Below are positions 1 to 64,000 of a stretch of 64,000 bases of DNA, piece after piece. Every line of letters begins with the position of its first letter. Position 1 is the stretch's first letter. A model generated the notes under the pieces. The model was not told where the DNA came from. It worked only from the letters and a program-made list of their open reading frames with translations, and searched no databases. This DNA is from Nitrospirota bacterium (lineage in GTDB: Bacteria; Nitrospirota; UBA9217), in assembly GCA_963663225.1 (NCBI GenBank), contig OY760142.1, positions 352,001 through 416,000 of the forward strand, in the 5' to 3' direction. The translations under genes and the position numbers were made by a program.

Positions 1-311
1 GAAGCCATGGAAAGACCGGTTGCGGTGCTCATCAGCTGTCCGGCCATGTCTACAGCGATAAATACAAGCCGGGCTGAAAAGCCGAGGGCTATTCCGAAAA
101 CGATTTCGCGCATGACTACGATCGGAATTTCCGGCCGTTCGACTTTGAACTCCACTATTGGTGAAAGAATCAGGGCGACGGCAACGGCAAATCCTATTTT
201 GACCTGTGCCGGAAAGTTGTCGCTGCTCAAAAACGGGAGCAGGCTTACCATGATTCCTGCACGGAGCAGAATAAAAAGAAAGTTCGGTATGTATTGGGTC
301 AGCAATTCCAT
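1..311 (-). CDS. fliR: Flagellar export protein FliR (5' part, runs off the window)
   Basis: Manual translation from the ATG at 311 gives MELLTQYIPNFLFILLRAGIMVSLLPFLSSDNFPAQVKIGFAVAVALIL...FIAVDMAGQLMSTATGLSMA, a FliR pattern; it follows fliQ. Confidence 0.92.
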   Translation of the reverse strand, partial: MELLTQYIPNFLFILLRAGIMVSLLPFLSSDNFPAQVKIGFAVAVALILSPIVEFKVERPEIPIVVMREIVFGIALGFSARLVFIAVDMAGQLMSTATGLSMA

Positions 312-347
312 AGTTGTCCTGTCCCGTAATTCTCCGGGAAATTTTAT

Positions 348-617
348 CTACCGTATATACACGGGTATATTCGTGATAATATTTGTTGTAAAGGTCATAA
401 GCACCCGTGCGATCCACGGGAACAAAATAAAGAGACACAAAAAAACTGCCAGCACTTTCGGCACAAACGTCAGGGTGAACTCCTGTATCTGCGTCACTGC
501 CTGGAACATGCTTATCAGTAATCCCACCACGAGACTTACGATCAGCACCGGTCCTGAGGCAAGCAGCACGGTTTTGAACACTTCTCCGGAAAGCTCTCGT
601 ACAACATCCACAGTCAT
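348..617 (-). CDS. fliQ: Flagellar export protein FliQ
   Basis: GLLISMFQAVTQIQEFTLTFVPK signature; the ATG at 617 overlaps the fliP stop (ATGA). Confidence 0.95.
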   Translation of the reverse strand: MTVDVVRELSGEVFKTVLLASGPVLIVSLVVGLLISMFQAVTQIQEFTLTFVPKVLAVFLCLFILFPWIARVLMTFTTNIITNIPVYIR

Positions 618-1246
618 TGGAAACTCCTTACAATCGAACCTACCACAAGATTCCATCCATCCACCAGGACGAACAGGAGAACCTTGAAGGGGAGCGAAAC
701 AAGCGTCGGTGGCAGCATCATCATACCCATGGACATCAGGATGCTCGACACCACCATGTCAATAATCAAAAAGGGAAGATATAAAAGAAAGCCGATTTCA
801 AAAGCTGTTTTCAATTCGCTGATCGCAAAAGCAGGCACCACAATCCGCAGAGGAAGGTCCGCGGGAGTTTCGGGTGTTTTTTCCTTCGCAATGTTCAGAA
901 AAAGCGCGATGTCTTTTTCCCGCGTCTGCTTCAGCATAAAAGCCTTTGCCGGGGGCGCAGCCCGTTCAAGCGCCTGTTTGATCGTTATGCGTTTGTCCAG
1001 GTACGGGTTCAACGCTTCCTTGGTGATTGTGTCGATCGTCGGCGACATGACATACATCGTCAGAAACAGCGCGAGCCCCACCAGCACCATGTTCGGCGGA
1101 ATCGACTGGGTGCCGAGCGCCTGCTTCAGAAACGAGAGCACGACCACGATCCTCGTAAATGATGTGAACATGATAAGGACCGCTGGCAAAAGCGACAGAA
1201 AGCTTATCAACAGAAAGACTTCTATTACCGGATCATTGATGGTCAT
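614..1246 (-). CDS. fliP: Flagellar export pore protein FliP (no N-terminal signal peptide)
   Basis: TSFTRIVVVLSFLKQALGTQSIPPN, PAFAISELKTAFEIGF and LPFKVLLFVLVDGW motifs. Confidence 0.96.
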   Translation of the reverse strand: MTINDPVIEVFLLISFLSLLPAVLIMFTSFTRIVVVLSFLKQALGTQSIPPNMVLVGLALFLTMYVMSPTIDTITKEALNPYLDKRITIKQALERAAPPAKAFMLKQTREKDIALFLNIAKEKTPETPADLPLRIVVPAFAISELKTAFEIGFLLYLPFLIIDMVVSSILMSMGMMMLPPTLVSLPFKVLLFVLVDGWNLVVGSIVRSFQ

Positions 1247-1559
1247 ACAGTGTTTCCTTCAGCTGTTTTAATTTTTTCAGTTTGTCACCCGTTTCTTTCA
1301 CGACGGGTTCGACTTTGATGTCGTCGGACTCATAGGTCCTGAGCAGCCTCACATCCGACGGTGTGACGCCAAGCAGGAGGACCTCCGTCCCGACCTTGAC
1401 CGCGATCAACCCTTTCCTCGGTCCGAGCGACTGGTGCGCCACGACTTTCATCATGCTTCCTGTCATCTGTTGCCTTTTTTTCAGAAAAAGGCCCATCACG
1501 ACGATCAGTCCGATGACGGCCGCAAGGGCAAATGCCATCTGCAGGTATGCGGTAATCAT
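1233..1559 (-). CDS. fliO: Flagellar biosynthesis protein FliO
   Basis: N-terminal TM then SLGPRKGLIAVKVGTEVLLLGVT; lies between fliN and fliP. Confidence 0.88.
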   Translation of the reverse strand: MITAYLQMAFALAAVIGLIVVMGLFLKKRQQMTGSMMKVVAHQSLGPRKGLIAVKVGTEVLLLGVTPSDVRLLRTYESDDIKVEPVVKETGDKLKKLKQLKETLYDHQ

Positions 1560-1939
1560 TTCAGTTGCCGTATCCTTTCCGTAGGGCTGATGATGTCCGT
1601 AAGCCGGACTCCGAATTTTTCATTTACGACGACCACTTCGCCGCGGGCCACCAGTTTGTCGTTCACCAGGATCTCCATGGGCTCGCCGGCAATCTTTTCG
1701 AGTTCGATCACCGATCCCTGGCCGAGTTGAAGAAGATCTTTGATCAGCATGCGCACTCTGCCGACTTCCACGCTTATTTCAAGGGGAATATCCAGCAGAA
1801 AATCGATGTCCCTTGCCTTTACCTGCCCATTTCCATCATCCTTCAGCTCTTCGAAGGCGGCGCCTTGCGGCTGCACTTTCGGAGCCGCCTGCGGCTGCGG
1901 TGCCTTGGGGGCAGTTTGTACTTGTGCTTGCTCTGCCAT
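1556..1939 (-). CDS. fliN: Flagellar motor switch protein FliN
   Basis: LLDIPLEISVEVGR...LVARGEVVVVNEKFGVRLTDI SpoA domain. Confidence 0.96.
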   Translation of the reverse strand: MAEQAQVQTAPKAPQPQAAPKVQPQGAAFEELKDDGNGQVKARDIDFLLDIPLEISVEVGRVRMLIKDLLQLGQGSVIELEKIAGEPMEILVNDKLVARGEVVVVNEKFGVRLTDIISPTERIRQLK

Positions 1940-1954
1940 GTCTGTCTCCTTAAT

Positions 1955-2923
1955 TTAATTGGTTTTCGTCAGTCGTATGGCTTGGTTTCCCCTGCTGTAT
2001 CCTGGCCGTCCGCTGAATTTCGGCACATCTTCAACTGTAACCGTAATGTCGTCTGTTGAACTCTTTCCAAGAGTAATCACGTCTCCAACTTTCAGGCTCA
2101 TCAAGTCTCCGAAAGTCAACCGCGCCCGATCCATCTCCGCGACAACTTTAACCCTTGACCCCATGAGTATTTCTTTCAGTCGTTCCACCCAGCGCTGGTC
2201 GGTCCCGAATTTGTCACTTTGAATGCCGGAATAAATCTTTTCCTTCACCGGTTCGATCATGGAATAGGGTATGCAGAAAAAAAGCTTCCCGGTGAAGTCT
2301 TCGACTTCCACATGAATTTCTATTTTTATGACAATTTCACTCGGCGTAACGATCGTTACAAACTGCGGGTTCATCTCTGCACTCACATGCTCCGGACGTA
2401 TCTGTTCGATGCCGTTCCAGGAGGTTGCCAGGTCATGAAGAGCCATGGTGATGACTTTTTTAATCACCCGCTGTTCAATAGAGGTAAACGACCGGCCTTC
2501 GGATTTGACGTTCCTGACGCTCCCGCCGCCGAAGAAAAACTCCACACATGCGAATACAAATGGAGCTTCAAGCACGCACAGCGCGAACCCTTTGAGCGGT
2601 TCCATCCTGAAGATATTGATGCTTGAAGGAAAGGGAATCGTTTTCATCAGTTCGCCAAACTTGAGGACCTGCACATTCTGCACCGAAGTATCGACAAACT
2701 TCATCATAAATCCGGACACCGAGTTGCGGAAAAGCCTTGCAAAACGCTCGTTTGCCATTTCCAAACCCGGCATTCTGCCCCTGACTATCCGCTCCTGGTT
2801 TGCCAGATTGTACACCCTGATACCGCCCATAAGCTTTTTCTTGGCTTCTTCAGTATCGATATCGCCGGACTGTACGCCCCTCAACAGGGAATCAACTTCG
2901 TCTTGAGAAAGAATGTCATTCAT
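1955..2923 (-). CDS. fliM: Flagellar motor switch protein FliM
   Basis: N-terminal CheY-binding ILSQDEVDSLL, FFGGG and EMNPQF motifs. Confidence 0.96.
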   Translation of the reverse strand: MNDILSQDEVDSLLRGVQSGDIDTEEAKKKLMGGIRVYNLANQERIVRGRMPGLEMANERFARLFRNSVSGFMMKFVDTSVQNVQVLKFGELMKTIPFPSSINIFRMEPLKGFALCVLEAPFVFACVEFFFGGGSVRNVKSEGRSFTSIEQRVIKKVITMALHDLATSWNGIEQIRPEHVSAEMNPQFVTIVTPSEIVIKIEIHVEVEDFTGKLFFCIPYSMIEPVKEKIYSGIQSDKFGTDQRWVERLKEILMGSRVKVVAEMDRARLTFGDLMSLKVGDVITLGKSSTDDITVTVEDVPKFSGRPGYSRGNQAIRLTKTN

Positions 2924-3420
2924 TGCATTACAAACTCCGTAAAGTAGAGATTTTTAAAAATTTCTTTTCCGATGGCCAGGTTTGCTCTCAGAAGAAGTTC
3001 ATCCTTAAGCTGAAACTTTCCCTCCGGGCTGGACACGGCATCAACAGACTTGCTGCTCACCAGCGTAATAATGGCGTCCCGCAACTGGGGATTTTTTTCA
3101 GTGACCAGCGGCTGGTTTGCAGCGTCTCCCAATTCAAACTGCATGGAAACTTTCAAAAATCTGCCCTGCTCGGCAAGATTCACAACAAAGGGATCCAGCG
3201 CGATAAGCACTGTTTTTGCCGGCGCTTTTTTCTCTTCATTCTTTGCCTCGGCGGATTTTCCCTTACTTCCCGCAAAATGCATGTAGGCAAAAACACCGCC
3301 CGCGAGGGAAAGCACCAAAATACCGACAATAATCAACAGGCTTTTATTGCTTCCACGCGCCGGTTTCTGTTTCCCTTCTTCCTGCTCTTGCTCATTTTCT
3401 TCTTTTTTTGCCTCGGCCAT
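2920..3420 (-). CDS. fliL: Flagellar basal body protein FliL
   Basis: Single TM, LDPFVVNL, RDAII and YFTEFVMQ; AAGGAGGAG RBS before the ATG at 3420. Confidence 0.94.
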   Translation of the reverse strand: MAEAKKEENEQEQEEGKQKPARGSNKSLLIIVGILVLSLAGGVFAYMHFAGSKGKSAEAKNEEKKAPAKTVLIALDPFVVNLAEQGRFLKVSMQFELGDAANQPLVTEKNPQLRDAIITLVSSKSVDAVSSPEGKFQLKDELLLRANLAIGKEIFKNLYFTEFVMQ

Positions 3421-3667
3421 TTGCAACTCCTCCTTGCCATTCAAAGCTCGGCTAACGATCATAGATATTCAAATTGCATGCCCGACGCAACATACTGATA
3501 AAAAAGAACTTTACTATTTTCAAGTACGTCAAATTAATGACTCTGATAAATATTTGCCAAATAATGATGGACGATTTGACGGTATGTGCAAAATCCATCT
3601 TGCTTAAAATGCGTCACAACAGTACAATTCAACTAATCATCGCCTGAATGAAGGATCCGCAAATACT

Positions 3668-4744
3668 ATGGACAATCCTCTTGCGATAACTGCCGGTCAG
3701 GCAGGAAACCTGTACCCGACCACAAAAACACCACTCTCCCTGCGCCCCGGCCAAGTCATACGGGCAGTCGTGCAGGACATCATTTCCGAGGATACCGTTC
3801 TTCTTCAGTTTGGAAACACGCCCATTCAGGCAAAAACCGATCTTCCTTTGAATGCCGGACAGGTCCTCTTTTTGAAAGTCGACACGCTCGGTAGTGAGAT
3901 ACGACTGCGCGTCACGGCCGGTCCGCAAGAGAACGATGCGGCGCTGGTGGATGCATTGCTGACATCTCTTTCACGGCTGAAAACACTGGAACCGGCCGCA
4001 GCGGGTCTTGAGAAGCTGGCAGGGCTCCTGCATGCAATCCCGGAAGGGATCAAGAACAGGGTTCCCGAGCTTTCCATGCTGGGTAAGCTTTTTTTCCCCA
4101 TCGAAGCGCTGGACGGTGATGCGCTCAAGAAGGCCGTCATTGACAGCGGTGTATTGTTTGAAGCAAAACTGCGTATTATCGCGGAACAAGCAGTACGGGA
4201 GGGGGGGGCGACGGGAGTGCAGATCCCCGGCAGCGACCTTAAAGGAGTCCTTCTTGCCGTCAAGGATGCTCTTGCCGATTCCGGTGTTTCGGGAGCTCTC
4301 CGGGACGCCGGAGTGAGCACACAGCAGCTTAACCAAACACTTGATAAACTTGTCGGAAACATTGAACTCCAGCAGATACAATCAAAGCTCGGAGATACGC
4401 TTCAACTGTTCCTGCCTGTACTCTGGAACGAACTGAAAGAAGAATGGATATCATTCAAAAAAACCAGGAGCAGTTCAGTTGATACCGGCTATGCCTGCAC
4501 CATAAATCTTGAACTCGAACGAATCGGGAAATTGCGGTCCCACGTTCTTTTGCAGTCCGGGCGTATTCACGTTAAAATGATCTGCGACAACCCCGCGTTT
4601 GTGGAAATAATGCGGAATCACTCAGAGCTTCTCGGCAGACAGCTTGAATCCGCCGGTCTGAAAACGGGAGGCATCTCGGCTGCACTGAAGCAGAATCTGG
4701 ACTTCAGCCAAGATGTTTCCACAGGATTGGATTTGCACATATGA
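3668..4744 (+). CDS. FliK-like (hook-length control C-terminal domain) protein
   Basis: C-terminal LELERIGKL...L..QLESAGL...LDLHI resembles the FliK C domain; coupled (ATGA) to a FlhB-like gene. Confidence 0.7.
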   Translation: MDNPLAITAGQAGNLYPTTKTPLSLRPGQVIRAVVQDIISEDTVLLQFGNTPIQAKTDLPLNAGQVLFLKVDTLGSEIRLRVTAGPQENDAALVDALLTSLSRLKTLEPAAAGLEKLAGLLHAIPEGIKNRVPELSMLGKLFFPIEALDGDALKKAVIDSGVLFEAKLRIIAEQAVREGGATGVQIPGSDLKGVLLAVKDALADSGVSGALRDAGVSTQQLNQTLDKLVGNIELQQIQSKLGDTLQLFLPVLWNELKEEWISFKKTRSSSVDTGYACTINLELERIGKLRSHVLLQSGRIHVKMICDNPAFVEIMRNHSELLGRQLESAGLKTGGISAALKQNLDFSQDVSTGLDLHI

Positions 4745-5019
4745 GGGATAAGCAAAGAAAAGCTGCGGCACTAAAATACCAGCGTGGTTCCCAGACTGCG
4801 CCAGCGGTTGTGGCAAAAGGGAAAGGTGCTGTGGCAGACCGTATCATCGCCCTTGCGCGGGAGCACGGCGTCCCCATACGGGAAGACCGGAACCTGGTGG
4901 AGGCCCTTTCCACGCTGGATCTTGACTCTGAAATACCTCCCGAACTCTATAAAGCGGTCGCAGAGGTGCTTGCCTTTATCTATCGATTAAGTGAAGAAAC
5001 CAAAAAGTCCGCGCTCTAG
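4741..5019 (+). CDS. Stand-alone FlhB C-terminal domain protein (EscU/YscU/HrcU family)
   Basis: KAAALKY...APAVVAKGKG..A..II..AREHGVP...EIPPELYKAVAEVLAFIY. Confidence 0.92.
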   Translation: MRDKQRKAAALKYQRGSQTAPAVVAKGKGAVADRIIALAREHGVPIREDRNLVEALSTLDLDSEIPPELYKAVAEVLAFIYRLSEETKKSAL

Positions 5020-5067
5020 CTGTTGTCGAAGTGTCCGTTCCCTGTCAAAAAAATCTCCGAGTTGCAC

Positions 5068-5094
5068 TTAAGTTATTTACAATAATGCCGATAG
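5068..5094 (+). promoter_or_regulatory. Putative sigma28 (FliA) promoter of the HD-GYP gene
   Basis: TTAAGTTA-N11-GCCGATAG versus the consensus TAAAGTTT-N11-GCCGATAA. Confidence 0.7.
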
Positions 5095-5215
5095 ATACGA
5101 ATAGTAAAATATGCAGTTAAAATCCACATCATTATCGGCACATAACCATCTGAATAATTTGAATATTATCAAAACAAGAACGCACAGACAGCATACAGGA
5201 AAATAACTTTAGTCC

Positions 5216-6478
5216 ATGACTGACACGTTTACCCAAACTATTGATGAACAGTTGATTCCCATGGCCATTGAAAAGTTTGTCGAGGGTGTGGCATCTCCCT
5301 GCGATATTTTTCTGAATGACAATGGAAAGACCGTGGCGCTTTTTAACCGGGGAATGATTTTTGACGCTTCAACCATGAGCGTTCTCCGTAAACAGGGCGT
5401 TACAGAAGTCCTTATTAAAAAAGATGAAGAGCACAAGGTCGCGGCTCAAAGAATACAGCAGGAATTTGCAGAAGAGGCTGCCCCTGTCATGCCTGAGACG
5501 CCTGTTCCTCCTGCCATGGATTTTAAGGAATATTCTGTCAAGAAAGAGCAGCACTTTCAGATAGACGGAAAACTGCTGGTTCCGGGAACAGATGTGCATT
5601 TCAATATTTATACCTTCAACCAGGCTGCTTTGCGCATGGTCGTCGAGGCGTCGGAGCAGTCGCCTGCCAGAATTCCTGAGTCCATTCGGAACACAACCGA
5701 AGAGCTTGTTATCAATAATGCCGACATCCCTTCTTACCAGGCATATTTGAACGGCCTACTGGCATCCTCAAGCATCCCAACGGCGGAAATATCGTGGATC
5801 AAATCAACTGTCATCAAGGAAAATTCGAAGCTGATTGTTAAAGACCTGCTTGATAATCCGCGCAGCGGTGAAAAAATCAAAGAATCAATTGTCATGGTGA
5901 ACAAAATGGTGGACGGCATCCTGGAGAACCGGGACGCAGTGTACGAACTGCTTTCCATCAGGAGTCATGACTACTATACCTACACGCATTCGGTGAACGT
6001 GGCAGCCCTTTCGGTCGGACTGGGCATCGCGAGCGGACTGAATAGAAGCAGTCTTGAGAAACTCGGCATCGGAACCATGCTGCATGACCTGGGGAAGAGT
6101 GCCATCCCTCATGAAATTCTGAATAAACCGGAGAAGCTTACTGATGATGAATTCCGCATCATGAAAAGCCATGTTCTGGAAAGTGAAAAAATACTCAGGA
6201 AGCAGAAAGAAATTCCGGAAGAATCCTATGCGGCGGTGCTTCAACACCATGAAAGGTTATCAGGCAAGGGATATCCCTTCGGGCTGGCAGGAACGGAAGT
6301 TAAATTATTCGGCAGGATTTCGGCGATTGCTGATTGTTATGATGCCATAACGACCAAACGGGTATACAAACCGGCATTCGCGCCGTTTCAGGCTTTATCG
6401 ATCATGGTGAACGAGACCGGGAATTACGATCCGGATCTTATGGCTGTCTTTATAAAAATGCTGGGTAAAATTACTTAG
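5216..6478 (+). CDS. HD-GYP domain c-di-GMP phosphodiesterase
   Basis: YTYTHSVNV, LHDLGK, HHERLSGKGYPFGL and IADCYDA motifs. Confidence 0.93.
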   Translation: MTDTFTQTIDEQLIPMAIEKFVEGVASPCDIFLNDNGKTVALFNRGMIFDASTMSVLRKQGVTEVLIKKDEEHKVAAQRIQQEFAEEAAPVMPETPVPPAMDFKEYSVKKEQHFQIDGKLLVPGTDVHFNIYTFNQAALRMVVEASEQSPARIPESIRNTTEELVINNADIPSYQAYLNGLLASSSIPTAEISWIKSTVIKENSKLIVKDLLDNPRSGEKIKESIVMVNKMVDGILENRDAVYELLSIRSHDYYTYTHSVNVAALSVGLGIASGLNRSSLEKLGIGTMLHDLGKSAIPHEILNKPEKLTDDEFRIMKSHVLESEKILRKQKEIPEESYAAVLQHHERLSGKGYPFGLAGTEVKLFGRISAIADCYDAITTKRVYKPAFAPFQALSIMVNETGNYDPDLMAVFIKMLGKIT

Positions 6479-6667
6479 GCAGATACGTCCATCACGGCAG
6501 ACGCGTCTGCATACTTCATCCCCCCCGAGGAGGTTTCTCCGTATACTGTATGTAATACCCGTTTCGAGATTTTGGAAACGCAAAAGCATGGAGTAGTGCG
6601 GGAAACCTCCCCTCCCTTAACTGCTTATTCTGAACGGTTACAGTCATTGCAAAAAAATGTCGCTGTT

Positions 6668-7225
6668 TTACGGAACGTTGTATTTCCAATGGTGGCACTG
6701 AGCGCAGAAATTTTCCGCCCGTGCGTGCACGTGATGGCACAGAAGACAGTCAAGCTCTCCCATGTGCGACTGATGAGGGCTGGGCAGCGCTTTGTCCGTT
6801 AGCACAAGATTGGTTTTGTAGTCGGCATGGCAATCGAGGCATTTCTGCCCCTCAGGACTCGTAGCCGGCCGTTCCTTCCCATGACAGTCGCTGCAGCTGA
6901 TGCCGCTGAGCTGGTGCATATGGCCCGACGTCATTTTTCCTCTGAGTGTTCCAGGTTTCTTGGCGTCCCCTGTTTTCTGGTGGCAGCCCAGACAGCGCTT
7001 GTACGTCATCCCATCGGTTTTCACATGCGCAGCCGGCAGTACCGTCTGGTCCCCGTGACAAATGATGCAATCACCCGGTTTGGCATTTTCATTTTGTTTC
7101 GGCCCGGAAAAAGCGTTTCCGGAGCAGAAACCGCACCAGACATATACAGCACACAGCATGAGGATGATTCGAACGCAAACGCCGGTTTTCGCTGAGCTGT
7201 TTGATTCCCGATAATAATTCAACAC
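6668..7225 (-). CDS. Periplasmic hexaheme cytochrome c (flavocytochrome c heme-subunit type)
   Basis: Six CxxCH motifs (CIICH, CLGCH, CSDCH, CLDCH, CLLCH, CAQCH); PH.SH.GE tetraheme C-terminal pattern; signal peptide. Confidence 0.88.
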   Translation of the reverse strand: MLNYYRESNSSAKTGVCVRIILMLCAVYVWCGFCSGNAFSGPKQNENAKPGDCIICHGDQTVLPAAHVKTDGMTYKRCLGCHQKTGDAKKPGTLRGKMTSGHMHQLSGISCSDCHGKERPATSPEGQKCLDCHADYKTNLVLTDKALPSPHQSHMGELDCLLCHHVHARAENFCAQCHHWKYNVP

Positions 7226-7269
7226 GCATCTCTCCTTTGTTTGTTAAGCAACTGCATGTCTTTCCCGAA

Positions 7270-7989
7270 TCAATTTCCTCCCGGTATTTTCATGTCATAC
7301 CTGGAATGACAGCCATTGCAATATGCATATGACGCTTTGTGAGCATGATGGCAAACAACACAATCTATCTCCCCCAAATGGGAATTATGCGGATTCCTGT
7401 TCGGCTGCTTTACAGATTTTGTCCGGGCCGCAATATCCGCATACGATCCATGGCAGGCGCTGCATCGTTCATTTTCAACCGTATCTCCTTTTACAGGAAA
7501 TACAGACCCATGGCAAGCAACGCACCCCACATTTTGTTTCGCGTGAATTGCATCAAGGTTCCGAGATTCCACCCAGGACACGGCTGCCTGTTGTGCAAGC
7601 GCCATATCTTCCTTAAGCGGCTTTCCCCATGATATCGTGGAACCGATCAGGCCAAAACTTGTTCCCGGTTTATACTGATGACACACGGTACAATCAACCG
7701 GTGGAGTGCCGGCAATATGTTTCGCATGCATTTTCGTAAAATATGCGCTCGCCACGGGACCGCCGGATTTCGATGGATCATGGCATTTCAGGCAAGCGCT
7801 GATGCCTGAGACGGAGACGGAAGGGTGTTTTTCAGGAAGAATTACGGACAACGTTGTATGACAGGTTTTGCACGTCCCGGCGCTTTTCGCTTTCGTTGCA
7901 GTGGATTTATCGGCGGCATACACCCCAGAGGCAAGCAAACCGAGCAAAAGGGCGATACATGCTGTTCTTGTCTTTCTCATGGGAAACAA
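7270..7989 (-). CDS. Periplasmic heptaheme cytochrome c
   Basis: Seven CxxCH motifs (CKTCH, CLKCH, CTVCH, CVACH, CSACH, CVVCH, CNGCH); Sec signal ending VYA. Confidence 0.9.
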   Translation of the reverse strand: MFPMRKTRTACIALLLGLLASGVYAADKSTATKAKSAGTCKTCHTTLSVILPEKHPSVSVSGISACLKCHDPSKSGGPVASAYFTKMHAKHIAGTPPVDCTVCHQYKPGTSFGLIGSTISWGKPLKEDMALAQQAAVSWVESRNLDAIHAKQNVGCVACHGSVFPVKGDTVENERCSACHGSYADIAARTKSVKQPNRNPHNSHLGEIDCVVCHHAHKASYAYCNGCHSRYDMKIPGGN

Positions 7990-8027
7990 GGCCTCCTTTC
8001 AATCGTCTTGTTGGTATGCGGACATTG

Positions 8028-8060
8028 AAAAGGCCCGGCGTGCAATTACAGCCGGGCCTT
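8028..8060 (-). terminator. Hairpin plus short U-tract between the flavoprotein and cytochrome genes
   Basis: AAGGCCCGGC-N11-GCCGGGCCTT followed by TT on the minus strand. Confidence 0.55.
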
Positions 8061-8074
8061 GCTCTGCTGCGTCG

Positions 8075-9664
8075 TCAAACTTTCTCTTTTGCTGCATTCA
8101 TGCCTGCTATGCGGCCGAACACCACTGCGTCGGGAGTGGCATTGGCCCCCAGCCGGTTATTGCCATGCACACCGCCGGTCACCTCGCCTGCAGCATACAG
8201 CCGCGGGATCGGGTCTCCCCATATGTCAATGACCTGGGCGGAAGGATTAATTCTGAGCCCGCCCATGCAGTGGTGGACCGAAGGCCACTGGGCAACGCTG
8301 TAATATGGCCCCTTTTCTATTGCCGTCATTACCGGAGTGTACGGTTTATTAAACTCAGGGTCTTTGCCTGCCTTCAGATACTGGTTATGCTTCCCAATTG
8401 TCTCTTCGAGAGCAACCGCCGGCACACCCATCTGCTTAGCAAGCTCGGCTAGAGAGGCCGCCTTCCAGACACGGCCCGCCGCAATCCCGCCATTAACCTC
8501 TTCCTGGGTGGTCACCTTCGGTATCATTTCTTCCGTGAACACACAGAAAGCGCGTTTCATGCCCGTATTGATTTCCGCCCGCGCAACAACATCTCGCCGC
8601 TCCAGTTCGCTCACAAACCGCTTCCCGAGCGGCGTAACAAAAACACCGCCGTAGCTCGGCATACGCGAAGGATACAGCGCATATTTATCGAGAGTGCCGC
8701 TGTCAGGGTCCGCCGTGGGATATAGCTGAATGAAACTGAGTTGAAGCGCGTCAGCGCCGATCGCCTGTGCGTACCGGATCACTTCTCCGGTCGCACCCGG
8801 CTGATTTGTACAGTTGTATGCGTCCGTGATATTGGGGTTGAACATCTGCCGCATCTTCACATCGCGCCCGAAACCTCCCGTGGTGAGCACCAGGGCTTTT
8901 TTTATTTTTATGTTCTTGGCGCCCCGGGGTGTTTCAACTTCAACGCCGAGCACCGGGCCTGCCGGGTCTTTGCGCCAGATCCAGCTTACTTTTGTGTTGA
9001 GACGGATCTTTTTGACACCGTTTCGGTCCGCGATCTTTTTGATCGCGTCAACGTAGCCTCGTCCCGTTCCGTCGATGCTGATATGGTCCCGGTATGCGGA
9101 ATGTCCGCCTATGCGGGCCAACACATTTTTCAGTTTGAGACCGCCTTCATCGACCATCCAGTCAAGCGCAGCCGGAGCGTTGTTTACCAGCACCCGCACT
9201 AATTCCGGAATATTGTAGTAATCGCCGCCTTTCAGCGTGTCCTGATAGTGAAGTTCAGCGCTGTCCTCGCCCAGTTTCAGTTTTTGGCGGAGTTGCTGAT
9301 TGTCAGTCCAGGCGTTGTACCCGCCGCCGTTAATCGTAGAGTTGCCGCCGGAAATAGGCATCTTCTCGAGAATGACGGTGTTGCTGCCCCGTGCCGCCGC
9401 TTCCGCAGCCGCGGCCAAACCGGCAAATCCTGAACCGACAATAACAACGTCTGTTTCCTCGTCCCATTTCTTGGGAAGCATGCGGACGGTCGCGGCTTCC
9501 GCATCTCCCCGAAAAACACCCAGCGACAAAGCCGGCACTGCTGCAAGCGCTCCGACTCCTCCCGCAGCCTTGAGAAAACTTCGACGGCTCAGAGAACCGT
9601 CCCCGGATTTTGCCTTTGCTGCAGATTTGTTTGCTGTGGTCTTGGATGAGTCGTCCTTTTGCAT
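8075..9664 (-). CDS. Tat-exported FAD-dependent reductase (flavocytochrome c flavin subunit; fumarate/urocanate/methacrylate reductase superfamily)
   Basis: SRRSFLK twin-Arg, VGSGFAG FAD site, ELERRD, HHCMGG and GGVHGNNRLGANA. Confidence 0.92.
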   Translation of the reverse strand: MQKDDSSKTTANKSAAKAKSGDGSLSRRSFLKAAGGVGALAAVPALSLGVFRGDAEAATVRMLPKKWDEETDVVIVGSGFAGLAAAAEAAARGSNTVILEKMPISGGNSTINGGGYNAWTDNQQLRQKLKLGEDSAELHYQDTLKGGDYYNIPELVRVLVNNAPAALDWMVDEGGLKLKNVLARIGGHSAYRDHISIDGTGRGYVDAIKKIADRNGVKKIRLNTKVSWIWRKDPAGPVLGVEVETPRGAKNIKIKKALVLTTGGFGRDVKMRQMFNPNITDAYNCTNQPGATGEVIRYAQAIGADALQLSFIQLYPTADPDSGTLDKYALYPSRMPSYGGVFVTPLGKRFVSELERRDVVARAEINTGMKRAFCVFTEEMIPKVTTQEEVNGGIAAGRVWKAASLAELAKQMGVPAVALEETIGKHNQYLKAGKDPEFNKPYTPVMTAIEKGPYYSVAQWPSVHHCMGGLRINPSAQVIDIWGDPIPRLYAAGEVTGGVHGNNRLGANATPDAVVFGRIAGMNAAKEKV

Positions 9665-9708
9665 AATAAGCTCCTATCGTTTTCTATTCATATGCAATCG
9701 CATGCCGT

Positions 9709-11226
9709 TTATGCCCAGGGCTTCTCAGCAGCGGCATTCTTGCCGCACGCCCTGCCGTTGACGATGCAGTCGGTCGTGGCGTTGCCGCCCAGCCTGTTGG
9801 CTCCATGCACGCCTCCTGTGACCTCACCAGCCGCATAAAACCGCGGAATAACATTGCCATGACGATCAATGACCTGCCCTGTTGTCCCTTTGGTTCTTAA
9901 ACCCCCCATGGTATGGTGCGCTCCCGCCTGGGTTGGGCTGGCATAAAACGGCCCTTTTGCGAGCGGTTTAAGATTCGTAACCTTCTTTCCGAACTCCTTG
10001 TCCTCTCCTTTTTTCGCAAACTCATTATAGTTCTTTACCGTGTTCAGGAATTTTTCCTCAGGCACATCAAATTTTTCTTTCAGGATTTTGGCCAGACCGT
10101 CCAGTGTGTCCGCTTTAAATATCAAACCGTCCTTGAGTGTTCGCTCGATTGTCGCGGCGTCAAATCTTTTTTTGCAAAGGTCGTCCGCCACCCACAGCAG
10201 CAGCTTTTTCGGCTGCTGCAAAACCGCATCAGACATGACATCGCGTCTGGCGTCTTCCGCGACAAACCGCTCACCTTTTGTGTTCACGAAGATGGCTGAG
10301 TCAATGCCGAGGTTCGCCAGCGAACCGTATTTCTTTGTATAATAGTTGCACGCGATGAGCAGTTGGATATAATCCATGCCGATTACATCCGCGCCTTCAT
10401 CCTCTGCGCTGATGATTGCCTCACCGGTTGCAGAAGCGACATTTGTCGTCGGCAACTCCACATCAAGAAGCGGCGCATACTTCGAACGCATTTTCACATC
10501 TGCGGCAAAACCGCCTGTCGCCAGCACCACTCCGCGTTTTGCTTTGAAATACAGCTTTTTCCCCTTGTTCTCGGCCTCAACGCCCTGTACCACGCCGGTT
10601 AAAAATCCTTCCCGAACGATTCCGCTCAGCTTGTACCCCATAAGAACCGGGATTTTCCTTTTATCAACTTCAGCTTTCAATGCCTTTACGATTGCGCCAC
10701 CCCGTCCTCCGTTGATAGGGTCATGGCTTCTCGGATAAAGAGAACCGACAATGGTATAGACAGTTGGTTCGAATTGTACGCCCATCTTTTCAAGCCACTT
10801 GACGCCGTCCAGGGCGTTCTCCACCAAAAATCTGACTTTTTCCGGGTCCCCCCGAAAATCACCGCCTGCCAGTGTGTGTTTGTAGTGCAGGTCAACAGAA
10901 TCTTCAATACCCTGTTTTTTCTGGCGTTCAGGGTCCACCGCGTTCATGCCTCCGCTGGCAATAATCGAGTTGCCGCCGATAAATAAATTCTTTTCAAGAA
11001 TGATAACATTGCTACCCGCATCAAATGCTTCAATCGCTGCGGCAAGACCGGCATATCCTGTGCCGATTACCACTACGTCAGCTTCTTTGTCCCATTTTTT
11101 TGGCTGACTTACTGCTTGCAATTCTTTCGGAAACAGCTGTCCGCCTACCACAGCACCAGCGGCAATTGCCGCCGTGGAACCCAGAAAACGCCTTCTTGTA
11201 ATGCCTGACTTTTTCTCACTGCTCAT
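9709..11226 (-). CDS. Second Tat-exported FAD-dependent reductase (flavocytochrome c flavin subunit)
   Basis: TRRRFLG twin-Arg, IGTGYAG, EDARRD, HHTMGG and GGVHGANRLGGNA. Confidence 0.92.
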   Translation of the reverse strand: MSSEKKSGITRRRFLGSTAAIAAGAVVGGQLFPKELQAVSQPKKWDKEADVVVIGTGYAGLAAAIEAFDAGSNVIILEKNLFIGGNSIIASGGMNAVDPERQKKQGIEDSVDLHYKHTLAGGDFRGDPEKVRFLVENALDGVKWLEKMGVQFEPTVYTIVGSLYPRSHDPINGGRGGAIVKALKAEVDKRKIPVLMGYKLSGIVREGFLTGVVQGVEAENKGKKLYFKAKRGVVLATGGFAADVKMRSKYAPLLDVELPTTNVASATGEAIISAEDEGADVIGMDYIQLLIACNYYTKKYGSLANLGIDSAIFVNTKGERFVAEDARRDVMSDAVLQQPKKLLLWVADDLCKKRFDAATIERTLKDGLIFKADTLDGLAKILKEKFDVPEEKFLNTVKNYNEFAKKGEDKEFGKKVTNLKPLAKGPFYASPTQAGAHHTMGGLRTKGTTGQVIDRHGNVIPRFYAAGEVTGGVHGANRLGGNATTDCIVNGRACGKNAAAEKPWA

Positions 11227-11362
11227 ACGCTCCTCCTATAAAGAAATAGTACTCTCGATGATTTCTTCTGAATAGAAAACATGCCACTTGTTTTACCTGC
11301 GACCTGGCTTTTTGTAACTGTACCACTATTTCCAGGACTATAGTAAAAAATAATCCCAAAGT

Positions 11363-11379
11363 TTGGCATCTTATTTGCA
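11363..11379 (+). promoter_or_regulatory. Putative sigma54 -24/-12 promoter of the GGDEF gene
   Basis: TTGGCATCTTATTTGCA (GG-N10-GC) about 27 nt upstream of the ATG and its AAGGAG RBS. Confidence 0.72.
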
Positions 11380-11406
11380 TTATATAAGTTCAAAAAGGAG
11401 ACAGCC

Positions 11407-12507
11407 ATGACGACACCATTTATAAGTCATTACAATAACATCCGGGAAACCATAAAACTCGCGTACAGGCTGGCCCGCGGCATGGATTATCAGGACTTGT
11501 GCCTGTATATGCTGAGAATTAATCAGCAAAAAGATATTGAGGCAATTCTTCAGGAAACTGCGCGATGTTTAAGCGATATTTTGCAATATGATCTTTTCGG
11601 TTTTGTTATGAAAAATAAAGATGCTGTTGATGTTTGGATAGATCCGTACATCTATACAGCACAGTTTGCTGAATATATTGAAAAAGATTTCCAGTGCCAA
11701 AAAAATGACTTCATCATGCACAATATCCAAAAAAATTGTGCGGAAAAAAGTCATAATTTTGACGACATACACATGCAAAACATTGTTTCCTATGATGTTA
11801 TAGAAATTAATTTCGTGGCAAAATTATACATTCTGCCGAAAAGGAAGCTGCTTCATCATCATGACACGATTATCAGCACGATTATCCGAACCTTGGGAAC
11901 CACTCTCGAAAAGTGTTTGAGCGCCAAACAGCTCGAAAACGCCGCCGCGATTGATCCTCTCACCGGTTGTTATAATCGCAGGGCGCTCTTTGACTTCATC
12001 GAAAGCGATATTGCGTATACCCAACGTTACGGTGCTGATCTTTCAATCATCATGATAGATGCTGATAACTTTAAGGAAGTAAATGATATGCACGGACATC
12101 TGGCAGGCGATGTGATCCTGAAGGAAATAGCTTCCTGCATCAATTCCCAGGTCCGGAAAACCGATTATCTTGGCCGGTACGGCGGAGAAGAGTTCGTACT
12201 TGTCCTGCCGGAAACGTCGCTGTATAGCGCGGTGCAACTGGCTGAAAAACTGCGGAAAAAACTAGAATCGCATTCCACAAAAATCGGGAAAAAGAGCCTT
12301 AAGATCACAGCAAGCTTCGGTGTATCAAGCCTCGAAAACAAAACTGACAGCAGCAGTTTCCTGCAGGAAGCTGACGAACGGTTGTACAAAGCGAAGGTTT
12401 TGGGGAAAAATTGTGTCGTGCCTAATCTGCTCCCCTGCTTTGCTGACAAGAATTTCGTTTCGAGAAAGCGCCAGCATAAATATGCAGCCGCAGCTTCAGC
12501 GAAATAA
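11407..12507 (+). CDS. Diguanylate cyclase (GGDEF domain)
   Basis: DPLTGCYNRR, DADNFKEVND.HGHLAGD, RKTD I-site and RYGGEEF. Confidence 0.94.
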   Translation: MTTPFISHYNNIRETIKLAYRLARGMDYQDLCLYMLRINQQKDIEAILQETARCLSDILQYDLFGFVMKNKDAVDVWIDPYIYTAQFAEYIEKDFQCQKNDFIMHNIQKNCAEKSHNFDDIHMQNIVSYDVIEINFVAKLYILPKRKLLHHHDTIISTIIRTLGTTLEKCLSAKQLENAAAIDPLTGCYNRRALFDFIESDIAYTQRYGADLSIIMIDADNFKEVNDMHGHLAGDVILKEIASCINSQVRKTDYLGRYGGEEFVLVLPETSLYSAVQLAEKLRKKLESHSTKIGKKSLKITASFGVSSLENKTDSSSFLQEADERLYKAKVLGKNCVVPNLLPCFADKNFVSRKRQHKYAAAASAK

Positions 12508-12606
12508 TTTGGAATTTTTTTCCATAGTGCAAGAATTTTTTTCCGGCTCGAAAACCCTTCTCTGCACCGTTGCGCACTGTTTTCCTGAAGTTCTGCAGGC
12601 GGCTGC

Positions 12607-13827
12607 CTATGCCGATTTGTAAAACAAGGGATGTGTCACACCGCGGCTGATAAGAAAACCAATCACATCGGCAGGTCTGAAAAACATGCGCAGCTTCCAG
12701 GTGTTCTTTGTTGCCGCGCTGAATACGCGTTCATCAAGCGTATCAATGAGCCGCAGCAGCTCCTCCTGCTCTTCGTCGGTGTAGTCAAAGACCGTTCCTG
12801 GCTTTCGGTCATCCCGCACTGCCGACGCCGTGAGCCGGGCTATGACCTTCCCCACGGCTGTAAAATAGGGTGCTCCTTCAGGAAGGTGAAGAAATCGAGG
12901 GACATTCAGCAGATGGTTCGATACGGCCCGCACGTCCGGCAGGTCCCCTACATGCTCCAGCGTGATGTCCAGCTTTTCTTTACACAAAGAAATCAGGTTT
13001 TTCACCAGCACATGAGTCCTGCCTTCCGGCACACGGTTGATGACGAGCGCAGGATGAAATGATTGCTCTATTTCTTCGATGAGCGGCAGCAGTTCAGGGG
13101 CTGCATTGGTCAGGGTTTCCCGGAACCATTCGAGAGTAAACCGTTTTTCGCTCTTTGCATTCTTGTTTTCCTCATCAATCAATTGTCCCACTACCGGGTG
13201 GTTTTTGAAAACATTCTGCATTTTTCGGTACAGGGCGCCTTTGATAAAGCTGTATGCGTTCATTACCGCACCGGGCTCGGGCGCAGTAATAACCACGCCG
13301 TGGTCGGAGATGCCGAAAAAATCCAGCGTATTAAAATGGACGCCGGCGCCAAGGTCGATAATGATGAAATCGGCGGGAAGCGCCTTGAGATGGCGCATCA
13401 GCTTGAGCTTCATCCAGTGGGGCGGATGGAGCGCCCCCGGTACAAATTCGGCGCCGCTGATAAGCTTCACATTCTTTTCGGTGGTTTCGACGAGGAGGTC
13501 TTCAAGCGAAGAGACCTTGTTCAGCAGAAAATTGGCGATTGTCGGTGTTTGACGAAGGATGCCGAGATAGGTGTGAAGGTTCGCACCGCCCAAATCCAGA
13601 TCAACAAGAATAACCCGGAGCCCTTCTCGTGCCAGCGCCGTGCCCAGGCCGATGGACAGCAAGCTTTTACCGACGCCTCCCTTGCCGCCGCCCACTGATA
13701 TTATAGTTCCGGTTTGTTGTTCCGATTTTTTCATAGGTTCCACTTTAGCAAAGTTTTTCTGAGCTGTAAAGTTTGTTTTCGTCTCCGTTATCCCGCTCTG
13801 CATAGACTTGCCGGACCTCATCGTCAA
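12607..13827 (-). CDS. MinD/FlhG-like P-loop ATPase with C-terminal extension (true start may be further downstream)
   Basis: GGKGGVGKS deviant Walker A, DLDLGGANLHTYLG and IIIDLGAG. Confidence 0.85.
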   Translation of the reverse strand: MTMRSGKSMQSGITETKTNFTAQKNFAKVEPMKKSEQQTGTIISVGGGKGGVGKSLLSIGLGTALAREGLRVILVDLDLGGANLHTYLGILRQTPTIANFLLNKVSSLEDLLVETTEKNVKLISGAEFVPGALHPPHWMKLKLMRHLKALPADFIIIDLGAGVHFNTLDFFGISDHGVVITAPEPGAVMNAYSFIKGALYRKMQNVFKNHPVVGQLIDEENKNAKSEKRFTLEWFRETLTNAAPELLPLIEEIEQSFHPALVINRVPEGRTHVLVKNLISLCKEKLDITLEHVGDLPDVRAVSNHLLNVPRFLHLPEGAPYFTAVGKVIARLTASAVRDDRKPGTVFDYTDEEQEELLRLIDTLDERVFSAATKNTWKLRMFFRPADVIGFLISRGVTHPLFYKSA

Positions 13828-13842
13828 TTGTATTTAAGCACT

Positions 13843-14232
13843 TTATTTCCCACCGAAACTTTTGTCATACAGAATCGAGTATTCCGTTTCCAGTGTCGCG
13901 TACTTCTTTTTCAGAGCATCAAGGTGTTTGTTTTCTGTTTCCAATTTATTTTCAAGTTCTGCCACCCTCGCAACAAGCTGATCTTTTTCCTTCTGAAGCT
14001 GTGCATATGCGGCACTTCCAGAGTGATCCGCAGCAGCTGGTTTGTTATTCGTGGTTTCAGGAGCTTTGTCGCCGGAGATTCCCTGGACTTTTACTTCTAA
14101 AATTTCCTGTAATGCTTTTTGATACAGCCGCCGGTTCACACGGTTTTTAAAAAAGAAAACAATAAACAGCACCATGCACCCTACAGTGAACTCAAGAAAA
14201 AAAAGCATCATAAGCGCGTCAACCTGGATCAT
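13843..14232 (-). CDS. Membrane-anchored coiled-coil protein
   Basis: N-terminal TM and heptad-rich C-terminus; ATGA overlap with the upstream vWA gene. Confidence 0.75.
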   Translation of the reverse strand: MIQVDALMMLFFLEFTVGCMVLFIVFFFKNRVNRRLYQKALQEILEVKVQGISGDKAPETTNNKPAAADHSGSAAYAQLQKEKDQLVARVAELENKLETENKHLDALKKKYATLETEYSILYDKSFGGK

Positions 14233-15791
14233 CGTTTTTTCTCCTGCTGAGGTGTCGCGTCGGCATCAGGCTCCGAGGACTTATTCCCTGTCCGTTTTCT
14301 TTTCAGTTTCTTGTACTGGCGGCAGGCAATGACAACGAGAGACACAGCGCATGCCAAAATAAGATTGACGCTTGCAAAAACACCCAGAACATATCTCCAG
14401 TTAACAGTCTGAGGCGGTTTGAGCGTATTTCCATCTGTACTCAGGCCCTGATTCAATCCTCCGGAGGCAGATATCGACTCAATCGCATGAAACTCGCACA
14501 GCTTTTCCCGTTGGAACGTTTTGCTCTCGGCTTTGACTCGAACCCGGTACATGCCTGCCGTTCCTGCAATAAGTTCTCCGAAAAAAATGCCGGTCTTTAC
14601 TCCGTCCTGACCGGACAATTTGCCGGCAGGCAGTTCAACTCTTTTGATCTTGTTGTCAGGCATACGGATTTCTGCATAGAGGGTCACCTGATTCAGAAAT
14701 TCCGGTTCACGAAGAACTGCATCATACTTCTCCAGCCATGCGTTTATACCGTTTTTTTCTCCTACCCCGGTTACATCACGGTCAAAAAGAGCTTTAAGCT
14801 TCAGATCCGTAACAATAAAAATTCTGTTTCCTTCAGTGCTGCTCAGGCTCACTTTCCAGGTGCCGATTTCAGGCGCCGTAATGGTTATCATGTCAAAAGC
14901 TTCCGATTTGTACCAGGAAATGTTTTTATCGTGCAAATCCTGCAAATGGATTTTCCCGTGAGGATCGGTCAGACCGGTCGAAGTTCCGGGTTTTTTTGTA
15001 ACCAGCAGTATTATCTCCTGAATATTTTTATCAACAAAAAAGCTGTCTCCCTGCAAAGGGAGGGAGTCGGGTGATTTTATTTTTTCAAACGTAGAAACAA
15101 AAACAGTGTGCAGGTCCTTATCGCTTCTGACAAGCACGGCGGTTCCCTTCGTCTCCTCAGCTATTTCCTTCAGCAGGCTCATTTCAGTCATTTCTGTAAA
15201 TGCTATGGCATGGATCACAATGCCCGATCGGGCAATTAACGGCAAAAGTTGCTTTAATTCTTTATAAGCGCTTTCATTCTGCGCAGGTGATCCGAGGTCC
15301 AATATGCCGTTTGACAGCAAAATGATGGTCTTCTTCCCTCGGGAAGAGCTTTTCAGACGGTCGTACGCATTTTGGACAGCCTCTGTGATGTTGGTGTTGA
15401 ATTCCTTCGCGGTAATATTATCTATGCCTTTAAATAACTTCTCCCGGTTCTTTGCATCATTCCGGGTCAAGGGAGCAATTTCCCGCGCTGAATCCCCAAA
15501 ACCTACGATGCTTATTGAATCGTTTTCATCGAGAAGCGAAATAAACAGCTTTGCCGCGGGCTTGCGATAGTCATGCGGATCAATCTGCTTCATTTTTCCG
15601 GAACAATCCAGCAGCAGCACCACATCCGCACCGGAATTATCAGCAGAGGCGTTTTTGAGCATGTTCTTTACATCGGACCGTAAATTTGCTTCCGCATTCC
15701 TCTGTTCAGAAACCGCGGGAGTCGCACCGAAAGACTGGGCCGCGAGACATATGCTAAACAGCAACAGGGTGTATATGCGCATTTTTTGCAT
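14229..15791 (-). CDS. Exported vWA-domain protein with C-terminal TM anchor
   Basis: Signal peptide; DVVLLLDCSGKM and IILLSNG (degenerate MIDAS); C-terminal TM followed by basic residues. Confidence 0.82.
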   Translation of the reverse strand: MQKMRIYTLLLFSICLAAQSFGATPAVSEQRNAEANLRSDVKNMLKNASADNSGADVVLLLDCSGKMKQIDPHDYRKPAAKLFISLLDENDSISIVGFGDSAREIAPLTRNDAKNREKLFKGIDNITAKEFNTNITEAVQNAYDRLKSSSRGKKTIILLSNGILDLGSPAQNESAYKELKQLLPLIARSGIVIHAIAFTEMTEMSLLKEIAEETKGTAVLVRSDKDLHTVFVSTFEKIKSPDSLPLQGDSFFVDKNIQEIILLVTKKPGTSTGLTDPHGKIHLQDLHDKNISWYKSEAFDMITITAPEIGTWKVSLSSTEGNRIFIVTDLKLKALFDRDVTGVGEKNGINAWLEKYDAVLREPEFLNQVTLYAEIRMPDNKIKRVELPAGKLSGQDGVKTGIFFGELIAGTAGMYRVRVKAESKTFQREKLCEFHAIESISASGGLNQGLSTDGNTLKPPQTVNWRYVLGVFASVNLILACAVSLVVIACRQYKKLKRKRTGNKSSEPDADATPQQEKKR

Positions 15792-15908
15792 GATTAATTC
15801 ACCAGGTATCTTATCGGTATGTTTTAGAAAAAATATACTTTCTTCGTATACTTAATACTTAATTTTTATTGCCGATTCAATATCCTGAAAAATAAAGTTT
15901 TTTTCTGC

Positions 15909-15935
15909 TAAAGATATCAAAGGGATTGACGATAA
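15909..15935 (+). promoter_or_regulatory. Putative sigma28 promoter of the TPR gene
   Basis: TAAAGATA-N11-GACGATAA with consensus spacing. Confidence 0.65.
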
Positions 15936-16012
15936 GTATTACTAGGAATTGCCACCCGGGTGCTGGATCAGGTTGTTTTAACAGCATATCCGCGAGGTAA
16001 TGAGACAATACC

Positions 16013-17221
16013 ATGTCAAACACGCTATTTGAGCAAATACAAATTAATGCAAACGCGCTTTTCTCTGCGACTGGCGGCACAGAAGCACAATCCTATCTCA
16101 GCTCCCTTTCGCAATCAGCATTGTCAAACGGCACCACGCTCTACCAAAAGGGCAACTATGCCGCAGCTGCCAAGGAATTTCAAAGGGCCATCAGTTTCGA
16201 TCCTTCCAAAGACAACGCCGTCAAAGCGTACAAATTGTTAGCAACGACGTATATCGCTGCTGGAAAAAACGACGATGCGATCAAGGCCTATAAATCATCC
16301 ATAAAAACGGACCCGTCAAATGATGAAACATACGTAAGTCTCGGTAATCTCTACTATAACAAAGGTGATTATACAAATGCGTTGAAACAATACAAAACCG
16401 CGGCGCAAATCAGCCCGACTTCATCTGCAAATACCTACAGCCTTGCCCAGGGCTACCTTGCGGTGGGTGATTACAAAAACGCAGAGACCCAGTTTCAAAA
16501 AGTCATTCGTTTATCTCCTAAAGAATACTCTGGGTATTATGGCTTGGGACAGACGTACAGCAAAGAAGGTAAATCAGAGGCAGCAATCACGCAGTTTCAG
16601 AAAGTCATCAAGCTTAAACCGACTTTTTACAATGCCTATGTAGACCTCGGCTCGGCCTATGCCGATCTGGGCAAAACAGACCTCGCAAACCAGCAATTAG
16701 CTGTATTGAAAAAACAGTCGTCAAGCATGGCTGCCACGCTCAGCGCGTACATCACAAAAGTCAGTAAACCAAAATTTCTTGCGGCCTATTCCACAGGAGG
16801 TTTTCAACCCGGGCTCGGACCCGGCACGGAGGTTTCCAGCCTGGATTCGAATCTTGCGACTCCGAACTCCTCAACGCTGTTCAGCATGAACTTCTTTTTC
16901 AGCAAAGCAATGGATGTCAGTTCGCTCGTGAACCCGCTGAACTGGAGCATCTCCAAAGCGACCTATGGCTCCACGGGCGGTGCGTATAATTGGGGCCTGG
17001 CCTCAAGCACCGATGTCCCCATTTCACCTTTGCCTCTCAGCGTGCAATATGATTCGAAAACATCCATGGTTACGGTCTCCTTTAAAATCACTCAAAATGC
17101 CGACGGCAATGGCACCATTGATCCTTCACACCTGCAATTCAAGTTTCTGGGAAAGGATATTTACGGCAACTCAATGGATACCTCAGCAGACCAGTACAGC
17201 GGCATCTCATTGTTTACCTGA
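16013..17221 (+). CDS. TPR-repeat protein with a Ser/Thr-rich C-terminal beta-type domain
   Basis: About 6 TPRs (e.g. YVSLGNLYYNKGDYTNALKQYKTA, YYGLGQTYSKEGK). Confidence 0.85.
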   Translation: MSNTLFEQIQINANALFSATGGTEAQSYLSSLSQSALSNGTTLYQKGNYAAAAKEFQRAISFDPSKDNAVKAYKLLATTYIAAGKNDDAIKAYKSSIKTDPSNDETYVSLGNLYYNKGDYTNALKQYKTAAQISPTSSANTYSLAQGYLAVGDYKNAETQFQKVIRLSPKEYSGYYGLGQTYSKEGKSEAAITQFQKVIKLKPTFYNAYVDLGSAYADLGKTDLANQQLAVLKKQSSSMAATLSAYITKVSKPKFLAAYSTGGFQPGLGPGTEVSSLDSNLATPNSSTLFSMNFFFSKAMDVSSLVNPLNWSISKATYGSTGGAYNWGLASSTDVPISPLPLSVQYDSKTSMVTVSFKITQNADGNGTIDPSHLQFKFLGKDIYGNSMDTSADQYSGISLFT

Positions 17222-17467
17222 TACGGATTCAACAGGAGCAAGAAATTTTCGCCCGGGAGCATGCACCTAGTAAAATATGCATATATTGACAAAATAAATT
17301 TTTTTTCTTGCTTTTTCAAAAAAAAATTAGTATATTGACCACGTTAATTTGCTACACACAGAAAATCATGTGCAGCATTCAGCTGACCTGATGCAACAAA
17401 ATACCGGGTCAGCTGAAAAACTACAGCCTGACGAAACAGAAGAAACTGCATGTGAAAGGTCTTACCC

Positions 17468-17836
17468 ATGGCCAAAATACTGGTGGCGGAAAACAGCAGC
17501 GCCGAACTCAAAGTAATCGTGGATATATTCAAGGAAACAAGCCACGAAATTATCACAGCGGCGGATGGCGATGAAGCCGCACGAAAAGCCCGCACGGAAT
17601 CGGTGGACATCGTGATCCTGGACACGCACCTTCCCCAGAAAAACGGCTTTCAGGTCTGCCGTGAACTCCGCAGCGATAAGCAGATGGGCGATGTCCCCAT
17701 TATTATGGTTTGTTCCGAGGACCAGAAAAGCGACCAGGCTTGGGGGCTGAAACAAGGGGCCTCTGAATATCTGCTGAAGCCATTTACGCCCCTCGACTTG
17801 CTGCTTGCTATCAAGAAATATCTCAAAAAGAGCTAG
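17468..17836 (+). CDS. Single-domain response regulator (PilH/CheY-like)
   Basis: VILDTHLPQKNGFQVCRELR, DQAWGLKQGA and LKPF. Confidence 0.9.
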   Translation: MAKILVAENSSAELKVIVDIFKETSHEIITAADGDEAARKARTESVDIVILDTHLPQKNGFQVCRELRSDKQMGDVPIIMVCSEDQKSDQAWGLKQGASEYLLKPFTPLDLLLAIKKYLKKS

Positions 17837-18016
17837 CGGGGAATTTTACAACTACGGCCCTCTGGATCATTATTGAACTGAACGTTACATCCGGCACAAC
17901 ACATCACAAAACATCACAGAAAACCACCGCCGGCAATGGGACACTCTGGAGTCTTTGTATCTCCAAAAGAACGCTTGTAAAGCTTACAGAGAAAATAAAA
18001 ATTACCTTTTTATATT

Positions 18017-18619
18017 TTGCTGAAAGGAGCGGTTGGATTGGAGATGACATTATCAGAAGTTGTTGCAGACATCAGTCAAAACAAAAAAACCGGAATATTG
18101 TCTATTGCCATCAGGGGTGACGCTAAAAATCTGTTCAAGGTCTTTTTCAAAGAGGGGACAATTTATCACCTTACCTGCGGCAATCAAAAGGATTCTGAAT
18201 GTCTGAATTATTATGACACCTTTGATTTTTCATCCTGTTCTTTTTTGGCCAACGCAAAATCCGATGTGCCCCATGCCGTAGGCCTCCCGGCGACTCCGGA
18301 GATAGTAAAACTGTTTCAAAGCAAAAACATTCCCATTGAAATCATACACCCTGACGGGAAGGCAGCTTCAACCGGCGGGGCTGTTGCCATTGCTCCCGCA
18401 GACTATGAAAGAATCAAGGAAGAATTAAAAGTCGCTCTTATCAAACAAATCGGCCCTGCCGGTGGAAAAATATTAACAAAAATAATCAGCGAAAAATGGC
18501 GGGTTCTGTCCCCGGCAAAGGAAGACCTGCAAAGACTGGTTGCTCTTTTAAAAAATGAAATAGATGATGACGCAAACAAAGATCAATTTACTCAGGATGC
18601 GGAACGCATACTCTCATAG
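18017..18619 (+). CDS. DUF4388/PatA-N-like protein (start probably near 18038-18044)
   Basis: LSEVVADISQNKKTGILSI...VFFKEGTIYH resembles DUF4388; C-terminal IGPAG helical domain. Confidence 0.6.
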   Translation: MLKGAVGLEMTLSEVVADISQNKKTGILSIAIRGDAKNLFKVFFKEGTIYHLTCGNQKDSECLNYYDTFDFSSCSFLANAKSDVPHAVGLPATPEIVKLFQSKNIPIEIIHPDGKAASTGGAVAIAPADYERIKEELKVALIKQIGPAGGKILTKIISEKWRVLSPAKEDLQRLVALLKNEIDDDANKDQFTQDAERILS

Positions 18620-18659
18620 ATAAAACGCATTCTTCCGGAATACATTTAAGGAGGGAATC

Positions 18660-19793
18660 ATGAACTTGAATCTGGGCATAAAATCCAAGACACTTCTGCC
18701 GCTCTTGGCGATCCTGCTGATTGCAATGACCGGTCTGGCAGTCTACAACTATTTTTCGCAGGTTGCTCTGCTAAACAAAGAAGCGGAAGATACTCTCAGG
18801 AGCACTCTCAACTCGACTCAAAATATGATCAATGAACGTTCAAAGCAATATGAACAGATGTCTATTCTGCTGGCGGAAATGCCGATGATCTCTGAAACGT
18901 TTGCCCGGGGTGACAGGAACAGGCTCATTGCCGAGCTGCAACCAGCGTATGAAAACCTCAAAAAGAATTTTCAGCTTAACCGTCTCCATTTTTACAAACC
19001 TACCGCCACTTCGTTTTTAAGACTGCATGATATTGCCAAATTCGGTGACGATGAATCGGCATACCGGCATGCGATTGTATACGTTAATACAAAGCTGGCA
19101 AGCACCCGGGGCGTGGAAATCGGGGCGCGCGGACTGGCCCTGCGAGGCATCCAGCCCGTATACTCCAAAGGCCACCATGTAGGGGCGGTAGAATTCGGCG
19201 GCGAACTCGCCCCGACAATCGACGAAGCAAAAAGTGTTTTCCGAATCGAAGCGGGGCTTCTGCTCTCGAAAGACGCTATGCTCCAGGTCCTTCCGGACTG
19301 GCAACAGCAGGATGCCACACTGGTCGCGAACCACTTGTTTTTCTACTCCACAAACCCTCAACTCACTCAAGGGCTGATAAAACCCGCTCTGTTCAAGACA
19401 AAAGCAAGTGCTGATGGTATGATTACCAATACCGGGTCCCATGCAGGAAGAACGTATTATATAGCCATGGGCCCTCTTGCTGATTTTTCGGGAAAGCAGA
19501 TCGGCTATCTTTATATTTTCAAGGACCAGACGGAACTGCTGGCCAAAATCCGCAGGGTTCTTTTCATCAACATCGCTGTATACTTCTCCATTCTTCTTCT
19601 TATTTCTTTTGCAATTGACTATAGTTTGAAGAAAACCGTCATCAATCCGGTGCTCAATCTCACGAAAGTTGCGGACGAGATATCCATGGGAAAACTGTCG
19701 GAAAAAGTAGAAGTATCTACAAATGACGAAATTTCAACACTGGCGAAAGCCATCGATCGTATGAGAGTCAGTATGAAAAAGTTGCTTGAATAA
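18660..19793 (+). CDS. Membrane sensor with Cache and HAMP domains and no output domain
   Basis: Two TMs; SFLRLH...KFGDD...GVEIG dCache-like region; terminal HAMP NDEISTLAKAIDRMR then a stop. Confidence 0.82.
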   Translation: MNLNLGIKSKTLLPLLAILLIAMTGLAVYNYFSQVALLNKEAEDTLRSTLNSTQNMINERSKQYEQMSILLAEMPMISETFARGDRNRLIAELQPAYENLKKNFQLNRLHFYKPTATSFLRLHDIAKFGDDESAYRHAIVYVNTKLASTRGVEIGARGLALRGIQPVYSKGHHVGAVEFGGELAPTIDEAKSVFRIEAGLLLSKDAMLQVLPDWQQQDATLVANHLFFYSTNPQLTQGLIKPALFKTKASADGMITNTGSHAGRTYYIAMGPLADFSGKQIGYLYIFKDQTELLAKIRRVLFINIAVYFSILLLISFAIDYSLKKTVINPVLNLTKVADEISMGKLSEKVEVSTNDEISTLAKAIDRMRVSMKKLLE

Positions 19794-19827
19794 CACATTA
19801 CCCGCGCATTTTATACTCGTAACAATA

Positions 19828-19864
19828 AAGCCCCTGGCACACAGTGCCAGGGGCTTATTTTTTT
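19828..19864 (+). terminator. Rho-independent terminator (probably bidirectional)
   Basis: AAGCCCCTGGCAC-ACA-GTGCCAGGGGCTT followed by a T-tract. Confidence 0.85.
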
Positions 19865-19887
19865 AACCTTAGCCAACGATTGCTATG

Positions 19888-20052
19888 CTATTTCTCGACG
19901 ACGTATTTCTCCGGTCGGGGTAAAACCGCCGCCTTGCTTGCGGATTCGGTCATCCGGGAGAACGACTCATAGCCCAGAAATTCCACTTCTTCTTCCGGCG
20001 GTTTTTTTCGATGAAATAGCAAGTTCATGATAGAACACATAAATTGTTTCAT
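19888..20052 (-). CDS. Putative 54-aa small protein (MKQFMCSIMNLLFHRKKPPEEEVEFLGYESF...)
   Basis: GGAGGGGG RBS 7 nt before the ATG at 20052; ends just before the bidirectional terminator. Confidence 0.4.
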   Translation of the reverse strand: MKQFMCSIMNLLFHRKKPPEEEVEFLGYESFSRMTESASKAAVLPRPEKYVVEK

Positions 20053-20054
20053 AC

Positions 20055-20097
20055 TGGAGCCCCCTCCGCCAGGAGCCGGAGGCTCCTTCCATAAACG
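20055..20097. repeat. Copy A of a ~43-nt hairpin element
   Basis: TGGAGCCCCCTCCGCCAGGAGCCGGAGGCTCCTTCCATAAACG; 35/43 identical to 24643-24684 by manual alignment. Confidence 0.6.
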
Positions 20098-20185
20098 CGA
20101 CTTACTGCATTCTTTCCCCGGCAGGGGCCGGGGATACCATGTCGCAGGGATTAAAACACCTGATTGTAGCCCATCCTTTAAAAAA

Positions 20186-20734
20186 TCATTTGAGCCGGAA
20201 ACTGATAACAATCGGAATACCGTTAAATGACCGGCCCCGGATAGGAGGACCTTCTGTATTCCACCCCTGATAAACCCGCCTGTTGTCTTCAATATTCTGC
20301 CGTTCTGAAGCGAGGACAGAGTCAATAAAAATCTGTTTCCAGGGATCACGTAGCGTATCAGCAATCAAATAAGACAACCCCACCCCGATAATGCCGAACA
20401 GAGCCATGCTGTTTCTGCTCGGTCTTGAACCGAACAGAGGGTTCAGTTCTCGATACTTTTCAGATCCGTAAAACATGGCAACACTTTGCACATAGTCTAT
20501 AACGGCAAAAGATGCCAGAGCGGCCACTTCTTGTTTTACTATTTTTTCTCTCGTTATATCATACCGTTGTGTTGAAAGCTCCTTGAAATTGTTTCTTTCA
20601 ACTGACACAGTATAAGGCAGAACTGTCAATTCTCCTGCCACAGTTCGTTCAGCTGCCGACATAACGCGTGGAGAGGAAAAAACCACTGTCAGCAAAAACA
20701 CTGCTGCTACTCCCGTTTTTCCTAATACTTTCAT
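20186..20734 (-). CDS. Hypothetical exported/membrane protein
   Basis: Signal peptide, ELNPLFG..PS motif and AAGGAA RBS. Confidence 0.7.
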   Translation of the reverse strand: MKVLGKTGVAAVFLLTVVFSSPRVMSAAERTVAGELTVLPYTVSVERNNFKELSTQRYDITREKIVKQEVAALASFAVIDYVQSVAMFYGSEKYRELNPLFGSRPSRNSMALFGIIGVGLSYLIADTLRDPWKQIFIDSVLASERQNIEDNRRVYQGWNTEGPPIRGRSFNGIPIVISFRLK

Positions 20735-20812
20735 GGCATTCCTTTATCTGCAGTCAATACAGACCCAGCGCACAACTCGCACAAAGCTTTATTGTATGCC
20801 TGTCAGTTTTAC

Positions 20813-20840
20813 TTGTCGGCATTTCGCAGTCAGTTCTTTA
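20813..20840 (-). promoter_or_regulatory. Possible sigma28 promoter
   Basis: TAAAGAAC-N12-GCCGACAA on the minus strand (spacer 1 nt longer than consensus). Confidence 0.4.
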
Positions 20841-21048
20841 GGTGATTTACACTGATATTTTAAAAGTTACTCTGCAGGAGGAAAAAGGAAAGCAGGACTG
20901 TTATTGCCATGGAGGACAATCAAAAAAGCTATTTAAAAACAGGTGATAAGAAGCGCTCATTTCAATATTTTTTACGTGTATCATTGCCGTACTGCCGCCG
21001 TTTTACAAAATGGCGATTGCAGCGGTACATTGCAGACCAGGGAGATTA

Positions 21049-21687
21049 CTATGGTCTGCCGGAGGCGGTACTTTGCGTTTTGATGACTTCCGCAATTTCA
21101 CGGGAAAATGCTTCTACTGTCCTGCTCATAGCAGCAACCAATTCATTGTACTCCGCGCTCCGGAGCGATTCTGCAGCAACGGATCTGCGGATCAGAATCG
21201 TTCCCTTTCCCGCATCGGTCAATGTCCAGGCAGATTCCAAACAGGCACGCTCACGAGGAGTGGCGTCAAATCTCATCACGTCAACCGTAAGGCGGTATGT
21301 TATTGATGCATTGCCATGCATCCCCGGTGCCCAACGAACAACGGTAAAACGTTCGGACGGCAGCAGAGAAGAAAGATTTTCAATAACAGCGTGAGAAAGA
21401 ATGCTTTCCAAAGAGCCGGCCCAACGATGAAACTCATTTACCGTAAGCTCATTCTGACCCGAACGGGTCACGATCTCCGGTTTATCCAGATAGTCCGGAA
21501 TGAGAACGGGACCGACGGCGACAATGATATCGGCAGAGGCTGAGGCAGTCTGCATCGCCGCCGGCGCTTCTTTCAGAACGTTCAGTGTGTAGAATCGGGA
21601 CGGGGAGGAACTGGCGCATCCGGACAACAGTGCAATAAGAACCATTACAAGGAGCAACGCACATCGATCTGTAAAAATCCGTTTCAT
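21049..21687 (-). CDS. PqiC-family auxiliary lipoprotein
   Basis: Lipobox LSGC, SRFYTL, PDYLDKPEIVTR and HRWA; GGAG RBS before the ATG at 21687. Confidence 0.9.
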   Translation of the reverse strand: MKRIFTDRCALLLVMVLIALLSGCASSSPSRFYTLNVLKEAPAAMQTASASADIIVAVGPVLIPDYLDKPEIVTRSGQNELTVNEFHRWAGSLESILSHAVIENLSSLLPSERFTVVRWAPGMHGNASITYRLTVDVMRFDATPRERACLESAWTLTDAGKGTILIRRSVAAESLRSAEYNELVAAMSRTVEAFSREIAEVIKTQSTASGRP

Positions 21688-21688
21688 T

Positions 21689-22483
21689 TTATTCTCCCTT
21701 TGCCGATGGTTTGCCTTTGATGATGGATTCGGGATGGCGCTCCAAATAGTCAGCCAGAGAGCGGAGAGAACGGGACATCCGCGAAACATCTTCAAGGGTC
21801 TTGTTCGTCTGGGGACCAAGGCCGTCATACTGCACGAGGATCCTGTCGGCGTTCTTGAGCAAGCGATCCAGCGAATCCATGCTCGCGTGCAGTTTTGGAG
21901 AATTTGCGATTCTTTCAATGCCGTCAAGTGTGGCGTTTAATTTGTCAAGAATTTCCTTCAACGGAAGCGATCCGAGCCGTCTGGTCCAATCCTGCAGGTC
22001 CGTCGGAATCGTCGGAATTTCCGGATAGGCTCCATCCTCTGCGCCTACAAGCCTGATCGGCTTTTCCGGCCAGAAATCAAGATAGACCATAAGCTGACCC
22101 GTCACAAAACTCTGGATTTGAAGCTGGGCCCGCAACCCTTTTTCGATCAGCGGTTGAATGTATTCGTCTCTGCTTTTTGGCAAGGTGCTATTGATCACCT
22201 TGATTGTTGCGGGATCTATTTCTATATAGATGGGAATAAAAACAGACAGGTCCTTCGCATCAAGCTGGAGAGCAATGTCCGTCACCTGCCCGACTTTAAC
22301 CCCTTCGAACATGACGGGGGCGCCTACCTGGAGCCCTTTGACCGATCCTTCGAAAAACAGCACGAATTTAGTCGTGTGCTTGAAAAATCTTCCCGAACCA
22401 AACGCCAGGACAGCCGCAATAACGAGTACGATGGCTATCAAAACAAAAATACCGATGAGCGTTTTATTTGCCTGTTTCCCCAT
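21689..22483 (-). CDS. MCE/MlaD family protein
   Basis: FEGSVKGLQVGAPVMFEGVKVGQV and LADYLERHPESII.GK. Confidence 0.92.
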   Translation of the reverse strand: MGKQANKTLIGIFVLIAIVLVIAAVLAFGSGRFFKHTTKFVLFFEGSVKGLQVGAPVMFEGVKVGQVTDIALQLDAKDLSVFIPIYIEIDPATIKVINSTLPKSRDEYIQPLIEKGLRAQLQIQSFVTGQLMVYLDFWPEKPIRLVGAEDGAYPEIPTIPTDLQDWTRRLGSLPLKEILDKLNATLDGIERIANSPKLHASMDSLDRLLKNADRILVQYDGLGPQTNKTLEDVSRMSRSLRSLADYLERHPESIIKGKPSAKGE

Positions 22484-22509
22484 TGTTCTTCCCCTCCACC
22501 CTCTCTGTT

Positions 22510-23298
22510 TCACCCTTTCCGCACGCCCGTTCCCCGCGTGAGAAAATTGATCACTTTGGGGTCCTTGGATTCAGTCAGAAGCTGCTTCGGGTTACCCGCT
22601 GCAATCATGGTTTTTGCATCAGCATCAAGCAAAATGGAGTTGTTTCCAACCTCAAAAATGCTGGCTAATTCATGGGTGACAATGACTATCGTTGCACCAA
22701 GACTCTCGCGGAGCTCAAGGATAAGCTTGTCGAGCAGATGCGCATTGATCGGATCAAGTCCTGATGACGGTTCGTCAAAAAACAATATTTCCGGATCCAG
22801 TGCAATCGCGCGCGCAAGACCGGCGCGCTTTCGCATACCGCCGCTGATCTCCGAGGGATACAGCTCCTCGCACCCCTTCAGTCCGACAAGTGAAAGCTTC
22901 AAAGAAACAAGTTCCCTTATTTGCTCCGGGCCCAGGTCCGTGTACAGTTGGAGCGGGAGGGCGATGTTTTCTCCGACCGTCATTGAACTCCAGAGCGCCC
23001 CACTCTGATAGAGAATGCCGAAGGATTTCATGATGCGTTCCTGCTCGTGGTGTTCGGCATCCCAAAAGCTTATGTCACGATACCGGACGGTTCCGTGCGC
23101 GGGACGTTTCAGGCCTATGAGATGCCTCAGCAGTGTGCTTTTTCCGCTGCCGCTTCCTCCCATGATGATAAAGATATCACCCAGATTTACGGTAAAGGTA
23201 AGATCGCTCTGGATCAGGACTTCTCCATACGACAAGGTAAGGTCCTGAACAATAATATGCGGTTCTTTTTTCTCCATCTTTGCTCTCGCTGCCGCCAA
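22510..23298 (-). CDS. MlaF-type ABC ATPase
   Basis: GGSGSGKST, ISGGMRKRAGLARA and FFDEPSSGLDP. Confidence 0.94.
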   Translation of the reverse strand: MAAARAKMEKKEPHIIVQDLTLSYGEVLIQSDLTFTVNLGDIFIIMGGSGSGKSTLLRHLIGLKRPAHGTVRYRDISFWDAEHHEQERIMKSFGILYQSGALWSSMTVGENIALPLQLYTDLGPEQIRELVSLKLSLVGLKGCEELYPSEISGGMRKRAGLARAIALDPEILFFDEPSSGLDPINAHLLDKLILELRESLGATIVIVTHELASIFEVGNNSILLDADAKTMIAAGNPKQLLTESKDPKVINFLTRGTGVRKG

Positions 23299-23340
23299 AA
23301 ACGACCAGGGAACGTTTTTAAAAACGAAATTATGCTTGGA

Positions 23341-24471
23341 TTAAATATGCAGCACGTTACAGATGAACGTTATGATTGCCGTTGCCACCACAATGCCGAC
23401 AATGCTCGTGACCACCGCGGAGGTTGTCGCTTCACCGACCGCAGACGCGCTCCTGCCGCACTGCATCCCCCGGAGGCAGCTCGCAAGCGCTACAAGAACG
23501 CCGAAGACCGCAGCAGTAAACAACCCTATCCAGACATCCTTCAGATGCACGGCCTCCCGTGTCTTGTTGAAATACTCCATAAAGTTGAGATCGAGCATGG
23601 TTACGCCCACAAAGAGCCCCCCCAGAATGCCCATAAGGTCCGCGTAAAGGCTCAAGAGCGGCATCATAAGCGAAAGTGCAAGCATGCGGGGCAGCACCAG
23701 AAACTCCGTGGGTGAAATACCGAGAGTCCGCAATGCATCAATTTCCTCATTCAACTGCATGGTGCCGAGTTGGGCCGCAAAGGACGCCCCGGTGCGGCCG
23801 GCCATGATAATGCCTGTCATGACCGCAGCAAGGGCGCGGACCATGCCGATGCCTACAAGACTCGCAACGTAAATCTGGGCGCCGAAAATTTTCAGTTGGA
23901 TCGCACCAATAAAGGCAAGAATAAGACCGACAAGAAAACTTATGAGGGAAACGATGGGAAGAGCCTGTGCGCCGCATTCCTCCATGGTAAGGAAGAGATC
24001 CGTTTTGCGGAACCTTGCCTTGCCAATAAGAAACCTCCACACAGCCAGGCAGGTTTCTCCAATAAACGTCGTGATCGCTGAATGCGCCCGGCCGAAGGAA
24101 ACCGCGGCATCTCCCAATTGCTCAAGAATGGAGGCTTTTGCATCTTCCTCTCTATCGTTTTTCCATTCAGGAGCCGCTGATGCAAGCGAGAGAAGACGCT
24201 GTGCGCCCGGGGGAAGGCCCTCGTTGTTCACTGTTATATTGTTTGCCGTACAGAAATCCGTTATCTTGACCAGAAATGTTAAAAGACTGCTGTCCCAACC
24301 AGTCAATTCTTTTGAATCAAACACCACTTTGCTGATGTGAGAGGATCCCTGCACAGCATCTTTCACTTCTCCGGCAGCAGGAATCATGACGTGGTTTCTT
24401 TTCCACTCTCCGCTTAAATGGATTTGCAGGACATCATCAGTGGCATATGTTACACGTACCTGAGGTTGCAT
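23341..24471 (-). CDS. MlaE-type permease with N-terminal STAS-like domain
   Basis: AGRTGASFAAQLGTMQLNEEIDAL and VGEATTSAVV. Confidence 0.93.
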   Translation of the reverse strand: MQPQVRVTYATDDVLQIHLSGEWKRNHVMIPAAGEVKDAVQGSSHISKVVFDSKELTGWDSSLLTFLVKITDFCTANNITVNNEGLPPGAQRLLSLASAAPEWKNDREEDAKASILEQLGDAAVSFGRAHSAITTFIGETCLAVWRFLIGKARFRKTDLFLTMEECGAQALPIVSLISFLVGLILAFIGAIQLKIFGAQIYVASLVGIGMVRALAAVMTGIIMAGRTGASFAAQLGTMQLNEEIDALRTLGISPTEFLVLPRMLALSLMMPLLSLYADLMGILGGLFVGVTMLDLNFMEYFNKTREAVHLKDVWIGLFTAAVFGVLVALASCLRGMQCGRSASAVGEATTSAVVTSIVGIVVATAIITFICNVLHI

Positions 24472-24642
24472 AGGGCCCCATCTCTATCCGGTCAAAGCTG
24501 AGGTCTTACAAATCCACCGGGTGTTCACTGGACAAGCTGAAAACAGCGAGTCAGCACTCATCAGTATATAATTATACCTATTTCTAATCAAGAATTTTAG
24601 GAAACTGTGCGTCCGTTACGATGACTAACTTGCTGCAACGGG

Positions 24643-24684
24643 TGGAGCCCCTCCGGCAGGAACCGGAGGAACCCCCGATAAACG
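24643..24684. repeat. Copy B of the ~43-nt hairpin element
   Basis: TGGAGCCCCTCCGGCAGGAACCGGAGGAACCCCCGATAAACG. Confidence 0.6.
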
Positions 24685-24854
24685 TAACATCACCAGTCTT
24701 GACAAGTGCGATAGCGCGAGTGCCGGGCACGTCTTATTGCATTTTTAACCCGATGGGCGTCGGGGGATTCAATGCCGCAGGAATTGATCTGGTGCCCAAA
24801 AAAAACGTCAGAAATTGTATCTCTTGGCCGGAACATCATAGCATCGCCGCCGTC

Positions 24855-26270
24855 TTATTCTCCTCCGCCGAGCACTTTATAGAGCGTCACCATCGAGCTA
24901 AAACGTGCCAACCGGACGGTAATCAAGTCCTGCTGCGCGCTGTAGAGCGAGCGCTGCGCATCAAGAAGGGTCAGGTAGCTGTCAATCCCGTGTTTGTAAC
25001 GCGCATCGGAAAGGAAATAACTTCTGGCAGTGGCATCCACAAGGGACTGCTGTGCAGCCAACTGGTCCCCCACCGTTCCCTTCTGGGCAAGGGCATCGGC
25101 CACTTCCTTAAAGGCCGTCTGAATCGCCTTTTCATACTGGGCCAGATAAATATCGCGGTCTGCCTTTGCGGCTTTCAAATTGGCAATATTGGTGCCAGCG
25201 TCGAAAATCGGAAGAACAACTTGAGGGGCGAAGGTCCACGCAGCAGAACCCGGTTTGAAAAGTCCGGACAGCTGGTCGCTCGTAGTCCCGATCGTAGTGG
25301 ATAATGAAATGCGCGGAAAGAAGGCAGCCCGTGCCGCACCGATGTTGGCATTAGCGGCTTTCAGCTGATTTTCCGCCTGCAGAATGTCGGGACGGCGCTG
25401 CAGCACCTCGGACGGCAGGCCGATACTGATATCTTGCAGCGTCGAGATCGAGTCCAACTCCCCGGGCAGCAGTTCTGCAGGAATCGGCGTCCCCACTAAA
25501 AGTGTCAGCGCATTCTCGTCCTGCGCCACCTGCCGTATGTAGCGTGCAATGTCCACGCGGGCAGCCTCTACCCTGGTCTGCGCCTGCCGCAAATCCAGTT
25601 CTGAGGACAAACCTGCTGCATGTCTCCGCTGAATCATATTGTACGTGGCCAGTTGGGCATCAAGCGTGTTCTGAGAGAGCTTCAGATGCTCCCGGTCCGA
25701 GGCAAATGTAAGGTATGTGTTCGCAACCTCGGCTACCAAGGATATCTGTGCGCTCCGGCGGGCCTGTTCAGTGGCAAAATACTGCTCAAGAGCACGGTCT
25801 TTAAGGCTTCTGATCCGGCCGAAGAGGTCCAACTCATAGGAACTGAACCCCAAGTTGGCGCTCCATTGCCGGCTGATATAGATGTCTCCCGTGCCTGAAA
25901 CGCTTGCAGGCAATCGCTGCTCGCTTCCCATGCCGGTGGCATTTATTGTCGGGAAAAGTGCTGCGCGCTGGATCTGGTACTGCGCCCGCGTCTTTTCGAT
26001 GTTGAGCGCTGCAATCCTGAAATCACGGTTATTTGCCAGTGCCAGTTCGATAACCTTTCTCAGCTGATCACTCGCAAAGAAATCCTGCCATTTGATGTCA
26101 AAAGCGGCCGGGGTAGGCTGCGTGGTCGTCGGTTTGGTGTCCAGGTAGGCGGTACCGGTCGGCCAGGAAGCGGGAACAGGCGCTTCCGGCCGGGTGTATT
26201 TCGGCGCCATGGTGCAGCCGGTCAGAGCAATGACAATTCCAGCCGTTATCATAAATAGATTCTTTTTCAT
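24855..26270 (-). CDS. RND outer membrane factor lipoprotein (OprM/NodT family)
   Basis: Lipobox [21 protein letters not shown] and LYKVLGGG. Confidence 0.95.
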
Positions 26271-26274
26271 AATC

Positions 26275-29200
26275 TCAATGCTCCCCTGATGGTTTTATAT
26301 CAGTAGTCTCGGCAGCTTCCTGTTTTTTCTGTCTGCCGAAGTTCTTTTGAATCAGCACATAAAAAAGCGGCGCAAATATGGTCACCAGGAAGGTCGAGGT
26401 GACCACTCCCCCCAGCACTGCGGTGCCGATGGCCTGCTGGGCGCCTGCTCCGGCTCCGGTCGCAAATGCCAGCGGCATGACCCCGAATCCAAAGGCCAGT
26501 GAGGTCATGACGATAGGCCGCATTCTCAGTTTGGCTGCTTCCAGCGTAGCATCGATCAGGCTCATCCCTTCTTCCACCCGTGCCTTTGCAAACTGCACAA
26601 TCAGGATGGCGTTCTTCGTGGTCAGGCCGAGCGTTGTCAATAACCCGATCTGAAAATAGACATCATTCGGCAATCCCCGGATGGACGATCCGATCACGCC
26701 GCCGATGACTCCCAGCGGAAGAGCAAGCAAAATTGAAACCGGGATCGGCCAGCTTTCGTACAAAGCTGCTAGACACAGGAAAATAACCAGAATCGAAAAA
26801 ACATACAATGGCGCTGCGTGAGATCCTGCCTGACGCTCCTGGTAGGAAAGTCCGCTCCAATCAAAACCAATCCCTTGCGGCAGCTTCTTCACGAAGCCTT
26901 CCATGGCCTGCATGGCCTCTCCGGAACTCCTCCCCGGTGCCGCCTCACCAAGAATGTTCAGGGATGGAAAACCGTTGAAACGTTCCAGCTTCGGAGATCC
27001 GGACGTCCAGTGGCCGGATGCAAAGGAAGAAAAGGGTGCCATTTTGCCGGCGTCGTTTCGCACACGGAGTCTTGAAAGATCACTGGGTAGCATGCGATAG
27101 GGTGCGTCTGCCTGGACATACACTCTTTTTACCCGTCCAGCCTGAATAAAGTCATTAACATACGCGCTGCCGAAAGCCGCGGAAATCGTATTATGGATCG
27201 TGGTGATGGGCACCCCCAGAGCTCCAGCCCTTTCCCAATCCACGTCAACCCGATACTCAGGCACGTCTTCCAAACCGTTGGGTCGGACTTTTGTCATTGC
27301 CGGGTCTTTTGCAGCCATGCCAAGGAGTTGATTCCGGGCTCCCATCAACTTCTCATGCCCCAGACCGCCCCGGTCCAACAACTGGAAATCAAATCCTTTG
27401 GCCTGGCCGAGTTCCACGACAGCCGGCGGCGCAAAGGCAAATACCATGGCGTTTCGGATCTTGGAAAATGCCCCCATAGCTCTTCCTGCCACAGCCGTAA
27501 CCTTCAGGTTAGACCGGTTCCTAAGCTTCCAGTCTTTGAGCTTGACAAATGCCAGGCCGGAATTCTGTCCTCTGCCGGAAAAGGCTACGCCCGAAACAGT
27601 CATTATTGCTTCTACCGCATCTTTCTCCTGCTCCAGAAAATAATTTTTGACTGACTCCATAACCTTGTCGGTCTGTTCCAAGGTCGAGTTCGCAGGAAGC
27701 ATGGCTTGCACCATCAATATCCCCTGGTCTTCGTCCGGGAGATATGCTGTCGGCATTCTCATAAAAAGAAAACCCATCACAACAACAATCAGCAGAAATA
27801 TCACCACGTAACGAAGCTTCTTGGAAAGACTCCGGCCCACCAGCACAAGGTAGTAGTCCCTGGCCCGGAAAAAAATTCGATCAAACCACCGAAAAAACGG
27901 ACGCAGGAACCACACCCCGCCCTCTGCCGGCTCATGCCCCTTCGGTACAGGTTTGAGAAAGGACGCGCAGAGGACCGGGGTCAGAATCAACGCCACCACC
28001 ACTGACAGCAGCATGGAAGCGATAATGGTAACTGAAAACTGTCTGTATATAACTCCGGTTGAACCGCTGAAGAACGCCATGGGACCGAAGACCGCTGAAA
28101 GGACCAGGCCAATACCGATCAACGCGCTGGTGATCTGGTCCATTGACTTGCGGGTGGCCTCAAAGGGTGAAATGCCTTCTTCGCTCATGATGCGTTCCAC
28201 ATTCTCGACCACCACAATGGCGTCGTCCACAAGAAGGCCGATGGCCAGCACCATGGCGAACATGGTGAGCATGTTGATGGAGAAACCGAAAAGTCCCAGC
28301 ACCGCAAACGTACCAAGAATCACCACCGGCACCGCGATGGTCGGAATCAGAGTGGCCCGCATATTTCCCATGAACAGGTACATGACCAGAAAGACCAGTA
28401 TGATAGCCTCAAACAACGTCTTAAATACTTCGTTGATGGCCACCCGAATAAACGGAGTGGTGTCATAGGGATAAACGACCTTCATACCGGTTGGAAAAAA
28501 ATGACTCATTTCTTCTAATTTTGCCCTGATATTGTCTGCCGTCTGGAGTGCATTGGCACCGGCCGCCTGCCTGATGGCCAATGCGGCAGAAGGCTTGCCG
28601 TTGAAGGTAGCCTGTATATCATAGACTTCCGTTCCGAGTTCTGTACGTCCCACATCCTTGACCCGCACAACAGATCCATCGGGATTGGTACGCAGAGGAA
28701 TTGCGGCAAATTCCGTCGGCGTCTTGAGCATACTTTGAACAACAATAGCCGCATTCAGGCGCTGGCCTTTTACTGCCGGCGCTCCACCGAATTGGCCTGC
28801 GGATATTTCCACGTTGTAAGACTTCAGTGCGGTAATCACATCCTGGACCGTCATCTGATAATTCGTCAGCTTGTCGGGGTTCAGCCATATCCGCATGGCA
28901 TACTGGCTGCCGAATATCTCGACTTCACCCACTCCCGGTACCCGCGAAAGAACCTTCTCCAGGTTGGACTGGGCATAATCGCGTAAATCATTTCCATCCA
29001 TGCTTCCATCTTGTGAAATCAGGCCCACAACCATCAAGTAATTCCGGGTGGACTTGCTCACCTTGACACCCTGGCTCTGCACAACCGCCGGCAGGCTCGC
29101 CATGGCAAGCTGGAGCTTGTTCTGCACCTGGGCCCAGGCAAGGTCCGGGTCCGTTCCCGGAGCAAAGGTAAGCTCGATGCGGGACTGGCCCGCAGAATCA

Positions 29201-29448
29201 CTGGTCGCCGACAGATACAGCATCCTGTCAAAACCGGTCATCTTCTGTTCGATAATCTGCGTCACGCTGTTTTCAACCGTCTCGGCAGATGCCCCAGGAT
29301 AAAAAGCAGTAATAGCAATGGACGGAGGAGCGATAGGAGGATACTGAGATATAGGTAGGTTGAAGATCGCCAGCAGGCCCGCCACCATCAGGATGATGGC
29401 AATAACCCAGGCAAAAACCGGGCGATTGAGAAAAAATCTCGATAACAT
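26275..29448 (-). CDS. RND efflux permease (AcrB/MexB family)
   Basis: [25 protein letters not shown] and [12 protein letters not shown]; 1057 aa. Confidence 0.97.
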
Positions 29449-29463
29449 GATGATACCTCTTCG

Positions 29464-30723
29464 TTATTTCTTTGTAGTTGTTGTGTTTGTTTTTACCGGC
29501 TCGGTTCCTGTCCCCAATTTCTGCTCTTCCGTAAACGGAACCTCTTTCACATCCGTGCCGGGACGTACTTTTTGCATCCCTTCCGCAATCACCCGGTCGC
29601 CTGCTGCAAGCCCCGAGGTGACAAGCCACTGATTCCCGATCGCCCGGTCAAGGATAAGCATCCGCTGTTCGACCTTGCTTTCAGCGCCGACAACATAGGC
29701 CAAAGGGTTCCCCTTCGGATCGCGCGAAACCGCCTGCTGAGGAATTAAAATGGCCTTCTCTTTGACGCCTTCACTCACGACTGCCCTGACAAACATGCCC
29801 GGCAGCAATATGTTTTTCGGATTGGGAAATACCGTCCGCAGAGTGACGGAACCGGTAGTCTGGTCTACTGTGACTTCCGAAAACTTCAGCGTGCCTGCTG
29901 AAGGATATGTGGTCCCGTCTTCAAGCAGCAGCTTCACCTTGGTCTGGTTTGCTCCAGCTTTTTTGAGCTGGCCGCTCGCCATTGCCTGCTCCATGCGCAG
30001 CAAGTCAGTACTCGACTGGGTCACGTCAACATAAATCGGGTCAAGCTGTTGTATCGTGGCAAGTGCGGTCGACTGGTTTGCCGTTACCAATGCACCGGTA
30101 GTGACTGATGATCTTCCGATCCTGCCGGTAATCGGCGCGACAACACGCGTGTAGGCAAGATTGATACGGGCGGTCTCCGCGGAGGCCTTGTTTGCGGTGA
30201 CGTCAGCCTCGGCCTGCTTGGACGCGGCAACAATTTCATCGTATTCCTGCTGGCTCACGGCTTTGATGGCAATCAACTCTTTATATCGCTCCGCTTTAAG
30301 CCTAGCAGGAACAACATTGGCTTCTGACCGTGCGAGTGCAGCCCTGGCGCTGTCGAAACTGGCCTGGTACGTGGACGGATCTATCTGGTACAGCACCTCT
30401 CCTGCCTTCACAATTGCGCCTTCCGTAAACAGGCGCTTCTGGATGATGCCGCCCACCTGCGGCCTCACTTCGGCAATGAGATAGGGAGAAGTCCGGCCCG
30501 GAAGTTCTGTAGTGAGCATAACGCGCTGTGGCTGGACCATAACCACACTAACTTCAACAGGGCCCGGTTTCTGCGCAGGGGCTTTTTTTTCACAGCCGGT
30601 CATCATGAGGCCGACAATCAAAATACCCATCAGGGTAATTGTTCCGGTTTTGTTAGTAACTTGCATATACCGCATAATCTCTTTCCTCCACACAATGTAA
30701 TCAATTAGTTCCGTTGTAATCAA
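29464..30723 (-). CDS. RND periplasmic adaptor (AcrA/MexA family; true start probably ~30666-30675)
   Basis: Lipobox MTGC, ELPGRTSPYLIAEVRPQVGGII and LLPGMFVRA. Confidence 0.95.
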   Translation of the reverse strand: MITTELIDYIVWRKEIMRYMQVTNKTGTITLMGILIVGLMMTGCEKKAPAQKPGPVEVSVVMVQPQRVMLTTELPGRTSPYLIAEVRPQVGGIIQKRLFTEGAIVKAGEVLYQIDPSTYQASFDSARAALARSEANVVPARLKAERYKELIAIKAVSQQEYDEIVAASKQAEADVTANKASAETARINLAYTRVVAPITGRIGRSSVTTGALVTANQSTALATIQQLDPIYVDVTQSSTDLLRMEQAMASGQLKKAGANQTKVKLLLEDGTTYPSAGTLKFSEVTVDQTTGSVTLRTVFPNPKNILLPGMFVRAVVSEGVKEKAILIPQQAVSRDPKGNPLAYVVGAESKVEQRMLILDRAIGNQWLVTSGLAAGDRVIAEGMQKVRPGTDVKEVPFTEEQKLGTGTEPVKTNTTTTKK

Positions 30724-30733
30724 CAGCGGTGTA

Positions 30734-31390
30734 TTATTTCCGTATCGCCTGATTTTTAGCGCGTAGTGCCAGAATTCCAGTCAGGGAAAAATCCGCAATA
30801 TGCTCGGCATACGCTTCTTCATCACAGATAGACAGCAGTCCGATTTTTTTTGCACATTTTTTCAGTTCCTCACGGCGGATGAGCAATGGCGTAGTGCACT
30901 GGCTTATAACGCTGATCGTGCAAAACCTGATCTGCATCTCTGTGGAAGACGGCCCGAGGAGTTCGCGGATCAAATGCTCAAATTTTTCATGCAACGGCTT
31001 GACTGTTTCACGAATCACGTCCTTGAGCAGTTCAGTTGAGGTGGCAAGCTCATTGTGGATGATGACAAACTCCTTGTTGTTCCTGTCCGCAATGCGCCGA
31101 ACCAGCGAGAGGATGTATCCCCGCAGACGCTCTTCCGCCGATGCATGCTCACTCACGCCTCCGTCCGGCGGATACACTTTTAACGATTCCAGGTAGGAAT
31201 ACCTCCATGCCTCCCGATACAGAGTTTCCTTGTCTCCGAAGTGGTAATTTACGGCAGCTATATTTGCGCCGGCTTTCTCGCATATTTCCGCAATGGTGGC
31301 ATCCCGGTAGCCTTTCGCTGCAAAAATTTCGCTTGCTGCTTCGAGCAGGCTGGTACTGGTTTTCCCTGGTTTTTTTCTGGCGAGATTCAC
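30734..31390 (-). CDS. TetR family regulator (CecR/CerR-like) heading the efflux operon
   Basis: FAAKGYRDATIAEICEKAGANIAAVNYHFGDKETLY HTH. Confidence 0.92.
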   Translation of the reverse strand: MNLARKKPGKTSTSLLEAASEIFAAKGYRDATIAEICEKAGANIAAVNYHFGDKETLYREAWRYSYLESLKVYPPDGGVSEHASAEERLRGYILSLVRRIADRNNKEFVIIHNELATSTELLKDVIRETVKPLHEKFEHLIRELLGPSSTEMQIRFCTISVISQCTTPLLIRREELKKCAKKIGLLSICDEEAYAEHIADFSLTGILALRAKNQAIRK

Positions 31391-31419
31391 CGGCGCCTCC
31401 GCTGTCCGTTCTTATTGCA

Positions 31420-31476
31420 CAAAATTAAAACACAAATTTCAAATAACAATTTAAATTAATTATTTATTTTTGTCAA
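31420..31476 (-). promoter_or_regulatory. sigma70 promoter and AT-rich putative TetR operator region
   Basis: TTGACA-N17-TAAATT on the minus strand, overlapping AT-rich imperfect repeats. Confidence 0.5.
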
Positions 31477-31587
31477 GACAAAATTTCTTGTATATGTAAA
31501 ATACATTCTAGTCGCTTTTCGTTCGGGCCATAGACATTCTCCGGTATATTTCAAGAACAATATCTTTGATGTATAATTATCTTGTAG

Positions 31588-32742
31588 TTGATAATGCTGA
31601 TATCCAACACATTAAGGAGGCTCATATCCATTATGGAGGAGAAACAAAGATTCAGCGCCGCGCAAATCATTTTTTTCATCGTCCTAGCAGCTGTACTATG
31701 GTGGCTCTTCGTACGGCCGGATGGAAAAATTACCGATGAAAAAGCAGAGCCCCGGGCGGTTGTTGCGCGAGGCGATCTTGCCCAGGAGGAAAAAACCGCC
31801 GTCGAAATATTCAAGAATGTTTCTCGTTCGGTTGTGTATATTTCGAGCATTGAACTCCGGCGCGATTACTTTTCCTTAAACGTGTATGAAATTCCTAAAG
31901 GGACCGGTTCGGGATTTGTCTGGGACAAGGATGGCAGGATCGTTACCAATTTTCATGTCATCGCGGACGCTGGCCGCATTGAAATAATTCTTGCAGACAA
32001 TACCAAATGGAAAGCAGCACTTGTCGGAGCATCGCCGGACAAAGATATTGCGGTTCTTAAAATTTCCGCCCCCGCGGATAAACTGAGCCCCATCCCTCTT
32101 GGTGATTCTAACAATCTTCTTGTCGGCCAGAAAGTCTTTGCAATCGGGAACCCTTTCGGACTTGACCAGACAATGACGTCCGGCATCGTAAGCGCCTTGG
32201 GACGGGAAATCCAGTCCGCGAACGGCAGAACAATACAGGGAATGATCCAGACCGACGCGGCGATCAATCCCGGGAATTCCGGCGGTCCATTGCTAGACAG
32301 CGCGGGGCGACTCATCGGCGTCAACACCGCCATCTATAGCCCGTCAGGCGCCAGCGCTGGCATCGGCTTCGCTGTTCCCGTCGAGATTGTAAACCGGGTC
32401 GTTCCTGAGCTCATCCGATACGGAAGAGTCAGCAAACCGGGCATCGGAATAACTATTGCTCACCCCAGCCTCGCAGAACGGCTAAATGTTCAAGGCGTTC
32501 TCATACTCAATGTCCAGAAAGGTACGAGCGCTGAAGCGGCCGGCCTCAGAGGAACACGGCAGCGGGGTGCCGATATCATCCTCGGCGACATAATCGTGAG
32601 CGTAAACGATAAACCGGTGATGTCCTACGATACCCTGAGAAATGAATTTGACAAATACAAAATCGGCGATGCGGTAAATCTCGGGATCATCCGCGATGCC
32701 AAACCAATCACCGTTCCCGTCAAACTTGAGGAAGTGCAGTAG
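31588..32742 (+). CDS. HtrA/DegP-family serine protease with a single PDZ domain (start probably 31633)
   Basis: TNFHVI, DIAVL and TDAAINPGNSGGPL catalytic triad motifs. Confidence 0.95.
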   Translation: MIMLISNTLRRLISIMEEKQRFSAAQIIFFIVLAAVLWWLFVRPDGKITDEKAEPRAVVARGDLAQEEKTAVEIFKNVSRSVVYISSIELRRDYFSLNVYEIPKGTGSGFVWDKDGRIVTNFHVIADAGRIEIILADNTKWKAALVGASPDKDIAVLKISAPADKLSPIPLGDSNNLLVGQKVFAIGNPFGLDQTMTSGIVSALGREIQSANGRTIQGMIQTDAAINPGNSGGPLLDSAGRLIGVNTAIYSPSGASAGIGFAVPVEIVNRVVPELIRYGRVSKPGIGITIAHPSLAERLNVQGVLILNVQKGTSAEAAGLRGTRQRGADIILGDIIVSVNDKPVMSYDTLRNEFDKYKIGDAVNLGIIRDAKPITVPVKLEEVQ

Positions 32743-32851
32743 CTGCACGCTGCGGCAACGGCACAAATACTTGGTGATGCCTCATCGTCCTCCAAAAAGG
32801 TGGCCGTTGCTGCAGCTTTGCCCGTAATGGCGTTTAAAACATTGCTTGCCG

Positions 32852-33358
32852 TCAGGAGCCTTTTTTCAGGCAGGACACAATTTCCCCCACATACATGCGA
32901 TGGTAATCTTTCGCGGGATACAAGTCATGAATGCCCTGCTCCAGGAAATAACCAGGATTAATATCCTGAAAATAAAGTTTTCTGCACGCAAGCACGAGCC
33001 GCGCTTCGCCGAAATAAATAAAGCCGTCTTTTGATATCGGCGTTAAACCTGTTTCTTTCACTTTATCTGTGTCTCTCCCGGAGTTGCTCCCGCAAAAATT
33101 CAATTCTTTGCGGTATCGTTCCTCGAAAAACGAGAGGGTAAAATTCTCAGAGCGTTCCATGAACTCAAACGTATATCGTGTCGGCCGCACAAAGCAAAAG
33201 CTGACCTGCTTTTGCCAGAGAACTCCCACCCCGCCCCAACTCGCAGTCATCGTGTTAAACGACTGTTGCGTGCCTGCGGTAATCAGCATCCAGTCCTTAC
33301 CTATCAGTTTAAAGGGATTATCAATCAATTGCTCCGGCTTCGATTCTATAAAATTCAT
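32852..33358 (-). CDS. Flavin reductase-like (flavoredoxin) protein
   Basis: WMLITAG...NTMTASWGG, RPTRYT, GSNSGRD and YHRMYVGEI. Confidence 0.9.
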   Translation of the reverse strand: MNFIESKPEQLIDNPFKLIGKDWMLITAGTQQSFNTMTASWGGVGVLWQKQVSFCFVRPTRYTFEFMERSENFTLSFFEERYRKELNFCGSNSGRDTDKVKETGLTPISKDGFIYFGEARLVLACRKLYFQDINPGYFLEQGIHDLYPAKDYHRMYVGEIVSCLKKGS

Positions 33359-33430
33359 TTTTCTTCCTTTCTTTTGCAATAGTATTTTGAGTGAAGCATT
33401 TTATAACAGCCTTCCCTGCCGTAAGACGCA

Positions 33431-34075
33431 TCAACTGCTCACCAGTCGAGCTCCCATCTCGAAAGCTTTTCGGCAGTCTTGTGGAAACACCTCTCTGCGC
33501 CGTTCCGCTTTTTTCTCGGGATCAAAGCGGTCGGCCACATATTTCGAGTAGTCCTCAAATTGGCAGGTATCACAGCTTGTAAGAGTTTCTGCTGATCCAA
33601 ACAACAATTGCAGCACCATTGCAGCGCGTTGAAAGTTTTGATCGTACCCCCACTCCCTCATTACAGCCTCCGGAACATTCATCGTATATACAAACCCGGT
33701 TTTAATTTTCCGCGGAAACAGTGTTTTCGGGGGATCAGTATACATCAGGTAAGGAAACTGTAACCGCTCAAGAAAAGATCTCATTTCACCGGTGGCGCTC
33801 CCGAAATAGACCGGGGAACCGAGTATCAGAGCATCGATTTCCTCGATCTTTTTGAAAACCGTCGTCAGGTCGTCCTGTACCGCGCATTTTCCGTAACTTT
33901 TGTGTCCCCTCGTCTTGCAGGCAAAACAACTGATGCATCCTTTGTACGAAAGATCGTACAGATGAATAAGCTCCGTTTCAGCCCCTCGCGAAGCAGCTCC
34001 TTCAAGACTTTGTTGCAAAAGAGTGGCCGTGTTCCATTTTTTCCTCGGACTGCCGTTTATCGCCATAACTTTCAT
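33431..34075 (-). CDS. Flavodoxin-fold FMN reductase / iron-sulfur flavoprotein family
   Basis: INGSPRKKWNT, GCISCFACK...C and GSPVYF. Confidence 0.9.
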   Translation of the reverse strand: MKVMAINGSPRKKWNTATLLQQSLEGAASRGAETELIHLYDLSYKGCISCFACKTRGHKSYGKCAVQDDLTTVFKKIEEIDALILGSPVYFGSATGEMRSFLERLQFPYLMYTDPPKTLFPRKIKTGFVYTMNVPEAVMREWGYDQNFQRAAMVLQLLFGSAETLTSCDTCQFEDYSKYVADRFDPEKKAERRREVFPQDCRKAFEMGARLVSS

Positions 34076-34141
34076 GAGTTATGCCCGCCTTTCTAGTGAT
34101 ATCCAACGTGCACATTATATAACTTTGCTCCGCGACAATTC

Positions 34142-34966
34142 CTATCTCCAGATAATCTGCGCATCCTTCCTGGGAGGCAAAAAGTGATATTTGTATTTTG
34201 GATATCCGATCATCATAATTCCAAAACTTGCGTGGCCTTCGGGAAGCGCCAAAGTCCGTTGAAGCGGCTGAGACTGCATGGAAGCCATCATAATAAATCC
34301 GGCCCAGCAGCAACCAAGGCCGAACGTGGGCGCTGTCAGATCCAGATAGGCAAGGGCAGAGGTGCAGTCGACCTGGGCCAGTCCGTAATCCTTGGGAGCA
34401 TGGGCAACAATCAGGGCCGGCGCGCCCCGTGAAATGCCGTCAAAACCCGATTCCCAAGCTGTTACGACATCAGCCAGGCGATACTTTTCCGCAATCGCTT
34501 TCTTCTCCTCAACCCAGCTGCGCATCAGATCGATAACCAGCCCGCTTATTCGCTTCACATCTTCCCGATCGTTGATTACCAGCCAATGAACCAGCTGACT
34601 GTTGCCGCCCGTCGGAGCGTATCGCGCAATCTCGATGAGCTTTTTCAATTTTTCACGCTCAATCTGTTTTCTCAGATACGTACGGATGGATCGGCGCGAT
34701 TTTAAAAAAAGCCCGGCTTGTTCCGCGCTCAGAGCCGCTTTATTTTGTACCGGAATAAAATCCTCCGCTTTCCACGCTGAGTGAGTTAATGCCCCGTGAG
34801 GACAGACCGCAACGCAGTGTCCGCATTTCACACACCGTGTTTCAGCATCAGGCACAGGCGTCGGCAGTGCAGAACCGTCTTTTTGTTCGATAAGCCTTAA
34901 AGGACATTCTTCGACACAGGCACCGTCTTTTTTGCACGTTTGTTCATTAATTGTAAAGAGCGACAT
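34142..34966 (-). CDS. Nitroreductase with N-terminal ferredoxin domain
   Basis: CKKDGACVEECP, CVKCGHCVAVCP, SRRSIR, APTGGNSQ and GCCWAGF. Confidence 0.92.
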   Translation of the reverse strand: MSLFTINEQTCKKDGACVEECPLRLIEQKDGSALPTPVPDAETRCVKCGHCVAVCPHGALTHSAWKAEDFIPVQNKAALSAEQAGLFLKSRRSIRTYLRKQIEREKLKKLIEIARYAPTGGNSQLVHWLVINDREDVKRISGLVIDLMRSWVEEKKAIAEKYRLADVVTAWESGFDGISRGAPALIVAHAPKDYGLAQVDCTSALAYLDLTAPTFGLGCCWAGFIMMASMQSQPLQRTLALPEGHASFGIMMIGYPKYKYHFLPPRKDAQIIWR

Positions 34967-35042
34967 GAGAACCTCCTTGTTTGAGCCGAAAAACTACACC
35001 GCAGTGATTACCCGCTGGAGCGAGTGCGAATTTTATTGCGTC

Positions 35043-35090
35043 AGGCTAACATGCATAGTATACTCTGTCAAGTAGTTACAAAATTGTAAT
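35043..35090. promoter_or_regulatory. Nitroreductase promoter with putative HxlR-family operator
   Basis: TTGACA-N17-TAGCCT on the minus strand; adjacent palindromes TACT-N6-AGTA and TTACAAAATTGTAA. Confidence 0.5.
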
Positions 35091-35121
35091 ACAGTTTCAA
35101 AAAATATACTCTGGAGATATC

Positions 35122-35439
35122 ATGTCCTATAAAACATGCACTGCCGGAGATTGTTCGGTGGCAAAAACGCTGCGGATAATCGGGAGCAAGTGGACGATAC
35201 TCATCATCAGGGACCTTCTGCAGGGCACGCTTCGCTTCGGTGAGTTAAGAAAATCTCTGGACGGGGTGAGTCCTAAAACTCTGTCCGAACGACTTAAATC
35301 GCTCGAAAAAGAAGGCATCCTCGTCAAAAAAATCTATCCGGAAGTTCCACCCCGTGTCGAGTATTCCCTGACGAAGCGGGGAAAGAATCTTGCCAGCGTC
35401 ATCCAGAGCATGAAAGCGTGGGGAGACAAGATAAGCTGA
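35122..35439 (+). CDS. HxlR/DUF24 family winged-helix regulator
   Basis: CSVAKTLRIIGSKW, RFGEL and YPEVPPRVEYSLT; conserved N-terminal Cys. Confidence 0.93.
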   Translation: MSYKTCTAGDCSVAKTLRIIGSKWTILIIRDLLQGTLRFGELRKSLDGVSPKTLSERLKSLEKEGILVKKIYPEVPPRVEYSLTKRGKNLASVIQSMKAWGDKIS

Positions 35440-35560
35440 TATTAATAGACGTCTTTTTGTTATTTCAGCTTACCGATACTGTCCTGTGAAGCGGTCTGGC
35501 TCTCATGCAGTATTTACCGCAAAAATAAGACAAATTCGCGGCGGCTCCAATGAAAAGATC

Positions 35561-36715
35561 TCATGCCGTTATGACGGCCACTTCTTCACGAAGCCGTTTG
35601 GGTGAAGTGGTCGATCTGGCCAGCTGTTTTATCACGCCCAGTCGCAGCAATGCCTCGCGGAATTCTTTTTGCTGGTTATTCGTTATTACAACAACCGGGA
35701 TATTCTTGTACCGGTCCACGGTCGGCAAAAACTGCAGGAGGTAATAATTGGGATCAGCATTGTTTTCAATCATCAGAATAATACAGGAAATATCCACGCC
35801 TTTTCGGAGAGACGAAACGGCCTCTTCAAAGCTTGAGATCTCTATGACCTTATAGTCTCCGCCAATCAGTTCCTGCGAGTAGAAACGCACGTCACGACCG
35901 GCCTCGTGAGCGGAACCTACCAAAAGCAGTTTTTTCTGTTTATCGAGACCTTTCTCTTCTATTCGCTGACTAACGTATCTCCTGATCAATGCAAGGTCTT
36001 TTTCCCGGATATTCATAAATCTGACGCCTGCCCCTACTCCCGAGATCAGATATTGAACAACTGCATCTGTTGCGATTGTGGTTCCTGATACAGGAAATTG
36101 TATCGAGATGCGGTCCCCGTTCTGAAATGGCCGCCCGCTCAGGAAAAACATGCCCCCTTCGCTGACATCAACTCCCTTGGCGGACTCCGATTCGTTGATC
36201 AGTATTTGTTCTCCATATCCGACCCTGGTTTTGCGAAGGTACCGATTTTCGATTTCCTCTATCTGGACGCCAATCTTTGCTGCGAATGCGGCAACTTTTT
36301 CAGCATGCGCGTTGAAGGTAGAGCTCATTTGTATCAAAAATTCACGCAGTTCGTCATTGGCATCTTGCAAAGCATTAATGAGATATTTTTCCGACTGACT
36401 GCATTCAACAGCATAAATCCGGCCGATCAGTGCCGGAAGGTCCAACTTCATGTTTCTCAAATTCGCAACCGTTTCCAAAAGGCTGTTGATTTCGGACAAA
36501 TTAATTTGGATTTCCTTGAACACCTTGGGCGCCGCCTGAATAATCCGCCGTTCCATTTGTACAAGCTGGACATGAGATTCTTCTTCAAAATGGAGCTCGA
36601 GGAAAAAATCGGCCGCCTCTTTGTTCAATTGATGGTCATCATGCAGCTTTTTGTAAAGCGAAGATACCTCGGATTCTACCCGTTCGAGCAAATCAAGCAC
36701 CTTATAGATATCCAT
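35561..36715 (-). CDS. Ferritin-like + PilZ + pseudo-receiver fusion protein
   Basis: E...EEESH helix pair; RKTR...DVSEGG...GVRF PilZ motifs; C-terminal REC-like fold without the phospho-Asp. Confidence 0.7.
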   Translation of the reverse strand: MDIYKVLDLLERVESEVSSLYKKLHDDHQLNKEAADFFLELHFEEESHVQLVQMERRIIQAAPKVFKEIQINLSEINSLLETVANLRNMKLDLPALIGRIYAVECSQSEKYLINALQDANDELREFLIQMSSTFNAHAEKVAAFAAKIGVQIEEIENRYLRKTRVGYGEQILINESESAKGVDVSEGGMFFLSGRPFQNGDRISIQFPVSGTTIATDAVVQYLISGVGAGVRFMNIREKDLALIRRYVSQRIEEKGLDKQKKLLLVGSAHEAGRDVRFYSQELIGGDYKVIEISSFEEAVSSLRKGVDISCIILMIENNADPNYYLLQFLPTVDRYKNIPVVVITNNQQKEFREALLRLGVIKQLARSTTSPKRLREEVAVITA

Positions 36716-36838
36716 TTGCGTCTCCTGGGCTGCCTTGAATGGTTTTAGAAAAGACTAGGAAGCCATAAATCCGTTCGATCATTCTGAATATGAAAATATT
36801 GTAGCATTAAATTCAAGCAACGTGAACCTGCATATCGT

Positions 36839-36879
36839 CAAAAAACAAGGGTGGAACCATTTTGGGTTCCACCCTTGTT
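36839..36879 (-). terminator. Rho-independent terminator
   Basis: 15-bp stem AACAAGGGTGGAACC/GGTTCCACCCTTGTT followed by a T-run on the minus strand. Confidence 0.85.
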
Positions 36880-36904
36880 GTATCCATGGTACAAAAAATC
36901 GTTT

Positions 36905-38413
36905 TTACTTTCCGACAGATGAATGAATGGCGTCCTTGAGGGTCTGTTCGGCGTCCTCGGGCAGGATATATCCCGCCTTTAAGTCATCAAACGTGGCCTT
37001 GAAAACTTCGTACATATACTTATGGTGATTTGGATAGAGGCTGTCAAGGACGATATCAGTAAATGGCTGAGTGTAGCCCCAGCGGCTGCATGTCCCCGGC
37101 CCGGCATTGGTGCCGGCGCTCACCGTGGTTGGAACTTCGACTTGCGGAAGACGAAGCCCCCCGACAGCGTTCCCGTAACTGTCTCGTTCAAGAACGGTTG
37201 GAGGTCCAAACGACGTAACCTCGATTGGCGGCGCCGCAGGTATCGGCGTGCCGGTTTTCACCCAATGAATAAGATGTTTCAGCCCAGCGCCGAATGCATA
37301 GTGGAACGGAATCTTGCTGCCGACCGGCTGGTAGGTGCAGTTGACCAGAGCGTCCTCCACGGCCGATCCATTGTCGCGGCGTTCCAGAAATACCCGACTT
37401 TGATATGATTGATAGTCATTATGCGACGTGCCTGTTACTTCCCATGTTACAAAGAACTGGTCATCGGGGCGGCGCACTCTGGCTTCGCTGCCCTGCACAT
37501 CGAACTCCGACAGCACTTTCCATACCGGAACCACAAGATCCGTACGGATACGGACACCCAGATCCCCATGAAGTGCAAATCCGTCTATTACCCGTGCCAG
37601 CGGCTCGACGTTATTTACATACGTCGATAACTGTGACGCGGACTGGGAATGCCCCATGGCAATGAAGATGCCGTGTTTTGCATGGCTGTCACGATGATGA
37701 CATTTTTCCTCACAGGTAAAGTGGTGCCATCCGAATGAATGCCGGCATTTATCAAACAGACCTCCAAGCGGATCAATTCCCACCGGACTACGGAGGGACT
37801 GCACGGCCTGCGATAAAATGTCATACGCGAGGGCATCGTTTGTTATGGTTGTACCGTCTGCAAGATGATCGACTACCAAAGACCCATAGCGAGTCGGGTT
37901 CCAGGTCTTCAAATAATTTACACCGATGCGCTGCACAGAAACACCGACCCAGGCGTGACCGCTGCGAAGAATGTAGTCATAAACCTGGAACCACGAATTC
38001 TCCATGTCCCAGCCGTTCGTGACATTTTGCCATTCGAAAATGACTACACCGCTGAAGTGCGCCGAATGCGCCGGCCTGCGAACAACGATCCTGGTTTTGT
38101 AAGGATGTCCGCTGTCCTGGATAGTGGCATCCTTTCCCGTTCCGTTGCCCGTTGCCGTCACCGAGGAAATGATATAGCGGTTGGCTGTGCCTTCGATAAA
38201 AAATTCCTGCTCTACATATCCCCGCGCCTTAAGATCGAACTGAGATGCAAAGAAGGGATAATTCCGTGATGGGTCTCCGGGGGTCGCGGTTGCGGGAATC
38301 GGTCCGGTAACGGTTGGATTCGGGACGGCCGCTGCGACATCAACTGCATTAATAGTGGCTACCAGGCAAAAAGAAACTGCAACCATGAAGCATACAATAA
38401 ATAACTTCTTCAT
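36905..38413 (-). CDS. Exported alpha/beta-hydrolase domain protein
   Basis: Signal peptide; YKTRIVVRRP, EWQNVT, GHSQSA nucleophile elbow and GNAVGGLRLP. Confidence 0.85.
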   Translation of the reverse strand: MKKLFIVCFMVAVSFCLVATINAVDVAAAVPNPTVTGPIPATATPGDPSRNYPFFASQFDLKARGYVEQEFFIEGTANRYIISSVTATGNGTGKDATIQDSGHPYKTRIVVRRPAHSAHFSGVVIFEWQNVTNGWDMENSWFQVYDYILRSGHAWVGVSVQRIGVNYLKTWNPTRYGSLVVDHLADGTTITNDALAYDILSQAVQSLRSPVGIDPLGGLFDKCRHSFGWHHFTCEEKCHHRDSHAKHGIFIAMGHSQSASQLSTYVNNVEPLARVIDGFALHGDLGVRIRTDLVVPVWKVLSEFDVQGSEARVRRPDDQFFVTWEVTGTSHNDYQSYQSRVFLERRDNGSAVEDALVNCTYQPVGSKIPFHYAFGAGLKHLIHWVKTGTPIPAAPPIEVTSFGPPTVLERDSYGNAVGGLRLPQVEVPTTVSAGTNAGPGTCSRWGYTQPFTDIVLDSLYPNHHKYMYEVFKATFDDLKAGYILPEDAEQTLKDAIHSSVGK

Positions 38414-38851
38414 ACATTTCCCTCCTTAAAGAGCATCATTCGGGTTAATGAATCATGTTATTTATTCGCTATCGATCCGGTTCACCTCCCCTCCTAGCAT
38501 AGATTTCAATGAAAAACCACCATTGAAAGAAGATGGAGAACGATCCTTGGACAGACATGCTTCAACACAGAAAAGATATTTTCCGGGGAGATGAAACGGC
38601 TTCTTAGATGTCAGAATGTTGCATGATAGTATCGTTATGTATTAATCATGCTTTTCGGTTAAAGTCAATACGACTAAGGTAACAATTTTATACAAAAAAC
38701 TTAGTTTTATAGCTATTTACTTTGACAAACTGTATAGCTCATCTGATAGAGGGGGTTCCGTGCCGCAGAAATTGCATAGTATTGGATTAGGGAAGCAGGT
38801 GCAGTATGAATCCTGGAGTTTCCGTGTTTCAGAAGCAAGCTCAAGAACATT

Positions 38852-41413
38852 TCAACCGGTATGGTCAGCATTATTCAATATTTCTCGAATCTTTGAAGAA
38901 AAATCGTAGATAGAAAACGGCTTCTGAATAAAATCAACACCCTTCTCAACCACACCCTGGTGAGTGATTATATCAGCCGTGTAGCCGGACATAAAAAGAC
39001 ACTTGAGGTTCGGATGCACGGACAAGAGCCGTCCGGACAGCTCTTTTCCATTCATCTCAGGCATCACGACGTCGGTTATAAGCATCTGAATTCCACCGGT
39101 ATGCGCTTCCGCCAGGCGGAGGGCTTCGCTTGGGATGCTCGCAGTCAGAACCGTGTATCCCAGCGCTTCAAGTATTGTTTTGCCAAGGTTCAAAAGACTG
39201 GCATCGTCCTCAACCAGAAGAATGGTTTCGGTTCCGCCGACGGCAATTTGCTTTATTCCTGCCTGCCCCTGCAACGTTTTGCTTGTGTCCCTGGGAAGGT
39301 AAATCGCAAAGCTCGTCCCCTTGCCTGGCTCGCTGTAGACATTTATGAACCCTTTATTTTGCTTCACAATGCCGTAGACCGTTGAAAGTCCCAGACCTGT
39401 TCCCAGACCCACGCCCTTGGTCGTAAAAAACGGTTCAAATATTCTGGACTGCGTTTCCTTATCCATGCCGCTGCCGCTATCAGTAATGGTGAGTTTCACA
39501 TAATCCCCGGGTGCGGCATCCGGGTTATGGACACGATATCCTTCATCAACTGCGGCAATTTCCGTCTGAATAGTGATCTTCCCGACTCCAGCAATGGCGT
39601 CCCGGGCATTGACGCACAGATTCGCCAATATCTGGTCAACCTGGCTAGGGTCCATTTTTACCTGGACCAGACCTGCACCGGGCCGCCAAATCAGTGTAAT
39701 ATCCTCGCCGATAAGCCGCCTCAGCATTTTGAGTATTCCTTCCACCACCTCGTTTACGTCGAGTATCTTTGGAACAATTGTCTGCCTGCGGGCAAAGGCC
39801 AGCAACTGGCGGGTAAGTCCAGCAGAATGCTCGGCCGCCTTGCGGATTTCATGCAGCTTATCAAACAGGGGATCGCGAGGGTCCATATCGGCAAGAATCA
39901 TCTCTGCATGGCCGATAATGATTCCGAGCATATTGTTGAAATCGTGGGCCACTCCTCCCGCAAGGCGTCCAACTGACTCCAGTTTCTGCACCTGGTTTAA
40001 TTGCTCCTGGAGCTTCAAACGTTCATTCTCGCTCTGTTTGCGCTCGGTGATGTCCTCGGTAAAAATGACAATTCCGCCGACCTGCTTCTCCGATGTCCAC
40101 CAGGGATGAATTTCCCAGCGAAGCAGCTGAATTGACCCGTCCGCGCGTTCGAACGGGTCTCCATCGGCTTGCACCACTTCTCCGTTAAGGCCCCTTCGGT
40201 GAGCTTGTTTCCAGCGGTCGGGAATTTCAGGAAAAATATCATAGTGCGACTGTCCCAGCAGATCGCGGTCGCCCAGCTTGTAATCGGAACGCCAGCGGTT
40301 GCTTACCGCGATATAGCGCATCTCCGAATCAAACATAGCCAGCGAGGCAGGGGCATATTCGATAAATAGTTGCAACCGTTCCCTGCTTTCGTGCAGCAAT
40401 GCTTCCGCGCGTTTTCGTTCGGTTATGTCGGTGTGCGTGCCGGTCATTCTCAGCGCACGGCCTTTCTCGTCACGTTTCGATATCTTGCCGCGGGTGAGAA
40501 CCCAAAGATATTTTCCTGATTTGGTTTTGAGGCGCTGTTCGATGCGAAAGAGAGTCGAGCGCCCGCTCAAGTGGTCATTCAGGGCCTTTGTAGTGGCAGG
40601 GAGATCGTCCGGATGGACTCTCTGGCGCCAGGAAGTCACGTCAGTAAGAAACTCCGTTTCCCGGTATCCGAACATTTCATAGCCGCGAGGGCTCAGGAAA
40701 ATGGCATTGGTATTGAGGTCCACGTCCCAGATCGCATCATTGGCTCCTTCCATGGCGAACTTGAGCCGTTCTTCACTGGCTTGCAGGCCAGCCACTGCGC
40801 GGTTCCGCGCCTCTGTGACGCGGAAGACGGTAATACCCAGCGTCGCAAGCAGCACGGCGGCTATGCTGAGCGCAAGAGTGAACCGATGATCGAGGCGGGT
40901 TGATAACTCCCTCAGCTGGCGTTGCGATGCGGCATCAAGGAGACTTGCTTCGCGTTCCAATGCACTGAATGCAATCCGCAGCGACACTGCCTGCTTTGAT
41001 GCAGGCGCTTTCGCTTTCCTCCACTCATCCAAACTACTCCGAAACTTGTTGACGTTTTTGCGAAAAGTAGCAGCGGCTGTTACGTCAGTGAATTCAAGAT
41101 TGGCAAGAGCGCGTTCGAATGAACTGACCGACTGCTGCAGTAACGCCACCCCTTGTTCCCGGTCAAAGGGAGAGCCCGCATCATTGGCAAGACTCGTATG
41201 GAGGAATCCCTGTTCCAATTCTATCAGGGCCTGTCGGATATTTCCCAGATTGGCCGCAGCGTGCCGGAGTTCCTGGCGATACTGATAATGCAGCCAAATC
41301 ACCAGAATGAACACGAGCAAGCACAGAAGCATGGTCCCCCATGTCCACCAGCGATAATCGGAAAATCTTCGGGGACGGACTGATGCTTCAATATCAACGC
41401 CGTGCGTTGTCAT
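38852..41413 (-). CDS. Membrane PAS-PAS hybrid histidine kinase
   Basis: Two TMs, PAS/PAC, GRLAGGVAHDFNN H-box, FEPFFTTK and a C-terminal REC (TDVVMP). Confidence 0.95.
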   Translation of the reverse strand: MTTHGVDIEASVRPRRFSDYRWWTWGTMLLCLLVFILVIWLHYQYRQELRHAAANLGNIRQALIELEQGFLHTSLANDAGSPFDREQGVALLQQSVSSFERALANLEFTDVTAAATFRKNVNKFRSSLDEWRKAKAPASKQAVSLRIAFSALEREASLLDAASQRQLRELSTRLDHRFTLALSIAAVLLATLGITVFRVTEARNRAVAGLQASEERLKFAMEGANDAIWDVDLNTNAIFLSPRGYEMFGYRETEFLTDVTSWRQRVHPDDLPATTKALNDHLSGRSTLFRIEQRLKTKSGKYLWVLTRGKISKRDEKGRALRMTGTHTDITERKRAEALLHESRERLQLFIEYAPASLAMFDSEMRYIAVSNRWRSDYKLGDRDLLGQSHYDIFPEIPDRWKQAHRRGLNGEVVQADGDPFERADGSIQLLRWEIHPWWTSEKQVGGIVIFTEDITERKQSENERLKLQEQLNQVQKLESVGRLAGGVAHDFNNMLGIIIGHAEMILADMDPRDPLFDKLHEIRKAAEHSAGLTRQLLAFARRQTIVPKILDVNEVVEGILKMLRRLIGEDITLIWRPGAGLVQVKMDPSQVDQILANLCVNARDAIAGVGKITIQTEIAAVDEGYRVHNPDAAPGDYVKLTITDSGSGMDKETQSRIFEPFFTTKGVGLGTGLGLSTVYGIVKQNKGFINVYSEPGKGTSFAIYLPRDTSKTLQGQAGIKQIAVGGTETILLVEDDASLLNLGKTILEALGYTVLTASIPSEALRLAEAHTGGIQMLITDVVMPEMNGKELSGRLLSVHPNLKCLFMSGYTADIITHQGVVEKGVDFIQKPFSIYDFSSKIREILNNADHTG

Positions 41414-42267
41414 CGGGAGAGAACCTCCTTGAGCGTAATGAGACCGGGCAGCTCAGCTTCTGTAAAACCATATTTGGCAACCAGGGCGCGATGCTCAGGA
41501 CTGCCAACGTAGGTTTTCAACGCTGTGTTCCATGCGGACAGCAGCTGGTGGTCTTTTTTTCGGAAAGCAAACGCACCATAGCCAAAATGACTGCTTTCAG
41601 CAGGCTCCTCAAACGGTCGGACCGCTTCGGTCCGGCCCAGTTGATACCGGAGCGCCATCCACTGCACGGTGGGCGATGACAGAGACAAACAGTCGGCAAG
41701 ACCATGCTCAACAGCCGCACGTCCGGTAAGAGCATCTGGCACAATCACCAGCCTTGATTTCGGCAGGCCCATTCGGAGCAAGAGGGTTTCTTCAACCGCA
41801 CCGGAAAGTGCTGCTACTTTTACTCCGGCTTGCATAACAGCCTGTTGGTAGGAATGCAGTTGCAGCGGATTGCCTTTACGAACCAGCAAACCCGGTTTTA
41901 CATGGAAGGTCGGTTCTGAAAAACCCACGTGCTTCGCCCGTTCTGGAGTAATGAACAACCCTGAGGCAATTACGTCAATGCGACCGGCTTCCAGCGCAGG
42001 TATAAGAGCATCGAATTCCAGCTGCTGCCATTCGATACGGCCGATTCCCAACTGCGCGACGATTATTTTTGCAATTTCCGGCGACTCGCCCGTAACCGCT
42101 CCCTCGGAAGACAAAAAAGCATATGGAGCCTCGACAGCATAGCCGATCCGGATCGTTCCTTGTTGCAGAAAATCCGATAAGGAATTATCTGTCCTGAGCT
42201 GAAACACGAGGATGGCAAGAACAGCAACCGCTGCGATAGCAAGTAATATGTTTTTCGGCTTACGCAT
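41410..42267 (-). CDS. EhuB-like (ectoine/hydroxyectoine) solute-binding protein with no adjacent transporter
   Basis: IRIGYAVEAPYAF...TGESPE, FITPERA, VRKGNP and GAFAFRK; its stop overlaps the kinase ATG (ATGA). Confidence 0.82.
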   Translation of the reverse strand: MRKPKNILLAIAAVAVLAILVFQLRTDNSLSDFLQQGTIRIGYAVEAPYAFLSSEGAVTGESPEIAKIIVAQLGIGRIEWQQLEFDALIPALEAGRIDVIASGLFITPERAKHVGFSEPTFHVKPGLLVRKGNPLQLHSYQQAVMQAGVKVAALSGAVEETLLLRMGLPKSRLVIVPDALTGRAAVEHGLADCLSLSSPTVQWMALRYQLGRTEAVRPFEEPAESSHFGYGAFAFRKKDHQLLSAWNTALKTYVGSPEHRALVAKYGFTEAELPGLITLKEVLSR

Positions 42268-42666
42268 GCCTGCTGCATACTCCTGAACATTCCTAACAGT
42301 TGGACGATCAGGTCCAGATTCTTAGTTTTCTAAATCGGGTTCCTATTTTACTGAAGAGGAAAGGACAAAAAAATTACATAAATTACCAACCATATATTGA
42401 AATCAGCACGGAAGAGTAAATTAACCCGTAGGTGCGCAGCCAACGTTTTTCAAAAACAACATTAGTTACAAATACAACTTATAGAATGTCATAATTATAG
42501 CACTGTTCATGCTTAAGTCTTTGAGATGGAATGAAAATTTGTTCAATTCCATGTTGTTTTCGTTACTATAATTGCCCTTTTTGCAACTTTATGTTACTAT
42601 CAATATACTTTAGAAATATTTTTTTCAACAGGATGCCTGAGCGATTGTCTCCAAGAAGGAATTTAC

Positions 42667-45459
42667 ATGGCGGGTTATAAACTTCTGGATCTGATAGATA
42701 TGAACCAAGTTCAGCTGTTGCTGGAACGGCTGTATAAAATCTATCCCTGCACTTCGGCTATTATCGACAATGAAGGCACGATACTCGCCTCCGTAGGAGG
42801 AGAGGAACTCTGCTCGCTCTTTCATAGAACGAATAAAGAAGCCGAAAGAGTATGCATTAAGAGCGACCAATATTCAAGCAGTTGTCTTTCCAAGGCCAAT
42901 CCGGCAGTAATCTATCAATGTCCGCACGGGCTGATTGACAGCGCGTTACCCATAATTATTGATGGCAACAACGTGGGTAGTTTTTTTACAGGTCAACTTT
43001 TTTTCGAAGAACCTGATCTTGACTTCTTTAAAAAGCAGGCTTCACGATACGGCTTCGATGAAAAATCGTATCTCGATGCAGTGAAAAAAGTCCCGATCTG
43101 GACCAGAGAAAAACTGGACACGTATCTGTCTTTTTCCAACACTTTGATAGAGATACTCATCAGCATAGCCGTGAAGAATCTCAAGTCCTTTGAACTAACC
43201 AAAAAAAATCAGGAGAGCGAACACCGGCTCCAAACCTTTCTCCAGACAGCCATGGAAGGCTTCTGCTTGTTGGATAGACAGGGACATATTCTCCAAGCTA
43301 ATGAATCCTATTGCCGCATGAACGGTTACAGCCTCCAGGAACTGCTCACAATGCGCATTTCTGATATCGAAATCAATGAAAACCCCGCAGAGACTGAAGC
43401 GCATCTTCGGGAAATCCAGACCAAGGGCAAAGTCCGGTTCGAAACCAGGCACAAGCGCAAAGACGGCAGCACGTACGACATCGAAGTCAGCACACAATAC
43501 CAACCCGCAGACAATGGGTTGTTTTATACATTTCTTCGTGACATTACAAAGCGTAAACAGGCTGAAAATGACGTGCGATACAAAAATCTCCTCTTATCGA
43601 CGCAACAGGAAGCGTCAATCGACGGCATCCTGGTCGTAGATGAAAATAACCGAGTCATCTCATGCAATAAACGGTTTTCAGCCATGTGGGGAGTTCCGCA
43701 AAAGCTGATCGACGACAAGGATGATACTCCTGTTCTGGAATTTGTTGCTGCCCAGGTGGTTGATAACCGATCATTCCTGCAAAAAGTTCACTACCTCTAC
43801 GAGCACAAGGAACTGACCAGCGAAGACGAGTTGTCACTTAAGAACGGTCGCGTCTTTGAACGCTACTCTGCGCCGATATTTGAATCGGACAATAGATATT
43901 TGGGCCGCGTCTGGTATTTTCATGATATTACCAATCGAAAAGAGACGGAACGAGCGCTGCGGGAAAGCGAAAAGCGCTTCGCAACGATATTCCACGCCAG
44001 TCCGACACCTATCGGCATCAGCCGCATGCGGGACGGTCAGTTCATAGACGTCAACACGTCCTTTACAAATTTATGCGGCTACTGCCGTGAAGAAATCATC
44101 GGCCATACTTCAGACGAACTACAGTTATGGCAGTACACGAATCGCGCACAATGGTTTAATAAACTGTGGGAAAAGAAGCATCTTCAAAATATCGAAGCTG
44201 GAATCCGCCGCAAAACCGGAGAAATCCGGAACGTGCTGGCTTCCTTTGAGCTGATTGAACTGGGCGGTGAACTCAGTATTCTGGGAATTCTGATCGACAT
44301 CACCGAACATCGAAAATTGGAACAAGAAATTATAAAAAACCAAAAACTCGAAAATATCGGGACATTGGCCGGTGGGATCGCCCATGATTTTAACAACCTG
44401 CTGCAGGCGGTTTCGGGTTATATTTCTCTTGCGAAGCTGACGTGTGATGACAAACAAAAAAGCCTGTCTGCGCTTGATGAGGCCGAGAAGGCATTGCACA
44501 TGTCGGTAAAATTGACGAACCAGCTGCTTACTTTTTCGAAAGGCGGAAAACCCGTAAAGAAAGCCGTTGATCTCCGCCCGCTCATTGAAAACGCGGCAAA
44601 ATTTGCCTTGAGCGGAGCCCGAACAAACACTCGCATTCATATTGCTCATGATCTCTGGTCGGCCGATGCGGACGAAGGACAGATCAATCAGGTAATTCAG
44701 AATATTGTTCTGAATGCCGACCAGGCCATGCCTGAAGGCGGACAGGTGGAGATCACCGCCCGCAATCTTCAAAGTCCTGGTTCCGGACTGCCGCAGGTTC
44801 TGAAACCTGACAACTATGTCCAAATCTCCATCAGAGACACCGGGACCGGTATAGACGGAGAAAATATTACTAAGATATTCGACCCTTACTTCACCACAAA
44901 AGAAAAAGGAAGCGGACTGGGACTCGCAACATCGTATTCCATTATCAAACATCACAGTGGAATGATTGATGTGGACTCAGAAGTGGGCAAAGGGACAACA
45001 TTCACCATTTACCTTCCTGCCGCGACGGGAACCAAACAAGAGGAAACGGCAGACGTTCCGGCTGCGGCGCCCGGGCGCACCACCGGACGGTTGCTCATTA
45101 TGGATGACGAACCGGCTGTTCTCGCCATTGCAGGAAAGCTTGTCGAATCGCTGGGGCATACAGCAGAATTTGCATCACAAGGCAAAGAAGCTATCGAAAA
45201 ATATCTGGAAGCGCACCGTTCAGGACGTCCGTTCCATGCCGTGATTCTCGATCTTACCGTCCGCGGAGGGATGGGAGGCGCCGAAACCCTGCAGAAGCTG
45301 CTTGCGTTCGACCCCAAGGTGACGGCAGTCGTATCCAGCGGATATTCTGACGACGCTAACATAGCGGACTATCGGGCGCACGGATTCAAGGCCTTCCTCA
45401 AGAAACCGTATACAAGGAATGAACTGCAACAAACACTCAACGTGCTGTTGAAGGAGTAG
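42667..45459 (+). CDS. Cytoplasmic PocR-PAS-PAS-PAS hybrid histidine kinase
   Basis: C..FHR...C..SD...YQCPHGL PocR motif, AGGIAHDFNN, FDPYFTTK and REC (LDLTV). Confidence 0.94.
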   Translation: MAGYKLLDLIDMNQVQLLLERLYKIYPCTSAIIDNEGTILASVGGEELCSLFHRTNKEAERVCIKSDQYSSSCLSKANPAVIYQCPHGLIDSALPIIIDGNNVGSFFTGQLFFEEPDLDFFKKQASRYGFDEKSYLDAVKKVPIWTREKLDTYLSFSNTLIEILISIAVKNLKSFELTKKNQESEHRLQTFLQTAMEGFCLLDRQGHILQANESYCRMNGYSLQELLTMRISDIEINENPAETEAHLREIQTKGKVRFETRHKRKDGSTYDIEVSTQYQPADNGLFYTFLRDITKRKQAENDVRYKNLLLSTQQEASIDGILVVDENNRVISCNKRFSAMWGVPQKLIDDKDDTPVLEFVAAQVVDNRSFLQKVHYLYEHKELTSEDELSLKNGRVFERYSAPIFESDNRYLGRVWYFHDITNRKETERALRESEKRFATIFHASPTPIGISRMRDGQFIDVNTSFTNLCGYCREEIIGHTSDELQLWQYTNRAQWFNKLWEKKHLQNIEAGIRRKTGEIRNVLASFELIELGGELSILGILIDITEHRKLEQEIIKNQKLENIGTLAGGIAHDFNNLLQAVSGYISLAKLTCDDKQKSLSALDEAEKALHMSVKLTNQLLTFSKGGKPVKKAVDLRPLIENAAKFALSGARTNTRIHIAHDLWSADADEGQINQVIQNIVLNADQAMPEGGQVEITARNLQSPGSGLPQVLKPDNYVQISIRDTGTGIDGENITKIFDPYFTTKEKGSGLGLATSYSIIKHHSGMIDVDSEVGKGTTFTIYLPAATGTKQEETADVPAAAPGRTTGRLLIMDDEPAVLAIAGKLVESLGHTAEFASQGKEAIEKYLEAHRSGRPFHAVILDLTVRGGMGGAETLQKLLAFDPKVTAVVSSGYSDDANIADYRAHGFKAFLKKPYTRNELQQTLNVLLKE

Positions 45460-45485
45460 TCGTTTGCGTCAGTCCTGGAGTTTTT

Positions 45486-46856
45486 TCATCTTACCTTGCC
45501 TCTCGCCAGCGATGCAATGATGCCGATACAGCACAGAAATGCAAAAATATAACATGCCGTTTTCATACTCTGCAGAAAGAGCGGATGCTGCTCCGGCGTG
45601 ATGCGCATGCCGCCCATCAAAACTGCAATAATAACCATAACGATCCCCATACTGAACATCTGCCCTACCAGCCGCATTGTTCCGAGCGTCGCCGATCCCA
45701 CGCTGTAAAACCGCTTTTCGATGGAAGTCATGACTGCGTTTGTATTTGGCGATGCAAACAAGGCGAATCCGAACCCCAGCAGCATAAGACCGGCAATGAG
45801 AACCGCAATGCTTGTCTCCGCGCTAAGAAAGGAAAAAGAGAACAGCCCCGCCAGGGTAAACGCCATGCCGATGGATGCCACAATCCTCGGTTCTATCCTG
45901 TCGGAAAGCCGTCCGGCCAACGGAGAAAAAAGCGCCATGACTATGGGCTGTGATACGAGTACCAGACCGGCTAGTTGCGGCGAAAAGCCTTTGATGTATT
46001 GAAGGTAAAGGCTCATGAGAAATGTTACGGCAAACGTGGCGCTGTAGTGTATGAGGGCGGCAAGATTGGAAAAGGCAAACGGCACATTGCGAATAAACAG
46101 ATTCATATTCATAAGCGGGCTTGCCGTTTTCCGTTCCCATTGTACAAACAGAACAGCCCCGACGACTCCTGCCGCAGCAAAGCTTTTTCCCGGCAAGGAA
46201 GGAAGAAGCGAGAGCCCGTACATCAGTGAAGCAAGAGTGGCGCCGTATAAGAGGGCCCCGAGAATGTCAAACTTTTCCCCGCGCGCCTCGGCCCATTCAA
46301 TTTTCAGCTTCAGTGAAATAAGACAAATTAAAAAAAAGCCCAGCGGCACATGCACAAGAAAAATGCTGCGCCATCCGAACTGATCTGTGAGGAAACCGCC
46401 CAGGACCGGTCCGAGAGAAAGTCCAAGATACGTGGCAGCGACGCTGATTCCGAGTACGCGGCCGCGTTCCTCGATCGGAAAGACGGATGTCAAAATTGCC
46501 ATCCCTGTACCGAATATCATCGCGCTTCCGAGTCCCTGCACGAGCCGGAGAGCAATAAGGGTCGCAGCAGACGGCGCAACCGCGATGAAAAGAGACGAGA
46601 GGCTGAAAATCCATATTCCGCAGGTGAATATTTTTTTTCTTCCGAAGATATCCGCCATCCTTCCCAGAGGAACGAGAAAAATTGCCGCCGCCATCAGGAA
46701 CGACGTCGGGACCCAGCTCATGAGGATCGCATCCATCTGAAATTCCGCGCTGATAGCGGGAAGGGCGATATTGATTGATGACCCCATGAATGGGGTAAGA
46801 AATGCAGAAAGCGTGGCGATGAGAAGAGCGGTGTTCTTGATTGATGAATTATCCAC
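45486..46856 (-). CDS. MFS transporter (DHA2-like)
   Basis: GRMADIFGRK, LGPVLGG and WRSIF; many TMs. Confidence 0.92.
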   Translation of the reverse strand: MDNSSIKNTALLIATLSAFLTPFMGSSINIALPAISAEFQMDAILMSWVPTSFLMAAAIFLVPLGRMADIFGRKKIFTCGIWIFSLSSLFIAVAPSAATLIALRLVQGLGSAMIFGTGMAILTSVFPIEERGRVLGISVAATYLGLSLGPVLGGFLTDQFGWRSIFLVHVPLGFFLICLISLKLKIEWAEARGEKFDILGALLYGATLASLMYGLSLLPSLPGKSFAAAGVVGAVLFVQWERKTASPLMNMNLFIRNVPFAFSNLAALIHYSATFAVTFLMSLYLQYIKGFSPQLAGLVLVSQPIVMALFSPLAGRLSDRIEPRIVASIGMAFTLAGLFSFSFLSAETSIAVLIAGLMLLGFGFALFASPNTNAVMTSIEKRFYSVGSATLGTMRLVGQMFSMGIVMVIIAVLMGGMRITPEQHPLFLQSMKTACYIFAFLCCIGIIASLARGKVR

Positions 46857-47061
46857 AGAAAGTTACCATCCGGCATGCTTGCCATCGGATAATCGAGCTA
46901 TAAATGGTTCAGTCTGCTCGGAATGCCGTACGTGTTGAAGAGTTTTTTTAGTTGTCATTTTTACAGAGGCGCAATTTTTAAAAGTGTACTATTTCAAGAA
47001 CGTAAAAGCAAGGTTTCGTATCGTCTTGTTTGCTGCAGGCGGCCAGCACATTTAAAAAACA

Positions 47062-48225
47062 TTATGTACAACTTTTTGATTGGCGAAGCAATAGTGCGAC
47101 GAAGCAACCCAGAAAGATTGCGGCTCCTGTGCTGATAATACCGACCGAGAACAGTTTGGCGTCTGCAAGCACACCGATGATACCGGGGACAACACCTCCG
47201 CCAAACAAAAACCCGATAGGAACTGCAAGAGAGACAGCAAGGTTCCGCGACTGCGGCGGCGCAATCGCGGAAAGCATTGAGAAACCGGCGGGGAAAAAAC
47301 ATACTGATAACAGCGGCTGCAAAAAAATCACCGGTGGAATCCACTCAGCTGAAGCCACGCCCAGTATGCTCGTCATTATGCCCGTATAAAGAAAAATAAA
47401 TATCATGGCTGTACGCGCCCCCAGCCGGTCGATAACCGGGCCGGCAAGAAAGACAATCGCAATCGTGGGGATGCGGGAGAGGGCAACGAAGGAATTTGCC
47501 TCCGGTGGACTGAAGCCCAGTTCGGTGACGAGATACAATGGAAGCATGCTGTATATGCCGATAGTCGAGCTAATGGCCAGACAAAACAGAATAACCATGA
47601 TCCAGAATGCCGGCTGAGCAAACAGGGTCCCTACTGTCCGGGGATGCGGAATTTCTCCTCTCAATCGGCTGTCTTTACATGACAGGTGCAGCAAGCATCC
47701 CGCGATCAGAGCCAGCACCCCAAGAATGCCCAGGGCTGTTCGCCAGGTGAACCACTGGAGAACGCCTATCGCGAACAGCGGTGCAACCACAAAAGCCAGA
47801 TTCGGAGCGGTTTCATGAACGGCAAATGCTTTTCCCCAGTTTTGCCTATCTACACAGGTGCTGATGGTGGCCACGCCTGAAGGGAGATAAACGCCTGTTG
47901 CCAAACCCAACAGAAACAAAGCAGCATTTATGACAGAAAACGTGGACAAAACAGCAAGAAGCATCAGGGTGCAACCCAGCAGCAGGCAGGAAAAAACAAT
48001 TGTTCTGTGATGGTTGATCTTTGACGAAAGAAACCCCGATCCGACAAGTCCGAGAAAATAACCCGCGGATATGAATACGAAGAAAGAGCCTGACTGGCTG
48101 TGGGCCATGTTCAGATCGTTTTCAACAGCCGGCAGCAAAGGCCCCAATATTATACGGGATAGAAAATTAATAAAAAAAATCGCCGTCAGCATGAGCAGGA
48201 CGGGCAGGCAGGGGGTATTAAGCAT
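47062..48225 (-). CDS. MFS transporter
   Basis: FFINFLSRIILGPLLP, GKAFAVHE and DRLGAR; start trimmed to the ATG at 48225. Confidence 0.88.
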   Translation of the reverse strand: MLNTPCLPVLLMLTAIFFINFLSRIILGPLLPAVENDLNMAHSQSGSFFVFISAGYFLGLVGSGFLSSKINHHRTIVFSCLLLGCTLMLLAVLSTFSVINAALFLLGLATGVYLPSGVATISTCVDRQNWGKAFAVHETAPNLAFVVAPLFAIGVLQWFTWRTALGILGVLALIAGCLLHLSCKDSRLRGEIPHPRTVGTLFAQPAFWIMVILFCLAISSTIGIYSMLPLYLVTELGFSPPEANSFVALSRIPTIAIVFLAGPVIDRLGARTAMIFIFLYTGIMTSILGVASAEWIPPVIFLQPLLSVCFFPAGFSMLSAIAPPQSRNLAVSLAVPIGFLFGGGVVPGIIGVLADAKLFSVGIISTGAAIFLGCFVALLLRQSKSCT

Positions 48226-48230
48226 ACAGG

Positions 48231-48653
48231 TCAGTCCGCACGGCTGCGCTTGAACCAGGCCGCGCCTTCGCTGGTCAGGAGCCAGTAAAAAGCGACCGCA
48301 TCTATCAGCATGGTCGACAACGAAATGCTCCAGCTGTAAAACGGACCGCTGAAAAAAGCCGCAGCGTCCCGGAACGTTGATAATACCCCCAGAATATAGA
48401 AAGCAAAGTTTACCATCCGGGCCCAGTTGTATCTTTGTGACGTTAAGTAAATCAGAGCTGCAGACAGTCCGAAAGTAAAAATCATGACTGACCATGTGGT
48501 CCAGCCCGGCAGTTCCGGCGTCAGGGACCCGAAGGCCCACGGAAGAGAGCTCAGTATCCCCAAAGCCAGGGAGGCCCATAAAAGCCGTATGGCCCAGGTG
48601 ACTTTATTCGGGATTTTGACGTGGTTATCAATCATGAGAAATTTTCCTCGCAA
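48231..48653 (-). CDS. Hypothetical 4-TM membrane protein
   Basis: RYNWAR motif, hydrophobic segments and a ..AWF C-terminus. Confidence 0.75.
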   Translation of the reverse strand: MRGKFLMIDNHVKIPNKVTWAIRLLWASLALGILSSLPWAFGSLTPELPGWTTWSVMIFTFGLSAALIYLTSQRYNWARMVNFAFYILGVLSTFRDAAAFFSGPFYSWSISLSTMLIDAVAFYWLLTSEGAAWFKRSRAD

Positions 48654-49031
48654 ATGTTAATACGCCCATGGAACAGGCCGGTTCCTTTCTATGCAGGCTG
48701 TGAACCATCTTCCGGTTGCGACGATTTTCTGGAAGTCAAAATATATACTTGATCAGGTAGGATGTCAATAATGTCAATGAACACGTGGTTATTACGCCGT
48801 AATAAGTTTCAAAACATATGCTTTGTTCCGGAGTCTGTAGTTTTATGGGAGCAGCACGAGAAGGGTTGCGCAGGAATAGCGCAATCGGTTTTAAACACTA
48901 GGCCATGGCAAAAACCACGAATAAAAATCATTTCATTCCTGATTTTTGCGTGTTTTTACAAAAGCGCATCACGAAAAAAATGCCTGCATGCAGGATCAGC
49001 AAGCGTTTTTTTATACAGACGCTGTCCCAAC

Positions 49032-49322
49032 TTATGCGACGATTACCTCGTAAAAAACCGCGGAAGGACTGCCGTTGAACAAAGCGCCGGTACGCTTACC
49101 GGCTTCAGCGTGGATGGGGCTGTCATGCATGATAATAAAAGCCTCCCGGTCCTCAAACTCCACGATAGCTGCATAATTGCCTTCTTTCACGGGTTTGAGC
49201 AAACGCCGGCCGATAAAACCTTTGAATTTGGCAAATTCTTTGTTTGTCAGGGCAAACCACTCCTTGAATTCGGCGTCTTTTCCTTCTTTCAGCGAAGGGA
49301 ACTCAGCAATAACGACAAACAT
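49032..49322 (-). CDS. Antibiotic biosynthesis monooxygenase (ABM) family protein
   Basis: GFIGRRLLKP, VEFED..AF..H.S..H; GGAG RBS. Confidence 0.85.
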   Translation of the reverse strand: MFVVIAEFPSLKEGKDAEFKEWFALTNKEFAKFKGFIGRRLLKPVKEGNYAAIVEFEDREAFIIMHDSPIHAEAGKRTGALFNGSPSAVFYEVIVA

Positions 49323-49391
49323 GATTGGGTCTCCTTCCATCTGCTCCTTGAACAGCCATGGTGGCCGTCGCAGCAGCCGGTTTCACGAATC

Positions 49392-49834
49392 TCACGCCTT
49401 TGATCGAAGATATTCTCCAATAAGCAGCGAGGCAGGATATAAAACTTCTTCTTCTGTCTGTGCGTGCAGCATAATCTTTTCAGCCAGATGAACGAATGCG
49501 TTTTTTTCTCGAGTTTTGCTGCTTCCATAAGCCTGTGAAGTTCTATGCCGATGGCCTTGTGCTCGGAATGCATGTGGTCCAAATCTTTTTTAAGTTTGTC
49601 GGTCATATGTAAAACGCTTTCCTTGTCCGGTGGAAACTCCCCTCTCGCCAGTTTTGCCAGCAAGCCCAGCGGAGGAAGCGCATATTCCTCTTCTTTTAAA
49701 AAATGCGGATGAAGCACCCTCGCAACGGACTGGGCGGCAAAGCCGGTTTTATCGCCCGATCGGGTCGCTGCTACGAGTTCTGCGTGAAGCTCCTGATGTT
49801 CGCTGGCAAGCGATTGGGGTGTTTTGAGTACCAT
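49392..49834 (-). pseudogene. Hemerythrin-like protein split by a frameshift in an A7 run
   Basis: EH..LH, HPHFLKEEE and EH motifs in frame 0; the final H...EEE motif (LHAQTEEEVLYP...LIGEYL) lies in the -1 frame after 49501-49507. Confidence 0.8.
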
Positions 49835-49897
49835 GTTATTTTCTCCTTTGCGATACAGGGTAACAGCAAAAAATTATTACGACCGCCTGCGGTGCAT

Positions 49898-52210
49898 TTA
49901 TCGCGAGGTTTCTTTATTACTATCATGACGGTATTGCGCTCCCGAATCCGGAGAATTCAGGTGCACGCCGACGGCGATGGCCATCGGCAGAACTCCAAAA
50001 AGTATGAAAATAAGGTCCGCAGGCATGCGGAGCCATTCAAGCACTTGCATAAACCCCGTATGCAAGAATTCAGGGCTTCTTGCATGCCAGTAACCGTTTT
50101 TCAGAACGTCCACAAACTGCAGCACGCCGCCGGGAAACAGATTCGTCATCACCATCAGGGCCAATCCGCCGTTAAGGCCCCAGAAAGAGATGCGGACGTA
50201 CCGCTCCAGTTTTCCCCATTCGGCATTGCTTGATGTCTGGCGGAGAGCAAAAACCAGCAATGCCATGGCCAGCATGCCAAAAACCCCCATCAAAGCAGCA
50301 TGACCATGGTTCGGCGTCAGGATGGTGCCCACTTCGAAGTAACTCACAATGGGCAGATTGATGAGAAAACCGAATATTCCTGCACCGATAAAGTTCCAGA
50401 CTCCGACAGCGATCAAAAAGTAAAAGGTCCATTTATGTGGAATGACTATTTCTTCCTCGCACAGGCCGCACTTTGAGCGCGTCAACTTGACGAAATCCCA
50501 GGCGTCAAGCGTGAGCAGCGTAAGCGGCACGACTTCCATTGCCGAGAACACCGCGGCAAGAGCCATGTTGATATTCGATTGCCCTGTCCAGTACCAGTGA
50601 TGCCCCGTGCCGATGATGCCGCTCCCGAGATAGAGAATGGCATCGAGATACACGACACGCGCCGCCGTCTGATGTGAAACGATGCCCAGAAGATAAAATA
50701 TGACGGCCACCATTACCGTCGCGAACACCTCGAAAAATCCCTCGACCCAGAGATGGATTATCCAGAACCGCCAGGTGTCCACCACGGAAAAATGCGTTGT
50801 GCTCGTGAAGAACATCGCCGGCATGTAAAACAGGGGAATTGCAAACGCCGCGTAGAGAAAGAGCAAAGAAATCTCTCTCCGCTCAGTGTCCCGGAGCGCT
50901 GGTGAAATGCTCCTGTAAAGCAGCAGGAACCAGACCACAAAACCGACTGCCAGCAAAATCTGCCAGGCGCGGCCGAGATCAAGATATTCCCACCCCTGAT
51001 GTCCGAACCAGAACCAGAACGTGCCGAGGAGCTGGTTGATTCCGAGAATTTCTCCCAGCATGCTCCCCGCAACCACAACCACCAGGGCGCCGAACAGAAA
51101 ATTGACTCCCCATCGCTGGCCCAAAGGCTCTTTACCGCCCAGGGCCGGTGCAAGGAACAGTCCGCCGGCGATGTACGCCGTCGCTATCCAGAAGATCGCG
51201 GCCTGGAGATGCCAGGTGCGGAGAATATTGCTGGGGAGAAGCGTGGACAGATCAATACCAAAGAAACTTCCGGGATCTACCCGATAATGAGCAGTCGCGC
51301 CACCGACAAGCGTCTGGAACAAAAAAAGCAGCATGACGACGCCGAAATATTTTACAGTTGCCTTTTGTCCCGGCAAGACAGCCCCTCCGGGGATCATCTG
51401 CGGATGAATATGACCGCCTTTTTTCTTCCATCCGAGAAAATCAAATTTTCCGAATGCAAAAAGTACGGCGGCTGTCGCGGCAAGCAGCGCAATGAGACTC
51501 AGGGCGCTCCAGAGAACTGCGTCGACGCTCGGTGAATTGCCGACAGCGGGTTCATAGGGGAAATTGTTTGTATACGAATATAGTTTGCCGGGGCGGTTTG
51601 CCGCGGATGCCCAGGCGGTCCAGGCAAAAAACGCCGTGAGCTGGCGAAGTTCGACGGGGTCGGTTATGTATTTTGCGGGTAAACCGGCACTCGCGACAGG
51701 CTGTGAAAAATACGCGGTCCACGCGGAGAGCTGATCGTGGTAGGAATCGGATTCAATATCCGTAAACAGCAGCATTCCGGACTGAGGATCATATCTGTTT
51801 TGCTTCAGCAGCTGCTGCACTTCCGCGGCGACGACCTCCTGATCCATCACGGAAGAGTATTGCGAAAGTATAGTGGATCGTTTTTGTGCAATTACTTTCC
51901 CAGCATGCGCGGCCAGCGAATGCAGATACTCCGCTGAAAAATCCGGTCCAAGATAGGCGCCATGTCCCCAGATTGTCCCGTTTTCCATCAGTCCATACTT
52001 GAGGAATACCTGTTGGCCTGCCATGATGTCTTCTCTGGTAAAAACAGATTGGCCAGTAGCGCGTATGACTTTTTCCGGGACAGGCGGAGCGTCTTCACCG
52101 ACTTTTGTTGCAAGCCAGATCAAGACTGAAAAACACACAATCAACACCAGAATAAGAGAATTTTTCCACCACGACGAGAGTGGTTCTTCTGCGCCCGCAT
52201 GTTCATTCAT
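49898..52210 (-). CDS. norB: Quinol-dependent nitric oxide reductase (qNor)
   Basis: WGHGAYLGPDFSA, RTWHLQ, HLWVEGFFEVF, GTGHHWYW and HGHAALMG. Confidence 0.95.
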   Translation of the reverse strand: MNEHAGAEEPLSSWWKNSLILVLIVCFSVLIWLATKVGEDAPPVPEKVIRATGQSVFTREDIMAGQQVFLKYGLMENGTIWGHGAYLGPDFSAEYLHSLAAHAGKVIAQKRSTILSQYSSVMDQEVVAAEVQQLLKQNRYDPQSGMLLFTDIESDSYHDQLSAWTAYFSQPVASAGLPAKYITDPVELRQLTAFFAWTAWASAANRPGKLYSYTNNFPYEPAVGNSPSVDAVLWSALSLIALLAATAAVLFAFGKFDFLGWKKKGGHIHPQMIPGGAVLPGQKATVKYFGVVMLLFLFQTLVGGATAHYRVDPGSFFGIDLSTLLPSNILRTWHLQAAIFWIATAYIAGGLFLAPALGGKEPLGQRWGVNFLFGALVVVVAGSMLGEILGINQLLGTFWFWFGHQGWEYLDLGRAWQILLAVGFVVWFLLLYRSISPALRDTERREISLLFLYAAFAIPLFYMPAMFFTSTTHFSVVDTWRFWIIHLWVEGFFEVFATVMVAVIFYLLGIVSHQTAARVVYLDAILYLGSGIIGTGHHWYWTGQSNINMALAAVFSAMEVVPLTLLTLDAWDFVKLTRSKCGLCEEEIVIPHKWTFYFLIAVGVWNFIGAGIFGFLINLPIVSYFEVGTILTPNHGHAALMGVFGMLAMALLVFALRQTSSNAEWGKLERYVRISFWGLNGGLALMVMTNLFPGGVLQFVDVLKNGYWHARSPEFLHTGFMQVLEWLRMPADLIFILFGVLPMAIAVGVHLNSPDSGAQYRHDSNKETSR

Positions 52211-52267
52211 GACCGTGACCCTTTAGTAAATTTTCCTTCTGATGGAAGGAGCGGTGAGATTACACGA

Positions 52268-52726
52268 TTATTTCCCGACGATCTTTAACCAGTTGAAATC
52301 CGCTTTCCTGATATTGCCGGGAATATCCTTGCTCCATTTTTCATACGCCGCTTTGCTGCAGTTCAGATAAAGCTTGCCGTTTACGATCTTCCACACCTCC
52401 GGATCGGTTTTGGCCTTTCGTCCCTCCGACATGGCCCAGGCGCAGTAACCATCGTACTGCGGGGCGTATGCCTCCGGTGCAGCCGCGAACGCAATCCTGT
52501 TTTCTTGTGTTGAAAAAAGCCATGTCATGTCGTGCCATTGAAAGGTGAATGTTTCATTGCCCTTTACTGCCTGGCCCGATTTAAAATAGGCAACGGTGTC
52601 ATATCCCTGTATGGCCATGTCATCTGCCGACGACTTCCCGATAGCAATATTACCCGCCCCGGTCAGCAAAATGAACGCGGTTGAAAAACTCAATAGAATC
52701 AGATTGGCTGCTTTCAAAGAGTCCAT
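52268..52726 (-). CDS. Exported YHS-domain protein (Cys form)
   Basis: AIQGYDTVAYF, P..YAPQYDGYCAWAM and IVNGKLYLN. Confidence 0.9.
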   Translation of the reverse strand: MDSLKAANLILLSFSTAFILLTGAGNIAIGKSSADDMAIQGYDTVAYFKSGQAVKGNETFTFQWHDMTWLFSTQENRIAFAAAPEAYAPQYDGYCAWAMSEGRKAKTDPEVWKIVNGKLYLNCSKAAYEKWSKDIPGNIRKADFNWLKIVGK

Positions 52727-52919
52727 ATCGCGCTGCTCCTTTTGTTGCAGGATTTAACAGGGTTTGTAAATTTTTGTTTTAAGCTTATTATAGAACAAAA
52801 TGGAAAATAAAAGACATCGGCAAGGTCAAATGATTTGATTGCGGGTAAACACAGGCATGATAAAATTTCCACCCATCCGAGCGCCGCACTGAATAAAAAA
52901 CGGCGCCCGGATCCGGCAG

Positions 52920-54125
52920 CTATTTCAGTTCGGTTTTAAACATCTTTCTGGCCGCGGCCAGCCGATCATCGAGATCAGGCCCCTCCAGTTCAGCGGAAAC
53001 CTTCTGAAGGAAATCAGGAATGTTTACGTTCTGCGGGCACTTCTCCAGGCACGAACCGCACGCGCTGCACTCTGATGCGAATCCCGCCTCTCCGTTGCTC
53101 AACATGCCGCTCGCCGAAATAGTATAAAGAAATTTCGCTTCTTCCACGTTGCCGAACATATGCATTTTATTGTACAGGTCAAAGCACTTTGGAATCTGAA
53201 CGCCTGATGGACAGGGCATGCAATATCCGCAGCCTGTACATCCTATCGGCATCAACTCAAGATATCTTCGGCTTACGCGGTCTACCAGCGCCAACTCTTC
53301 TTTGGACAGGGAGTTTGGATGCGCCTCATCAGCGATGGCCAGATTTTGCTTGATATGAGCCTCCTCATTCATACCGGAGAGAACCACGGTCACCTCCGGA
53401 TGGTTCCACACCCAGCGAAGAGCCCACTCCACAGGGGAACGTCTGATCCTGGCCAAATTCCAGATGTCCGCGATGGCGGGAGGCGGCGTGGGGAGACTGA
53501 GATTTCCTCCCCGCAAAGGTTCCATGACTATCACGCCCAGATTCCTGGCAGCGGCATATTTCAGGCCTTCGATCCCAGCCTGAAATTTCTGGTCGAGATA
53601 ATTGTACTGTATCTGACAAAAAATCCAGGGATACTCATCAACAATGCGCTTGAAATCCACCAGTTCCCCGTGAAAGGAAAAACCAGCATTAACGATGCGG
53701 CCATCTTGCTGCGCTTTCTCTAGAAAATCAAAGATGCCGTGCGTCTTCACCGTATCCCATAAAGCGCCATCAAGCGCATGAACAAGATAATAATCGATTT
53801 GATCAATTCCCAGTTTTTCCATTTGCGTGGCCAGGTAGCGGTCCATGTCGCCGCGGCCGTTAATTATCCACGAAGGCAGCTTGGTTGCCACCTTGACCCT
53901 GTCACGGTACCTGTCTTTCAAGGCTTTTCCGAGCAACGGTTCGCTTTCGCCCCCATGGTACGGCCATGCGGTATCAACGTAGTTTACACCGTTATCGATT
54001 GCGTAGCGTATCTGGTTGATCGCTCTTTCTTCATCGATCTTTCCCGCTTTCATGGGAAGCCTCATACAGCCGAATCCAAGTATGGAAAGTGAATCTCCGT
54101 TTTTCGGTACTGTTCTGTATTGCAT
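52920..54125 (-). CDS. Aldo/keto reductase with C-terminal Fe-S domain
   Basis: LGFGCMRLP, DTAWPYH, MEPLRGG, CTGCGYCMPCP and CSACGSCLEKCP. Confidence 0.93.
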   Translation of the reverse strand: MQYRTVPKNGDSLSILGFGCMRLPMKAGKIDEERAINQIRYAIDNGVNYVDTAWPYHGGESEPLLGKALKDRYRDRVKVATKLPSWIINGRGDMDRYLATQMEKLGIDQIDYYLVHALDGALWDTVKTHGIFDFLEKAQQDGRIVNAGFSFHGELVDFKRIVDEYPWIFCQIQYNYLDQKFQAGIEGLKYAAARNLGVIVMEPLRGGNLSLPTPPPAIADIWNLARIRRSPVEWALRWVWNHPEVTVVLSGMNEEAHIKQNLAIADEAHPNSLSKEELALVDRVSRRYLELMPIGCTGCGYCMPCPSGVQIPKCFDLYNKMHMFGNVEEAKFLYTISASGMLSNGEAGFASECSACGSCLEKCPQNVNIPDFLQKVSAELEGPDLDDRLAAARKMFKTELK

Positions 54126-54202
54126 GTTTTTTCTCCTGTTTTTCATGTCCTTGAGTGAAGAACAAATACGACCACCGGCATACGTAAGCTTCCAGCAGCC
54201 CG

Positions 54203-54508
54203 CTATGCTTCCGTTAGCACCTTAAGGGTGCGTTCCTCGACCAGGTCTTTTACTTTGTCCCGGTACGTCAGCATATGAGGCGCTTTAAGATGCCGGTGGA
54301 GCGCTTCGAGGCTTTCCCATTTTTCGATAATCGTAATCAGTTGCGGGTCGAGTCCTTGCGTCGGCAGCTTCGAGTCGATATCGGCTGTCGGCATGTATTC
54401 CAGACATCCCTTCTCAGCCCTGACTGTAGGCACATTGGCCTTGCATATTTCCAGAAATTCCGGTATTTTTCCGGATTTAATGCGGATTGATGCAATAACA
54501 CTGATCAT
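54203..54508 (-). CDS. Putative quinol monooxygenase (ABM family)
   Basis: AEKGCLEY and IEKWESLEAL..HL.APHM. Confidence 0.9.
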   Translation of the reverse strand: MISVIASIRIKSGKIPEFLEICKANVPTVRAEKGCLEYMPTADIDSKLPTQGLDPQLITIIEKWESLEALHRHLKAPHMLTYRDKVKDLVEERTLKVLTEA

Positions 54509-54539
54509 AGTGGTTCTCCTTGTATCGTTGGAGCAGTCA

Positions 54540-54986
54540 CTACCGGGATATTGACAAATCAGATTCTCTCAGCTGCTTTGTGTATCGTTGTCCGTCTACT
54601 TTCTCCAGTTCGATTTGCGCTTCAACACCAAAAGTCATTCCACCGGCGCTCGACATATCATCGATTGACAAGGTCGGCAGTTTTGCTGAGTTGGTGATTG
54701 CATACGTTGAATGAGGCGAAGAACAATAGTAAAGTTGATTTCCTCTTCCACTGTTCATCAGGTTACAAATCCATCCTCTCGGAAAAAAAGCATGCGTGAC
54801 CCTGCCCCCTGTCAAAGAAACCTCAACTCCAACAATTTTTTCTCCGGGATTCATTGCAAAAGCCGGAATTTTCACCAAAAGCTGTTTATATCTGACGGAA
54901 TGATCCGCGGCATTTCCCGCCTGATGTCCGAATAATAAAATTGCGAAGACGACAATTACGAATAAGCGCGAGTTGGTTTGTCGCAT
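54540..54986 (-). CDS. Hypothetical exported protein
   Basis: Signal peptide, AAGGAA RBS and a Cys pair. Confidence 0.65.
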   Translation of the reverse strand: MRQTNSRLFVIVVFAILLFGHQAGNAADHSVRYKQLLVKIPAFAMNPGEKIVGVEVSLTGGRVTHAFFPRGWICNLMNSGRGNQLYYCSSPHSTYAITNSAKLPTLSIDDMSSAGGMTFGVEAQIELEKVDGQRYTKQLRESDLSISR

Positions 54987-55175
54987 TGCTATTCCTTTCG
55001 AGATTTTTCCAACTATATCATAATACTAATAATTCGGATAGTGCTTATCATAGGAAATGTTCATTTACCAAGACAATGTATTTTCTTCCGGGTTTTGCTG
55101 CCGTTCCTGCAATCAGATATTCGCTCATTGCTCTGAATCCTCTTCAACATCTTCTCACCTGAATATTTAATACAA

Positions 55176-55850
55176 ATGTTTTTGTCAAGAAACATTGCTT
55201 GTGATAAAATTCAACAGTGGGTCAACGTTGTAAAAGCACGCTGGAGGAAATTCTTGCTCTATCCGGTCATATCGTTAATTTTCGCTCTTGCAATCCTTCC
55301 GTTCGCAGCAGGCATCCTTCCCCTGGTTCATTTTACGTCTGAAAAAATCGACGTGCACGTTTATTCCGAAGAAGTACGCGTTGATGGTCGCTATTTTTAC
55401 AGGAACCCGTTTCCTTTTCCCGTGATGCAGGGTTTTTCCATCCCTTTTCCGACTGACAAGGACCACCCGGAACCATTTGTTGTTCAAGCAGAACGTTTAA
55501 CACCCGCAAGGGAAGCACTCAACCTAAGACGGTTTTTCGACAAAACAGGGTTTGAAGTATATTTCTCCGCCCATGAAGAAATTGAAGTAACGGTATCATA
55601 CCACCAGAAAAGCGGAACCGGCAACGCCACCTATATTCTCACCACCACGCGCCCGTGGGGAAAGCCCCTTGACCACGGAGTTTACACGATCTTTTCGCAC
55701 GGTACCGTTATCATATCGTCAAACTATCCATTCAATCTCGACAACAATATACCGGGTTTTCATATGAGCAATTTTATGCCGGAAAAAGACTGGCAATTTG
55801 CCTGGAGGAGAACAAATGACAAAGAGTCCCGCAGTTATGCAGTTTTTTAA
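55176..55850 (+). CDS. Hypothetical membrane-anchored beta-rich protein (DUF4424-like; start uncertain)
   Basis: F.SEKIDV...Y.YRNP...FP, YILTT..PWGKPL and NFMPEKD. Confidence 0.65.
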   Translation: MFLSRNIACDKIQQWVNVVKARWRKFLLYPVISLIFALAILPFAAGILPLVHFTSEKIDVHVYSEEVRVDGRYFYRNPFPFPVMQGFSIPFPTDKDHPEPFVVQAERLTPAREALNLRRFFDKTGFEVYFSAHEEIEVTVSYHQKSGTGNATYILTTTRPWGKPLDHGVYTIFSHGTVIISSNYPFNLDNNIPGFHMSNFMPEKDWQFAWRRTNDKESRSYAVF

Positions 55851-56610
55851 CCTGCTTCTGTCCGCTTTCTTTCTTGTGTTTGCGACCGCCGCCCCTGCAT
55901 TCGCAAACAACGCTCCCGGGCCGCTCGCGATAGTGTCGCTCCTGTCACTGGTGATTCTGATTGTGGCGCTGACGTTTGCAGGCGGCGGCTACCGCGTATA
56001 TAAGCGGCTGCAGGAAACTAAATATACCTCGAAGCTGAGACGCACTATCATGAATGTCATGGAATTTATCGCCGGCGTTGCATTATTTTTTGTCGGCGCC
56101 TTCCTGTCCGTTTTCGGCATCCTGGGTTTTTCTCTATACGCAATCGCTCGGGGAATAAAAATGTTGAAGTGGGCACGGGAAGCCGGAAAAGACGGGGAAA
56201 CACCGGCCCATCTTGAAGGGGCAAATTCCAAAAGACTGAAGCAGGCCGGCATCATGCTGATTGTTTTTACTCTTCTTGTCCTCGGCTATTCGATGCTCCA
56301 CCTCGATGAAGTGACCGGAGTTGCCCCTTATAAAAAGAAAGGGCATGCTGCAGTTCTGAACGATGAGGTAAAGAAAGCGTACAGCGCCGCGCAAGTGCAT
56401 CTCAAGGAAAATCCAAAAGCAGAAATTGTTACCTGCGCCGATATGGAGAAAGCGGGCTACACACCTTCCTACAAAGGGACGGTCAATTGCTTTTCGGACA
56501 TGACCGTTTCCTCCGGGGAGATACGAATGACCGGGCCGCAATCGTGGGAGCTCAAGAAACCGGTTGCGAGCATGACTTTTTCCGGCGAGTTCTCTCCGGC
56601 GGAGCCTTGA
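55816..56610 (+). CDS. Multi-TM protein with a pilin-like C-terminal domain
   Basis: GGAGGAG RBS; signal peptide plus ~4 TMs; KKAYSAAQVHLKENP...GY..S segment. Confidence 0.7.
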   Translation: MTKSPAVMQFFNLLLSAFFLVFATAAPAFANNAPGPLAIVSLLSLVILIVALTFAGGGYRVYKRLQETKYTSKLRRTIMNVMEFIAGVALFFVGAFLSVFGILGFSLYAIARGIKMLKWAREAGKDGETPAHLEGANSKRLKQAGIMLIVFTLLVLGYSMLHLDEVTGVAPYKKKGHAAVLNDEVKKAYSAAQVHLKENPKAEIVTCADMEKAGYTPSYKGTVNCFSDMTVSSGEIRMTGPQSWELKKPVASMTFSGEFSPAEP

Positions 56611-56676
56611 GTGTTCTCCGCTTGGCGGAGCAGTTTTTTTATCGCAGTGGCTGAGGGTTACTGAATATTCAAATGA

Positions 56677-57750
56677 TTATTTTTCCTTCTTGAATTGCCT
56701 GCGGATGTCCTCATAATATTTTTTAGCGCAATCCGGACATAAGCCATGCGTAAATTCAGCTTCGGATTTATCGGAAATATAGGCTTCAATCTGGCTCCAA
56801 TAGCCCTTGTCATCCTTTATTTTTTTGCAGGATGCGCAGATAGGCAACAAGCCGCTTAATTGTTTCACCTTGGCAAGCGATTCCTGAAGTTCATGAACAA
56901 GCTTTTCGCGCTGTTCTTCCGCTTTTTTGCGTTCTGATATTTCTTCCAGCAACTTTGTATTTGAGTTCTCCAGTTCTGACGCGGCCAGCTGCAGGGCGGT
57001 TTCTCTTCGGTGCAGTTGTCGTCCCGCAAAAAATAAACCGGCAAGCCCTACACACCACAGCAAAAAATGGCCACTGGACAATCCGGTGATTCTGGATTGT
57101 TCAATGGCTCTCAGGGGCCCCATGGGGACGGAAGCGCTTATGCCTCCTCGAATATTTCCTTCTTGATACCCCTGGTGCGCATGACACGGAAGACATGATT
57201 TTTCGGTCACCAACGGGCGCATCAACCGCATGTATTCCCTGTTGTCGATCAAATCAAGGGAATATACTTCTTTCTTCCCCTGCGCAAATTCCACAAGAGC
57301 TTTTGTTTCCCAGCTGTCTGCCTTGTTTTCCGGACGGATAGGGTTCAAGCTCGTAATATGTCCGAGGATGCCCTGTTCCTGCTGCAGCAGTTCGTGGGAT
57401 TGGCGTGTCATGTACGCCGGATTTATCATGGTCAGCTTCCGGCCTGATTGTGTCGTAACGTCACGTTCAGGAATATCTGTTAGATAAGGATTACCCGGGG
57501 TATTCCTGGTCCGCGGTACGTATACCCCGCCATGCAGAGCGTTCCAGCGGCGGTAAATCACATCTTTCGTGAAAGCCACCCGCGCTTCGATAATCGCAAG
57601 CTCAAGAATCTGCCGCTTCAGATGGAGTATGTTCCATGCCGCAGAAAATACAATTATCACAGTCCATACCGCTGACAGTATCCAGAGATACCGTTTTATC
57701 TCAAATGAGTACTTGCTCTTCTTTTTATCAAGAAGCATCAGCCGCCTCAT
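56677..57750 (-). CDS. Heme-c sensor (DUF3365/Tll0287-like) with a Cys-rich C-terminal domain
   Basis: WNALHGGVYV, INPAYMTRQ and CLPCH; C-terminal LPICASCKKI.DDKGYW...FTHGLCPDC. Confidence 0.85.
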   Translation of the reverse strand: MRRLMLLDKKKSKYSFEIKRYLWILSAVWTVIIVFSAAWNILHLKRQILELAIIEARVAFTKDVIYRRWNALHGGVYVPRTRNTPGNPYLTDIPERDVTTQSGRKLTMINPAYMTRQSHELLQQEQGILGHITSLNPIRPENKADSWETKALVEFAQGKKEVYSLDLIDNREYMRLMRPLVTEKSCLPCHAHQGYQEGNIRGGISASVPMGPLRAIEQSRITGLSSGHFLLWCVGLAGLFFAGRQLHRRETALQLAASELENSNTKLLEEISERKKAEEQREKLVHELQESLAKVKQLSGLLPICASCKKIKDDKGYWSQIEAYISDKSEAEFTHGLCPDCAKKYYEDIRRQFKKEK

Positions 57751-58004
57751 ACTTATTGCCTATAGTTAGCATTGGGTGTTTTTTATATTGTATCATTGTG
57801 GATCAATTTTTTTTGGACTTTAATCACTGTGCAAGCTTAACATCGGCAATTCGGAATACTCAGGCAGCATACAATTCTTTCACTACCGGAGAAAAATTGG
57901 ACCGGGAATTTCACCATAGCATTCATCTCCTTTGATTGCCCTCTTTTTTTCTTTATGTTATGATGAACAAACATTGCCAGTAAGACATCGTTTGGGAGAA
58001 TTTT

Positions 58005-59837
58005 ATGATACGAGTGGTCCTCAATGTTTTGCCGCCCTCGAGAATCGACACCCCTTCTGCCGCGTTATCCACACTCAAGTCATTCCTGAAGCACCATGCG
58101 ATTGATGCAACGATTGTTTATTGGAACATTCTTCTTGACCGGCTCCTTCCCTCTTTTGAAAGAAATACCGACGAGACCCATTTCGAGTTGCTTCCATACC
58201 TCTACCTGATTTCTGATACGTATCAGGACGAAATCAAGAAGAGCAAAGCAAATGCCGTAATGAAAGCACAGCTGCCGTTCTCCGATATTCTAAACGACCG
58301 GAGCGATTTTTTTGCCCGGGCCAACGATATCCTGGAAGCTGCGTTTTCAACAGAATTTTCCCAGGAGATATATGCCGGTCAAATGCTTTTCGGAATATCC
58401 TGCAAATATGAGCAATGGATTCCCGGCATAATCCTCGCGAACCACCTAAAAAAACGTTTCCCTCATGCAAAAACCGTGATTGGAGGACTCAGAAACCGGG
58501 ACAAAGCAGAAGCTGTCATGAAAATATGCGGCGATTTCGATTTTGCCATATGGGGAGAGGGAGAATATCCGCTCTTGACGCTTTGCCGGGCTCTCGATAA
58601 AAAGACAGACGAATTTACGTCCGTCCCACGGTTGATCTTTCGCGAAAACGGTACCCTATTGTCTTCAGACACGGACGCAAGTGATTTCTCCGACATGAAC
58701 GACAGAATATTTCCTGACTATGATGATTACTTCCGCTGTCTCGAAACGTCGCGCAGAAAGAACTTTCCCGTTATCCTCCCTCTTGAATCCAGCCGGGGGT
58801 GCACCTGGAACGCGTGCAAATTCTGCGTTTACGCAGAAGGGTACAGGTGCAGAAAAAAGGATCCGGCAGTATTGGAAGAGGAAATTAGGCATCTGCTGGG
58901 CAAATACAAGACACCATATTTTGCCTTCATGGACAACGATATCGTGGCGAATGACCACGCAAGGCTCGACAAAATTCTTGACGCTCTCATTGCGATAAAA
59001 AAGGACTGCAATATTCACTTCATCGCCGAAGTGATACCTAAAAATTTTACCGCAGCAACCATGAAAAAACTTTCCCAGGCGGGACTGAACAGGATTCATT
59101 TCGGCTATGAGGCGCTTGCGAACTCGTTGCTGAAGAAGCTCGGGAAAAAGACCAACTTTTCGGACAATCTGCTTTTTGTCAAACTGGCGCTCAAATACCT
59201 AATCAAGCTTCCGTCGGCAAACATCATATGCGGCGCCGTGGGCGAGGAAGATCACGATATTCTTGAAAGCATCGACAATTTGCACTTTTTAAGGTTTTAC
59301 TTTGACAAAAACTTTTTCGTCCATAATATCATCCCCCTGCGTGTTGCCCAGCATTCCGATTTTTACAACCTGATCCCGAAGGAAACCCTCCTCAAATGGA
59401 ACGCGAATCCGATTTTCCACTTATTGCCGGATGACATGCTGGAGGGCATTGACCGTTTTTCGCTCTTCGATTTCAGCGCTGAACAGAATTTCATGTGGGA
59501 AATGTTTACAAAGATAAACACCTTTTACTATAATCACAACTATCGCTATAGCATTTCACGACAGGACGGTGCCATCATCTATAGCGAATACTTCGACGGT
59601 GATCTGGCCACACGGTTCGGGCTAAGCGACTTGGAATATCAGATCCTGCTGGAAACCAATTCAAACATACTGAATTGGAAGGAGCTAATCGGAGGTTTTC
59701 GGCTGAGGAACAATGTTCCGGTGGATGAATGTGCGGTGCGCATTGCTCTTGATCGTTTGAAAGAAAAACATTTAATCTATTTTGGCGACAACTATCATGC
59801 AATCATATCAGTCATTGACACCGATCAAACCTTTTGA
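58005..59837 (+). CDS. B12-binding radical SAM enzyme (class B), probable RiPP tailoring enzyme
   Basis: PSAALSTLKSFL...YWN, IGG...GEGE, ESSRGCTWNACKFC and FGYEAL; winged-helix-like C-terminus. Confidence 0.88.
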   Translation: MIRVVLNVLPPSRIDTPSAALSTLKSFLKHHAIDATIVYWNILLDRLLPSFERNTDETHFELLPYLYLISDTYQDEIKKSKANAVMKAQLPFSDILNDRSDFFARANDILEAAFSTEFSQEIYAGQMLFGISCKYEQWIPGIILANHLKKRFPHAKTVIGGLRNRDKAEAVMKICGDFDFAIWGEGEYPLLTLCRALDKKTDEFTSVPRLIFRENGTLLSSDTDASDFSDMNDRIFPDYDDYFRCLETSRRKNFPVILPLESSRGCTWNACKFCVYAEGYRCRKKDPAVLEEEIRHLLGKYKTPYFAFMDNDIVANDHARLDKILDALIAIKKDCNIHFIAEVIPKNFTAATMKKLSQAGLNRIHFGYEALANSLLKKLGKKTNFSDNLLFVKLALKYLIKLPSANIICGAVGEEDHDILESIDNLHFLRFYFDKNFFVHNIIPLRVAQHSDFYNLIPKETLLKWNANPIFHLLPDDMLEGIDRFSLFDFSAEQNFMWEMFTKINTFYYNHNYRYSISRQDGAIIYSEYFDGDLATRFGLSDLEYQILLETNSNILNWKELIGGFRLRNNVPVDECAVRIALDRLKEKHLIYFGDNYHAIISVIDTDQTF

Positions 59838-61180
59838 AGATAAAAATTCTTGATCGGCCTGCTAAGCACAAAGAACAGCGCCAGCACCGAATATATGATG
59901 AAAATGAAAAAAAAGATCAATAATATGTTTTTGTTCAATAGATCAATAACAATGCCGCTTCCTGCCAGAGAAAGAGGAACGAGGCCACCGTTGATTGAAT
60001 CCAGCGTTCCAAAAACCCTCCCCCGCAGCTCTTCGGGAATCACTTTTTGTTTGATCGACGTATTGATCAGACGCGAAACCGCCATGCATACGGAAATGAG
60101 TGAAAGCAGCCCGAACACAAGGTAGACATTCATGGAAAACGAAAGAAATAAAAATAATATCGCTTCAAGAATGAATACTCCGCATATCACTATATAATTT
60201 TGTTTTTCCGTTGTCTTCAGCATACCGTAGACAAAATACCCCGCGATGGAACTCATCGTCAGAATGCTTAGGAGATATCCGTAGTAGGCTTCCCCAAGCT
60301 TCATCACATCTTCAACAAGAAAAGGCAGCATTATCATCACGGCCGGAAAAAACAGATTGGACAGTGTGTAAACGATCGTCTGGTTCCTCAAGCCCTTGTT
60401 CGCCCAGATAAAAAGGAGTCCTTCTTTAACATCCTTGATAAAGCTTCGATACGAAGTTGAATATCTTTTCTCTGAGTCCTTCTGCTCCAGAGTGATGAAC
60501 AAACTCGAAAATGCCGCAGACAGATACGTTATGCCGTTCAGCAGGAACGCCAGGGTCCCTCCAAAAGCGCTGAAGAATACTCCACCCAGCGCGTTGCCGA
60601 TCATTGCCAGCAAACCGCTCGAACCCTGCAGCAAGGAATTGCCCTTCTGGATTTTGTCAATCTTGAGAATGAGCGGAATGATTGAGTAGAGGGCGGCGTT
60701 GAAAGCCGAGTCGATGATCCCCATGCACAGGGTCACGCAGAACACGATATAGAGCGTGAAGGGAAACGACGAGGAAAAATGAAATTGCGCCACTCCGATA
60801 TCGATCATCTTCAGGCCGAAAAAGTAATCCAGGCTGAATATGAACAGCAGAACCATAAGAATGCTTCGAAGAAAATAACTCCAGATGATCACTGTTTTTC
60901 TGGATGTTTTGTCGACCAGCGTCCCAGCAAATGGACCCAGCAGCACCCATGGAAGGAACGCCAGCAGTTCCACAACGCCGATGATGGTTGCCGACCCGGT
61001 TATTTTCTTCAGGTACAGGACAAGGACAACATAATAGAGCGTGCTGCCGAAAAACGCGGCGCTCTGGCCGGCGAAGAAGAGGGTGAAATTCCTGTTGAAC
61101 AATCTGTCGGAAGGCTTGGTCAAGGTATCTATACGCGTTTTTAAAGTCCGTTTCGTTATTTTTTGATGAATGTACCGCAC
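59825..61180 (-). CDS. MFS exporter (DHA3/macrolide-efflux-like)
   Basis: NRNFTLFFAGQ, GPFAGTLVDKTSRK, KEGL.FI and PEELRGRVF. Confidence 0.9.
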   Translation of the reverse strand: MRYIHQKITKRTLKTRIDTLTKPSDRLFNRNFTLFFAGQSAAFFGSTLYYVVLVLYLKKITGSATIIGVVELLAFLPWVLLGPFAGTLVDKTSRKTVIIWSYFLRSILMVLLFIFSLDYFFGLKMIDIGVAQFHFSSSFPFTLYIVFCVTLCMGIIDSAFNAALYSIIPLILKIDKIQKGNSLLQGSSGLLAMIGNALGGVFFSAFGGTLAFLLNGITYLSAAFSSLFITLEQKDSEKRYSTSYRSFIKDVKEGLLFIWANKGLRNQTIVYTLSNLFFPAVMIMLPFLVEDVMKLGEAYYGYLLSILTMSSIAGYFVYGMLKTTEKQNYIVICGVFILEAILFLFLSFSMNVYLVFGLLSLISVCMAVSRLINTSIKQKVIPEELRGRVFGTLDSINGGLVPLSLAGSGIVIDLLNKNILLIFFFIFIIYSVLALFFVLSRPIKNFYLQKV

Positions 61181-62340
61181 GTACGCGGAACATCAGCGGG
61201 ATGCGCCAGTTTGTGCTCGATGAATCGTTTCGCAATCAATTCGGTGATTTCGACGTTCTTGTCCATCAGCGCGCGCAGTGTCACCTGCGAAGTGCAGAAT
61301 GATCCCATGAAATTCGTGTCCGTCACCGGCGACAACGCGCAGTATTCTCCACAAATGGGCAGTGCGCTGCATTTTGTGCAGGTATCATTGTAGTATGAAT
61401 TCGGCGTCTCGCACAGTTCGATGGCTTTCGCCGCCCCGTCTAGGTAGGCAGGCAGGTCTTTTGCTTTCGCGATGGGGCCGGTTATACCGGCAAAAAAGCT
61501 GCATGGATAAATATATCCGTCCGCGGCTACATAGGCCGAAAAAAGACCTGCCCTGCACATCTGTGGCTTCGGCAAAGCGTGATAGTCAGAATTGCACAGA
61601 ACATTATTGTGATACAGGTGGAACTTGTTCAAAATAATGGTCTCTCGCGTGTTGAAATCAAACTGCGAAGCCAGAAATGCTGACTCGAACTCCGATTCAG
61701 CTCTGAGCATCGGCGGAATCTGCGAAGCCTGATGCCCCCTTCCCTCGCTCGAAACATAATTAACGCGGTAAAACCGAATCCCTTGTTTGTTGAAGAATTT
61801 GATGGTGGACGGCAGTATCCGCAGAGACTCCACGGTACCCACGACGAGCGCCGATATTTTAAATCCGTTTTCGGACAACGTAACGATATTGTCCCGTCTT
61901 TTTGCCGAAAGCAATCCCGGGTCAGGCAGTTCCCCGTCATAATGAATTGAAAAGTGCACGTTGTATTTTTTGAACAGATCTATGATCGCGGGTGGCAGGA
62001 TTGAGATGTTCGTCTGAACCGAGTACTCGAGTGCCTGGCCGGTTCTTTCCAGGTAGCGGTCCACCGCCTTAAAAAACGTTTCATACCATTTGACCGATAC
62101 CAGCAGGGGTTCTCCGCCGGAAAATACCACCACGCCCAGTTTTCCGTTGCTTAACTGCAGGAGCTTGATGACTGTTTCGGCTGTTTCCAGCGGATCTACT
62201 ATTTCTTCCTTTTCACCTTTCGGTGTTGCGGAAACGTTGCAGGCATCCTGGAAACAATATTCGCATGAAAGGTTACAGCCTGTAATAAGCTGGAACGTCA
62301 CACTGTTGAGATCTGCGAACGTGGGGGTAATCGTTGTCAT
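61156..62340 (-). CDS. Radical SAM/SPASM-domain peptide maturase
   Basis: CNLSCEYC, SGGEPLL and QTN; SPASM C-X12-G-X4-C...C-X2-C-X5-C-X3-C-X14-C. Confidence 0.9.
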   Translation of the reverse strand: MTTITPTFADLNSVTFQLITGCNLSCEYCFQDACNVSATPKGEKEEIVDPLETAETVIKLLQLSNGKLGVVVFSGGEPLLVSVKWYETFFKAVDRYLERTGQALEYSVQTNISILPPAIIDLFKKYNVHFSIHYDGELPDPGLLSAKRRDNIVTLSENGFKISALVVGTVESLRILPSTIKFFNKQGIRFYRVNYVSSEGRGHQASQIPPMLRAESEFESAFLASQFDFNTRETIILNKFHLYHNNVLCNSDYHALPKPQMCRAGLFSAYVAADGYIYPCSFFAGITGPIAKAKDLPAYLDGAAKAIELCETPNSYYNDTCTKCSALPICGEYCALSPVTDTNFMGSFCTSQVTLRALMDKNVEITELIAKRFIEHKLAHPADVPRTCGTFIKK

Positions 62341-62386
62341 TTGGTAATATCCTTACTTGTTTACGGAGTGGAAACGGCATGCAGAC

Positions 62387-62422
62387 CTGCTACGATATTA
62401 TCCTTTGATAACACCGCAGCAG
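62387..62422 (-). promoter_or_regulatory. Stem-loop between the precursor and maturase genes
   Basis: CTGCTGCGGTGTTATC-AAAG-GATAATATCGTAGCAG; 16-bp stem with 3 G-U pairs that form only on the minus strand. Confidence 0.65.
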
Positions 62423-62445
62423 GGGATTCTTTGAAAAACGTGGGT

Positions 62446-62643
62446 TTACTTGTTGGGGCAATAATTGGCGTAAGCACAGCAGCAGCCGCATTCCGACTCG
62501 ATTGATGCCGTCGCAGGCCTTCGCAGCGTGCTCAACATGTCGCCGAGTACTTCTTTCGATGCGTTCCACTCCGTTGCCACATACTGCTCTGCCAGATGTT
62601 CGGGTACATCATAAATGCGTCCAGACTTGTTCATCAATAACAT
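62446..62643 (-). CDS. Putative RiPP precursor peptide (65 aa, Cys-rich core)
   Basis: GAGGAGG RBS; all 5 Cys lie in the last 14 aa (CGCCCAYANYCPNK); directly upstream of the rSAM/SPASM gene. Confidence 0.82.
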   Translation of the reverse strand: MLLMNKSGRIYDVPEHLAEQYVATEWNASKEVLGDMLSTLRRPATASIESECGCCCAYANYCPNK

Positions 62644-62702
62644 ACTGTCCTCCTCATATAGTAGTCGTATGCTTGGGTTATTTTGCCGTTTTCTTCTTTT
62701 AC

Positions 62703-62731
62703 ACTCTAAAACTTTCCCGCCTTGTTGTCAA
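62703..62731 (-). promoter_or_regulatory. sigma70 promoter of the precursor operon
   Basis: TTGACA-N17-TAGAGT about 60 nt upstream of the precursor ATG. Confidence 0.7.
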
Positions 62732-62778
62732 GAAAAAATACTCCTGAACAAATAAAAAAGGTCATCATTGAACTCATT

Positions 62779-63174
62779 CTATTGCAATTCCGATATCTGA
62801 TCGACCGACAAATCGCACGTCGCAACCCATGGTGAAAAATGCATCGTACATTCCATCGATCCGGAGATTTCCACATGCCTGCCTTCCAGTTTCGATGCCT
62901 GATTCTTTGCCATGGCGGACAGGATAAGATTCAAAGCGGATACAGTCCGTTCAGATTTGGATCCTTTGGCAAACACAATCGGTTTGTCCAGTCTCAAACC
63001 ATATCCGCTTTTAGGGAGAGCCTGAGATGCGCTATTTTCATCCGTATGCACCGGTTGCATGCAATGGATGGTTCCGGTCACCCGAGTATCCTTGCGCACT
63101 TCCGAATCTGCGAATGATGGATAAGGAAAGCTCTGTATCACAACCGCAATTATTACTGCGAACAAAATGTTCAT
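62779..63174 (-). CDS. Hypothetical exported protein (possibly OB-fold/DUF4431-like)
   Basis: Signal peptide; L.LDKPI...EGRHVEISG pattern. Confidence 0.6.
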   Translation of the reverse strand: MNILFAVIIAVVIQSFPYPSFADSEVRKDTRVTGTIHCMQPVHTDENSASQALPKSGYGLRLDKPIVFAKGSKSERTVSALNLILSAMAKNQASKLEGRHVEISGSMECTMHFSPWVATCDLSVDQISELQ

Positions 63175-63261
63175 TCAGGAGTCATCCTTGCTTCCGCTTT
63201 GTTTGTACGGTCCATACTGCCGGCGCTTAAATTTTCCTTGTTCCGTGAGCATGTCGTGCAG

Positions 63262-64000
63262 CTATTTCATTTTCAACCCATCACGGTCAGGATCCGTCTT
63301 CACCGCGGACTTTGTTTTCACGTCAAGCAGTTCGGACATTTCAACAAGCCGGATGAATTCCGCCCGATAACCCTCGATGTCGGCGCCTTTGGCGGCCCGG
63401 GCCATTTTTTGTATGTCAGCATAATTCGCGTTTCCTTTATGCTCGGAGTCCCTCAACAGCATGCTCCATTCCGCCACGCTGGCCGCAAACCGAATATTTT
63501 CACTGGCATTGTCGAATGAAACTGAGACGCTTGGTATCTTGCTGACAAGCTCGGAGCTTACGTCGCTGTCCGGTTTCTTGTAGCGGAAACGGATTGTAGC
63601 AAGATCGGTGCTCGTGCGGGCGGCATCCTTGATCTGAACCGTCTGGTAAGTCAATTCCTGCTTCCCGGCCTCGTTCTCTGCCGGTACTATCTCATACAAT
63701 GCCGTAACCGAATGGCCTGATCCGAGTTCTCCGGCGTCTTTTTTGTCATCCGCGAATTCTTCAGCCCGCATCATCCGCTTCTCGTATCCGATCAACCGAT
63801 AGGACTTGACCCTGGCAGGGTTGAATTCCACCTGAAGTTTCACATCCTTTGCAATAGTCAGCAGTGTCCCGCCGAACTGTGATACCAGGACCTTTTTGGC
63901 TTCGAGCAGGTTGTCTATATACGCGTAATTACCGTTCCCTTTGTCGGCAAGTTTCTGCATTTTGGAATCCTTGTAGTTCCCCATGCCGTAGCCAAGCACG
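63262..64000 (-). CDS. YfbK-like vWA/DUF3520 protein (3' part)
   Basis: LADKGNGNYAYID, TIAKDVKLQVEFNP, DAGELGSGHSVTALYEI and YRAEFIRLV. Confidence 0.92.
   Translation of the reverse strand, partial: VLGYGMGNYKDSKMQKLADKGNGNYAYIDNLLEAKKVLVSQFGGTLLTIAKDVKLQVEFNPARVKSYRLIGYEKRMMRAEEFADDKKDAGELGSGHSVTALYEIVPAENEAGKQELTYQTVQIKDAARTSTDLATIRFRYKKPDSDVSSELVSKIPSVSVSFDNASENIRFAASVAEWSMLLRDSEHKGNANYADIQKMARAAKGADIEGYRAEFIRLVEMSELLDVKTKSAVKTDPDRDGLKMK

What the first reader, a model, noticed from the sequence alone, without database searches (positions are those of the whole stretch)
58005..62731. Candidate new RiPP gene cluster: Cys-rich precursor, rSAM/SPASM maturase, MFS exporter and B12 radical SAM
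Seen in sequence: a minus-strand operon with a near-consensus sigma70 promoter and a strong RBS. It encodes a 65-aa peptide, then a hairpin, a 394-aa radical SAM enzyme with a complete 7-Cys SPASM motif, and an MFS exporter overlapping the rSAM stop. A 610-aa B12-binding radical SAM gene converges on it and overlaps the MFS 3' end by 13 nt. Established: rSAM/SPASM enzymes install thioether (sacti/ranthipeptide) or aromatic cross-links in RiPPs, and class B rSAMs C-methylate RiPPs (e.g. polytheonamide, bottromycin). Inference: the cluster makes a cross-linked and methylated peptide. The precursor does not match SCIFF, subtilosin, mycofactocin, PQQ or streptide precursors as I know them, so the family may be undescribed.
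Basis: partly seen in the sequence, partly recalled or inferred. Interest (0 to 1): 0.92.

Follow-up and report, generated by a model that had tools for sequence, protein, structure and literature searches.

The report
New cysteine-rich radical-SAM peptide cluster
A four-gene set in an anaerobic bacterium encodes a small cysteine-rich peptide, two radical-SAM enzymes that probably cross-link and methylate it, and an exporter; the same set recurs in other anaerobes and matches no curated peptide family.

Summary

The 65-aa ORF is a real, strongly constrained gene:
- 37 other homologue clusters share 59-77% identity with it.
- A congener differs at 15 of 198 nt, and all 15 changes are synonymous.
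- A homologous peptide gene lies directly upstream of the SPASM gene in 19 of 19 loci examined.

The conserved parts are a leader (MLLMNKSGRIYDVPE...) and a core, GCC[C/N]x[Y/F]xN[Y/W]CP.

The B12-type radical SAM belongs to the system:
- It is adjacent and convergent in 11 of 14 assessable close loci, and encoded elsewhere in the genome in the other three.
- In one order, the same 10 of 96 genomes carry both enzymes.
- NC10 relatives carry a different B12/radical-SAM gene right after the SPASM gene in 3 of 3 loci.

Neither enzyme nor the peptide reaches any curated Pfam or NCBIfam family cut-off. The SPASM enzyme's nearest fold is anSME, at 16% identity.

Best reading: an uncurated radical-SAM RiPP family. 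The chemistry (Cys thioether, C-methylation) is inferred, not shown.

The parts
62703..62731 (-). Sigma-70-like promoter, TTGACA-17-TAGAGT
   Evidence: 10 of 12 matches. The -35 hexamer is kept in the congener locus L164. Not significant on its own: 14 sites found against 8.6 +/- 3.0 expected.
62649..62655 (-). Shine-Dalgarno GAGGAGG, 5 nt before the ATG
   Evidence: read from the sequence. The same GAGGAGG is present in L164.
62446..62643 (-). Precursor peptide, 65 aa: conserved leader (residues 1-46), variable linker, core G53-C54-C55-[C/N]56-x-Y58-x-N60-Y61-C62-P63-N64
   Evidence: 37 other homologue clusters. Invariant G8, D12, P14, C54 and C55 across 28 sequences that include distant ones. 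15 of 15 nt differences from the congener are synonymous. Single copy in its own genome.
62386..62423 (-). 17-bp stem-loop between the precursor and maturase genes, with no U-run; probably a transcript-stabilising or attenuating element
   Evidence: z = -3.3. Analogous stems in L002, L081 (followed by a U-run) and L003. The function is inferred.
61156..62340 (-). Radical SAM/SPASM maturase, 394 aa. CxxxCxxC at C22/C26/C29; seven SPASM Cys; no N-terminal RRE domain
   Evidence: AF2 model pLDDT 86.5. Best folds: anSME (TM 0.63-0.65, 16% id), CteB, TigE, ChlB, SkfB, SuiB.
59825..61180 (-). MFS exporter (DHA3 / MFS_3, EntS-like), 451 aa; start codon uncertain (GTG 61180 or TTG 61123)
   Evidence: MFS_1 2.4e-27, MFS_3 4.1e-19, TIGR00900 181 bits. 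Directly downstream of the maturase in 13 of 14 assessable close loci.
58005..59837 (+). B12-type (class-B-like) radical SAM, 610 aa: N-terminal Rossmann-like domain, cluster motif C266-x4-C271-x2-C274, C-terminal beta3-alpha3 domain (residues about 513-587) with RRE/PqqD-like topology
   Evidence: (TIGR03975 164 bits, below cut-off). Folds nearest TsrM, OxsB, MgmA, TokK and CysS. Convergent with the MFS gene, 13-nt overlap. Co-occurrence.
57936..57964 (+). Candidate promoter for the B12-type gene, TTGCCC-17-TATGAT with an extended TG
   Evidence: 9 of 12 matches only; a weak lead. Synteny with a congener that lacks the cluster breaks at about 57796, which places the left edge of the island here.

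Best explanation
This is a biosynthetic gene cluster for a ribosomally made, radical-SAM-modified peptide (RiPP) of a family that has no curated model.

**Proposed steps**
1. The 65-aa precursor is transcribed from its own promoter. A stem-loop after it probably keeps peptide mRNA in excess over enzyme mRNA (inferred).
2. The SPASM enzyme has no separate RRE domain, so it must recognise the highly conserved leader itself. It modifies the C-terminal core. The most likely reaction is one or more Cys-derived thioether cross-links. The conserved C54/C55 (and C62) thiols would be bound at an auxiliary Fe-S cluster and joined to a carbon of a conserved acceptor. N60 is the prime candidate, by analogy with the Cys-Asn beta-thioether made by NxxcB (inferred).
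3. The B12-type radical SAM binds the same peptide, probably through its C-terminal RRE-like domain, and adds one or more C-methyl groups (inferred from family and fold).
4. The MFS_3/DHA3 pump exports the product (inferred).
5. No leader peptidase is encoded in the cluster.

**Shown:** the genes, their conservation, their linkage and their co-occurrence.
**Inferred:** every chemical step.

**My odds**
- Real RiPP system: about 0.9.
- Both enzymes act on this peptide: about 0.8.
- The SPASM step is a thioether: about 0.5.
- The B12-type step is a methylation: about 0.6.
For: **The peptide is a real, constrained gene**
- 37 other homologue clusters share 59-77% identity.
- The congener's copy is 100% identical in protein. 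Its 15 differences in 198 nt are all synonymous. The SPASM, MFS and B12-type proteins are 90, 85 and 79% identical.
- A peptide gene lies immediately upstream of the SPASM gene in 19 of 19 loci.
- Distant members keep the leader and a CC...N-aromatic core: L003, L004, L082 and P0236-P0248.

**The SPASM enzyme**
- Full 7-Cys SPASM motif, invariant in 26 sequences.
- Its fold is nearest to peptide- and protein-modifying SPASM enzymes.
- It lacks the extra Cys of anSME. From recall, that leaves an open site on the first auxiliary cluster, as in thioether-forming CteB.
- Precedent: NxxcB makes a Cys-Asn beta-thioether with the thiol bound to an auxiliary cluster (PMC9389541, passages read). CrpC installs ranthionines on a Cys-rich neighbour (PMC13692751, abstract read).

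**The B12-type enzyme belongs to the system**
- The four-gene set is present in 11 of 14 assessable close loci.
- In the three others (G403, G829, G830) an orthologue of 55-60% identity lies elsewhere in the genome.
- In one order the same 10 of 96 genomes carry both enzymes.
- Three of three NC10 loci carry a different B12-binding/radical-SAM gene directly after the SPASM gene.
- Its fold matches cobalamin radical-SAM enzymes: TsrM, OxsB, MgmA, TokK, CysS.
- The best family hit is TIGR03975, 'RiPP maturation radical SAM C-methyltransferase'.
- The window's own genome has CobS.

**An accessory island**
- SPASM homologues were found in 2 of 401, 3 of 201, 1 of 201 and 10 of 96 sampled genomes.
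- The flanking genes are not conserved outside the genus.
Against: - No chemistry is shown.
- The SPASM enzyme scores about equally, and far below cut-off, against thioether, cyclophane, anSME, QhpD and other models. Sequence therefore does not pick the reaction.
- Its nearest fold is anSME, which is not a cross-linking enzyme.
- Some family members depart from the core. P0248 has a single Cys, P0242 lacks C62, and P0241 keeps the leader but has a Cys-free tail.
- The B12-type gene is unlinked in three genomes, and their peptide cores do not differ from those in linked loci.
- PF02310 is below threshold. TIGR03975 is below its cut-off, and the C-terminal 180 residues lie outside that profile.
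- The RRE-like label rests on secondary-structure topology alone.
- No protease is present.
- The genomes in the co-occurrence count are relatives, so they are not independent.
Confidence: 0.6

Rival explanations
1. The gene set is the same, but the SPASM enzyme makes a carbon-carbon, carbon-oxygen or carbon-nitrogen cross-link to an aromatic side chain (cyclophane, triceptide or daropeptide-like), not a thioether. Candidates are Y58-x-N60, or the aromatic residue at position 61. The cysteines would then serve as a disulfide or as metal ligands.
For: Several cyclophane-forming SPASM models are among the NCBIfam hits: YhhB 52.8, AmcB 51.6, DynA 49.9, GrrM 44.7, FxsB 34.4 and XyeB 29.1 bits. An aromatic-x-Asn triplet (Y/F/W/H-x-N) is common in the core, and the residue after N60 is Y or W in nearly all members.
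Against: All those hits are far below their cut-offs of 310-450 bits. Position 58 is L, V or A in several members (P0026, P0029, P0239, P0245, P0247), so the aromatic-x-N triplet is not universal. C54 and C55 are invariant across the 28-sequence alignment; beyond it C55 is kept in every intact member, and C54 is lost only in P0248.
Confidence: 0.2
2. The peptide is a sacrificial scaffold for a small exported molecule such as a cofactor, signal or metal chelator, in the manner of PQQ or mycofactocin. It is not a cross-linked peptide antibiotic. The near-invariant C-terminal core is processed and cut out, and the EntS-like MFS pump exports it.
For: The core is unusually constant across distant lineages, including Desulfobacterales, Syntrophorhabdus, Syntrophus, Syntrophobacteraceae and NC10. 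That fits a fixed function better than an arms race. The pump is of the MFS_3/EntS type, and NF007792 (enterobactin exporter) scores 58.7 bits. The conserved residues sit at the very C-terminus. There are three to five thiols within 11 residues.
Against: No peptidase, PqqD/MftB-type chaperone or further tailoring gene is conserved in the cluster. NC10 loci lack the MFS pump. The distribution is patchy and accessory, which does not suit a core cofactor. This reading does not exclude the best explanation for the enzyme steps.
Confidence: 0.12
3. The B12-type radical SAM acts on the peptide but is not a methyltransferase. It would catalyse another cobalamin-type or cobalamin-independent radical reaction, such as cyclisation, ring contraction or dehydration, as OxsB, BchE or AprD4 do.
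For: OxsB and AprD4 are among the best fold matches. BchE (59.1 bits) and other non-methylating class-B members are among the family hits. The B12-binding Pfam score is sub-threshold. The cluster motif has the spacing Cx4Cx2C (and the sequence). The protein falls below the TIGR03975 cut-off.
Against: TIGR03975 is by far the best hit: 164 bits against 71 for the next. Most of the top fold matches are methyltransferases: TsrM, MgmA, TokK and CysS.
Confidence: 0.2
4. The SPASM enzyme is an anaerobic sulfatase-maturating enzyme or another protein maturase, and the small ORF is incidental.
For: anSME is the best fold match (TM 0.63-0.65) and the best profile match in the PDB (E 2e-16). The core ends in C-P-N-[K/R], which faintly resembles the sulfatase C-x-P-x-R motif. 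That motif is recalled, not tested.
Against: TIGR03942 scores 60.5 bits against a cut-off of 349, at 16% identity. No sulfatase gene lies in any of the loci examined. The peptide gene is adjacent in 19 of 19 loci and is under strong purifying selection. The position of anSME's extra cluster Cys is not a Cys here.
Confidence: 0.03

Closest known systems
Ranthipeptides and sactipeptides (radical-SAM thioether RiPPs: PapB, NxxcB, CteB/SCIFF, AlbA; also CrpC)
   Same: A Cys-rich precursor is encoded directly upstream of a three-cluster radical SAM/SPASM enzyme. Conserved Cys and Asn in the core offer a donor and an acceptor like the Cys-Asn beta-thioether of NxxcB. PapB is the top NCBIfam hit by score (66 bits), and CteB is among the top folds.
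   Different: All family models are far below cut-off (PapB 66 against 340). There is no N-terminal RRE domain: CxxxCxxC starts at residue 22. The precursor matches no SCIFF or other model. A B12-type radical SAM is an obligatory partner at genome level. No thioether has been shown.
Proteusin-type cobalamin radical-SAM C-methyltransferases (PoyB/PoyC group, NCBIfam TIGR03975)
   Same: This is the best family hit for the 610-aa enzyme: 164 bits over profile positions 1-428. The enzyme has the class-B fold with an N-terminal Rossmann-like domain. It sits in a RiPP context.
   Different: The score is below the curated cut-off of 281.85. The C-terminal 180 residues do not match the profile and instead form a beta3-alpha3 domain. 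The precursor is not of the NHLP or Nif11 type (no hit). The enzyme is paired with a SPASM enzyme rather than an epimerase (the epimerase pairing in proteusins is recalled).
Anaerobic sulfatase-maturating enzyme (anSME, PDB 4K36-4K39)
   Same: It is the nearest solved fold and is similar in length, with no RRE and two auxiliary clusters in a SPASM domain.
   Different: 16% identity, and far below the family cut-off. It has a dedicated small peptide substrate instead of a sulfatase. It lacks the extra Cys of anSME.
Mycofactocin and PQQ systems (MftC, PqqE)
   Same: A small, highly conserved precursor whose conserved residues lie at the C-terminus, paired with a SPASM radical SAM.
   Different: No MftC family is among the 25 NCBIfam hits shown, and PqqE is only a low fold match (rank 25). 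There is no PqqD/MftB partner gene. The distribution is accessory and patchy.

Membership tests
Radical-SAM-modified RiPP cluster (generic kind) | A small precursor gene is adjacent to the radical SAM maturase and conserved with it | tested here: met
   19 of 19 loci. 37 other homologue clusters.
Radical-SAM-modified RiPP cluster (generic kind) | The precursor has a conserved leader and a distinct modified core | tested here: met
   Leader residues 1-46 and the core GCC..N[YW]CP are conserved, with a variable linker between them. That the core is modified is inferred.
SPASM radical SAM enzymes | CxxxCxxC plus the seven-Cys SPASM motif | tested here: met
   C22/C26/C29 and C262, C280, C321, C324, C330, C334, C349 are invariant. 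TIGR04085 scores 33.7, above its cut-off of 27.
Ranthipeptide maturase PapB family (NF047865) | Score at or above the curated cut-off | tested here: not met
   66 bits against 340, and only the N-terminal part matches.
Sactipeptide/ranthipeptide maturases | N-terminal RRE (PqqD-like) leader-binding domain | tested here: not met
   The radical SAM motif starts at residue 22. The AF2 model shows no extra N-terminal domain. That this domain is typical of these maturases is recalled.
Sactipeptide/ranthipeptide | Cys sulfur to carbon thioether in the product | not testable with these tools
   Needs mass spectrometry or NMR of the modified peptide.
SCIFF and other curated precursor families | The precursor matches the family HMM | tested here: not met
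   0 Pfam and 0 NCBIfam families at E <= 0.01.
Anaerobic sulfatase maturase (TIGR03942 / NF010321) | Score at or above the cut-off, and a sulfatase partner | tested here: not met
   60.5 against 349.45 and 41.4 against 441. No sulfatase gene in any locus examined.
Three-residue cyclophane (triceptide) maturases (XyeB, GrrM, FxsB, YhhB) | Family HMM cut-off, and a conserved aromatic-x-x motif in the precursor | tested here: not met
   29-53 bits against cut-offs of 310-450. Position 58 is not always aromatic.
RiPP radical SAM C-methyltransferase (TIGR03975) | Score at or above the curated cut-off | tested here: not met
   164.1 against 281.85. Only profile positions 1-428 of 606 match.
Cobalamin-dependent (class B) radical SAM enzymes | N-terminal cobalamin-binding Rossmann domain followed by a radical SAM barrel | tested here: inconclusive
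   The top folds are TsrM, OxsB, MgmA, TokK and CysS, at TM 0.45-0.53. PF02310 scores only 15.3 bits against 32.1, though it is precomputed on some homologues. Cobalamin binding itself was not tested.
RRE (PqqD-like) domain in the B12-type enzyme | Three-stranded sheet followed by three helices that binds a leader peptide | tested here: inconclusive
   The beta3-alpha3 order at residues 513-587 has pLDDT above 85. No Pfam hit at E <= 10. No domain-level fold search was possible.

The most novel reading that the evidence does not exclude
This is a previously undescribed RiPP class of strictly anaerobic, often syntrophic bacteria (Desulfobacterota-type lineages, Syntrophorhabdus, NC10).

- Its almost invariant core, CC-x2-aromatic-x-N-aromatic-C-P, is built by an RRE-less SPASM enzyme that installs a new type of Cys/Asn/aromatic cross-link.
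- A cobalamin radical SAM carries its own C-terminal leader-binding domain.
- The constancy of the core across phyla would mean a conserved physiological role, such as an interspecies signal or a metal- or redox-active molecule, rather than an antibiotic.
Probability: 0.3. Interest if true: 0.75.

Novelty: new variant of a known kind. Interest (0 to 1): 0.55.

Why it matters
Radical-SAM RiPPs are a main source of new enzyme chemistry. Most characterised ones come from Firmicutes, Actinobacteria and host-associated bacteria.

This family is well delimited and small: a profile search of 1.84 billion representative proteins gave 16 hits, 13 of them small peptides. It lives in syntrophs, sulfate reducers and NC10 bacteria. 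Two features stand out:
- Genome-level co-occurrence pairs a SPASM enzyme with a B12-type radical SAM, and two distant clades use different B12-type genes for the same place in the cluster.
- The core peptide is far more constant than is usual for bacteriocins.

It gives a concrete, testable pair of enzymes and a 65-aa substrate for finding a possibly new cross-link. It also opens the question of what a conserved exported peptide does in anaerobic consortia.

It is not surprising in kind. Specialists expect many such uncharacterised families.

Tried and rejected
- **Complex prediction.** Complex prediction of the SPASM enzyme (A2) with the precursor (A3) returned 'no answer' (ipSAE 0.02). It is not evidence either way.
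- **Expression.** The look-up of sequencing runs listed no RNA holder; the 4 rows of one study are of unstated kind.
- **Protein atlas.** The precursor search gave best scores of 0.77, which is not informative. The SPASM search gave only generic radical-SAM clusters.
- **Rfam.** A scan of 56000-64000 gave no match at E <= 0.1, so no riboswitch was found.
- **Pfam on the C-terminal domain.** The C-terminal 117 aa of the B12-type enzyme gave nothing at E <= 10.
- **Collection scans.** They gave only 4 and 2 close loci and are not exhaustive. More loci came from the genome search.
- **Neighbouring genes as cluster members: rejected.** The 131-aa secreted protein, the YfbK_C/vWA-type protein and the Tll0287-like protein have no homologue in the six loci (L001-L004, L081, L082); later loci had too little flank on that side to judge. 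They are syntenic only within the genus.
- **Clean insertion site: not found.** In congener G050, synteny with the window ends at about 57796. It does not resume within 10 kb.
- **Literature searches.**
  - 'NYCPN' anywhere: 1 irrelevant paper.
  - Six-term RiPP/SPASM/cobalamin search: 5 papers, listing only seen.
  - Ranthipeptide + B12 search: 10 papers hold the terms, 8 listed.
  - RiPP + SPASM + Desulfobacterota: 0 papers.
  - Radical SAM + RiPP + Syntrophorhabdus: 1 irrelevant paper, passages read.
  - PMC10288494: passages read, nothing on this family in the main text. Its supplements could list it, but they are closed.
  - None of these searches found this family.

Full report
**1. The observation**

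- a 65-aa ORF at 62446-62643(-);
- a 394-aa radical SAM at 61156-62340(-);
- a 451-aa MFS protein at 59825-61180(-);
- a convergent 610-aa radical SAM at 58005-59837(+).

The stop of the 610-aa gene (TGA 59835-59837) overlaps the MFS 3' end by 13 nt.

Upstream of the small ORF there is TTGACA-17-TAGAGT at 62731-62703, matching 10 of 12. GAGGAGG lies 5 nt before the ATG. The promoter match alone is weak evidence: the scan found 14 sites in the region against 8.6 +/- 3.0 in shuffles. In a congener the TTGACA hexamer is kept at the same place, with a poorer -10.

Between the small ORF and the SPASM gene a 17-bp stem with a 4-nt loop (62386-62423) folds well. The 116-nt stretch has an MFE of -28.6 kcal/mol, z = -3.3, and 0 of 200 shuffles fold as well. 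Stable stems occupy the same spacer in L002, L081 (followed by a U-run) and L003, although their sequences differ.

The MFS start is uncertain. GTG 61180 overlaps the SPASM stop by 25 nt. An in-frame TTG at 61123 would leave a 32-nt gap. Alignments to homologues begin at residue 6-24.

**2. The proteins**

*The peptide.* It matches no Pfam or NCBIfam model.

*The 394-aa enzyme.*
- It has PF04055, PF13353 and the SPASM domain model TIGR04085 (33.7 bits, cut-off 27).
- It hits 61 NCBIfam families, and no family-specific model is near its cut-off. The best are PapB (66 against 340), anSME (60.5 against 349), TIGR04083 (59.1 against 300), CbpB (56.1 against 375) and QhpD-type (55.3 against 453).
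- In an alignment of 26 homologues, C22/C26/C29 and the seven SPASM cysteines (C262, C280, C321, C324, C330, C334, C349) are invariant.
- Its AF2 model (pLDDT 86.5) is closest to anSME (TM 0.63-0.65, 16% identity). Next come CteB, TigE, ChlB, SkfB and SuiB.
- The radical SAM motif begins at residue 22, so there is no N-terminal RRE domain.
- In the profile alignment to anSME, the position of anSME's additional cluster cysteine is not a cysteine in this family.

*The MFS protein.* It is of the MFS_1/MFS_3 and TIGR00900 type, with EntS and Mef as distant relatives.

*The 610-aa enzyme.*
- Its best family hit is TIGR03975, 'RiPP maturation radical SAM C-methyltransferase'. It scores 164 bits against a cut-off of 281.85, and only over profile positions 1-428.
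- PF02310 is sub-threshold.
- Its AF2 model (pLDDT 89.3) matches cobalamin radical SAM enzymes best: TsrM, OxsB, MgmA, TokK and CysS, at TM 0.45-0.53.
- Its cluster motif is C266-x4-C271-x2-C274, invariant in 37 sequences.
- Its C-terminal part has three strands (513-540) followed by three helices (542-587). That order is the one recalled for PqqD-like RRE domains. I could not test it by a domain-level fold search.

**3. Is the small ORF a gene?**

Yes.
- A search of 5.8 billion protein clusters gave 37 other clusters of 50-106 aa at 59-77% identity.
- Sources name Desulfobacterales, Syntrophorhabdus and Syntrophobacteraceae for peptide homologues, and also Syntrophus for SPASM homologues.
- The alignment shows a near-invariant leader: MLLMNKSGRIYDVPE...GDMLSTLR.PASA. 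A variable linker follows, and then the core. The core comes in two flavours, [E]CGCCCxYxNYCPN[K/R] and xxGCCNxYxNYCPNx.
- In a congener (G221) the peptide is 100% identical, while the SPASM, MFS and B12-type proteins are 90, 85 and 79% identical.
- The two peptide genes differ at 15 of 198 nt, and all 15 changes are synonymous.
- The window's own genome has a single copy.

**4. How far the family reaches**

A profile of 28 precursors was searched against 1.84 billion representative proteins. It found 16 hits at E <= 0.001. Thirteen are small proteins. Three are partial matches in long proteins, which I take as spurious.

I read 12 of the 13; the thirteenth, P0033, appears. They keep the leader start (ML[LV][MIV]N..G..YDVP) but vary in the core:
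- GQGCCNIYSNYCPNN
- GCCNAFPNWCPP...
- GCCGGHPNWCPPGGG..
- KSCCNAWPNYCPNS
- WKCCNLYANYTPSD
- GPCCACAGGGQAINYAKYDR, and two similar cores
- KWCILYPNWKDID, with a single Cys
- P0241, which has the leader and a Cys-free tail; it is possibly a frameshifted ORF

Across the 28-sequence alignment the invariant residues are G8, D12, P14, C54 and C55. N60, Y61, C62 and P63 are at least 90% conserved. The common denominator of the core is therefore Cys(-Cys), then an Asn followed by an aromatic residue.

**5. Gene neighbourhoods**

I examined 19 loci:
- the window;
- L164, from the same genus;
- L175 and L176;
- L186 to L194.

A homologous peptide gene lies directly upstream of the SPASM gene in 19 of 19. 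In L176 it is cut by the contig end.

In the close clade (SPASM at least 60% identical; 15 loci, 14 assessable because L191 ends 151 nt after the SPASM gene):
- The MFS gene follows in 13 of 14.
- The convergent B12-type gene follows that in 11 of 14.
- The three exceptions are L003 (peptide and SPASM only), L188 and L189 (peptide, SPASM and MFS).
- Their genomes (G403, G830, G829) each encode an orthologue of the B12-type enzyme (55-60% identity) elsewhere.
- G835, the genome of L191, has the B12-type gene plus the MFS gene on another contig.
- The peptide cores of the unlinked cases do not differ from those of linked ones.

In the order that contains G401, 10 of 96 genomes have the SPASM homologue. 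Exactly the same 10 of 96 have the B12-type orthologue at E <= 1e-100. These genomes are relatives, so this is not a statistical test, but the profile is perfect.

In NC10 bacteria the SPASM enzyme is 41% identical and the peptide 32-34%. There, 3 of 3 loci carry a different B12-binding/radical-SAM gene on the same strand, right after the SPASM gene:
- PF02310 E 1.6e-6;
- TIGR04190 52 bits;
- hhalign probability 85% to the window's family across the B12 domain and the cluster motif.

These NC10 loci have no MFS gene. L082 has a convergent ABC exporter instead.

The genes flanking the window's cluster are not conserved outside the genus. In congener G050, which lacks the SPASM gene, synteny ends at about 57796.

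The system is rare and patchy. SPASM homologues at E <= 1e-40 occur in 2 of 401 genomes of the window's phylum sample (itself and G221), 3 of 201 in the phylum of G404, 1 of 201 in the order of G402 and 10 of 96 in the order of G401.

**6. Reading**

The data show a self-contained accessory gene set. Its constant pair is a leader-plus-core peptide and a SPASM radical SAM. Its near-constant third member is a B12-type radical SAM. An exporter is usually present. This is the signature of a radical-SAM RiPP pathway.

Because the leader stays conserved where the B12-type gene is unlinked or replaced, the RRE-less SPASM enzyme must recognise the leader itself (inference). The B12-type enzyme may use its own C-terminal domain for this (inference).

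For the SPASM reaction I favour thioether formation, for three reasons:
- Cys54/55 and Asn60 are the most conserved core positions.
- NxxcB gives a precedent for a radical Cys-Asn beta-thioether, with the thiol bound to an auxiliary cluster (PMC9389541, passages).
- Cys-rich substrates encoded next to SPASM enzymes have again proved to carry ranthionines (PMC13692751, abstract).

The sequence scores do not discriminate between thioether, cyclophane and other chemistries, so I put this at about 0.5.

For the B12-type enzyme, C-methylation is the default of its nearest family and of most of its fold neighbours. I put it at about 0.6. The window's own genome encodes CobS, so cobalamin is plausibly available.

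No peptidase is in the cluster. Leader removal is unexplained.

**7. Comparison with known families, and novelty**

The system works like a ranthipeptide or sactipeptide pathway combined with a proteusin-type C-methyltransferase. It fails every curated membership test tried (PapB, anSME, cyclophane families, TIGR03975, precursor models). It also differs in architecture: there is no RRE on the SPASM enzyme, and there is an extra C-terminal domain on the B12-type enzyme.

Five literature searches found nothing on this motif or family. The supplements of the radical-SAM RiPP compendium (PMC10288494) could not be seen and might list it.

I rate it a new variant of a known kind. It is a good, well-delimited target for enzymology, and notable for the constancy of its core across phyla. 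It is not surprising in kind.

The complex-prediction job gave no verdict and is not used as evidence.

Noticed in passing
L196 (G829:C73) 3345-3460, minus strand: Directly after, and convergent with, the unlinked B12-type gene lies a relic of a precursor gene. Its C-terminal half reads ...AVDGC*NAFANYCPNR, with an in-frame TGA where the second Cys should be, and no recognisable leader upstream. It looks like the remains of a second cluster of the GCCN type that lost its SPASM and MFS genes. A selenocysteine reading of the TGA was not tested.
   Followed up: partly
L175 (G587:C1) 8150-10624: The NC10-type B12/radical-SAM gene after the SPASM gene is split into two pieces (8150-8851 and 10016-10624). 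The insert is about 1.16 kb and carries a 378-aa ORF (8871-10007), possibly an insertion element. The ORF was not scanned.
   Followed up: no
L001 (G401) 9514-11330: The B12-type gene aligns in three different frames (query residues 1-51, 46-520 and 524-606). This means two frameshifts, in a MAG whose name suggests long-read assembly. They may be assembly errors rather than a pseudogene.
   Followed up: no
window 56677-57750 (-): A Tll0287-like (PF11845) protein of 357 aa has a coiled-coil and a C-terminal Cys-rich tail (CASC...CPDC). It is syntenic within the genus (87-91% identity). The G050 copy shows one in-frame TAA.
   Followed up: no
window 52920-54146 (-): An aldo/keto reductase fused to a C-terminal 4Fe-4S dicluster domain (408 aa). 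It is followed by a 101-aa ABM-family monooxygenase-like protein at 54203-54508.
   Followed up: no
L003 3183-3578 (-): A 131-aa radical-SAM N-terminal fragment lies about 400 nt upstream of, and divergent from, the precursor in the one close locus that has no MFS or B12-type neighbour. Its best hit is viperin-like at 35 bits, below cut-off. It may be truncated or frameshifted, and its relevance is unknown.
   Followed up: no
window 62779-63174 (-) and 63262-63999 (-): A 131-aa protein with an N-terminal signal-like segment and no family hit, and a YfbK_C-domain protein that runs off the window. Both lie upstream of the cluster and are syntenic only within the genus (59% and 85% identity in G221).
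   Followed up: partly

Follow-up and report, generated by a model that had tools for sequence, protein, structure and literature searches.

Cys-x3-Asp repeats are the substrate motif of PapB, and anSME acts on the Cys beta-carbon, the sulfatase motif being C/S-x-P/A-x-R. Among the ranthipeptide systems (PapB/freyrasin, NxxcB/NxxC and CrpC/CrpA), NxxcB links Cys to the Asn beta-carbon (PMC9389541, in excerpt), and CrpC, which belongs to TIGR04463 and carries an RRE, forms ranthionines in a Cys-rich, possibly metal-binding substrate (PMC13692751, in excerpt). In the triceptide systems (XyeB/XncB, OscB/GrrM, YhhB, FxsB and AmcB), the enzymes bond an aromatic residue (i) with the beta-carbon two residues further on (i+2), often that of an Asn, with Trp, Phe, Tyr and His serving as donors (PMC11002830, in excerpt). 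Cyclopropyl synthases are defined by a Gly-Tyr-Trp motif, which serves as a ligand of auxiliary cluster I (PMC10878394, in excerpt).

We analysed a 64,000-nt stretch of a Nitrospirota contig (hereafter, the window), in which a 65-residue peptide is encoded beside two radical SAM enzymes and an MFS transporter. As in the ranthipeptide systems, the C-terminal core of the peptide is Cys-rich and a SPASM gene follows directly after the precursor gene. However, the core has N-x-C and C-x-N instead of the N-x-x-C spacing and lacks the Cys-x3-Asp repeats of the PapB substrate, the leader is unrelated to those of ranthipeptides, and the cassette further contains an MFS exporter and a B12-type radical SAM enzyme; unlike CrpC, the SPASM enzyme has no RRE. 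anSME has the same RRE-less domain plan, and its full-length sequence alignment covers residues 20–334 of the SPASM enzyme, but the identity is only 16–17%, the sulfatase motif is absent from the core, and no sulfatase gene was found near the cassette. The triceptide enzymes are likewise compact RRE-less SPASM proteins, and the aromatic-x-Asn motif of their substrates is shared by the core (residues 58–60; Y, F, W or H at the aromatic position) (PMC11002830, in excerpt). The motif is however single here, without repeats, and the three invariant Cys and the invariant Pro of the core have no counterpart in triceptide cores. Taking the model as a whole, we give a probability of about 0.5 to the ORF being the precursor of an uncharacterised family of radical-SAM-modified RiPPs whose main cross-link is preferably a thioether.

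The precursor gene and its conserved core

The elements of the precursor gene are as follows.

62446..62643, minus strand: precursor gene for a 65-aa peptide, ATG to TAA, read from the sequence
62446..62448, minus strand: precursor stop codon TAA
62649..62655, minus strand: Shine-Dalgarno sequence GAGGAGG, 5 nt before the ATG, read from the sequence
62703..62731, minus strand: promoter-like site, TTGACA, 17-nt spacer and TAGAGT, ~60 nt upstream of the start codon (consensus scan, 10/12 matches; pattern match only)
62491..62643, minus strand: leader, residues 1–51 (alignment of 38 sequences)
62449..62490, minus strand: core, residues 52–65, CGCCCAYANYCPNK (position table of 53 unique sequences)
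62386..62423, minus strand: RNA stem-loop, 17-bp perfect stem and 4-nt loop (fold z = -2.7)

Translation of the gene gave exactly the 65 residues quoted in a preliminary description of this DNA, together with the features listed there: a Cys-free stretch over residues 1–51, five Cys in residues 52–65 (C52, C54, C55, C56 and C62), Tyr58 and Tyr61 in a YxxY spacing, Asn60 and Asn64, and neither a Gly-Gly site nor an in-frame stop. A search of 5.8 billion proteins recovered 37 other clusters as precursor homologues (57–77% identity, E 3.5e-29 to 1.3e-12), 35 of which are 65–67 aa long within a full range of 50–106 aa, the outliers being a 50-aa fragment and a 106-aa form; six distant members (P0041–P0046) bring the homologues to 43. 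The closest relative (L002) differs from the window gene at 15 of 195 nt, and all 15 differences are synonymous. The median pN/pS was 0.30 over 136 pairs among 17 genes, and a GGAGG-like Shine-Dalgarno sequence lies 5–8 nt before the ATG in all 17 precursor genes from the window and 16 related loci. Random variation of the Cys and Tyr positions, which the preliminary description had named as speaking against its proposal, was not what we saw: homologues exist, and these positions are not random among the 53 unique sequences.

One alternative is that there is no modified peptide, the ORF being either a chance frame or the gene of an unmodified small Cys-rich metal-binding protein lying beside radical SAM genes. 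In its favor, the peptide reached no Pfam or NCBIfam family; an ESM Atlas look-up with it also gave no usable match. Purifying selection, the conserved ribosome-binding site and the 43 homologues nevertheless rule out a chance ORF, indicating that, as judged from these comparisons, the ORF is a real gene under purifying selection, and we consider this alternative in either form very improbable. Note that five large proteins also matched the leader profile; the four scanned with Pfam (all but the 3631-aa P0049) were HEAT- or TPR-repeat NTPases, and the matches were rejected as helical-repeat noise.

The precursor is bipartite, with a conserved leader, a linker of varying length and a conserved Cys-rich core. 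Specifically, the leader consists of a highly conserved N-terminal segment, MLL[MI]NK[SG]G[RK][IVL]YDVPE, and a DMLSTLR segment, after which the variable linker follows. N5, G8, Y11, D12, P14, E31 and L37 are invariant in the 38-sequence alignment, and the N-terminal segment is retained in the distant members. Across the 53 unique sequences, the core follows the motif [C/x]-G-C-C-[N/C]-x-Ar-x-N-[Y/W]-C-P-N-x, in which C54, C55, N60 and P63 never vary and Y or W always fills position 61; 51 sequences have C62 and 48 have N64, and the peptide ends one residue past N64 in 51. The five-Cys motif described earlier therefore stands family-wide for C54, C55 and C62, whereas C52 and C56 are confined to one subtype: both occur in 21 sequences, C52 alone in 1 and neither in 31, with position 56 switching between Asn and Cys across the family. 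Similarly, the second Tyr of the YxxY spacing corresponds to a position that is always Y or W, but Tyr58 is not invariant, the position being aromatic (Y, F, W or H) in 51/53 sequences and Leu or Val in the other two.

The stem-loop starts 22 nt past the precursor stop codon, in the gap that separates the precursor gene from the maturase gene, and a homologous, covarying hairpin is found in 14 of 18 loci. In its outer 11 pairs, 94.8% of cells are paired and 7 pairs show compensatory changes, and the observed score was reached by none of 500 shuffles. An Rfam search over 57700..63300 gave no match at E<=1. The hairpin is probably an attenuator or a transcript-stabilising element.

The four-gene cassette and its enzymes

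Downstream of the precursor gene, the cassette comprises the following features.

61156..62340, minus strand: radical SAM/SPASM peptide maturase candidate, 394 aa (Pfam Radical_SAM, NCBIfam TIGR04085)
59825..61180, minus strand: MFS transporter of EntS / 'transmembrane secretion effector' type, 451 aa (Pfam MFS_1, MFS_3)
58005..59837, plus strand: B12-binding-type radical SAM enzyme, 610 aa, convergent with the MFS gene (best NCBIfam match TIGR03975)
59541..59810, plus strand: C-terminal winged-helix domain of the B12-type enzyme, residues ~513–602 (AF2 model, pLDDT 73–86)

The SPASM radical SAM gene lies directly downstream of the precursor gene on the same strand in 18/18 loci. The MFS exporter gene is next in 16 of these, the remaining two loci ending at a contig edge, and the convergent B12-type radical SAM gene is present in 14 of the 16 loci having DNA past the MFS gene; one locus carries two tandem precursor genes. 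The precursor and SPASM gene pair spans several bacterial classes, and the surrounding genes differ between loci. This invariant adjacency argues against an unmodified protein, as does the enzyme clade, which matches the peptide family in its small size (at E<=1e-10 it counts 57 clusters, among them that of the window's protein, and none has a specific name). The leader-plus-core precursor for a radical SAM enzyme put forward in the preliminary description is thus strongly supported by conservation and by the invariant gene context, and the peptide is, on this sequence evidence, very probably a RiPP precursor on which the adjacent SPASM enzyme acts. The B12-type enzyme, the MFS exporter and the RNA hairpin had no place in that description.

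The earlier statement that the cluster has no peptidase gene also holds, the neighbors in the window being the SPASM radical SAM, MFS and B12-type radical SAM genes. When ORFs of at least 80 aa were clustered over the 18 loci, no conserved peptidase, regulator or importer was found, and no further family was common to the loci except shadow frames of the cassette genes; no receptor or metal regulator is conserved in the 18 loci, none of which has a peptidase, oxidase or amidase gene or a peptidase-domain ABC exporter. The GC content of the cassette (0.42–0.51) is not distinct from that of its flanks, so that composition gives no sign of an island. The hosts are mainly anaerobic syntrophic and sulfate-reducing bacteria, largely uncultured. 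Of the sequencing runs listed as containing the region, none was an RNA run, and several metagenome runs cover small shares of it. Among the matches listed from a metagenome scan with a distant enzyme subgroup, one (L019) was a true relative.

The SPASM enzyme begins straight with the radical SAM core and has no N-terminal RRE extension or recognisable leader-binding domain. Its CxxxCxxC motif (C22/C26/C29) and the full seven-Cys SPASM motif (C262, C280, C321, C324, C330, C334 and C349) are invariant in 17 sequences. It passes just generic models, namely the SPASM-domain model TIGR04085 (33.7 bits, cut-off 27) and Pfam Radical_SAM/Fer4_12, and no NCBIfam equivalog, subfamily or exception model was reached at its cut-off. 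The best of these was the ranthipeptide maturase PapB (NF047865; 66 bits, cut-off 340), and the anSME model TIGR03942 gave 60.5 bits (cut-off 349.45). For the triceptide models, bits and cut-offs were 52.8 and 445 for YhhB (NF041707), 51.6 and 425 for AmcB (NF041718), 44.7 and 310 for GrrM/OscB (TIGR04261), 34.4 and 370 for FxsB (TIGR04269), and 29.1 and 450 for XyeB (TIGR04496). Sactipeptide/SCIFF models (CcpM, CefB, RumMC and not_ScfB) gave 29.7–38.6 bits, below cut-offs of 500–855. The scores of thioether-forming, cyclophane-forming and other families are nearly tied and all lie far below the cut-offs of the characterised family models, so that the chemistry is not fixed by homology.

The closest fold of the SPASM enzyme is anSMEcpe (TM 0.61–0.70 over ~390 columns), the other fold matches being TigE, SkfB, ChlB, CteB, SuiB and PqqE (6c8v). 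In a HMMER alignment with anSMEcpe, the SPASM enzyme shows no conserved Cys opposite the first member of the 'SSC...GTC' Cys pair; C249, which lies nearest, is present in 13/17 sequences. With the ligand assignments assumed here, auxiliary cluster I could thus have an iron site left open, as in the thioether-forming CteB. A predicted complex of the SPASM enzyme with the peptide (score 0.02, mark 0.32) weighs neither for nor against binding. By sequence, the best PDB match is the cyclopropylglycine synthase TigE (8vpo; E 3.7e-10 with the single sequence and 9.7e-14 with the profile), but the profile alignment covers the radical SAM core only (positions 9–136), whereas the single-sequence match spans residues 13–333. 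A TigE-type cyclopropyl synthase was rejected, since no Gly-Tyr-Trp motif was seen in the alignment, where the segment before C280 reads D-G-x-[IVL]-[YF]-P-C.

The MFS transporter gene, called from a GTG start, overlaps the end of the maturase gene. Its product scores 181 bits against TIGR00900, below the cut-off of 319.6, and is presumed to export the peptide product.

The 610-aa enzyme scores 164.1 bits against TIGR03975, 'RiPP maturation radical SAM C-methyltransferase', below the cut-off of 281.85, with residues 4–427 aligned to profile positions 1–428 of 606. No Pfam B12-binding domain was detected in it, and its assignment to the B12 type comes from this sub-threshold family similarity only; it is a putative C-methyltransferase. 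Unlike the TIGR03975 profile, which does not cover them, the C-terminal 180 residues are predicted to fold as a winged helix, and the gene is convergent with the rest of the cassette. In the AF2 model, the C-terminal domain consists of three strands, three helices and a hairpin. Structural matches by VIA-align include winged-helix regulators (Z 7–9.5) and a lasso-peptide B1 RRE (6jx3_B, Z 7.2), and Foldseek gave E 0.14 against TbiB1, the RRE being one among many winged-helix matches. At E up to 10, Pfam gave no match for this domain or for the C-terminal end of the alternative radical SAM enzyme at locus L014. The winged helix is a candidate leader-binding (RRE-like) domain, the modeled likeness being generic.

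Candidate chemistry of the core

We infer each chemical step, as well as the direction of transport and the biological role, from the conservation and gene context above. The precursor would be transcribed from its own promoter, with the stem-loop past the gene probably holding precursor mRNA in excess over enzyme mRNA, and the conserved leader of 45–50 residues would dock the peptide on the maturases, residues 1–15 being the foremost candidates for the recognised part. The SPASM enzyme would then cross-link the C-terminal core C-C-[N/C]-x-Ar-x-N-[Y/W]-C-P-N-x, preferably by at least one radical thioether bridge, with the invariant C54, C55 and C62 as donors and side-chain or alpha carbons of residues close by as acceptors; C54-x-N56, C62-x-N64 and N60-x-C62 are the obvious candidate pairs. 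The convergent B12-type enzyme may add one or more C-methyl groups, the leader would be removed by a protease encoded outside the cassette (a housekeeping protease in the preliminary description), and a product of roughly 1.5 kDa would be exported by the MFS transporter. The lack of a protease gene in the cassette counts against this model, as do the missing leader-binding domain of the SPASM enzyme, the generic nature of the winged helix's likeness to an RRE, and the failure of Pfam to detect a B12-binding domain.

A thioether as the main cross-link is a choice that we hold tentatively, its chances being a little under even. It is favored because conservation in the core is highest at three Cys and two or three Asn, because a Cys-to-Asn radical SAM beta-thioether has a precedent in NxxcB (PMC9389541, in excerpt), because the best NCBIfam score of the SPASM enzyme is that of PapB, and because the Cys missing relative to anSME could make an iron site of auxiliary cluster I available. 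On the other hand, the core offers neither Asp nor Glu as an acceptor in the manner of PapB or QhpD, the Asn/Cys switch means that Asn56 cannot be a universal acceptor, and the aromatic residue at position 58 (51/53 sequences) followed by x-N would suit a cyclophane equally. Both the thioether and the Y-x-N cyclophane had been raised in the preliminary description; they fit the conserved motifs alike and are not separable by sequence.

In the cyclophane version of the same RiPP system, a triceptide-like C-C bond would connect aromatic residue 58 to the beta-carbon of Asn60, perhaps with another link involving Y/W61, and the Cys would remain as free thiols or disulfides with a metal-binding or redox function; the metal-binding part corresponds to the metallophore suggested earlier. 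We regard this as somewhat unlikely. Asn occupies position 60 in all 53 unique sequences and an aromatic residue position 58 in most, which suits enzymes that join aromatic i to i+2 (PMC11002830, in excerpt), but position 58 is Leu or Val in two of them, and the invariance of the three Cys is unexplained unless they act after maturation. The YhhB, AmcB and GrrM/OscB synthase models do match the SPASM enzyme, and the XyeB and YhhB profiles (~370–385 positions) align from the N terminus, implying no RRE extension, as in the SPASM enzyme; their scores are however far under the cut-offs of 310–450 bits and slightly under those of PapB and anSME. The joint occurrence of C52 and C56 is expected of a disulfide or a paired metal ligand, and the exporter resembles the siderophore exporter EntS, but the lack of a conserved importer, receptor or metal regulator speaks against a metallophore, so that a metallophore or detoxification role is weakly indicated.

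The maturases of PQQ (PqqE) and mycofactocin (MftC) are SPASM-type radical SAM enzymes, and the peptide could by analogy be a scaffold for a small molecule or cofactor, in which a few C-terminal residues would be cross-linked, methylated and excised before export by the MFS transporter. The unusually strong conservation of the leader, the fixed distance of the core from the C terminus, a transporter class that usually handles small molecules, the missing peptidase-domain ABC exporter and the presence of PqqE among the fold matches would all agree with this. We consider it improbable, since the cassette has no excision enzymes, 11–13 core residues are conserved rather than two or three, and neither MftC nor PqqE has its model among the best 25 of the 61 families matching the SPASM enzyme at E<=0.01.

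A further reading, which we think unlikely, is that the isolated SPASM clade installs an undescribed type of cross-link on the invariant motif of vicinal Cys-Cys...Asn-(Tyr/Trp)-Cys-Pro-Asn, that the methylated thiol product acts as a soft-metal chelator or a thiol/disulfide electron shuttle, and that the cassette is shared horizontally. The bond would here differ from sactionines, ranthionines and triceptide cyclophanes alike, export would proceed by the EntS-like MFS transporter, and the sharing would take place among syntrophic and sulfate-reducing anaerobes.

An uncharacterised peptide family of anaerobes

The peptide, with its conserved leader and Cys-rich tail, and the four-gene cassette that also encodes the exporter and the two radical SAM enzymes appear to represent an uncharacterised family of radical-SAM-modified peptides. 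Searches of open-access PMC and bioRxiv main text with the core motif and keywords found no description of the peptide family; note that supplements of compendia, e.g., PMC10288494, could list the cluster.

Much new enzyme chemistry has come from radical SAM RiPPs, and enzyme clades studied for the first time have often been found to make new bond types; the SPASM enzyme clade found here stands apart from every characterised family model. With its compact and seemingly self-contained four genes, its sharply defined core motif and its B12-type partner enzyme, the cassette is a good target for study, and it is small enough for direct heterologous reconstitution. To our knowledge, the peptide natural products of uncultured syntrophic and sulfate-reducing anaerobes have been little explored. 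Should the product turn out to be an exported peptide rich in thiols, it could be relevant to how metals are acquired or redox equivalents exchanged in habitats that are sulfidic and metal-limited.

The precursor peptide gene and its homologues

The peptide quoted in the preliminary description is the exact translation of 62446..62643 on the minus strand; as was stated there, residues 1–51 contain no Cys, and the tail at residues 52–65 (CGCCCAYANYCPNK) carries five Cys together with Tyr58, Tyr61, Asn60 and Asn64. The features of the window and of related loci in other genomes (L numbers) are listed below.

62446..62643, minus strand: precursor ORF, ATG to TAA, 65 codons
5 nt before the precursor ATG: Shine-Dalgarno sequence GAGGAGG
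About 60 nt upstream of the precursor: promoter-like TTGACA-17-TAGAGT, a consensus match only
62386..62423, minus strand: stem-loop with a perfect 17-bp stem and a 4-nt loop, 22 nt past the precursor stop (z = -2.7)
61156..62340, minus strand: SPASM radical SAM gene
59825..61180, minus strand: MFS gene
58005..59837, plus strand: B12-type radical SAM gene
62779..63174, minus strand: gene upstream of the precursor; its 131-aa product, hydrophobic at the N terminus, has no family
63262..63999, minus strand: gene upstream of the precursor for a YfbK_C-domain protein, running off the window
L003:7755-7958 and L003:8001-8204, plus strand: two tandem precursor genes (Smithellaceae), both of CGCCC type
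L014:6724-7890 and L015:3349-4545, plus strand: alternative radical SAM gene directly upstream of the peptide gene

Judging from sequence comparison, the peptide gene is real, because homologues, distant profile members and a codon comparison all argue for it. A search of 5.8 billion proteins gave 37 other peptide clusters (57–77% identity, E 3.5e-29 to 1.3e-12), 35 of which were 65–67 aa long, the others being a 50-aa fragment and a 106-aa form whose start was probably mis-called. Searching 1.84 billion representatives with a profile brought in six further members at greater distance (P0039, P0041, P0042 and P0044–P0046). Among 17 peptide genes the median pN/pS was 0.30, with pS at 0.73, near saturation; L002, the closest relative of the window, differed from it at 15 of 195 nt, none of the changes altering the protein. 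A GGAG-type ribosome-binding site was present in 17/17 peptide genes. No NCBIfam model matched the peptide at E<=0.01, and Pfam returned no family for it except noise at E 0.085. Note that leader profile positions 23–49 also matched repeats in five large proteins (P0043, P0047–P0050), which we rejected as helical-repeat noise; in Pfam, four of these (P0049 not among them) are HEAT- or TPR-repeat NTPases.

Cassette organization and distribution

A scan of 185,579 species, with one genome each, yielded 16 loci, and a metagenome scan yielded, among the matches listed, one further locus (L019), giving 18 with the window counted. The SPASM radical SAM gene directly follows the peptide gene in 18/18 loci, and the MFS gene comes next in 16, the remaining two (L008 and L017) stopping at a contig edge right after the radical SAM gene. 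Of the 16 loci that reach beyond the MFS gene, 14 have the convergent B12-type gene, which the end of the contig truncates in L009 and in L012. In L007 (10852-12668, minus strand) it matches over its full length in three pieces in different frames, a pattern that points either to sequencing errors causing frameshifts or to a gene in decay. L014 and L015 lack it and have instead, just upstream of the peptide gene, an unrelated radical SAM gene (388/398 aa) whose radical SAM match is confined to the N-terminal ~100 residues (MoaA-like, 40–45 bits), and its product may be an alternative tailoring enzyme. The tandem precursors of L003 are not identical: several positions of the leader and position 57 of the core differ.

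When all ORFs of at least 80 aa from the 18 loci were clustered, no other family was common to the loci, and the remaining multi-locus clusters checked by coordinates were alternative-frame shadows of cassette genes. Therefore, there is no conserved peptidase, regulator or importer among these ORFs, in agreement with the earlier observation that the cluster has no peptidase gene. The flanks outside the cassette vary by locus; L002 is the exception, being syntenic with the window at either end. The 131-aa and YfbK_C-domain genes were placed outside the cassette because they are common to L002 only. Next to the cassette, 56677..57750 (minus strand) encodes a 357-aa protein, conserved in L002 only, that has a Tll0287-like domain (PF11845) and a coiled coil and ends in a Cys-rich tail (C-x2-C ... 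C-x2-C). Encoded within 49898..54508 are a nitric oxide reductase of the NorB type that carries a cytochrome c-like domain as a fusion, a protein whose YHS-domain match falls under the Pfam cut-off, an aldo/keto reductase joined to a 4Fe-4S dicluster domain, and a protein resembling ABM monooxygenases.

By the titles of their records, the loci came from Syntrophorhabdus/Syntrophorhabdaceae (5), Smithellaceae, Syntrophus, Syntrophobacter or Syntrophobacterales (2), Desulfatitalea, Desulfobacterales, Desulfobacteraceae and some unclassified delta-/proteobacteria. L002 came from the sole 'Nitrospiraceae' MAG among the loci; it is of the same genus as the window and was the only carrier among 400 other sampled genomes of the phylum. 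This patchy distribution suggests horizontal transfer. GC content showed no island at the cassette.

Placing a stem-loop between the gene for a precursor and that for its maturase is a common means of setting the transcript ratio of the two. In 14/18 loci a hairpin related in its 5' arm (C-U-G-C-Y-G...) occupies the same place as that of the window; L007, L014, L015 and L019 had no alignable hairpin and were omitted from the alignment. Across the 14 rows, 94.8% of the cells in the outer 11 pairs were paired, seven pairs (22 cells) had compensatory changes, and the score was reached by 0/500 shuffles and by no slid register, these statistics applying to rows picked by the hairpin itself and to a structure drawn from the same sequences. 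A U-run follows the hairpin in some copies (L004, L016 and L017) and is absent from others, including the window. Rfam gave no match to the hairpin.

Putative maturation enzymes and transporter

The 394-aa SPASM enzyme contains Pfam Radical_SAM and exceeds the cut-off of the SPASM domain model in NCBIfam (33.7 vs 27); its scores lie far below every equivalog cut-off (PapB 66/340, anSME 60.5/349, TIGR04083 59/300, CbpB 56/375, QhpD 55/453, YhhB 52.8/445, AmcB 51.6/425). As far as sequence searches go, its clade is small and isolated, with 57 clusters at E<=1e-10 including that of the window, of which 50 others share at least 60% identity and six share 37–43%; none of the 57 had a specific name from any source. 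Since the protein starts straight at the radical SAM core, it has no N-terminal RRE. The fold nearest to its AF2 model (pLDDT 75.5, pTM 0.80) was anSMEcpe (TM 0.61–0.70), followed by TigE, SkfB, ChlB, CteB and SuiB, and the best PDB sequence matches were TigE, over the radical SAM core only, and anSME, over the full length.

Invariant Cys among 17 orthologues were C22/C26/C29, C34, C262, C280, C321, C324, C330, C334, C349 and C388. In the anSME alignment, C262, C280, C321, C324 and C330 sit opposite Cys of anSME. The family offers no conserved counterpart to the first Cys in the anSME 'SSC...GTC' pair, the nearby C249 being present in 13/17. Given this missing partner and the auxiliary cluster I ligands as we take them to be assigned, auxiliary cluster I could have a site that is free, presumably as in the thioether-forming CteB, or otherwise ligated. 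C34, five residues past CxxxCxxC, and C388, within an invariant C-terminal P-x-D-x-P-x-x-C-G, are not part of the canonical motifs of radical SAM or SPASM proteins; either might supply the missing ligand.

The 610-aa B12-type enzyme resembles TIGR03975, 'RiPP maturation radical SAM C-methyltransferase' (164 bits vs cut-off 282, residues 4–427), and other B12-binding radical SAM families, with weak PDB matches to OxsB and CysS. Its last 180 residues had no sequence match. The AF2 model of this part, confident only at its residues 83–172 (pLDDT 73–86), has three strands, three helices and a hairpin, and structure searches with it returned winged-helix proteins (Z 7–9.5). Leader-binding RREs were among these matches, not above them (6jx3_B, Z 7.2; TbiB1 5v1v, Foldseek E 0.14); an RRE is a plausible reading of the modelled winged helix.

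The transporter is of the MFS_3/EntS type. As called, its gene shares 13 nt (59825..59837) with the 3' end of the convergent B12-type gene and 25 nt (61156..61180) with that of the SPASM gene. The real start may be further downstream, because homologues align only from residues 6–24 onward.

Leader and core conservation and candidate chemistries

Leader conservation was unusually strong, with N5, G8, Y11, D12, P14, E31 and L37 invariant in 38 sequences and the N-terminal M-L-[LV]-[MI]-x-x-x-G-x-[IV]-[YH]-D-V-P kept even by distant members; the leader-core linker varies in both length and sequence. The core was tabulated from 53 unique full-length sequences in a register with Asn at 60 and Tyr/Trp at 61, which all 53 have, so that none was dropped.

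Table. Core residues among 53 sequences, numbered as in the peptide of the window.
G53: 48/53
C54, C55, N60, P63: 53/53 each
Position 56: N 30, C 21
Position 57: aliphatic (A, I, V or L) 51/53; Q 1, G 1
Position 58: aromatic 51/53 (Y 46, F 3, W 1, H 1); L 1, V 1
Position 59: small (A, S, P or T)
Position 61: Y 51, W 2
C62: 51/53
N64: 48/53; the rest P, P, E, S, Q

A single residue follows position 64 in 51/53 sequences. Three of the five Cys noted in the tail thus proved family-wide, whereas C52 and C56 are confined to part of the family, since 31 of the 53 have neither (21 have both, and one has C52 alone). One clade may account for this split, which is not an independent statistical signal.

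We consider it about 90% probable that this is a RiPP system, in which the leader would guide the SPASM enzyme to modify the peptide core, the B12-type enzyme would tailor the core in most members, and the MFS protein would export the product. That the peptide is instead a scaffold for a cofactor is improbable, and that it stays without modification is very improbable.

Homology leaves the chemistry of core modification unfixed. Thioether formation is our tentative preference, held at somewhat under even odds, because the Asn residues and the three invariant Cys dominate core conservation, C-x-N occurs twice (C54-x-N56 in N-type sequences and C62-P-N64), and the N60-x-C62 spacing is invariant as well. 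Precedents are the radical SAM Cys-to-Asn beta-thioether of NxxcB (PMC9389541) and a SPASM enzyme recently shown to install ranthionines in a Cys-rich, possibly metal-binding substrate (PMC13692751). The main rival is a triceptide-like cross-link joining Asn60, at its beta-carbon, to the aromatic residue at position 58; it is possible and on balance unlikely. It suits the occurrence of Y, F, W or H at that position and the published rule that an aromatic residue (i) is joined to the beta-carbon of i+2, often Asn (PMC11002830). Such a link would keep the thiols free for metal binding, as proposed in the preliminary description.

Radical SAM RiPPs are well known as a kind of system. For the precursor family, enzyme clade and cassette described here, NCBIfam and Pfam hold no specific model, only generic radical SAM, SPASM and MFS models passing, and none of the three was found in the open literature that was searched. 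With its unusual core and isolated enzyme clade, the cassette is clean, small and tractable by experiment.
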